Virus record (IMG/VR): IMGVR_UViG_3300024058_000006
Coordinates: 1-31,079 of that record
From: a virus
Lineage: Duplodnaviria > Caudoviricetes
Length of the DNA: 31,079 nt
Strand: one strand, 5' to 3'
The number at the start of each line of letters is the position of its first letter. The first letter of the stretch is position 1. Below are positions 1 through 31,079 of this stretch, one piece after another. Both the position numbers and the translations under genes were made by a program. A model generated the notes under the pieces. It had not been told where the DNA came from and made no database searches. It saw nothing but the letters and a program-made list of their open reading frames with translations.

Positions 1-1
1 C

Positions 2-3000
2 GAGAATCACTGCTGGGGCGAGGAAGCGCCCAGCGCGGATACGCCGGTCCTGCCAGCCGACGCGGGCACCGATCTATCAATAAACCTGCCGGAATTTTTC
101 GGCGGCAATGACGCCGGCGGCGGCGGCGGCCTGATCGGCATCCTTACCATATACCCGGGGACCGAAACCCAGGAGCTGTCAACATACCTCGCGCCCTTCC
201 AAATTCCCCAGCCGACCTACCGGGGGACGGTATACCTTACCTGGAACAGGGGCGAGATAGGCCAAAGCCCGCAGCTTCGAAAATTCGATTTTGAACTATC
301 GCGTATATTCGACGGCCTGGCGCTCGCTACATTCCAGCCCGGGGACGAGGTAGTTGAGGAGGGCATGAATCCCATGAACGTGGTGTTCGAGGTCCTGACG
401 AATACCGAGTGGGGCCTGGCCGTGGATGCCTCGCAGATAAATATAATTAGCCTCCGCGCGGTGGCCGCAATCCTGGCAACCGAGGGTAACGGCTTTTCCT
501 GGATATGGGACCGGGTAATGGAGGTGCTGCAGGTAATCCGGCTGATTGAGGAGCAGACCGATGGCATATTGATACAGGACCCGGTAACCGGTATTTTCGA
601 TTTTAAGCTGATCAGGGCCGATTATGTCCCGGCGGCGCTTGAGGTCCTGGACGAAGCCAACGTGGTCGATCTATCGAGATTCGGGCGTCCCTCCTGGGCC
701 AGCACGACCAATGTAGTCAACCTCCAATTTGCCGACCGACAAAAGGGTTACACGACGTCCTATGCCATCGCGCAGGATATGGCAAACATCGATATAGTGG
801 GCTCGATTAATGCCGCCGAGGTGAAGTATCCGGGGGTGAAAAATGGCGCGCTCGCCAATGCGCTCGTGTGGCGGGAATTGCGCCAGCTATCATACCCGAT
901 AGCGACGGGCCGGCTTACCAGCGACCGCTCACAATTCGATCTACAGCCCGGCGACGTCCGCGCGCTATCCTGGTCGGTGATGGGTATTACTCTCCTGCCG
1001 ATCCGGATCACAAAGGTGAACAGGGGTCGTATCCTGGATAATAAAATCGTGATTGATTTCAGCGAGGATATTTTCGAATTTATACCAGGCTCGTTCAGCG
1101 ATCCGGTGGCCACGCTTTGGATACCGCCCGACGACACAGCCTTCGCTGCATTCGCCGAGGTACTAATCGAGCTGCCCTTTAGAATCACGGACGTATCCGA
1201 TACGGGCATAAATACCGTCCTGCTGCAAGTGGGCACAATCGCTGTTCGCAATGGCGGGCAGCACGTGGCTTATAATATTTTTGCCACCGAGGTAGATGCC
1301 CCAGGCCCGGCTCCGGTGCCCACGCTTAATTCAATAATCGATCCTGGCGACCAGGCGCTGTTTTCACCATTCGGCCTGCTCAATGGCGTTATAGATCGAG
1401 GCCAAACAAACGGCTTTCAGGACGCGGTGGGCTTTGAAATTGACGGTGCCATAGATTTAGATTTGGTCGGCAGTACGGACGCCGTCGGGCTGGAGGCCGG
1501 GCAAAATGTGCTGCTGATCGATGACGAAATAATGCTATTTTCAACGGTCGTGGGGCTGGCCGGCGTGTTCCAAATTTCCGACCTAGTCCGGGGTGCGCTC
1601 GATACCATCCCAGCCGATCATGCCAACAACGCCGAGGTATTTCTGTTCAGCTATGGAATAGGGCTCGTGAATAGCCTGCCGAATCCGGACGTCACCAGGA
1701 ATTACCAAGTCCGCAATCAGCCGAGGACGCCATTCAACACCCTGCTTTTCGGCGCGACCGTCCCGCTTGGCATCACCACCGTGGGCCGAGCCGGGAAGGG
1801 ATACCCGCCACGAAATGTGCAAATAAACAACACCGCCCCGGGCGGCGGCTTCTTCCCGGTCGACGCCGGCAGCCCGAGCGGAGCCGAGCTAGTCGGGACC
1901 CTGGCGATCCGCTGGGCCGGCTCGGATAAATTCAGCCAGCTATTTGCCACCGCCTGGGACGATCCGCACGTCGCGGAGGAGGCGGGCGTGGGATTTAGAA
2001 TAGTAATCACCGAGGACCCGGCAGGAGCGGCCACCGTAAAGCTGGACGTTTCGGGCATCCCGGTTGGCGCTACCGAGGGCGCATATAACGCTGTGGGATT
2101 CGCGGACGATACGGTCACCGACCAATACCAGGTCGAAATATCCAGCGAAAATCTCAACGGCGAATCACAGGTGTGGCTAATCGGGCCCTTTGCAATCTAT
2201 GGCTTCGGGTATAAATTCGACGAGAAATTCGGCGGCGATGTTGACGGTTTCGTGGCTATCAAAGCCCAGCTGCCACCAACGATTGATCCGATACCCGGCG
2301 TCACGACCGAGAATATATTTAGGCTTACCGCCAGCGGCAGCTTCGATCTAGACGACGATTTACACGTGAGAATATCATTTCTCGAAACCGGCCAGGCCGT
2401 GGCCCAGGACGAGGATTATAACGTCATCGGTACGACCGGCGGTAAAACATCGATTACCGATTACCTGACCGCTATCGCGAATTTTATAGCCGCCGATTTT
2501 GACCCGCTGAAGGTAGTAACAAATGTGACCGGAAATATCCTGACCGTCAGCAGCGTATTCGGCACGCTCGGCGGATCGGTGCAAAATAATACCTCCGCTA
2601 TCCGCATCGATCTGTTGCAAGCCCCGAGGCCCATCCAAAACGCTATTAATCAGGTGATGCATTTCGACCTTTGGGAGGCCGATACGAGCGCGAAGCCCGG
2701 CACCGAAATATTGGCTCCGGACAATCTATCGGTTTATAACCAAACGGGCGTCGAGGTTAATAAATTGGATCTGTCAATCGTGGGCTTGGCTCCCGAGGAT
2801 AAGGCCGACATTCCGCTCGGCGGCAGCCGGCACGTCCAGCTATTGTGGGGCGGCAAGGAGGTGGCGCCAGGAACGCAGGCCGTCAGCCGGCAGGGCCCGC
2901 TGCGCGATGGCACCGTGATATCGGGCGTCCCAAATACCGATTTATTGTCCCGCATGGAGGACCTGGCGTCGACCGTATGGAGCGAATATATCGAGGCAGT

Positions 3001-3583
3001 ACGCTGGTCGAATTACAGCCCTGTATCGATAGGCGTCGGCAAGGACAAGCAGGACCGGCCCAGCGTCGAGGTGACGATGCGCCCGGGCTATAGAATGGTG
3101 GCCCCGAGCCAATATGAATCGGCTCCAAATAATACGAATTTCACCGGCGTATTCGGCCCGATCCGCCTGCTGGGTAAGGAGCTATTCAGGCCGCGAGGCT
3201 TTGGGGAATTTAACGGCAACCCTCAAGTGGTACGCTTGTCGATGGGCCACTCGCATGACCAGAACGGCACGCCTGAAACGAATATTGTGGCAGGCCAATT
3301 TTATACCGTGATCCTGGACGACGTCGAGTACACCTACACCACGGTCGGCGCGGATGCATCCGACCCGTTTCACTTCGACGGAATATTTGCTGGCCTGACT
3401 ACGGTAATAGATGCCAGCGGGCTGTTCACGGTAATCGCTACCAATACGCAGCTCCGATTTGCGGGCGGGCCTACCTTTATTAAATCGATTGATATAGAGC
3501 GGGATATCGGAAACACCGCATTTACCTTTGACGCGAGGGCCAGCTTTGGCTTAATAATCGATGTCGAAAACCTTATACAATAG
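2..3583 (+). CDS. Central tail / tail-tip (host-specificity J-like) protein, 5'-truncated
   Basis: The frame of ORF 365..3583 stays open back to base 2 (ENHCWGEE...FFGGNDAGGGGG...PTYRGTVYL...). Motifs MNPMNVVFEVLTNTEWGL, GFSWIWD, FKLIRADY and LQPGDV match phage tail-tip proteins. It is followed by a DUF2793 gene. Confidence 0.85.
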   Translation, partial: ENHCWGEEAPSADTPVLPADAGTDLSINLPEFFGGNDAGGGGGLIGILTIYPGTETQELSTYLAPFQIPQPTYRGTVYLTWNRGEIGQSPQLRKFDFELSRIFDGLALATFQPGDEVVEEGMNPMNVVFEVLTNTEWGLAVDASQINIISLRAVAAILATEGNGFSWIWDRVMEVLQVIRLIEEQTDGILIQDPVTGIFDFKLIRADYVPAALEVLDEANVVDLSRFGRPSWASTTNVVNLQFADRQKGYTTSYAIAQDMANIDIVGSINAAEVKYPGVKNGALANALVWRELRQLSYPIATGRLTSDRSQFDLQPGDVRALSWSVMGITLLPIRITKVNRGRILDNKIVIDFSEDIFEFIPGSFSDPVATLWIPPDDTAFAAFAEVLIELPFRITDVSDTGINTVLLQVGTIAVRNGGQHVAYNIFATEVDAPGPAPVPTLNSIIDPGDQALFSPFGLLNGVIDRGQTNGFQDAVGFEIDGAIDLDLVGSTDAVGLEAGQNVLLIDDEIMLFSTVVGLAGVFQISDLVRGALDTIPADHANNAEVFLFSYGIGLVNSLPNPDVTRNYQVRNQPRTPFNTLLFGATVPLGITTVGRAGKGYPPRNVQINNTAPGGGFFPVDAGSPSGAELVGTLAIRWAGSDKFSQLFATAWDDPHVAEEAGVGFRIVITEDPAGAATVKLDVSGIPVGATEGAYNAVGFADDTVTDQYQVEISSENLNGESQVWLIGPFAIYGFGYKFDEKFGGDVDGFVAIKAQLPPTIDPIPGVTTENIFRLTASGSFDLDDDLHVRISFLETGQAVAQDEDYNVIGTTGGKTSITDYLTAIANFIAADFDPLKVVTNVTGNILTVSSVFGTLGGSVQNNTSAIRIDLLQAPRPIQNAINQVMHFDLWEADTSAKPGTEILAPDNLSVYNQTGVEVNKLDLSIVGLAPEDKADIPLGGSRHVQLLWGGKEVAPGTQAVSRQGPLRDGTVISGVPNTDLLSRMEDLASTVWSEYIEAVRWSNYSPVSIGVGKDKQDRPSVEVTMRPGYRMVAPSQYESAPNNTNFTGVFGPIRLLGKELFRPRGFGEFNGNPQVVRLSMGHSHDQNGTPETNIVAGQFYTVILDDVEYTYTTVGADASDPFHFDGIFAGLTTVIDASGLFTVIATNTQLRFAGGPTFIKSIDIERDIGNTAFTFDARASFGLIIDVENLIQ

Positions 3584-3592
3584 GAGGCAGCC

Positions 3593-4225
3593 ATGCCATT
3601 AACCGCACTATTAAATCTCGGCCTGAATTACGACCAGGACGCCGGGACCGACGGCTGGAAGGCCGGAATTGATAACAACCACATGCTGCTGGACGCCTTC
3701 GCGCTCGGCACCGTAATCGATCAGCGAAACGCCCAGCCTGGTGGGCCCGCATTGAGCGACGCGTATATCCTGGGTCCGGCTCCGACCGGTGCTCAATGGG
3801 CAGGGCATCCAAACGAGCTGGCCGTATTCAATGCCGCCACGGCCCTGTGGGTTTTTGCAATCCCGGTGATAGGCTGGGAGGTATTCGACCGGGCGCTCTT
3901 CGCAAATAGGCGCTGGGATGGCACGCGATGGCAGGCCATCGGCCAGGTAATCGTCCAGGCGGCGTCGATCACGATTGACGGCCTGATGTATGACGCCACC
4001 ATCGAGCTAGATACCACAGCCGCGGCTCGCGATGTTACAATACCAACGGACGCCTCCGATGATTTACCGCCCGGCTTCTATTTTCATATTGTCAATAATT
4101 CGGGCACGAATGGCGTTACATTTACGACCGCAGGATTGACGACCCGGGGAATTGCCACGCTGGTAGCCGACCGGGACAGGAATCGGATAGTCAAGGCCAG
4201 CGCTAATACCTGGATTTCAGGCTAA
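3593..4225 (+). CDS. DUF2793-domain tail-associated protein
   Basis: GGAGG RBS. The segment VIDQRNAQPGGPALSDAYILGPAPTGAQWAGHPNELAVF...WVFAIPVIGW is the DUF2793 pattern, and the gene follows the tail-tip gene. Confidence 0.8.
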   Translation: MPLTALLNLGLNYDQDAGTDGWKAGIDNNHMLLDAFALGTVIDQRNAQPGGPALSDAYILGPAPTGAQWAGHPNELAVFNAATALWVFAIPVIGWEVFDRALFANRRWDGTRWQAIGQVIVQAASITIDGLMYDATIELDTTAAARDVTIPTDASDDLPPGFYFHIVNNSGTNGVTFTTAGLTTRGIATLVADRDRNRIVKASANTWISG

Positions 4226-4240
4226 CTACAGGAGCACCCT

Positions 4241-4519
4241 ATGAAGCAGCCCAACAGTAAAATGCACCGAATCCGGCACCGGGGACGCCTTCAATCCGCG
4301 ACCAATAAGCAGCGAATGCTGAACAGGCACACGGTATTGGCGGCTGCGGAAATGAACGCGATTGGTGGCGTATCCGGGGTGACCATCCCCGAATGTATAG
4401 CCAGCATCACCGATAATGCGACCATCAATCCGGTGGGCGTGCGCGATATCCGGGCAGGCTATCAACGCGGCACCGCCCTCGTGGCTGATGTCGAGGCGCT
4501 CGGTATTCCGATTGCATAG
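4241..4519 (+). CDS. Hypothetical protein with Arg/His-rich N-terminus (last gene of tail module)
   Basis: AGGAG RBS at ~4229, 92 aa, co-oriented with the tail genes. Confidence 0.7.
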   Translation: MKQPNSKMHRIRHRGRLQSATNKQRMLNRHTVLAAAEMNAIGGVSGVTIPECIASITDNATINPVGVRDIRAGYQRGTALVADVEALGIPIA

Positions 4520-4603
4520 CGGCGGGACCCTATAGCCGGGGTTGTCTATCCCAGCTGGTATAGCCGGTTTTATCTATGCGATCCCATAGTCGCATTTATC
4601 TAT
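4516..4603. repeat. Cluster of four ATAG-N10-CTAT gapped palindromes
   Basis: Exact copies start at 4516, 4532, 4560 and 4586, in the gap between convergent genes. Confidence 0.85.
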
Positions 4604-4622
4604 GCCGGATCTAAAAATCGTT

Positions 4623-4919
4623 TCAGCGCAAATCGGCCACGTCCCTCGATAGGATCGCCGTCCTCATTTGTCCCACGGACGGGGCATTACCCGCCTGCAG
4701 AATCGCCTTACAAAGCCATCGAAGGTCGGTCCTGGTAAGGCTATAAAACCCCTTCTGGATCGCCACCGGAAATATGCTCGCATGAATCGGCAGCTCCTTA
4801 TCCTGGAGCCATTCCACGAATTGCTCCGCGTCACTATGATTGATATACGCGGGCTTCATTTTGGCCTGCTTCGGCATTAAATCAAATGTGGCCTGGGGCC
4901 TTTCAGAACGGGATGTCAT
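4623..4919 (-). CDS. Hypothetical protein, possibly helicase-loader-like
   Basis: 98 aa, overlaps the upstream gene. The C-terminal APSVGQMRTAI weakly recalls the xPxxxexr motif of phage helicase loaders (SPP1 G39P/lambda P type). The function is inference only. Confidence 0.55.
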   Translation of the reverse strand: MTSRSERPQATFDLMPKQAKMKPAYINHSDAEQFVEWLQDKELPIHASIFPVAIQKGFYSLTRTDLRWLCKAILQAGNAPSVGQMRTAILSRDVADLR

Positions 4920-5256
4920 CGAAATAATCGTCGTCGTCCACCGATTTTAGGGCCTCGGATTTCTTCGCCGGGTATACCTTCGTGTCGTAGCGACTAGTCG
5001 AGCGAACGCCCGGGTCCCCGAAATTGCCCTCCTCCTTTGGCTTTTGAAAGCCGCGGGTATGATCGCCGTCCGCCTTATAGCAGGGCGGGCACAAGGTCAT
5101 ATACGGAGCGCCATTGAAAGGCTTATTACAAGTACCGCAGCGTTGTTCCAATTCGCAAACGTGCCTTTTTTTTGTCCCGGGATCATACGTCGCCCAGCGA
5201 CCCCAGGCGTTCTTTTCAAAGATGATTTCTGCCATACAATATTTACATTCAGCCAT
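4903..5256 (-). CDS. Zn-finger protein with SSB-like acidic C-terminal tail (DDDDYFDDIPF)
   Basis: CKYC...HVC, CGTC and CPPC motifs, a DDIPF terminus, and an AGGGG RBS. Confidence 0.8.
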   Translation of the reverse strand: MAECKYCMAEIIFEKNAWGRWATYDPGTKKRHVCELEQRCGTCNKPFNGAPYMTLCPPCYKADGDHTRGFQKPKEEGNFGDPGVRSTSRYDTKVYPAKKSEALKSVDDDDYFDDIPF

Positions 5257-5520
5257 GTTTAAACCCCTATTTTATTAATGTCGTCCGGTGAGCGTTTGGG
5301 CGCAGCAAGGTCCACAGGCCGGGAATTAAAAAAAAGCTAATCCTGGTCGGTGTACCTCGCCGCGCGATATGCCGACCGGAGCCGCGTCAGTACCGCATTG
5401 CATTGTCCGCCGTCCCGAGGGTCCTACCCAATTGCTAGTCCCGGATGGTCGGCGAATACGGTCCTCACCCGGAATTAATACGAAGCTCGGGTCGCAACTT
5501 GGCGTTTTCCATTCGCAGAT

Positions 5521-5592
5521 TTAGGGCCCGAAATCGTCGGTCAGGGGTTGCAGGGGAGGGTATGGGCGTGTTCTAATTGGCTGCCCGGTCAT
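5521..5592 (-). CDS. Putative 23-aa leader peptide MTGQPIRTRPYPPLQPLTDDFGP
   Basis: ATG at 5592 preceded by CAGGA, with TAA at 5523-5521. The RBS and ATG lie inside the hairpin CGGTCA...TGACCG. Confidence 0.35.
   Translation of the reverse strand: MTGQPIRTRPYPPLQPLTDDFGP
5548..5577 (+). promoter_or_regulatory. Candidate antisense sigma70-like promoter
   Basis: TTGCAG (5548-5553), 18-bp spacer, TG-n-TCTAAT (5572-5577). The -10 is non-ideal. It points into two hairpins that end in a U-tract. Confidence 0.35.
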
Positions 5593-5616
5593 TCGTCCTG
5601 CAAAGATTTCTGACCG

Positions 5617-5657
5617 AAAAAAGGCCCCGCCGGAATCTCTAGCGGGGCCTTGCTTTT
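5617..5657. terminator. Intrinsic terminator/attenuator, likely bidirectional
   Basis: Stem AAGGCCCCGC (5621-5630) / GCGGGGCCTT (5642-5651), with T6 on the minus strand and GCTTTT on the plus strand. Confidence 0.8.
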
Positions 5658-5695
5658 ATACCCCACCACGTGGCTGGGGTCGAGCTATTTCGAAA

Positions 5696-5950
5696 CTATC
5701 GGTTTTTTTGTTCCTCCTCGATAGCCAGCTCCTCGCAAAGGGCGTGGACGTAATTGATCCACGAGCCCGTCCGCCGTTTTATTTCCGGATCGTCGTCGTT
5801 ATAAAACCGGGTTTCCCATCCAATCGGCTCGTCGCAATGCCGGCAAATTGAGCCAGCCGTGACGCGAATAGCCGCGCAATCCCGGTGGGAGCATTCCGCG
5901 CAGGGGCTAAATTCGCTGCCCGTTTCCGGCGGCAACATCCCGGCAGCCAT
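5696..5950 (-). CDS. Cys-rich putative Zn-binding hypothetical protein
   Basis: Start moved to ATG 5950 (TAATG overlap, GGAGG RBS). CAECSHRDC, CRHC and HALC motifs. Confidence 0.75.
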   Translation of the reverse strand: MAAGMLPPETGSEFSPCAECSHRDCAAIRVTAGSICRHCDEPIGWETRFYNDDDPEIKRRTGSWINYVHALCEELAIEEEQKNR

Positions 5951-6234
5951 TACGCGCCCTCCGATTTTTTCCAATGCCAGAATTGGCTGCCCGGGCCGTA
6001 ACGCCATACGGCTGGGCTGGGGGATACCTCGACGTTTCGCAATACCAGCCGCAGGTATTTTTGCCGGAGGCTGGGCGCGAATCGCCGCAGGTAAGGTATC
6101 CTGGTCGCCGCAAAATAAATACGAAACGGCTCCTCGGGTACGTTATCGCATAGCTCGTCGAATATCGCGTCGCCATGATTGCGTAAAAACGCCGCCTGAT
6201 CCGAAAACATTATTTTTTTCATATATAGGTCCAT
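5950..6234 (-). CDS. Hypothetical protein, paralog of 6234..6524
   Basis: Start at ATG 6234 (TAATG overlap, GGAGG RBS). Shares HGD..LCDNVPE...RI.YLR.F...YLR.VLRNV with its neighbour. Confidence 0.8.
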   Translation of the reverse strand: MDLYMKKIMFSDQAAFLRNHGDAIFDELCDNVPEEPFRIYFAATRIPYLRRFAPSLRQKYLRLVLRNVEVSPSPAVWRYGPGSQFWHWKKSEGA

Positions 6235-6524
6235 TATCCGTGGTCCTCCATTTTGCCGGCGGTATCGATCCACACCCAATGATTACCCGAGCGACGTATC
6301 GCAGGGCAATCCTGGGCGGCTACGTTTCGTAGTACGCAGCGAAGGTACACGCCGCGTTGGGGCTCTTTAAATTGCCGTAGATAGCGAATGCGGGCCACGG
6401 CGGATCGTATATTAAAAAGGTCCTCGGGGACGTTATCGCATAATTGCTCCCAAATTTTGTCGCCGTGGATTTCCAAGAAGCGGTCCTGGCCTAGAAAGGC
6501 TACCGCGGTTAAATTGCTTTTCAC
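6234..6524 (-). CDS. Hypothetical protein, paralog of 5950..6234
   Basis: GTG start overlapping the upstream stop, AGGAG RBS, and motifs shared with its neighbour. Confidence 0.8.
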   Translation of the reverse strand: MKSNLTAVAFLGQDRFLEIHGDKIWEQLCDNVPEDLFNIRSAVARIRYLRQFKEPQRGVYLRCVLRNVAAQDCPAIRRSGNHWVWIDTAGKMEDHG

Positions 6525-6763
6525 GATTTATTTCTCCTATCGTCGAGGGCTCCATGCGTGGCGTCGGAATTGCCGCGCCTATCGCCCGTAATATGCCATA
6601 CGGCGTTGATCACCGCGCGGGCGGCTGTCGGCCCGCCTATCTTCATCCGGGCCTCAAAATGCGCCGTGAGGCGTTCCAGGGCCCTATTGTATTGATGGCG
6701 AATAAGAAGGGGCTCCACCGATGCGATAACCGCATCGATGGCGCTATCGGTTGCCCGGGCCAT
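6521..6763 (-). CDS. Hypothetical protein
   Basis: 80 aa, stop/start overlaps with both neighbours. Confidence 0.7.
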   Translation of the reverse strand: MARATDSAIDAVIASVEPLLIRHQYNRALERLTAHFEARMKIGGPTAARAVINAVWHITGDRRGNSDATHGALDDRRNKS

Positions 6764-7287
6764 TACGCGCCCTTTGCGCGGAAAATTACGAGCGCCTCAT
6801 CGATGGGCAGATTATTCAGGATTACCGCGCCCGGGTATTTTTTCTCCATGTGATCGGGGATTAAATGCGCGGTTTCCTTGTGGTTTTTGATCGTGAATAA
6901 GCCGTCTTTGCCCGGCTTGGTAAATATCCAATGCCGGCGGAAATCGGCCTTCATATCTTTCAGGATTAGCGCCTCGGCGATGGCATCGCCAACCATCCAC
7001 TCGAAATCCGGCCCGAATGAATACTCGCTGCCATCCGGGCGCTCTTCGGTTTTCCAATCATCGGCCCGCTCAACTTTGATTTTAGCATCGAGGGCGGCGA
7101 TTTGGGTCGCCAATACGTGCGCGGGCTCATCCCCGGCGATACTCCAATAATTGTCGCATCCGCCGTGGCCGTCATTTTGGCCTTTACAGAATCGATTGCC
7201 ATCGACATATATAGTGGCCTGGTAGCAATGCGTTTCCTCGGAGGCAAATTCCGCGTATTGCAAATTTTTGATAGTAATAATAGTCAT
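6763..7287 (-). CDS. Phage early hypothetical protein (SEETxCYxAxxYxDG...NDGHGG)
   Basis: Start moved to ATG 7287 (MTIITIK), downstream of the leftward promoter/operator at 7321-7341. First gene of the leftward operon. Confidence 0.75.
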   Translation of the reverse strand: MTIITIKNLQYAEFASEETHCYQATIYVDGNRFCKGQNDGHGGCDNYWSIAGDEPAHVLATQIAALDAKIKVERADDWKTEERPDGSEYSFGPDFEWMVGDAIAEALILKDMKADFRRHWIFTKPGKDGLFTIKNHKETAHLIPDHMEKKYPGAVILNNLPIDEALVIFRAKGA

Positions 7288-7320
7288 GGTAATTTTTCCA
7301 ATTTCGTTTTCGGAACTATA

Positions 7321-7431
7321 ACTGTAGCGTACCGCGCGACAATAGCAAGCCATAAAACTACTATTTTTCGCCTGTTTTTCGTCTCTTTTATGCTCGATAT
7401 AACTCGCTTTAGTCGCGTGCGGTGCTACACT
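7321..7431. promoter_or_regulatory. Divergent early promoters, each overlapped by a 19-bp operator
   Basis: TGTAGC-N7-GCGACA (7323-7341, minus-strand -10 TACAGT) and AGTCGC-N7-GCTACA (7411-7429, plus-strand TGnTACACT), in an AT-rich gap between divergent operons. Confidence 0.7.
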
Positions 7432-7464
7432 TAGAGGGTACAAACGAAAAAAGGATTACGCAAA

Positions 7465-7689
7465 ATGATTACATTAAATAATAGATTTGAATACGACCGG
7501 GACCAATGCTACACGAAATTGGAAAACCTCACGCCCAACCCGGTCCACGTATTCGGATACCGCAAAACCGCGAAGGGCTACGAAACATTTGTATATGACC
7601 GCCGCGAAGAGATCGAATACGAAGGCGCGACATTCAATAGCGAAGCCCGCGCTCAATTATCAACTATCGAAAATTCGGAGCAATTCTAA
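7465..7689 (+). CDS. Hypothetical early protein
   Basis: AAGGA RBS, 74 aa, first gene of the rightward operon. Confidence 0.7.
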   Translation: MITLNNRFEYDRDQCYTKLENLTPNPVHVFGYRKTAKGYETFVYDRREEIEYEGATFNSEARAQLSTIENSEQF

Positions 7690-7871
7690 TGAGTAAATCA
7701 ATGATGCAAATGAGTATTGAACACATAGCCGCGCAGCATGGCATTGTGACCCTCGATATCCGCAACAGCGACAGCCTGGATTTCCACGACGTCGGAGTAT
7801 GGGCAATCAAGGAAATGCTAGAAGAGGCTTTTAAAATGGGTCGCCAAACCGCCGACGTAGAGGTGGATTAA
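7689..7871 (+). CDS. DUF6900-like small phage protein
   Basis: TLDIRNSDSLDFHDVGVWAIKEMLEEAFKMG is the characteristic pattern; TAATG coupling. Confidence 0.8.
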   Translation: MSKSMMQMSIEHIAAQHGIVTLDIRNSDSLDFHDVGVWAIKEMLEEAFKMGRQTADVEVD

Positions 7872-8152
7872 TGAAATATTCGCAACCCAAAATGACAGCC
7901 GCCATCGAGCGGAAAATTCACCGCATACGCGGGCTTATGATGAATATCGGCACCAGGCTTGACGAATTGGAAGGCCACGCCGATGGGCTGGGCTGGGGCG
8001 ATTTTGGCGACCTGCACAATCTGGAAGCATATATAGCCCGATACCTTGCCCAGCAAATCCACCCTTGCCATTTTAGCGAGGACGAGGATATGGCGGTCGA
8101 TCTAGTACTCGCCGATGTAGACCCCGAAGGCGAGGCCAACGTACACCTATAA
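7871..8152 (+). CDS. Hypothetical protein
   Basis: GAGGT RBS, TAATG coupling, 93 aa. Confidence 0.7.
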   Translation: MKYSQPKMTAAIERKIHRIRGLMMNIGTRLDELEGHADGLGWGDFGDLHNLEAYIARYLAQQIHPCHFSEDEDMAVDLVLADVDPEGEANVHL

Positions 8153-8177
8153 ATCGATTTTTAACCGGAGCAATACC

Positions 8178-8408
8178 ATGAGTAAATTAATCAAAAAAGA
8201 GCGCAACGCCAGCGACGAATTTCACAAGCGCGGCGAGCGGCAGCATTCGAAAGAGTACTGCCATTATATCGGCATGAAAACGTGGATGAAGGAGCGCCAT
8301 TTTAAAAAAGCCGCCGACCGGTATGTTCAATACCCGGTCACCGATATGGACGGCAGCCCATTCATCGAGCCCGAATGCGGCTACCCATACCTGAAGGAGC
8401 GCACATAA
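8178..8408 (+). CDS. Hypothetical protein
   Basis: GGAG RBS, 76 aa. Confidence 0.7.
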   Translation: MSKLIKKERNASDEFHKRGERQHSKEYCHYIGMKTWMKERHFKKAADRYVQYPVTDMDGSPFIEPECGYPYLKERT

Positions 8409-8752
8409 TGACCAGGATAACCCTCAAATCAGATTTTGACGTATGCGAAAAATGCGAGCCAGATATGGAAGAGTGCAATTTGCTGGAGAATTATTTTACC
8501 GGCGAATTGCCTTTTTTGGCTTCCAAAGACCCCTCGCCCGCCGGGGCTAATTGTTTTATTTGTGGCGAGCCGGTGGACGAGGATATTACGGAGCCCCGGA
8601 GTAATGTAATCACCGATTTATTGGTGCCGATTGAGGAGGCGGACCGGGAGATACTAGCGCGGGAGGGCAAGCTAGACGACCGCTATCAAATTTACCTGGC
8701 GCAAACCGACGATGCCCCGCCGAAATCCTACGACGAGTGGTTGGCATCATAG
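8408..8752 (+). CDS. Acidic hypothetical protein with two CxxC motifs
   Basis: Start moved to ATG 8408 (TAATG overlap, AAGGAG RBS). CEKC and CFIC motifs. Confidence 0.7.
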   Translation: MTRITLKSDFDVCEKCEPDMEECNLLENYFTGELPFLASKDPSPAGANCFICGEPVDEDITEPRSNVITDLLVPIEEADREILAREGKLDDRYQIYLAQTDDAPPKSYDEWLAS

Positions 8753-8761
8753 GCCCGCCCG

Positions 8762-8974
8762 GTGATTATTCCGAATAGTTACTGGCTGGATTTGATAGTT
8801 CAGCCCTCCCTCCCAGGCGCTTATTCCGATATGCACAGGCCAAACGGGCGCGGCATTCTGCAGGAGCCCCACATGAATGCGGAGGAGGGATACGGCCCCG
8901 GGCACTTGACGGACACCGGATACGCCCTTTTTTTTCCTGAGAAGGGATACGATACGGTGGAGTGGGGCGAATAG
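8762..8974 (+). CDS. Hypothetical protein
   Basis: 70-aa ORF that fills the gap in the operon. GTG start with a weak RBS. Confidence 0.45.
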   Translation: MIIPNSYWLDLIVQPSLPGAYSDMHRPNGRGILQEPHMNAEEGYGPGHLTDTGYALFFPEKGYDTVEWGE

Positions 8975-8998
8975 CGGCCACCCTAATTTATTTTAATT

Positions 8999-9019
8999 TG
9001 ACGCGGGGCGTGCTACAGT
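8999..9019 (+). promoter_or_regulatory. Promoter/operator upstream of the HTH gene
   Basis: TGACGC-N7-GCTACA overlapping the extended -10 TGnTACAGT, with AT-rich sequence upstream. Confidence 0.65.
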
Positions 9020-9040
9020 CCCGCCATAGATACGAGGTAT

Positions 9041-9271
9041 ATGATTATGAGCAGCATTACATTACGAGAGGCCCGGGCACAATCCGGGCTTACCGCAGCC
9101 CGAGTAGCGCTGGCGGTCGATTGCGACCGCGCGACGCTATATCGGATCGAGGACGGCAAATCGCTGCCGAAACGAAAAACCGCGAGGGCTCTTTTTGAGC
9201 TATATAAGGGATTGGTACCGCTGGCCCTGATTTATGACCCGGAATTTTCCGGCGAGATTCGGGCAGCGTAA
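9041..9271 (+). CDS. Cro/XRE-family helix-turn-helix regulator
   Basis: LREARAQSGLTAARVALAVDCDRATLYRIEDGKSLP is an XRE HTH. 76 aa, with no peptidase domain. Confidence 0.9.
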   Translation: MIMSSITLREARAQSGLTAARVALAVDCDRATLYRIEDGKSLPKRKTARALFELYKGLVPLALIYDPEFSGEIRAA

Positions 9272-9381
9272 TTTTTTTGCCGGGGGCTGGCACCCTTTTA
9301 ATCACAGTAATCCATTTGCGGCGTGAGGCCGTAGCCAGCCTTCGGCGTTTTAATTCGGCGTGAGACCGAATGGAGGACGTT

Positions 9382-9591
9382 ATGGAAGGTCAAATATTGG
9401 GTCCGTGCAAAGCCTGCCACGGCCTATTAATTCAAACAGTGCACATACCAATAGCCGAGGGCGACCGTATCCCCAGCGTGGTAAACCTTAAGCCTGGTAA
9501 GCCGTTTCTACCTATGAAGGTCGAATATCGCTGCCGGAATTGCGGCTCGGACCGGACTATGGAATGGGAGCTGCTTTATGAGTGCGCCTGA
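9382..9591 (+). CDS. Zn-ribbon hypothetical protein
   Basis: GGAGG RBS. CKAC and CRNC motifs. Confidence 0.7.
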   Translation: MEGQILGPCKACHGLLIQTVHIPIAEGDRIPSVVNLKPGKPFLPMKVEYRCRNCGSDRTMEWELLYECA

Positions 9592-9865
9592 AGCGATATT
9601 TATAGACGAGCGGGTAGCCGACCGGCTGCCTGCCGAGCCGCCGGAAAGCGACGCGCCAACGGTCCATTATATGAGGGCCGATATCGTGGCGGCTTTGATG
9701 CACCAGGCCAGCGGCGACACCGAATTTTTTATACAGGTATCCTGGATGCCGGGGGAGCGCGGGCTATTGGCGCTGACTAATTTCGGGCGGATATTTAGAA
9801 AGCCGCCTGACTCGAATTTTTGGGAAGAGATAGCCGGACCCCGGCTGGACGATTTTCCCCGATGA
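9578..9865 (+). CDS. Hypothetical protein
   Basis: GGGAG RBS, overlaps both neighbours, 95 aa. Confidence 0.7.
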   Translation: MSAPEAIFIDERVADRLPAEPPESDAPTVHYMRADIVAALMHQASGDTEFFIQVSWMPGERGLLALTNFGRIFRKPPDSNFWEEIAGPRLDDFPR

Positions 9866-10110
9866 ATATATACACGACCCGCTTTACAGCCGCCTGCCCG
9901 AATGACGGAAACCCGATTGAATACTCGCTCAAAATCGAAAGTGAGGAGTTTATTATGTGCGAGGATATATCCGAAATGCTGGATAAATACGCCCTGGACC
10001 CGATTTATCAGGAGGCGATAGCCGACGAGCTATTCCGCAAATTAGGCTGCCGGCGGCTTTGCATTACCGGCACCCACGCGGGCATCGATGTCGCCAGCAT
10101 TCGCCCGTGA
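9862..10110 (+). CDS. Small QueF-like T-fold protein
   Basis: ATGA-coupled start. FTAACPNDGNP...YQEAIADEL resembles QueF FTxxCPxxGxPD...HExxxxxI. 82 aa. Confidence 0.6.
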   Translation: MNIYTTRFTAACPNDGNPIEYSLKIESEEFIMCEDISEMLDKYALDPIYQEAIADELFRKLGCRRLCITGTHAGIDVASIRP

Positions 10111-10700
10111 GAATAATGCTCGATTGCGCCGAGCAAACGATACTCAAAAGGGAGGCGTTATTTGGCTGGGATTTCTGGCAGCTGCGGACGCCGATATCCC
10201 GGCATAAAATCACCAAGCGACCGTATGGCCTGGATAATGGCTGCTTCACCTCATTTCGCGAGCGTACCTGGACGCGGATGCTGGTCGAGGCCCGGGAAAA
10301 TAAACCCGTATTCGTATGCCTGCCGGATATAGTCGGCGATGCCAGGCGCACCCTGGAGCTATTCGAGCAATTCGAAACGGTCACCGAAGGGCTGCCCCGG
10401 GCCCTGGTACTGCAGGACGGGATCGGGGCGCTGACGATTCCCTGGAGCAAAATAGAAGCGGTCTTTGTCGGCGGCACCGATAACTTCAAAATATCCCCTG
10501 AATGTACCAGCGCGGTGGCCGCTGCTAAAATCCTGAATAAATGGATTCACGTGGGCCGGATCAATTCGGCTGCCCGGCTGAGTAATTGGCTGGGGGTCGG
10601 CGATTCGCTCGACGGCAGCGGTATTTCAAAAATCGATTACCGGCTCGGCGATTTGCTCTCGTCGATCAAAAGCGCCGACGACCAGCATTCGCTCCTGTGA
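10107..10700 (+). CDS. TGT-like / DpdA-like guanine transglycosylase (candidate DNA base-exchange enzyme)
   Basis: GTGA-coupled start. LDNGCF, PDIVGD, FVGG, HVGRIN and DSLDGS follow the TGT/DpdA motif order (DSGGF, D, GG, HxxG, DxxD). Confidence 0.65.
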   Translation: MRIMLDCAEQTILKREALFGWDFWQLRTPISRHKITKRPYGLDNGCFTSFRERTWTRMLVEARENKPVFVCLPDIVGDARRTLELFEQFETVTEGLPRALVLQDGIGALTIPWSKIEAVFVGGTDNFKISPECTSAVAAAKILNKWIHVGRINSAARLSNWLGVGDSLDGSGISKIDYRLGDLLSSIKSADDQHSLL

Positions 10701-10810
10701 GGGAAATTTTATTTTTATGCATTACAACGCTCGCGCTAATCCTGGTCGCCAATTACCTGGTCCACGGCGGCTATATCTGTGTCGACGGGCCTATTCTATG
10801 TGGGAGGTGA
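10697..10810 (+). CDS. Small membrane peptide
   Basis: GTGA-coupled start and one hydrophobic helix (ILFLCITTLALILVANYLV). Confidence 0.45.
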   Translation: MREILFLCITTLALILVANYLVHGGYICVDGPILCGR

Positions 10811-10814
10811 TCGA

Positions 10815-11012
10815 ATGAAGGTATTAATTACCGGGCCTTACGTGCCCCGGCAGCACCATTATGGAGCCATCATTGAGCAGGGCGACCGCTGGGGCACCGT
10901 TTGGGAACAGATAGTCATCGGCCAATTTAAAGGCCAGGTAGTATCGGTGCCGAATACCTGGTGGAATCGCTTTTATATATGGCTGTTCGAGATCCGCTAC
11001 GAAGACGAATGA
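10815..11012 (+). CDS. Hypothetical protein
   Basis: GGAGGT RBS before ATG 10815. Confidence 0.65.
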   Translation: MKVLITGPYVPRQHHYGAIIEQGDRWGTVWEQIVIGQFKGQVVSVPNTWWNRFYIWLFEIRYEDE

Positions 11013-11263
11013 TGGTGGTCCATATCTACCACGCCAGGATTCAGCCCCTGGTAAAATATACGGACGATAATTTAGAAACGCCCCTGCTTTTCACGACCCA
11101 TTATCGGAAGGTATACCCTTGCGGGCGCTGCGGCAGGCGGCGATGGGCACAGAATTTATCGATTCAGGTGTACTACGATTGCACCCTGATTTTCTGCAAT
11201 ACTACCCAATGGCGGCGGTCCGATTCATTCCCTTTTGAATACGGTCATTTTTGCCCTAAATAG
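11009..11263 (+). CDS. Cys-containing hypothetical protein
   Basis: ATGA overlap with the upstream stop. CGRC motif. Confidence 0.55.
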   Translation: MMVVHIYHARIQPLVKYTDDNLETPLLFTTHYRKVYPCGRCGRRRWAQNLSIQVYYDCTLIFCNTTQWRRSDSFPFEYGHFCPK

Positions 11264-11272
11264 GTCGCCGGG

Positions 11273-11293
11273 TATCGCGGGGGATGCTACAAT
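11273..11293 (+). promoter_or_regulatory. Promoter/operator upstream of the recombinase gene
   Basis: TATCGC-N7-GCTACA overlapping TGnTACAAT. Confidence 0.65.
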
Positions 11294-11319
11294 CGGGCTT
11301 CACTTTGCAGGAGTATTCA

Positions 11320-12339
11320 ATGAATGACAGCGCACTAGAAATCATCGAGGGCGAGGCCAAAGAGGTCCCCTCATCCAACGGCCAGGCTATAGAAATCCGC
11401 TCGGCCTTCGATATATCCCCAGCCAAATTCAAAGCCGGCCTGGCCCGGCGCGGTAAAAACCGGGCGGCGCTTATGGAATGGTTGCGCCGCGAGCTGAAGG
11501 AGGGCGTCGATTGGGGTCGCATCCACGTCGTGAAAAAGGACAAATGCCCGGAGCCCTGGAATTGCACGAATGCATACCACTTTAGCAAGCCCAGCCTGTG
11601 GAAATCGGGTGCCGAAAAGCTGTCGGGCATGATGGGCCTGCGATCTACCTGGCCCACGCTCGATGCCGAATTGGACAAGGTACGCGGCGGGTCGGTAATG
11701 ATCCTGCTTAAATGCCAGCTGCTAGATATGGCCGGCAATACCGTCTCGGAGGGAATCGGTGCCCGGACGCTCGACCAGGATTCCGGCGACATAAATAAGG
11801 CGCTCAAAATGGCGAAGAAAAGCTCGCTGATCGATGCCGTATTAAATGCCGGCGGGCTATCCGAGGTGTTCACGCAGGACGTCGAGGATATGCCGCCCGA
11901 GCAATTCGGCGACCGGGCGGTGGCGGACCCATACCAGGCTGGCGAGGACCGCTCCGAGAGCGCATTTCCGAAAAGCACCGCCCAATACAATGTCGCGACC
12001 CACTGTACGATTGGCAAGGAGAAGGGTAAAAAGTGGGGCGAGGTGGACGATGGCTACCTGCAGTGGATTTGCTCCAACATCGATGACAAGCCCGATCTAT
12101 TAGCCGCCGCCCGAAAGGAGCTAGACGGGCGCTCGGTAGAATCACAGGAATCGGTTAGCCGCCGGCAGGACGAAAAAATCACGGAGGACGGGAGGACGCT
12201 GGCCGATTTCGCCAGGGCGCTGACCGCCTGTAAAACTATCGATATGTTGACGGCATTGCGGGACGAAATTCCGCTTGATTTTGAGCCCGCGTTGCGTACT
12301 TATATCACGACCCGCGAAGCTGAATTATTAATGAAGTAA
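11320..12339 (+). CDS. Putative single-strand annealing recombinase with ExoX-C/QSregVF-like small domain
   Basis: AGGAG RBS. KPSLWKSGAEKL...NKALKMAKKSSLIDAVL...LSEVFTQDVED is a phage SSAP-type pattern. IGKEKGKKWGEVDDGYLQWI is the GKxKG..YLxW module. Confidence 0.7.
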   Translation: MNDSALEIIEGEAKEVPSSNGQAIEIRSAFDISPAKFKAGLARRGKNRAALMEWLRRELKEGVDWGRIHVVKKDKCPEPWNCTNAYHFSKPSLWKSGAEKLSGMMGLRSTWPTLDAELDKVRGGSVMILLKCQLLDMAGNTVSEGIGARTLDQDSGDINKALKMAKKSSLIDAVLNAGGLSEVFTQDVEDMPPEQFGDRAVADPYQAGEDRSESAFPKSTAQYNVATHCTIGKEKGKKWGEVDDGYLQWICSNIDDKPDLLAAARKELDGRSVESQESVSRRQDEKITEDGRTLADFARALTACKTIDMLTALRDEIPLDFEPALRTYITTREAELLMK

Positions 12340-12368
12340 ATCAAAGGGCGTGAGGCCCGGAGGACACT

Positions 12369-13085
12369 ATGGAAACAGCATCACAACATTCACTCGCCTG
12401 TGCCGAGCTCGTACCAATCGTGACAGATATCGCCGCCTTTGCCGGTACGCTGGAGGGCATCGATGTTACCGACGAGGAGACGCAGGGCCAGCTGGGCGAT
12501 CTAGTCAAAATGATGAACCACCGCCGCCGGAAATTGGAGGATAAGCGGCTATCATTGGTGAAGCCTTTGACCGGGGTCGTCAGCGAAATCAACGCCATGT
12601 TCAAAACGCCCCGGGACCGGATCGATGAAATAGTGGGCCTGGCAAAAAAGAAGATGAACACATTTGCTCGGGCCCAGCAGCTGATCGCCGATGAAAAGCG
12701 CCGGCAGGAACGGTTGCTGGCCGAGGCCGAGCGCCGGGAGGCGCAGGAGCTGGCAGCCGCCCTGAATAAAAAGGCGGGCGTCGAGGCTGCCCCGGTAGCC
12801 GAGCAAATTACCGAAGCCGCGGAAAAAAAGGTCGAGGCCGTGGCAGCGCCGGCGAAGGTAGCCGCAAGCCGGGGACAGGAGGCCTCGGTTATTACATCGA
12901 AAAAATGGGCAGCCGAGGTCCGGGATTTGAAAGCGCTGGCCCTGGCGGTCGGGGAGGGCAAATTACCGACCCACGTGCTGGAGCCGAATATGGCTGCCCT
13001 CCGGGATATCGCCCGCGAATCCAAATTAACGCGCGAGGTATTCGGCGTTTATTTCTTCCAAGATATCACCACTTCAGTACGGTGA
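12369..13085 (+). CDS. Coiled-coil recombination-associated protein (Gam/gp157-like)
   Basis: GGAGG RBS, long coiled coil, C-terminal W.AEV.D...GV.F pattern, adjacent to the recombinase. Confidence 0.6.
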   Translation: METASQHSLACAELVPIVTDIAAFAGTLEGIDVTDEETQGQLGDLVKMMNHRRRKLEDKRLSLVKPLTGVVSEINAMFKTPRDRIDEIVGLAKKKMNTFARAQQLIADEKRRQERLLAEAERREAQELAAALNKKAGVEAAPVAEQITEAAEKKVEAVAAPAKVAASRGQEASVITSKKWAAEVRDLKALALAVGEGKLPTHVLEPNMAALRDIARESKLTREVFGVYFFQDITTSVR

Positions 13086-13399
13086 ACGGCCACGCGTACC
13101 ACAACACCCTGGATGCCGGCGGGGCTACCCTGGTCATATACAAGGTCCAGGCCGAAGGCCAGGATAACCGCGTGCTGGAATTTATGCGGCATAATCGCCG
13201 GGTCGAATTTAGCTGCGAGGATATATCGCGCCACGTCCTGCCCCGGGCTCCGGTAACATCGGCCAGGCGAGCGCTTTCGAATCTATACCGCGACGGCTTT
13301 ATCGTCAGCACCGGCAAGGTACCGGGGCGCTATAATCGCCCGATCTACCTGTGGCGCATTGCCGATCAATCGGGGCAGGCGGAGCTATTCCGTGATTGA
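13082..13399 (+). CDS. Winged-helix DNA-binding protein
   Basis: GTGA-coupled start. VLEFMR...TSARRALSNLYRDGFIV...GRYNRPIYLW pattern, ending QAELFRD. Confidence 0.7.
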   Translation: MNGHAYHNTLDAGGATLVIYKVQAEGQDNRVLEFMRHNRRVEFSCEDISRHVLPRAPVTSARRALSNLYRDGFIVSTGKVPGRYNRPIYLWRIADQSGQAELFRD

Positions 13400-13733
13400 C
13401 GCCAGGATCGCGTGGTTCTGGCAGCCGCCCATCGATGGTCAGCCGGGGCTATTGATGGTGGTCGATATGCACCCGGGACCCGATCACCCGGAGATACCGC
13501 AGGCGATAGAAACGCTGCCGGAGGTCCTGGTAGAATGCGAGAGCCAAATGCCGCCGGAAATCGAGCTGCATACGCTGCGAATATACGTCCGGGACGTGGC
13601 GGGCTTTTGGATGGAGGTCGAAATGAACGCGCTTAATCGGCGATTCAAGAGTAAAATTCCAGCGCTCCCGGATAAGCAGCTGACGGACCTATGGTTCACC
13701 CGGCTGCCGCCGGACAAGAGGATAATTAATTGA
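13392..13733 (+). CDS. Hypothetical protein
   Basis: GGAG RBS before GTG 13392, overlapping the upstream gene. Confidence 0.65.
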   Translation: MIDARIAWFWQPPIDGQPGLLMVVDMHPGPDHPEIPQAIETLPEVLVECESQMPPEIELHTLRIYVRDVAGFWMEVEMNALNRRFKSKIPALPDKQLTDLWFTRLPPDKRIIN

Positions 13734-13951
13734 TTCATTGGGGCTGGATTCTGGCTGGCGGTTTCTTCTTGGGCTATGCTTATGGTATCTGGCAAGGACG
13801 CCGATTCGAGCGGCGGCTAATAGCAAGGGGCCTTTCTAAAGGGATTATTGCCAGTATCATGCTGAAATTAATGCGAAATACGGCCACACCGCCCACGGAA
13901 GGCAAGCCGCCCCGGGTAACGCCCCGACCAGGCAACGTGACGAAGCACTAG
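13730..13951 (+). CDS. Small membrane protein
   Basis: TTGA-coupled start, GAGGA RBS, N-terminal hydrophobic helix followed by a basic tail. Confidence 0.6.
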   Translation: MIHWGWILAGGFFLGYAYGIWQGRRFERRLIARGLSKGIIASIMLKLMRNTATPPTEGKPPRVTPRPGNVTKH

Positions 13952-14010
13952 GCGCTCCGGCTGAAGGCGGCGGGCCGTGTGTCCCCCACCGCCGGTGCTA
14001 GTCGCAAGCG

Positions 14011-14061
14011 AAAGCCCTGCAGCTTATTTTTTTTCGTTTTCTATGCTGCGGGGCTTTTTTT
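14011..14061 (+). terminator. Intrinsic terminator before the lysis cassette, with a long U-rich loop
   Basis: 13-bp stem AAAGCCCTGCAGC / GCTGCGGGGCTTT with one G-U pair, 21-nt loop, T7 tail. Confidence 0.65.
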
Positions 14062-14114
14062 GTGCCCGGGATCAAATCAGAGTAAAATCCCCGAAAAATT
14101 ACTGCGAGGCTATT

Positions 14115-14594
14115 ATGGCAAGGGACCACAATTACGGTGACGCCAGCCTAATAAAGCTGCAATCATGCCACGTCGAATTACGGCGGGTAATGCTCCGGGC
14201 AATTAAGCTCACGCCGGAGGCGATTGACATAACCATAGTCCACGGCTTCCGGGACAAGGAGCAGCAGAATGGAATCGACCCGCGCTTTACGAATGCCCGC
14301 TGGCCCTCCTCCTACCATAACGCCGAGGACGAAAATTTCGAGCCCTGCTCCGAGGCGGTAGATTTCGCACCCTGGATTACGCTCCGCAATGGTAAAAAAG
14401 GCATACCCTGGTCGGATACAAAGCTATTTTCAATGTTGGCCGGCGTCATCATGGCAGCGGCCACCCTCGAGGACGTCGTAATTACCTGGGGAGGGGATTT
14501 TGACCGGGATGGCTCGACCGAAGACCAGACCCTTGCCGATGTCGGGCATATTCAAAGGACCCACGCGCTGAAGCGCCCGCAAGCCGAGGACTAG
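14115..14594 (+). CDS. Endolysin, M15 family (L-Ala-D-Glu) peptidase
   Basis: GFR..EQQ, SYH, AVD, WGGDF and DVGHIQ give the Zn ligands H-D-H. GAGG RBS before ATG 14115. Confidence 0.88.
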   Translation: MARDHNYGDASLIKLQSCHVELRRVMLRAIKLTPEAIDITIVHGFRDKEQQNGIDPRFTNARWPSSYHNAEDENFEPCSEAVDFAPWITLRNGKKGIPWSDTKLFSMLAGVIMAAATLEDVVITWGGDFDRDGSTEDQTLADVGHIQRTHALKRPQAED

Positions 14595-14596
14595 CC

Positions 14597-15064
14597 ATGA
14601 CCGCCCGAGAGCAGATTAATGTAAAATTCACCGATAGAAGCGCCAAATCCCAGCTGGCTATTATCGGCATTATCGTGTCAATTATATTCGGCGGGCTGGG
14701 CGCTGCGGTTTGGTCCGCCGGCGACCAATTGATCGACCTAAAATATGCCACCGACGCCGATGTATTGGCGGTGCAGGAGCAGGTACAGCAGCAATTTGAA
14801 AGTATAAGCCGGACCGTCCAGGCGAATACAGCCACGGTAAAGGCGACCGCTAATTCGGTGGACGGGCTTACCCTGGTGGTGCTGGACCTTCGCATCCGGG
14901 ACCTGGATAACGAAGTATTCGAATCCAACCGCGAGCGCGTGGCCAGCCCGGGTGCGTGGACCGACCGGGATCAGCGCACCCTACGCGAGCGGGAAAGCGC
15001 CCTGGCCGATTTGCGAATACAGCGCGACCGGCTATTTACCAGGATACTAGAAAACATCCCATGA
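14597..15064 (+). CDS. Membrane-anchored coiled-coil protein of the lysis cassette
   Basis: Single TM helix followed by a coiled coil; GAGGA RBS. Confidence 0.65.
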   Translation: MTAREQINVKFTDRSAKSQLAIIGIIVSIIFGGLGAAVWSAGDQLIDLKYATDADVLAVQEQVQQQFESISRTVQANTATVKATANSVDGLTLVVLDLRIRDLDNEVFESNRERVASPGAWTDRDQRTLRERESALADLRIQRDRLFTRILENIP

Positions 15065-15345
15065 CCGAGCCGCTATCCACCGACCCCTGGATACGCGCGG
15101 GACAGCGAATGAATGCCCTGCGGATCGTGCCCCGGGTCCTGATAGCCGGGTATTATGGGTTTTCGATTTACGCGTGGTTCTATGTCGTCAATTGGTTTAT
15201 GGAGTACGATTGGGCAGCCATTACCAACCAGGCGGTGGCCCTGGCCCTGGCCGGATTCCCGGCTATTATCCTGGGGACCATTACCACGGTGCTGGGAGCC
15301 CTAACAAATAATTATTTTAGGACGGGCCCCAGCGACCCGAAATGA
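15061..15345 (+). CDS. Putative holin
   Basis: ATGA-coupled start, 94 aa, two TM helices, between endolysin and spanins. Confidence 0.65.
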   Translation: MTEPLSTDPWIRAGQRMNALRIVPRVLIAGYYGFSIYAWFYVVNWFMEYDWAAITNQAVALALAGFPAIILGTITTVLGALTNNYFRTGPSDPK

Positions 15346-15719
15346 ATATACAGGTTATATTGATCGTCGTGCTGCTGGGCGGCGGGCTGATCGGAATGGG
15401 CGGCTATATCGTCAACAGCCAAATCGAGGCCCGGGTAGTCGCCGAGGGCAATTATACGAAGGAGAAGGTCAGGGCCGATCTATCCCAAAAACAGCTGGAG
15501 CGCATGGAGGCTGCCCTGGCTACCGAACGCGAGCGCCAGCTTGAGCTGCAAACGGAGCTGCAGGCGGCGCGAGATAGTGAAACGAAGGCCACCGAGGTAC
15601 TGGAGGACCGCGCCCGAATCAATCGCTTGACCCAGGCCAAACCGGGGCTCTTGGAGCGCCTGGCCCGGAAGGCGACGACGAAGGTGTGGGCCGATATCGA
15701 GGAGGAAAGCCGTGAATAA
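15342..15719 (+). CDS. i-spanin (Rz-like)
   Basis: N-terminal TM plus coiled coil, overlapping the lipoprotein gene. Confidence 0.75.
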   Translation: MNIQVILIVVLLGGGLIGMGGYIVNSQIEARVVAEGNYTKEKVRADLSQKQLERMEAALATERERQLELQTELQAARDSETKATEVLEDRARINRLTQAKPGLLERLARKATTKVWADIEEESRE

Positions 15720-16056
15720 AACGGTGCCTGCTCTGCTAATCCTGGGGGCTCTCGCTGGTTGCTCGCTTTTTTCCCCGAAGCCCGCCGATGTAGTGATTAA
15801 CGAAAAGCCCACTATTGTCATTTGCTCGGCTACTACCCAAAAGCCCGACGCCCTGAATTTAAAGGATACGCCGCCGACGCTGGTAATGGATGCCAGCGAG
15901 GTGTGGGGCTATTGGTTTAGCTCCGATCTATACGCCGCGCTGGCCGAAAATTTGCAGGCCATGCGGGCTTATATGACGCAGCAGAGGGCGATTAAAAAGC
16001 AGCTGGTGGCCTGCATCGAGGACCATAATAAAACGGTCCCGGAGGAGGATTCCTGA
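15712..16056 (+). CDS. o-spanin (Rz1-like lipoprotein)
   Basis: Signal peptide with lipobox LAGC, Pro-containing body, extra Cys residues, GAGGAGG RBS. Confidence 0.78.
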   Translation: MNKTVPALLILGALAGCSLFSPKPADVVINEKPTIVICSATTQKPDALNLKDTPPTLVMDASEVWGYWFSSDLYAALAENLQAMRAYMTQQRAIKKQLVACIEDHNKTVPEEDS

Positions 16057-16060
16057 ATAA

Positions 16061-16246
16061 AAGGCAATCGATCCTGTGGTTCGGGAAAGAAGGCGATCAC
16101 GCCTGCAATCCGGAAACGGAGGTGATCGCGCCTGCGATTCGAAAAAGAAGGCAATCGCGCCTGCGATTCGGAAGGCGAGGTTATCGCGCCTCCTATTCGG
16201 AAAAGGAGGTGGTCCCGCCTGCAATCCGGAAACGCAGGCAATCCTG
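16061..16246. repeat. Tandem array of six degenerate 29-bp units plus a partial unit
   Basis: Units start at 16061, 16090, 16119, 16148, 16177 and 16206. Consensus RAGGYRATCGCGCCTGCRATYCGGAAAVG. Confidence 0.9.
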
Positions 16247-16277
16247 AGTGCTATTTGAAAAGGGAGTTGGGGATCCT

Positions 16278-16436
16278 ATAGACAAATTTAACTATGCGGT
16301 CCCCATAGATATTTTTGACGATGGTAGCTAGCATAGCCGAGGCCGGCTATGATTGCCGGCGCTCGAGCATAGTCGGCCCTGGCTATCCGATATCGCTGCC
16401 CCGATCGCACGATCGCTCATAGACGTTTTTATCTAT
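16278..16436. repeat. Cluster of five ATAG-N10-CTAT gapped palindromes
   Basis: Exact copies at 16278, 16333, 16369 and 16419, and a variant ATAG-N10-CGAT at 16305. The last copy contains the methylase stop codon. Confidence 0.85.
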
Positions 16437-17110
16437 TCAGGATCTGAAGCCAGGATCGCAGCCAAAACCGCCTGGCGCTCCCCGGGCGGCAGCTTCGCAT
16501 ACCGGGACGCCCATCGCGCCGCCTTCCGTTTTATCCGCTGCCTATCGGTGAAATTTTTACCCGCAAACGTGTGGTAATGGATAGCCCCGGGGTCGAAATT
16601 GCACCACACCGTTTCGGTACGCACGCCGCCCCTCGTCATTGCCTGGAAATCCAAGCTGAACCAATTTGCCAGCGATTTGTTATACAGAGGATTTCGATAG
16701 CCCGACAACATGACATTGCAGCTCATCGCCCGGAGTATCCGGAGCAGCTCCCAGTGGTCGTCATCGGATAATTCGTGCTTATAGCGGCATTTCGACGTCC
16801 GGGTCGAATGCATATAAGGCGGGTCTAAATACACGAGGGTTTCCCGATTAAAAGCGCCTTTCAAATATCCGAAGGCGTCGGCTTTATGGATTTCGAATAG
16901 GGCGTCAGGCCATTGCCCGCGAAGCCGGACAATCGCGGGAAGCCCCGCGGTGATATCCTTGTCAATAGCGACGTTATGCTTCGCCGGAATTTTGAGCTGC
17001 ATGATTGCGCCGGTGCCGAAAAATGGCTCGATATATGTCTCGTGCGGCGGCATCAAATTAATAATAGCCTGGTATGTTCCCGAGCCCGCCTTCGCGCCTA
17101 AATATCTCAC
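16433..17110 (-). CDS. Short Dam-like (D12 class, alpha group) N6-adenine DNA methyltransferase
   Basis: Motif X YLGAK, motif I YIEPFFGTGAI, motif IV YLDPPY, MLSGY and ETVWCNF. 225 aa. Confidence 0.9.
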   Translation of the reverse strand: MRYLGAKAGSGTYQAIINLMPPHETYIEPFFGTGAIMQLKIPAKHNVAIDKDITAGLPAIVRLRGQWPDALFEIHKADAFGYLKGAFNRETLVYLDPPYMHSTRTSKCRYKHELSDDDHWELLRILRAMSCNVMLSGYRNPLYNKSLANWFSLDFQAMTRGGVRTETVWCNFDPGAIHYHTFAGKNFTDRQRIKRKAARWASRYAKLPPGERQAVLAAILASDPE

Positions 17111-17119
17111 AGGTACCCC

Positions 17120-17192
17120 ATAGTCGAACGTATCTATTCCGCTGGCATAATAGCTGATTTATCTGGTGTATTGTAGCGCCCGGTGCTACGAT
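17120..17192. promoter_or_regulatory. Methylase upstream region: ATAG-N10-CTAT site plus a divergent promoter with the 19-bp operator
   Basis: ATAG-N10-CTAT at 17120-17137. TGTAGC-N7-GCTACG at 17172-17190 carries -10 hexamers on both strands (TACAAT minus, TACGAT plus). Confidence 0.65.
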
Positions 17193-17200
17193 TCCCAGCC

Positions 17201-17386
17201 GTGATTGATTTCTTCAGCGAGCATTGGATTCTATCTCTGCTAATATTGGCAGCGCTGGGGTCGTTAAGCTCGGCCCTTGTCGGTTGGTATTACCACGCCA
17301 AGCTGCGGAGCGCCATGAAGCGCTGGGAATATGAAGAACGGGAGCGGATCGATGAACAAAAAAAACTACATGAATGGAGGCCGTGA
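17201..17386 (+). CDS. Small membrane protein
   Basis: One TM helix plus a charged tail. The start is uncertain (GTG 17183 lies inside the operator; GTG 17201 is more plausible). Confidence 0.55.
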   Translation: MIDFFSEHWILSLLILAALGSLSSALVGWYYHAKLRSAMKRWEYEERERIDEQKKLHEWRP

Positions 17387-17628
17387 TGGCTGTCATACCA
17401 AAGCTCCGCGTGCAGCGGATGGGAAAGAAGCACCGGATTGTATACGAGCAATCGAGGTGCCTGGCGAAATTCAACAGCGGCGAGCCAGTAGATGGCGGCG
17501 GTTATTTGGATCAATACCAGGACGGGAAAAAGGAAGTGGACGGCCAGCTGGAATGCATGAAGAAGCTGACCGAGGTAACGGCTGGGTATCAAATCGAGGA
17601 CCCGGAAGCCGAGGCAATCGGCAATTAA
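17386..17628 (+). CDS. Hypothetical protein
   Basis: GGAGG RBS, TGATG coupling, 80 aa. Confidence 0.65.
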   Translation: MAVIPKLRVQRMGKKHRIVYEQSRCLAKFNSGEPVDGGGYLDQYQDGKKEVDGQLECMKKLTEVTAGYQIEDPEAEAIGN

Positions 17629-18332
17629 TCGCAGCGCTTGTAATCGTGCTGCTGATGGCTATCGTTATAATTCTCACGCCCGCCGATGCCAGAAAGGGCC
17701 ACGGCGGCGACAAGGGCCACGGCGGCGACCATGATCGCGGCGGCGGTCATAGCGACGGCCACGACGACGGGGACAACGGGCATGACGATAACGGAGATGA
17801 TAAAGGCGGCGATAACGGCAGCCCGCCAGGTCCCGGGCCTAATGGCGGACGTGGCTCTCGCGCTGATTCTGGCGGCGGTAATGGCTGCAATCCTAATTCT
17901 GGTGACAGTAAGCCAGAATGCCCCGTCCGAAAAGCCCGTCCTCCCATCGTCCGATTCAAAAGAATATCTCCTAACATAACGCAATACTACAGCGCCTGGG
18001 GCCGGGTAATCGGCACGTCGATCACCGAGCCCGCTGTTCCGGATGTTGCCGCTGTTGCGCCCAACACTCCGAACACGCCCGATATCGCCGCTGTTCCGGT
18101 AACATCGGCTAACCCGGCCAACACCGCCGATGTTGCCGCGGTTGCCGCTGTTCCCGCTGTTAAGCCAACACCGCCGCCGCCGGTAGTACGCGCGCTGGCT
18201 AAAGAGAGCGAGGCGGTAATCGATTTGCTCGTGGCCCAGGCGATTGCCCGTGGTGCGGAAAGCGCACCCGTCAAAATACCGGAGCCCGCGCTCATTGAAT
18301 GCATACCTCCGCCGAATGACCCGCTTCCATAA
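17553..18332 (+). CDS. Low-complexity, probably exported protein (His/Gly/Asp-rich and Pro/Ala-rich); start uncertain
   Basis: Hydrophobic stretch ending ADA|RKG, then GHGGD repeats and DVAAV repeats. Possible starts are 17553, 17646 and 17655. Confidence 0.5.
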   Translation: MHEEADRGNGWVSNRGPGSRGNRQLIAALVIVLLMAIVIILTPADARKGHGGDKGHGGDHDRGGGHSDGHDDGDNGHDDNGDDKGGDNGSPPGPGPNGGRGSRADSGGGNGCNPNSGDSKPECPVRKARPPIVRFKRISPNITQYYSAWGRVIGTSITEPAVPDVAAVAPNTPNTPDIAAVPVTSANPANTADVAAVAAVPAVKPTPPPPVVRALAKESEAVIDLLVAQAIARGAESAPVKIPEPALIECIPPPNDPLP

Positions 18333-18672
18333 ATACGGAGCCGAGCCGGTAGAAATCGACGGACATCGATTCCCATCGAAGCGGGAGGGCAGGCGTTATG
18401 GCGAGCTTAAAATGCTCGTCCAGGCCGGGGAAATTACCGAGCTAGAGCTGCAACCGAAATACCCGCTGGGCCTGCCCGATAATCCAATACTGCTTAAATC
18501 CCGGGGATATCCGAACGGACGCCAGGCAGCCTATTTCGCCGATTTTAAATATACCGATACCAGGACGGGCTCGGAGGTAATCGAGGACGTTAAAGGGATG
18601 GACACGCCGCTATCCCGCCTGAAGCGAGCAATCGTGGAGGCGCAGTATTCGGTAGAAATCGTGCTGATATGA
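18316..18672 (+). CDS. DUF1064-family PD-(D/E)xK endonuclease
   Basis: KYGA...IDGHRFPSKRE..RY.EL...LQPKY...YFADFKY...EDVKG pattern. Confidence 0.88.
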   Translation: MTRFHKYGAEPVEIDGHRFPSKREGRRYGELKMLVQAGEITELELQPKYPLGLPDNPILLKSRGYPNGRQAAYFADFKYTDTRTGSEVIEDVKGMDTPLSRLKRAIVEAQYSVEIVLI

Positions 18673-18790
18673 CACCAATCGGTGCCGGAATGGACAATTA
18701 TTGGACGGAATGCGTGACGTTTGCAGCTAATTCTGTTCGAATATAGCCCGACAACCCTACAATAAAACCCGCGTGATGCGAGGAGCCGTG

Positions 18791-20008
18791 ATGGCTAGTC
18801 CCGAAGAAGAAGCCCCGGTCGCGGTAGAATACCGGGCTATTAAATCCCTGATACCCTACGCCAGGAACAGCCGCACCCATACCGACCAGCAAATCCAGCA
18901 AATAGCCGGCAGCATAAAAGAATTTGGATTTACAAACCCGGTCCTGATCCGCGAGGACGCCGATGGGCAGCTGATGATTGTCGCCGGCCACGCCCGATGC
19001 CTGGCGGCTACCGTCGTGGGGCTTACGGAGGTGCCGACGCTGGACCTAAATTACATGACCGAAACGGAAGCCCGCGCTTATGTAATCGCCGATAATCGCC
19101 TGGCCGAGCTGGCGGGCTGGGACCTAGAAATGCTCGCTATTGAATTTGACGCCCTGGAGCAGGCGTCGTTCGATTTGGATCTGACCGGATTTTCGGACCG
19201 GGACCGGAATAAAGTTATAAATGAGCTCGAGCGTATCAGCGAGCGCAATCGCCGGGACGACGAGGACGACCCGACTAAAATGCCCGTCGAATCTCATATA
19301 GTACCCGGGCAAGTAATCGAGCTGGGCCCACACAAAGTAATCTGCGGGGATGCCACCGACAAGGCGGTGCACTATGAGCTGCTCGGCAAGGAGGTGCCGC
19401 AGCTGATGGTTACCGACCCACCATACGGGGTGAACCTGGACGCGAATTGGCGTAATCGAATGCGGCCACACCCGGAGCGCGATATCATCGCCGGCGACGA
19501 CCGCTCCGATTGGAAGGAGGTGTGGGACATTTTTAAAGGCAGCGTGGCCTATATTTGGCACGCCAGCTTGCAAAGCCATGTGGTGGCCGACAGCTTGATC
19601 CGGTCCGGTTTCGAAATCCGCAGCCAAATCATCTGGTCAAAAAATCGCTTCGCAATGAGCCGGGGGAATTATCACTGGCAGCACGAGCCCTGCTTTTATG
19701 CTGTACGCAAGGGCGGGTCGCCCGAATGGATGGGCTCCAGGAAGGAGTCGACTATTTGGAATATCGACATATTGCAGGTCCTGGAACACGCGCACCCGAA
19801 TCAAAAGCCGGTCGAATGTATGCGACGGCCTATTCTAAATAATTCGTCCCCGGGGCAGCTGGTATTCGATCCCTTCGCCGGCACCGGCACGAGCCTTATC
19901 GCCGCCGAGCTGACCGGGCGCATTTCCCGCTGTATTGAATTGGACCCCAATTACTGCCAGCTGATAATCGACCGATATAATCAGCTATTCGCGGACAAGG
20001 AGCTGTGA
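18791..20008 (+). CDS. ParB-N domain / N6-N4 DNA methyltransferase (beta class) fusion
   Basis: PYARNSRTH...SIKEFGFTNP...AGHAR...IADNRL (ParB-N); TDPPYGV, HPNQKP and DPFAGTGT (MTase). Usual position before terS. Confidence 0.92.
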   Translation: MASPEEEAPVAVEYRAIKSLIPYARNSRTHTDQQIQQIAGSIKEFGFTNPVLIREDADGQLMIVAGHARCLAATVVGLTEVPTLDLNYMTETEARAYVIADNRLAELAGWDLEMLAIEFDALEQASFDLDLTGFSDRDRNKVINELERISERNRRDDEDDPTKMPVESHIVPGQVIELGPHKVICGDATDKAVHYELLGKEVPQLMVTDPPYGVNLDANWRNRMRPHPERDIIAGDDRSDWKEVWDIFKGSVAYIWHASLQSHVVADSLIRSGFEIRSQIIWSKNRFAMSRGNYHWQHEPCFYAVRKGGSPEWMGSRKESTIWNIDILQVLEHAHPNQKPVECMRRPILNNSSPGQLVFDPFAGTGTSLIAAELTGRISRCIELDPNYCQLIIDRYNQLFADKEL

Positions 20009-20009
20009 T

Positions 20010-20528
20010 ATGGCGCGGAAAAAATCGATTACAAAAAGGCGCAGGGTGCTGTTCCTGGACAAGCTGCGCGGCACCGGCAGCGTTGTAAAATCCGCCATCG
20101 AGGGCCAGATAGGTCGCACGTCCTGGTATGAGCTGCGGAAGCGGGACGGGGATTTCGCAAGCCTGTGGGACGATGCCGAGGCCGAATTTATGGATAATGT
20201 GGAGGCCGAGGCGATCAAGCGCGGTGTATTTGGCGTCACGAAAGAGACGCCATATCTGCACGTGGTATCCGGGCTCGATGGCGTGCCCGATGTAAAGGAG
20301 ACGCGATTCCACGAGCAGAATGTAAGAAGCGACCGCCTGCTGGAATTATGCCTCACCCGCCGCCATCCGCTATACAAAACGAAAACCGCCCTGGAGGTAA
20401 CCAGCCCCGACGGCTCCATGAGCCCGCCGGCAGCTGACATAAATACCGATAACCTGTCCGACAATGAATTGCGGCAGCTGGTATTACTACAACGGAAGCT
20501 ACGTGGGCGCGACGGCGACAGCGGATGA
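20010..20528 (+). CDS. terS: Terminase small subunit
   Basis: N-terminal HTH, FASLWDDA, EAEAIKRGVFG and SDRLL motifs; directly upstream of terL. Confidence 0.8.
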   Translation: MARKKSITKRRRVLFLDKLRGTGSVVKSAIEGQIGRTSWYELRKRDGDFASLWDDAEAEFMDNVEAEAIKRGVFGVTKETPYLHVVSGLDGVPDVKETRFHEQNVRSDRLLELCLTRRHPLYKTKTALEVTSPDGSMSPPAADINTDNLSDNELRQLVLLQRKLRGRDGDSG

Positions 20529-22032
20529 ATACGAGGACCTGCCTTATCTAGACGCCCGGCTGGCCGAGCGTATGGAAAGCAGCCTGTATTTATTTACCCA
20601 GGAGGCGTGGGAATACCTCGACCCGGTGCCCTTCATCGATGGCCGGCATATTCAGATAATGGACGAATACCTGGAGGCATTTATAGCCGGCGAAATCCCT
20701 CGGCTATTGCTCAACATTCCACCGGGGCACATGAAATCCCTGTCGGTATCGGTGCTGCTTAATGCATGGTGCTGGACCAAAGCCGAGCGCGTGGGTAAGC
20801 GCTTCATGGCTACCTCATACCGCGCTGATTTGGCGCTGCGCGACGCTGATAAAACCCGGGTATTGCTCCGCTCGGAATGGTACCAGCGCCGGTGGGGAAA
20901 CATAGTCGGTGCCCTGCGCGAAACGAAGCTGCAAATGCGGTCCGACCAGGATCAAAAAACCCGCTTCGCAAACGATAAGGGCGGCTATCGATTTAGCTCG
21001 TCGGTGTCCGGGATCATGGGCGAGGGCGGTGATTTCGTAATCCTGGACGATCCGCATAACGTGGAGCAGGCCGAATCGGACGATAATCGGGACGCGATAG
21101 TCGACAGAATACGAATGGCGCTGCCTACCCGGGTGCGCTCAACGGATGGCGGGGCCTGCGTAATGATGCAGCGCCTGCACGAGCGCGATTACGCCGGCGC
21201 GATGATAGCGGACGAGGCCGAGCTCGTGCATCTATGCCTGCCCGCCCGGTACGAAAAAAAGCACCCTTATGTGTCGGTGCCGATCCAGCTGGCAAAATCC
21301 GGCCGGACGCTGCCCGGGGATTTCCGCGAAACGGAGGGCGAGCTGCTCTGGCCCCAGCTATTCAATGAGCCCCGGCTAACAGCGCTGGAGATAGAAATCG
21401 GCTCGTATGCCCGGGCCGGCCAGCTGCAGCAGCGACCGCACCCACGCGAAGGCGGGCTATTTAAGCGCGAATGGTTCCAAGATAAATTTGTCGATAAGGC
21501 CCCGAAGGGCGGGGTGAAAGTACGCGGCTGGGATTTGGCAGCCACCGCGGATACCGCTGCGAATGCATCGAGGGCTGCCTATACGGTGGGGTTGTTAATT
21601 ACCTATTTTGAGCGCAGGATATACGTCGAGGACGTGATGCGTCTTCGCGGATCGCCCGGCAAGGTACGGACAACAATGAGAAACATAGGCGATCAGGACG
21701 GGAGATCGGTCGTGATCGATTTCCCACAGGACCCGGGACAAGCCGGAAAGGCGCAGGCCGAGGATATCGCTGCGGATTTTCCGAGACACCGGATTTTCTA
21801 CTCGCCTGAATCGGGCGATAAGTCGATCCGGGCCGAGGCCCCAGCTGCTCAAGCCGAGGCCGGCAATGTCTACGTTGTACGAGGGGCCTGGAATGGACCG
21901 TTTCTGGACGAGCTTTGCGCTTTCCCGGGCGGGTCGTTTTCTGATCAGGTAGACGCCTTCTCTCGTGCATACCACCGGGCTGTACGGCAACCACGAAAGC
22001 CAACGTCAGGCGCAATATCAGGAGCCCACTAA
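20503..22032 (+). CDS. terL: Terminase large subunit
   Basis: Walker A NIPPGHMKS, Walker B ILDDPH, MQRLH, QLQQRP, and nuclease motifs WDLA and DQVDA. The start is probably GTG 20503. Confidence 0.95.
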   Translation: MGATATADEYEDLPYLDARLAERMESSLYLFTQEAWEYLDPVPFIDGRHIQIMDEYLEAFIAGEIPRLLLNIPPGHMKSLSVSVLLNAWCWTKAERVGKRFMATSYRADLALRDADKTRVLLRSEWYQRRWGNIVGALRETKLQMRSDQDQKTRFANDKGGYRFSSSVSGIMGEGGDFVILDDPHNVEQAESDDNRDAIVDRIRMALPTRVRSTDGGACVMMQRLHERDYAGAMIADEAELVHLCLPARYEKKHPYVSVPIQLAKSGRTLPGDFRETEGELLWPQLFNEPRLTALEIEIGSYARAGQLQQRPHPREGGLFKREWFQDKFVDKAPKGGVKVRGWDLAATADTAANASRAAYTVGLLITYFERRIYVEDVMRLRGSPGKVRTTMRNIGDQDGRSVVIDFPQDPGQAGKAQAEDIAADFPRHRIFYSPESGDKSIRAEAPAAQAEAGNVYVVRGAWNGPFLDELCAFPGGSFSDQVDAFSRAYHRAVRQPRKPTSGAISGAH

Positions 22033-23678
22033 TGCCCGATTTATTAGTCCAAGCCACAGCACCGCTTCAACCTGGAATCACTACAGTCCCCTCCAAGCAG
22101 GGCGCAGGCGGCTCCGCTATCGCAACGCCGCACCCGGATTACACGGCCAGGCGACCCGATTGGGTAACTATGTTCGATACCAACGAGGGCCAGCGGCACA
22201 TCAAATCGAGAAATACTGTATACCTTCCAGCGACCAGCGGGATGCGGGCGCTGTCATCTAGCCGCACGAAGCTGGACGAGGAGGGCCTGGATTTATACAC
22301 CGCATATTTGACCCGGGCATTTTTCCCCGATCTAGTCAAGGAAACGGTCAGGGCTTTGGCCGGAATCCTGGACCGGGAGGCGGCGAATATCGAGCTGCCC
22401 GATGCCCTGGAAGATATGCGCGAAATTGCGACGCCAAAGGGCGAATCATTGAACGACCTATTAATTCAAATGCACATGGCACAGCTGCTATATGGCCGGA
22501 TGGGATTATTGGCCGACGTGGACGCCGAGCGGGATTTGCCGCTGCTAATAGCATACCCGGCACCGCAGCTGCTAAATTGGGACGATCACACCAGCACCCG
22601 GGATATCAAGCAGCAGGACGATGGCAAGCGCAGCGATGCATTGCGGAAGCTGCTGCTGACCGTAATCGACGAGAGCCGATTCGAGCGCGACACCGGGGAT
22701 CGTTTCACGTGGAACCTTGTGCCCCGATTCCGGGCATTGAGCCTGGGCTCCGGGGACGCGCCGATCTACACCACGCAGGTAGAAAGGGACGGCACAATGC
22801 AGGAGGCGATCACGCCGTCTATCCGCGGCACCACGCTCGATTTTATCCCGTTTGTTTTTTGCAACACAACGGATACCGCGGTGAAGCCAGGCGAGGTACC
22901 ACTGGTCAATCTGGCGAATCTATCCCTGGCGATATACCGCGGCGAGGCCGATCACCGCTCGGCGCTATTTATGAGCGGGCAGGACACCCTGGTTATCATC
23001 GGGTACGACATCGGGGCCTCCGACGGAGAGAATCCTGGAGCGGATACTAAGCCGATAATCGGCTCCGGAGCATATTTGAACCTCCCCGATCCGGACGCGG
23101 ACGCGAAATTCATAGGCCCCGAAAGCCAGGCGCTCGCCGAGCAGCGTACTAGCCTTGAGAATGACTACACCCGCGCGGGCGAGGAGGGCATCAAGCTGCT
23201 GTCATCCGGCTCGTCGGCGGAATCCACCGAAACCCTGCGTATCCGGGTCGCAGCCCGGACGGCTACCCTTCAAACTATCGCCATGACGGCTGCTACCGCG
23301 CTCGAAACGAGCCTCCGGCATTGCGCCCTGTGGGTCGGTGCCAATCCGGACGACGTGAAGGTAGAGCCCAATTTGGATTTTATCGACGAGAGTACGGACC
23401 CCACCGATCTAATCAAATTCGCCCAGGCCAAAAAGGCCGGCATACCGCTGTCGGCTAAATCGATTCACAATTGGATGCGTCAAAAAGATTTCACCGAAAT
23501 GACCTTTGACGAGGAGCTGGCGGTATTGGCCGAAGAGGAGGATAACGAAATACTCAACCCGCCACCGCTGATGCTGGGCGTCGACGAGGACGGGAATCCC
23601 CTGCCGCAAGCCGGGCCCGGTAATTTACCTGGGCAGCAGCAGCCCGATGACGAGGGCGGGGACGAGGACGAGGATTAA
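22032..23678 (+). CDS. Portal protein (DUF4055 type)
   Basis: HPDY...W...YLP, YLTRAFF and IPFVF...P.LVNLANL motifs, acidic tail, follows terL. Confidence 0.9.
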   Translation: MPDLLVQATAPLQPGITTVPSKQGAGGSAIATPHPDYTARRPDWVTMFDTNEGQRHIKSRNTVYLPATSGMRALSSSRTKLDEEGLDLYTAYLTRAFFPDLVKETVRALAGILDREAANIELPDALEDMREIATPKGESLNDLLIQMHMAQLLYGRMGLLADVDAERDLPLLIAYPAPQLLNWDDHTSTRDIKQQDDGKRSDALRKLLLTVIDESRFERDTGDRFTWNLVPRFRALSLGSGDAPIYTTQVERDGTMQEAITPSIRGTTLDFIPFVFCNTTDTAVKPGEVPLVNLANLSLAIYRGEADHRSALFMSGQDTLVIIGYDIGASDGENPGADTKPIIGSGAYLNLPDPDADAKFIGPESQALAEQRTSLENDYTRAGEEGIKLLSSGSSAESTETLRIRVAARTATLQTIAMTAATALETSLRHCALWVGANPDDVKVEPNLDFIDESTDPTDLIKFAQAKKAGIPLSAKSIHNWMRQKDFTEMTFDEELAVLAEEEDNEILNPPPLMLGVDEDGNPLPQAGPGNLPGQQQPDDEGGDEDED

Positions 23679-23681
23679 TCC

Positions 23682-24815
23682 GTGGCCGTCAACGACGAGA
23701 TACGGGACCAGCTGCTCGCGCACCAAGTGGAGCTAATCCGTTTCGGCAAGGGGCTGGCGACGCGCATCAATCGCCTGATAAACAAGGGCGAGCCGGAGCT
23801 GCAAAGGGCCCTGCGGGCACGCCTCGATAGGATCGCCCACCTCGGCTGGGACCCGGGCCCGGCTACTACCCGCCGAATGCAGCGAACGCTCAAGCTAATA
23901 ACCGAGATTAATAAGCCTACCTTCGCGCAAATAAACGCCCTGGTAACGAAGGAGCTGCGGGGTCTGGCTATCGGTGAAACGACATTTATGTCGGGCGTGC
24001 TTACCGATAGCCTCCCGGTGGTATTCGAGCCGGTCCTACCGACCGCTGCTACCCTGGCGGGCATCGTCCGGGCGAGGCCATTTACAAACGAGGTGCTGCG
24101 GCAATGGCTCGGGACCTACAGCCGCGGTGATCGCAGGCGAATGATGGACGAAATTAGGCAAGGGCTGCTGTTTGATGAATCCCCGACACAGATAAGCCGC
24201 CGGATATTCGGCACCAGGGCGCTCGGCGGTACCGATGGCGTCCGGGAGATTACCAGGCGCGGTGCCCAAACCCTCGCGCAAACGGCCACCTCGGCTGTAA
24301 GCAATGCATCGCGGCAGGCTTTGTATCTAGCCAATAAGCGCATAATTCCCCGGGAGCAATATGTCGCGACCCTGGATTCGCGCACCACGCCAATTTGTCA
24401 AAGCCTGGACGGCGAGGTATTTCCGGTCGGCGAGGGACCCATACCGCCCGTCCACATCAATTGCCGATCAATCCGGGTGCCGGTAGTCAATGGGCGCAAG
24501 CTGGGGACCCGTCCTGCGGTGGCCGCTACCGAGCGCAACCTCCGTGGGCTTAAAGGCCAGGCCAGATCCCGGGCAATCGATAAGCTCGTGGGCCGGGTGC
24601 CCGTCTCTACCACATACCAGAAGTGGCTGGGCCGACAAAACGTGGCTTTTCAAAACGAAGTGCTGGGTCCTACCCGGGGCGTTTTATTTCGGAAGGGCGA
24701 AATCGACCTGCCAGGATTCGTCGACCAATCGGGCAGCCGATGGACGCTGCGCGAGCTATACGATCAGGACCCGGCGCGATTCCAGCGGGCAGGCGTCCCG
24801 GCCCCGGCTCTATAA
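23682..24815 (+). CDS. Minor head morphogenesis protein (Mu gpF / SPP1 gp7 family)
   Basis: ATLDSRTTPICQSLDG...PPVHINCRS and TYQKWLGRQ...VLGPTRG motifs. Confidence 0.92.
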   Translation: MAVNDEIRDQLLAHQVELIRFGKGLATRINRLINKGEPELQRALRARLDRIAHLGWDPGPATTRRMQRTLKLITEINKPTFAQINALVTKELRGLAIGETTFMSGVLTDSLPVVFEPVLPTAATLAGIVRARPFTNEVLRQWLGTYSRGDRRRMMDEIRQGLLFDESPTQISRRIFGTRALGGTDGVREITRRGAQTLAQTATSAVSNASRQALYLANKRIIPREQYVATLDSRTTPICQSLDGEVFPVGEGPIPPVHINCRSIRVPVVNGRKLGTRPAVAATERNLRGLKGQARSRAIDKLVGRVPVSTTYQKWLGRQNVAFQNEVLGPTRGVLFRKGEIDLPGFVDQSGSRWTLRELYDQDPARFQRAGVPAPAL

Positions 24816-24895
24816 TTTTCTTTTGTGTTTCCGCGCGCCCGGGGTTATCATCCCGCCTGTCCGCGCATAGCATCTGTGAGAGGAGCTATTAATCT

Positions 24896-25738
24896 ATGTC
24901 GATAAAAGCCGTTTTATCCGAAAAGGGTGATATACCCAAAGGGCTCGAAGCCTTCTATAACGAGGCTGACGGCAAATTCGTGCTGCAAGTCGAGGGAATG
25001 AAAACGCAGGAGGATTTCGACAATTATGCCGAAGCCCTGAAGAAACGCTTTACCGATGCAGGCTCGGATTTTGCCCGAAGGAACGGGTCGGCCCTTAGTC
25101 GTGATGACGTGCTAGAAGTAGTGGAAGGGGCCCTTAAAAAATTCGGTGATTCGGCGTCGGGGCCCGGCGGCGAGAAACCGAACGGCAAGGGCGGCAACGG
25201 CCAGGACGGAGACGTAACCGCACGCCTCCACGACCTGGAGCGGGACGTCGCTTCCCTTACCGAGGCCAATACAAAGCTGCAAGGCGAGCGTGATGCCGCC
25301 CTCAAGGATAGCCGCGGGACAACAATTAGAAACGCATTATCAACCGCAGCGCAAAAGGCGAAGGCATCGCCGGAAGGTATCAATAACCTTGTGACCCTAA
25401 TCGAGCCGAATTTCGAAGTGGCTCAGGACGGGACGGTCGTCACCAAGCTGGACGCTAAAGGCGGGGTGAGCCCGAATCAAAAGCCTGACGATTTTTTCTC
25501 ACAAGCAGCGCGCGACGCGCAGTACAGAATGTTCTGGCCTCCCTCGAAAGGGGCTGGAGCCGACCATGATCTAGGAGGCCCGGGCGGCGGAGGTGATCTC
25601 ACCGCCGAGAATCCCTGGAGCAAAGCCGGCTGGAATTTGACCAATCAGGGCAAATTGTATACTAGCGACAAGGCCAACGCCGAGCGCTTGATGCAGGCTG
25701 CCGGAGTAAAATTAGGCGCAGTGACCGCGGTGCGGTAG
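24896..25738 (+). CDS. Capsid scaffolding protein
   Basis: AFYNEADGKFVLQVEG N-terminus, coiled coil, NPW...WNLTNQG C-terminus, directly before the capsid gene. Confidence 0.82.
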   Translation: MSIKAVLSEKGDIPKGLEAFYNEADGKFVLQVEGMKTQEDFDNYAEALKKRFTDAGSDFARRNGSALSRDDVLEVVEGALKKFGDSASGPGGEKPNGKGGNGQDGDVTARLHDLERDVASLTEANTKLQGERDAALKDSRGTTIRNALSTAAQKAKASPEGINNLVTLIEPNFEVAQDGTVVTKLDAKGGVSPNQKPDDFFSQAARDAQYRMFWPPSKGAGADHDLGGPGGGGDLTAENPWSKAGWNLTNQGKLYTSDKANAERLMQAAGVKLGAVTAVR

Positions 25739-25799
25739 AATGCGCTTTTACCCAACCGCCAAACGCCGTGAGGGCGTGGCATAATTTAGGAGAGCCCTC

Positions 25800-26861
25800 A
25801 TGGCTGAAGTAAGAATCGCAGACGTCGTAGTACCCGAGATTTTCGCCCCGTATGTCGCAACGATGACCGAGCAGAAAACGGCTCTGGTAGATTCAGGTGT
25901 GGTCGTTCGCGATCCGGCCCTGGACGGTTTTCTAGCAGGCGGCGGCACCACCTTCAATGCACCATCATGGCGCGATATCGACGACGACAGTAATATCCTG
26001 GCTGACCGCGTATCAAGCGATAATCCGGCGACGATAGCTGTCCCCAATAAGATACAAACGAATCAGGAGCTCGCCGTCCGGCTATCGCGAAATAACAGCT
26101 GGGCAACTATGGATTTAGTCGCCGCCCTTGCAGGCGATGACCCGTCCAGCGCTATTTCGAATCGCGTGGCAGCATATTGGCGCAGGCGCTTGCAGGCGGT
26201 TTTCGTATCTACCTGGCAGGGCGTATTTTCCGATAATGCCCAGGTAACCCCGAATGATGACCCGCGTGCTGGCATTACCAATAACGAGGTGACGGATGAT
26301 TTGACCGTCGATATCTCCGGCGCATTTACAGCCGGGGTTACCGATTTCTCAGCCGAGGCTTTCATCGATGCCATTACCACAGCCGGCGATAGCCAGAGCG
26401 ATTTCGTCGCGGTAATGATGCACTCAATAGTTTTCAGCAAGGCGCAGAAAAATAACCTGATCGATTTTATCCCCGATTCCAGCAACGCAGCTGCTGCTGA
26501 TATTCCGACCTTCCTGGGTCGGCGCGTAATCGTTGACGATTCAATGCCGAACGCTGCCGGCGTTTTCGATACCTGGATATTCGGTGCTTCAGCATCCCGC
26601 TGGGGCGTTGGTAATCCGAAGGTACCAGCCGAGGTGGATCGCGAGCCAGCCGAGGGTAATGGCGGTGGTTCAGAATCGCTTTGGTCGCGCATCGAGTGGG
26701 CTATGCATCCGGTCGGTTATCGATTCCTGTCGGGATCGGTGGCGAATGGAGACGGTGGGCCTACCAATGCGGAGTTGGCCGATGGACCGAACAATTGGGC
26801 TCGGACATTCCCCGAGCGTAAAATGATTAAAGCGGCCAGGCTAATTACTACAGAATTTTAA
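25800..26861 (+). CDS. Major capsid protein
   Basis: IADVVVPEIF, DLVAALAGDDP...VAAYW, MHS, FLGRRVIVDD and HPVGY motifs. 353 aa, strong RBS, followed by a hairpin. Confidence 0.93.
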   Translation: MAEVRIADVVVPEIFAPYVATMTEQKTALVDSGVVVRDPALDGFLAGGGTTFNAPSWRDIDDDSNILADRVSSDNPATIAVPNKIQTNQELAVRLSRNNSWATMDLVAALAGDDPSSAISNRVAAYWRRRLQAVFVSTWQGVFSDNAQVTPNDDPRAGITNNEVTDDLTVDISGAFTAGVTDFSAEAFIDAITTAGDSQSDFVAVMMHSIVFSKAQKNNLIDFIPDSSNAAAADIPTFLGRRVIVDDSMPNAAGVFDTWIFGASASRWGVGNPKVPAEVDREPAEGNGGGSESLWSRIEWAMHPVGYRFLSGSVANGDGGPTNAELADGPNNWARTFPERKMIKAARLITTEF

Positions 26862-26884
26862 ACGTAATTATACCTGCGTCGGAG

Positions 26885-26912
26885 ACCGGGCCTGCGGGCC
26901 CGGTTACCCTTT
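26885..26912 (+). terminator. Hairpin after the capsid gene (probable partial terminator)
   Basis: ACCGGGCC-TGCG-GGCCCGGT with a weak U-tract (TACCCTTT). Confidence 0.55.
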
Positions 26913-26934
26913 CAATTAATAGGAGCCCCGATCA

Positions 26935-27903
26935 ATGCCTGATCCAAAAAACCCCGATGAAAATCAGCCACCGAGCACGCCCGATACCGCGGCGGAAATC
27001 GAAGAAACCCCGGAAGTAAGCCAATCTGGCGATGAAATCGAAATTACCAGCGACGACGTTGGCGATGTCGGCGACGTTCTTGGCGACCCTATACAACCGG
27101 ATGCCCCTGAAAACGAGCCCGCAGGCGATCCTGCAGGGGATGCCCCGGAGCCGGATATAGCCCCGGACCCGCTAGAAGAGCCGGGTGCCGAGGAACCTGG
27201 GACCGGTGCGGAAGCCCCGCCCGAACAGCCCGAACAGCCCGAACAGCCCGATGTTGCGGCTGTTGCGGCTAACATTCCGGACACCGCCGATGTTGCCGAA
27301 CCACCGCCCGATTCGCCCGATGTTGCGGCTGTTGCCGATGTTGCGGCTGTTGCCGATGTTGCGGCTGTTGCGCCTGTTATCGATAAAGCCAGGCGGCGCG
27401 CTACTACCGGAGCCGACAAAAAAATAGCCGATACAAAGCGCCATGATGCCGCAATTGCCGAAGCCGCTGCCGAAGCACCGGAGCCTACCGCCGAGGTGAA
27501 AGCCAGCGACGAGCGCCGGGATGCCATCGCTGCCGAAATGTACGAGCTAGACGAGCAGGCAGCCGCCCTTGAGAATGAGGCATTAAAGCTGCGCGAAAAG
27601 GGAGCCGCCCTGCAGCTGGACCTATATCCGCAACAGGGCCCGAATGATCTGCATAGCAAAGCGGTCCGGGGATACCTGGACGCCTCCGCTCGTGAGCGCG
27701 CGCATCGCGCTGCAAGCCCGGCCCGGCTTAAGGCTATGCTGAAGGCAGCGGGCTTGGCACCGATAGACGCAGCATTCCAGCGCCAGCGAGCCAGGGGAAT
27801 GTCGCGACCGAAACACCCGGCGAAGGAGCAGGCCCCAGCTGCCAGCCAGGATCAAAACCCGGGCGGCAAGCCCGGGGAAGCCGAAGCAGCAGCCCAGGAG
27901 TGA
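26935..27903 (+). CDS. Acidic Pro/Ala-rich head-associated hypothetical protein
   Basis: AGGAG RBS, disordered N-terminal half, C-terminal helical part with APIDAAF, located after the capsid gene. Confidence 0.75.
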   Translation: MPDPKNPDENQPPSTPDTAAEIEETPEVSQSGDEIEITSDDVGDVGDVLGDPIQPDAPENEPAGDPAGDAPEPDIAPDPLEEPGAEEPGTGAEAPPEQPEQPEQPDVAAVAANIPDTADVAEPPPDSPDVAAVADVAAVADVAAVAPVIDKARRRATTGADKKIADTKRHDAAIAEAAAEAPEPTAEVKASDERRDAIAAEMYELDEQAAALENEALKLREKGAALQLDLYPQQGPNDLHSKAVRGYLDASARERAHRAASPARLKAMLKAAGLAPIDAAFQRQRARGMSRPKHPAKEQAPAASQDQNPGGKPGEAEAAAQE

Positions 27904-27906
27904 TCT

Positions 27907-28335
27907 ATGGCGACGCCAACGGGGGAGCGGGCTGACGCAGCTCGCCGTTTTCACGCCCGTGAGAGGCGGCGTACTAAGCAGAATCAGGCGGACTATCGTG
28001 CGCTGATTGCAGCGCCCTTTGATTTCGGTACGGTCGCCGCCGGCGGCTCGTCCACCAATGTACTGACCCTCCCCGCCGACATCGAAATAGCCGTCACGAT
28101 TAATGCGGCAATGGCAGCCGGCCACGTCGGTATCCTGGACGTGACGACGGGGGTCGATTTCGTAAGCGCCGAGGCGGCGATATCAGGAGGTCGCATTAAT
28201 ATCAGGCACCTATTCCGCGAGCCACATCAAATCCGAATTACTCGAGCAGCCGGAGCCCTGGCCGGAGCCGCGACTATCTTTTTCCGCGGTCCTAAATCCC
28301 AGCTAATAGCATTCGGGACGGTGGTGTTCACATGA
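27907..28335 (+). CDS. Putative virion protein with an Arg-rich N-terminal motif
   Basis: AGGAG RBS; ARRFHARERRRTKQNQ followed by a beta-rich body. Confidence 0.7.
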   Translation: MATPTGERADAARRFHARERRRTKQNQADYRALIAAPFDFGTVAAGGSSTNVLTLPADIEIAVTINAAMAAGHVGILDVTTGVDFVSAEAAISGGRINIRHLFREPHQIRITRAAGALAGAATIFFRGPKSQLIAFGTVVFT

Positions 28336-28352
28336 TTACCGGAGGCTTTTAA

Positions 28353-28721
28353 ATGGCTACAGCGGCGAAATTACCGACGCCCCTAATCGTCGAGCAGGGC
28401 GCGACATTCAATAAGCGATTCACGTGGAAGGCGGGCTCGCCTGCCGTCCCTGTGGATATCTCGAATTATCTGGCCCGGATGCAAATCAAGGACAAGAAGG
28501 GCGGCACGTCGTTGGTCGATTTGACCGAGGCCAACGGGCGGATTACAAGGGACGGCCCGAACGGCATTATTGACCTGACTATCCTGGCTACCGATACCGA
28601 AGCCTTCACATGGAAAAAGGGCGTTTTCGATCTAGAGCTTGAAGAGCAAACGACCAATTTTGTCCGGCGGCTGGTGGAGGGCGATGTGGAGCTGAGTACC
28701 GAGGTCACCACAATCCCATGA
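28353..28721 (+). CDS. Ig-like virion adaptor protein (QGATF family, BppU-N/LtfC-like)
   Basis: IVEQGATF...VDISNY.ARMQIK...G.IDLTI.A.DT...FDLEL pattern. Confidence 0.72.
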   Translation: MATAAKLPTPLIVEQGATFNKRFTWKAGSPAVPVDISNYLARMQIKDKKGGTSLVDLTEANGRITRDGPNGIIDLTILATDTEAFTWKKGVFDLELEEQTTNFVRRLVEGDVELSTEVTTIP

Positions 28722-29290
28722 CCACCGAAATCGTAATAACGGGCGATGACGAAACGGTCGTCGAGCAGGTAGATGTAACCGAAATCGTCGAGATTGATTG
28801 CGATACAGTAGAAATCACCGACCTGCAGCTGGATACGGTGCTGGCCGAGGGGATTACCGAGCTCGTGATAGACGATAATTCGGAGACGATTGTCGAGGTA
28901 ATCGATGTAACCGAAATTTTAGAAACGAACGAGCAGGGCCCGATAGGCCCGCAAGGGCTGACCGGCGGCATTGCCGCAAATCAGACGGACACGATAATCC
29001 TGGCTGGCAATACCGGGACGATAGACGCGGTGACCTTTGCTGATATCCGGTCGGCCAAATGGTTTATTACAGTAACGGATGCCATCAACGGATTATTTGC
29101 ATTCTGTGAGGTGGCCGCTATCCACGACGGGTCGATTGCCCGCTGGGTACATTACGCGAAAATCGGGGAGCCCCTGGATTACAGCGTCGCGGTGAGTATT
29201 TCGGGGCTCCAAATGATTATAGAAGCTACCAATAACGAGGCGGTAGATTTGGAATTTAGTGTCGTGCGAATCGTCACTGATGTTGTATAG
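28718..29290 (+). CDS. Putative virion fibre/structural protein
   Basis: Acidic VEI repeats, a short collagen-like QGPIGPQG, and a C-terminal RSAKW...E...HDG domain. Confidence 0.68.
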   Translation: MTTEIVITGDDETVVEQVDVTEIVEIDCDTVEITDLQLDTVLAEGITELVIDDNSETIVEVIDVTEILETNEQGPIGPQGLTGGIAANQTDTIILAGNTGTIDAVTFADIRSAKWFITVTDAINGLFAFCEVAAIHDGSIARWVHYAKIGEPLDYSVAVSISGLQMIIEATNNEAVDLEFSVVRIVTDVV

Positions 29291-29318
29291 GCAATTTTTA
29301 ATATAGGCGGGTGATATC

Positions 29319-30509
29319 ATGGCAGAAGATTTTTTCAGAACAGATAAGGGCGTCGACATTGATTTCGCCGTCCGCTTATCCGGCACCGGCGTCCCCGGTA
29401 CCGGCGGCGATACCGACGCGGTTGGCGTCGGCTCAATCTATTCAAACAAGGCAGGCCCGACGGGCTCGGGCGGCACCGGCATCTGGAGCAAAGTTACAGC
29501 AGGCACCGGCACCGATAAATGGCTCGAAATACAGCGCGTCGGCGGTGGCCAGGGCGGGGTCGATTATAAGGATTCTGTCCGGGTAGCCACCACAGGCGCA
29601 TTACCCGCTTATACACAGGCGGGCGCGGGCGCGGGGGCCACGCTGACCGCGGACGCGGTGGGTATCCTGACGGTCGATTCTGTCAACCTAGTGCTGGGCG
29701 ATGATTTGCTGCTCAATGATGGCGCGGCGGGATCGGACAACGGCATCTATGTCGTCACCGTCGAGGGTACGGCGGGCGTCGCTTTCGTGCTTACCAGGCG
29801 CACCGATGCGGACGAGGACGGCGATGTAACAGCGCAAATGCAGGTCCCGGTATCCGAGGGCACGCTAAATTTCGACAGCCAATTCGTGCTCATTACCAAC
29901 GACCCGATTATCGTCGATACCACCACGCAGACATTCGTCAAATTCAACGATTCCGCGACCCTGGCCGAGCTGGCTTTCATCCGCACATTTATTGGCAAAA
30001 CTAGCGCTGGGGCTGAAACCCCGACCTATAGCTCCAATAATTTCGTCACCGATACCACCAGCTTAGAGACGGCTATCGGGGATCTGGACGCGCAGGTAGG
30101 CACCAACGCCTCCGGCATCGCTGCCAACGCTGCCGAAATCCTGGAGGCCCGGACCGAAACGGCCCTTACCAATGTGACCGCATCGCAAACGCTTGATAGC
30201 GTGAGCGTGGATGCGGTGGCAGCCGTAAAATGGCAGGTCCACGTCGAGGGTAATTTGCTGGCCGATGCAGCCAAAAAGGTGGTGGTGGAAATATTCGCCG
30301 CGCATGACGGCCACAATAATGGCGGCGGCGCGGATGCCACCGACGCGGATTTCGCTGTATATGCCAAGCTGAAAATTGGCGCTGCCCTGGTTGGCCTTAC
30401 CTTTTCGGTCGACGTGAATGGCGCAGGCGGCGCTCAAACTATGCGCCTCCTGATCGCATCTACCACCGCTGTCGACGTGCGTGCCATCCGGAAAATTATC
30501 AATTTTTAA
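29319..30509 (+). CDS. Putative virion fibre protein
   Basis: DYKDSVRVATT...NGIYVV...TR..DAD fibre module, a short coiled coil, and a C-terminal AVKW...E...HDG domain. Confidence 0.75.
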   Translation: MAEDFFRTDKGVDIDFAVRLSGTGVPGTGGDTDAVGVGSIYSNKAGPTGSGGTGIWSKVTAGTGTDKWLEIQRVGGGQGGVDYKDSVRVATTGALPAYTQAGAGAGATLTADAVGILTVDSVNLVLGDDLLLNDGAAGSDNGIYVVTVEGTAGVAFVLTRRTDADEDGDVTAQMQVPVSEGTLNFDSQFVLITNDPIIVDTTTQTFVKFNDSATLAELAFIRTFIGKTSAGAETPTYSSNNFVTDTTSLETAIGDLDAQVGTNASGIAANAAEILEARTETALTNVTASQTLDSVSVDAVAAVKWQVHVEGNLLADAAKKVVVEIFAAHDGHNNGGGADATDADFAVYAKLKIGAALVGLTFSVDVNGAGGAQTMRLLIASTTAVDVRAIRKIINF

Positions 30510-30518
30510 TGGTGGCTA

Positions 30519-31079
30519 ATGTTTCCCGAACGCGCCTTTGAAGCTCCCGATGGGATACTGCTTAACGATTTAGCGGGGCTAGTAAGCGGGACATTCGACC
30601 CGAGCGTGACCGGCCAGGAGGCCCCGGTCGGCACGCTTTTCCTGCGTACCAACGGGCAGCTATTCAAGAAAATTGAAACGCCGCCCACGCCTATATCATT
30701 CCGCAGCAGCACCGAGGCGCAATCGCCCTCGTTTCAGGTAACGATAGCCGTCCCGGCAGGCGTCGTGGACGGGGACAGCCTGGTATTGATCGGCACCCAA
30801 TCCGACGGCGAGGACGGGTCCTGGAATGCGCTGGCAGGCTGGACCGAGGAGGTGGTAGATGCGCCCTCCGGTGGAGCCGCACCATCCACGCCGGAGACAT
30901 CGATCTGGACCCGCAAGGCATCCAGCGAGCCAGCAAATTATACGATCAGCGTGGACAATCCTGGTGGCGTCGGCGTAGTCGCCAAAATGCTGGCCTTCGA
31001 CGGCTCCGATCCGAGCGTGGTATTCGATGTCGCAGCGACCCTGGCCACGCATACCGGCACCGCTAATCCCAACCCGCCG
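30519..31079 (+). CDS. Putative virion fibre protein, 3'-truncated (not in the supplied ORF track)
   Basis: ATG 30519 after GGTGG, open to the window end: MFPERAFEAPDGILL...SGTFDP...APVGTLFLRTNGQLFKK...VPAGVVDGD...WTRKASSEP. Confidence 0.75.
   Translation, partial: MFPERAFEAPDGILLNDLAGLVSGTFDPSVTGQEAPVGTLFLRTNGQLFKKIETPPTPISFRSSTEAQSPSFQVTIAVPAGVVDGDSLVLIGTQSDGEDGSWNALAGWTEEVVDAPSGGAAPSTPETSIWTRKASSEPANYTISVDNPGGVGVVAKMLAFDGSDPSVVFDVAATLATHTGTANPNPP

Follow-up and report, generated by a model that had tools for sequence, protein, structure and literature searches.

The stretch of DNA analysed here (the window) is the whole of a linear record of 31,079 bases, G000, from a tailed phage. Its tail genes are followed by an early operon that runs leftward, an operon running rightward that includes lysis genes, and then the terminase, portal and capsid genes. 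The features discussed below are collected in Table 1. They comprise a non-coding core with two facing promoter motifs and two hairpins, a further non-coding module, and the genes for two small proteins of 117 and 98 residues.

Table 1 Features of the cassette, with positions in the window.
Feature	Position	Strand	Description
Sense promoter motif Ps	5655..5683	-	-35 TCGACC (5678-5683), 17-bp spacer, -10 TATAAA (5655-5660)
Hairpin 1	5617..5649		GC-rich stem; ends in a T-run (minus strand) or a T-rich tail (plus strand)
Hairpin a	5586..5616		6-bp stem with compensatory changes; near-invariant T(T/A)GCAGG loop
Predicted antisense RNA	5584..5657	+	About 74 nt, two stem-loops, ends in hairpin 1
Antisense promoter motif Pa	5548..5577	+	-35 TTGCAG (5548-5553), 18-bp spacer, TG-extended -10 TCTAAT (5572-5577)
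23-aa ORF	5521..5592	-	ATG at this position in four of the 19 elements; lengths 18-57 aa, unrelated sequences
Downstream non-coding module, type A	5271..5545	-	Common to the window and loci L173 and L181
117-aa zinc-finger protein	4903..5256	-	Two zinc-binding motifs, CxxC..HxC and CxxC..CxxC; acidic tail ending in DDIPF
98-aa protein	4623..4919	-	Helical domain of about 75 residues; phage-restricted family

The window is a 31-kb part of a phage genome of about 44.7 kb. A 44,655-base metagenome contig is 99.98% identical to it over 15,256 bases, and shows that about 13.6 kb are missing from the window. The contig supplies 5,095 further bases, which hold tail genes, and about 8.5 kb of the phage genome lie outside the data covered. 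In two relatives, G001 and G003, the equivalent interval is occupied by adaptor, closure, neck, terminator, major tail, chaperone and tape-measure genes amounting to about 6.4 kb, so that little space is left in the uncovered interval. The capsid protein is about 55% identical to those of the Pseudomonas phages MiCath, JG054 and NP1. A DNA search of cultured phages gave no match of note to the window, and a tblastn search of them with relatives of both small proteins gave no match at all. No prophage was found in GTDB genomes, where there was one short spurious match; the ESM Atlas held no usable match, and Foldseek searches against the PDB and BFVD returned nothing at E ≤ 0.001. Six relatives were reached through an annealing-protein-like gene (51-63% identity), and all six retain both small genes in the same place. 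Two relatives, G009 (44,835 bases) and G010 (45,542 bases), carry direct terminal repeats of 144 and 102 bases, respectively, and were treated as circular; their CheckV completeness is 58% and 72% despite these end repeats.

Several other features of the window were recorded. Palindromes of the form ATAG-N10-CTAT occur nine times, compared to 0.37 expected, in two clusters. Four lie at 4516..4603, behind the 98-aa gene and outside the conserved cassette, and the others, at 16278-16436 and 17120-17137, flank a minus-strand gene for a D12-class adenine methylase (16433-17110). None was found in the stretches of the relatives that were scanned, and these palindromes may be operator sites or may mark a mobile methylase cassette. 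A tandem array of six to seven copies of a 29-bp unit, iteron-like in appearance, lies at 16061-16261 directly after the spanin gene, and no such array is present in G009 or G010. Two adjacent minus-strand genes at 5950-6279 and 6234-6524 have products that look by eye like tandem paralogs and belong to no Pfam or PHROGs family. Two low-complexity ORFs, at 17331-18332 and 26935-27903, share a 9-bp repeat unit 9 kb apart. The small genes phrog_37496/phrog_15826 at 9820-10700 of the window, and the methyltransferase and queuine tRNA-ribosyltransferase-like genes of G009 (L130, 8626-10408), hint at DNA base modification in the family.

The preliminary description of this DNA had recognised no replication enzyme, and our searches agree. 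HMM comparison with PHROGs and Pfam gave no replication enzyme among 30 non-structural ORFs of the window, and no primase, helicase, polymerase, initiator or integrase was found for G009 and G010 together, either among 123 ORFs compared to PHROGs or among 115 compared to Pfam. The ORFs scanned in these two genomes were those of the non-structural regions together with unassigned ORFs, leaving aside some short overlapping frames and morphogenesis genes. The profile matches obtained were to lysis, morphogenesis, methyltransferase, HTH, RusA/DUF1064 resolvase and exonuclease-associated families. Two further matches were judged not to be enzymes: one to phrog_192 (polymerase exonuclease subunit), over about 60 residues of the annealing-protein-like gene (E 5e-4, and 9e-6 in G010), and one of a coiled-coil protein to Pfam Phage_GPA, under the cut-off at E 0.018. 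At the sensitivity of HMM scans, this family of uncultured phages has no recognisable replication enzyme in its two circular members; a very small or remote initiator would escape such scans. A family-wide gene pair in the window (11284-12339 and 12369-13085; phrog_10048 and phrog_10477) probably encodes an annealing protein and an exonuclease-associated coiled-coil partner, and has no solved relative by sequence.

Both small ORFs of the preliminary description, a zinc-finger ORF of 117 codons ending in DDIPF and a 98-codon ORF, are present. The 117-aa protein has no Pfam or PHROGs family. Its tail is disordered and acidic, like the C-terminal tip of bacterial SSB (alignment A5), and this SSB-like character is conserved: PF forms the C-terminal end in 70 of 72 homologs, with an acidic residue just before it in 59 of the 72. 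An acidic tail ending in (I/V/P)PF, the mark of proteins with an SSB-type C-terminal tip, is thus found in the 117-aa family. The tip of Escherichia coli SSB, according to PMC5872125, is DDDIPF and binds partner proteins. A contig from a sequencing run that was possibly of RNA spans positions 4895-5128 only.

The family of the 98-aa protein has 30 matches, 27 of which cover most of the domain, and the predicted structure has a pLDDT of 89. When this model was used in a wide structural search, G39P of phage SPP1 (1no1) ranked fourth, with a Z of 5.4 and an rmsd of 2.5 over 60 of 67 residues; this likeness is tied with that to AAA+ lid domains and lies under the noise level of the tool. Sequence and profile tests against PF11417 and G39P were negative for all five records and all 31 family members, and a PF11417 search of 49 other records gave no match; hhalign of the family against a single G39P sequence gave E 0.29. 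Z values of 5.5 and 5.7 between G39P and the Vibrio helicase loaders VdhL1 and VdhL2 are given in PMC11087808, so a Z of 5.4 is compatible with a loader without showing it. The family differs from G39P and VdhL in lacking a sequence or profile match, in being equally close to the AAA+ lid, and in having no adjoining phage helicase or O-like initiator. On the basis of a weak fold likeness without a sequence match, the 98-aa protein may be a G39P-like helicase loader. In some relatives the domain is found in other settings: it is fused to a winged-helix-like N-terminal part in L008 (3703-4461), P0076 and P0097, and to a zinc-finger part in P0088, and in L011 a winged-helix-like gene (2676-3155) lies between the two small genes.

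The DNA upstream of the two genes was compared across viral contigs. A DNA pattern scan returned 46 loci, 21 of which have both small genes downstream; the 25 that do not were used as controls. The 21 family loci contain 17 distinct elements which, with the window and locus L124, make a set of 19. All 19 have in common a core of about 140 bp, in which a sigma70-type promoter is followed by a GC hairpin with a T-run, then by a second hairpin whose stem shows compensatory changes, and last by a promoter pointing the other way. The patterns used for the core features were written after the family had been seen, and the control rates are the informative part of what follows. The sense promoter motif, Ps, lies 4-7 bases before hairpin 1, the foot of which is its predicted start site, and its spacing is kept in 20 of 21 family loci compared to one of 25 unrelated pattern matches. 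The stem of hairpin a has at least 5 bp in 20/21 family loci and in 2/25 controls. For the antisense promoter motif, Pa, the opposing -35 TTGC(A/G)G is found in every family locus (21/21) and in four of the 25 controls, and the full motif with its extended -10 in 20/21 and 0/25, respectively. Invariant columns of the alignment (A8) fall on the hexamers of both promoters, and in Pa on the -35, the G and the final T. In the window and in L181 the Pa -10 lacks the A at the second position and is weak. A promoter and terminator scanner called neither promoter, nor the hairpin 1 terminator, in the window, so these calls rest on conservation.

Aligning the upstream regions of homologs, as the preliminary description had proposed, brought out this conserved core with compensatory stem changes. 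That description had missed the two conserved, facing promoter motifs. The terminator that it placed here, a GC hairpin with a T-run, is present, and hairpin 1 is predicted to act as a bidirectional terminator that forms the 5' end of the sense RNA and the 3' end of the antisense RNA. A counter-transcript, which it had cited from antisense-controlled replicons, also finds support, as the family has the Pa motif and a predicted two-hairpin antisense RNA, of 73-82 nt and with the same fold in all 18 elements folded. The stretch is a conserved and folded element as regards the core; the details of the leader are not conserved. Hairpin a does hold the ATG of a 23-aa ORF; the ORF itself is not conserved, and the reading of it as a leader peptide or attenuator is not supported, as there is no conserved leader ORF. 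The stem of hairpin a is CGGTCG/CGACCG in nine elements, CGGTCA/TGACCG in the window and CGCTCG/CGAGCG in L155, and the ATG in the window is a by-product of this stem change; judged by sequence comparison, the 23-aa ORF is probably incidental.

The stretch 5257-5660 folds better than its dinucleotide shuffles (z -3.56 for the minus strand, -3.07 for the plus strand). A search of Rfam found nothing at gathering level in the window, and only generic terminator-like matches below the cut-off in the relatives. The loop of hairpin a could also pair over a distance with the -35 region of Pa; 11 of 19 elements carry an A-C mismatch in this pairing, and L151, an unrelated contig considered below, lacks it. 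We also considered a second sense promoter with the loop TTGCAG as its -35, and rejected it: the spacing to the -10 is scattered over 16-21, and the promoter is absent in three of 19 elements, the window among them.

Behind the core lie 200-290 nt that fall into four types, A (three elements, including the window), B (seven), C (five) and D (four), which do not match one another by nhmmer. The distance from Ps to the next RBS is about 310-400 nt, and in L173, L141 and L124 the element and the zinc-finger gene are separated by other, inserted genes. An inverted repeat at 5345-5377 is present, as had been described. The CCGG(G)AATTAA motif reported earlier does occur twice (5319 and 5468); it is found in none of the 18 other elements, and no role for it is supported. 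Base pairs of the consensus fold are changed on both sides in 19 of 76 cases for type A (from three sequences only), 13 of 53 for type B and 11 of 63 for type C. Per-helix counts for type B cover helices 1, 2, 3, 7 and 8, and in helix 3 five of six pairs are changed on both sides. For every one of the four types, the consensus energy is lower on the sense strand (-73/-61, -48/-34, -60/-58 and -55/-40), the column-shuffle control for this being a lax one. Single-sequence folding of the downstream part is modest, with a z of -1.5 in the window and z ≤ -2.0 in six of 18 elements. In a close relative (record 6 of run X2, 5105-5661), seven of the 11 differences listed fall in 152 coding bases and four in 405 non-coding bases; at most three more differences exist.

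Some of the modules carry sites of a kind found in replication origins. In type C, all DnaA-box-like 9-mers of the five loci fall inside the element, and the only two in the entire 44.8 kb of G009 are both located there. Type D has a G5-N2-G5 tract in four of four elements. GTGAGCG is invariant in type B, and occurs in ColE1 and, on the other strand, in the window at 5288; this may be a primosome assembly site motif, and we found no paper that describes it as such. The type A module of the window contains neither a DnaA box nor a G-run of at least four. The GC skew, suggested earlier as a check, gave a divided answer: in G009 the detrended minimum, at 11,727, lies inside the element, and G010 shows no agreement and the window the opposite sign.

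Our preferred reading, to which we give roughly an even chance of being correct, is that the cassette is an antisense-controlled, transcript-primed replication origin of the phage family. Ps would drive a folded sense RNA, and this would prime or open replication in the 200-290 bases behind the core; in the window the type A module is the predicted 3' part of this RNA and the likely site of the origin. Part of the sense transcripts would read through the T-run after hairpin 1, and the read-through RNA may form an R-loop that is used by the RNase H/Pol I of the host or by a restart primosome. The antisense RNA of about 75 nt would limit priming, as its loop would pair with the sense loop of hairpin a and block it. 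Both small downstream proteins would help to recruit host replication proteins: the tail of the zinc-finger protein may bind SSB partners, and the 98-aa domain may aid the loading of the host helicase. The lack of any recognisable replication enzyme in the two circular relatives, the conservation of the core, the covarying stems, the better consensus fold of the sense strand, a layout like those of ColE1 and the marine RNA-based (MRB) plasmids, the DnaA-box-like sites of type C and the G-tract of type D argue for an origin of this kind. The absence of a DnaA box or G-run from type A, the weak Pa -10 of the window, a GC skew that agrees only in G009, the lack of an Rfam or ColE1 match, a loader likeness below noise, weak single-sequence folding, the CheckV completeness of only 58% and 72% for G009 and G010, the roughly 8.5 kb of the phage genome outside the data, and the chance that a small or remote initiator escaped the HMM scans argue against it. 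The weakest link is the T-run after hairpin 1, which resembles a strong terminator and could stop most transcripts at about 45 nt, in which case little or none of the long sense RNA might be made.

The strength of that terminator-like hairpin is a point in favour of the main rival account, in which the antisense RNA and the terminator tune expression of the zinc-finger/98-aa operon and the origin lies elsewhere. Counter-transcripts of plasmid rep genes, and the lambda OOP RNA acting on cII, are known analogues. No clear terminator separates the first RBS from the module, and a like core stands before ordinary replication-type genes in L151, both of which suit control of expression. We nevertheless consider expression control alone unlikely: there is no conserved leader ORF, the target of the antisense RNA is 250-330 nt away from the RBS, relatives differ in their first downstream gene, the DnaA-box-like sites of type C are confined to the element, and G009 and G010 have no other origin-like feature in common. 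Because the four modules do not match and the gene right behind the element varies, we favour an origin over a leader tuned to one RBS.

The fixed order of the two genes, which follow the element in 21 of 21 family loci in what could be an initiator-loader arrangement, together with the DnaA-box-like sites of type C, would also fit an origin that is opened at the DNA level by a new small protein initiator. The zinc-finger protein would then be that initiator, the 98-aa protein its loader, and host DnaA would take part in type C; the RNAs would regulate, or activate by transcription, without priming, and the phage would not be initiator-less. Zinc modules can bind DNA, which counts for such a role. 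No iteron-like repeat is common to the elements, however, four unrelated modules go with one protein family, and the covariation and strand bias point to RNA structure, and this protein-opened origin seems to us distinctly improbable.

A last alternative gives the RNA pair some other job, such as an immunity or lifestyle switch like the P4 CI RNA, or a trans-acting small RNA, with replication proceeding by recombination or through an unrecognised gene. The relatives do retain the annealing-protein-like gene, an exonuclease-associated gene and a RusA or DUF1064 resolvase gene; as they possess neither an integrase nor a CI-type switch, control of another kind may be required. Recombination-dependent replication still requires a first origin, however, and the DnaA-box-like sites and the fixed link to a protein with an SSB-type tail are left unexplained; we attach little probability to this account.

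Set against these alternatives, the transcript-primed origin leads to a broader proposal, which we hold tentatively and at somewhat below even chance: a tailed dsDNA phage family may have replaced its initiator gene by a plasmid-style RNA replicon, made up of an antisense-controlled core, four interchangeable origin modules, a zinc-finger adaptor that mimics the SSB tail and a minimal helicase loader, with no replication enzyme of its own. Neither Rfam nor the collection of cultured phages contains the RNA family, and the case is distinctive in that HMM scans recognise no replication enzyme in the circular genomes of the family. If true, the proposal would explain how some 45-kb phages replicate without replication genes, and would point to control of copy number and to a carrier state like that of a plasmid, with neither integrase nor partition genes. 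It would also define a small replicon of about 1.1 kb, and make the zinc-finger protein a mimic of the SSB tail that is not itself an SSB.

In the literature covered, which takes in only a minority of subscription papers, no such cassette is described for tailed phages. A phage parallel is L151, a contig from an unrelated phage that has a sense promoter, a hairpin 1 with T-run and a hairpin a whose loop is the same, together with a G5-N3-G5 tract. In this region of the contig (5716-7640, minus strand) the cassette stands before an O-like initiator gene that matches phrog_391 at profile positions 164-288 of 298, the C-terminal half only, and behind this lies a second gene of phrog_6028, a family without assigned function, which is presumably loader-like. 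The element of L151 matches that of the family by nhmmer at E 3e-4, no better than unrelated terminators do. This contig ties the layout to replication modules, and fits the origin and leader readings alike.

Among plasmids, the leaders of antisense-controlled rep genes (IncFII CopA/tap, IncI Inc RNA/repY, pT181) work through a short counter-transcript that is directed at the 5' end of a longer one. The same arrangement is predicted here, but without a conserved leader peptide and without a rep gene downstream. When the element was compared by blastn to 72,556 plasmids, the best 20 of 23 matches were of 27-35 nt with E 0.1-5. One 27-nt match (E 1), to the Rep-less E. coli plasmid pXD35008, was unsupported by nhmmer and put down to chance. 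That plasmid (3,066 bases; L139, 2440-3066) has no typed replicon and a weak RNAI match (E 0.92), and probably carries a divergent ColE1-like origin.

PMC3035462 names only the ColE1 and MRB plasmids as Rep-less replicons that are initiated by RNA. The cassette is like ColE1 in that no Rep gene is recognised in G009, G010 or the window, and in that a sense promoter stands directly before the hairpin that ends the antisense RNA, with the antisense promoter inside the sense RNA, as judged here from motifs and predicted folds. The far-end G-tract (here in type D) and DnaA-box-like sites (here in type C) are likewise found in the ColE1 record, and the type A module of the window has neither. There is no sequence homology of the element to the ColE1 origin or to Rfam RNAI by nhmmer and Rfam searches. 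ColE1 RNA II is given as about 550 nt, and RNA I as about 100 nt with three loops, in PMC8683028. The cassette differs from ColE1 replicons (RNA I of about 100-110 nt with three stem-loops) in its predicted antisense RNA of 73-82 nt with two stem-loops, and in the distance of about 310-400 nt from Ps to the RBS compared to about 550 there.

The MRB replicon of the pB1067 type, as described in PMC3035462, has a 68-nt RNA I with two loops in a core of about 110 bp, and one member is without homology outside the core. Our cassette shares several features with it: both lack Rep and have a short core with a two-loop antisense RNA and its promoter (68 nt there, 73-82 nt predicted here), the antisense RNA ends at an inverted repeat with runs of A and T on its flanks, and a longer opposite RNA has a downstream part that may be non-homologous among members. 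The present cassette differs in belonging to a tailed phage rather than a Vibrionaceae plasmid, and in having a consensus promoter for the long RNA and two conserved protein genes behind. It is neither a ColE1 member, given its sizes, loops and lack of homology, nor an MRB plasmid, and its layout is closer to that of the MRB replicons than to that of ColE1.
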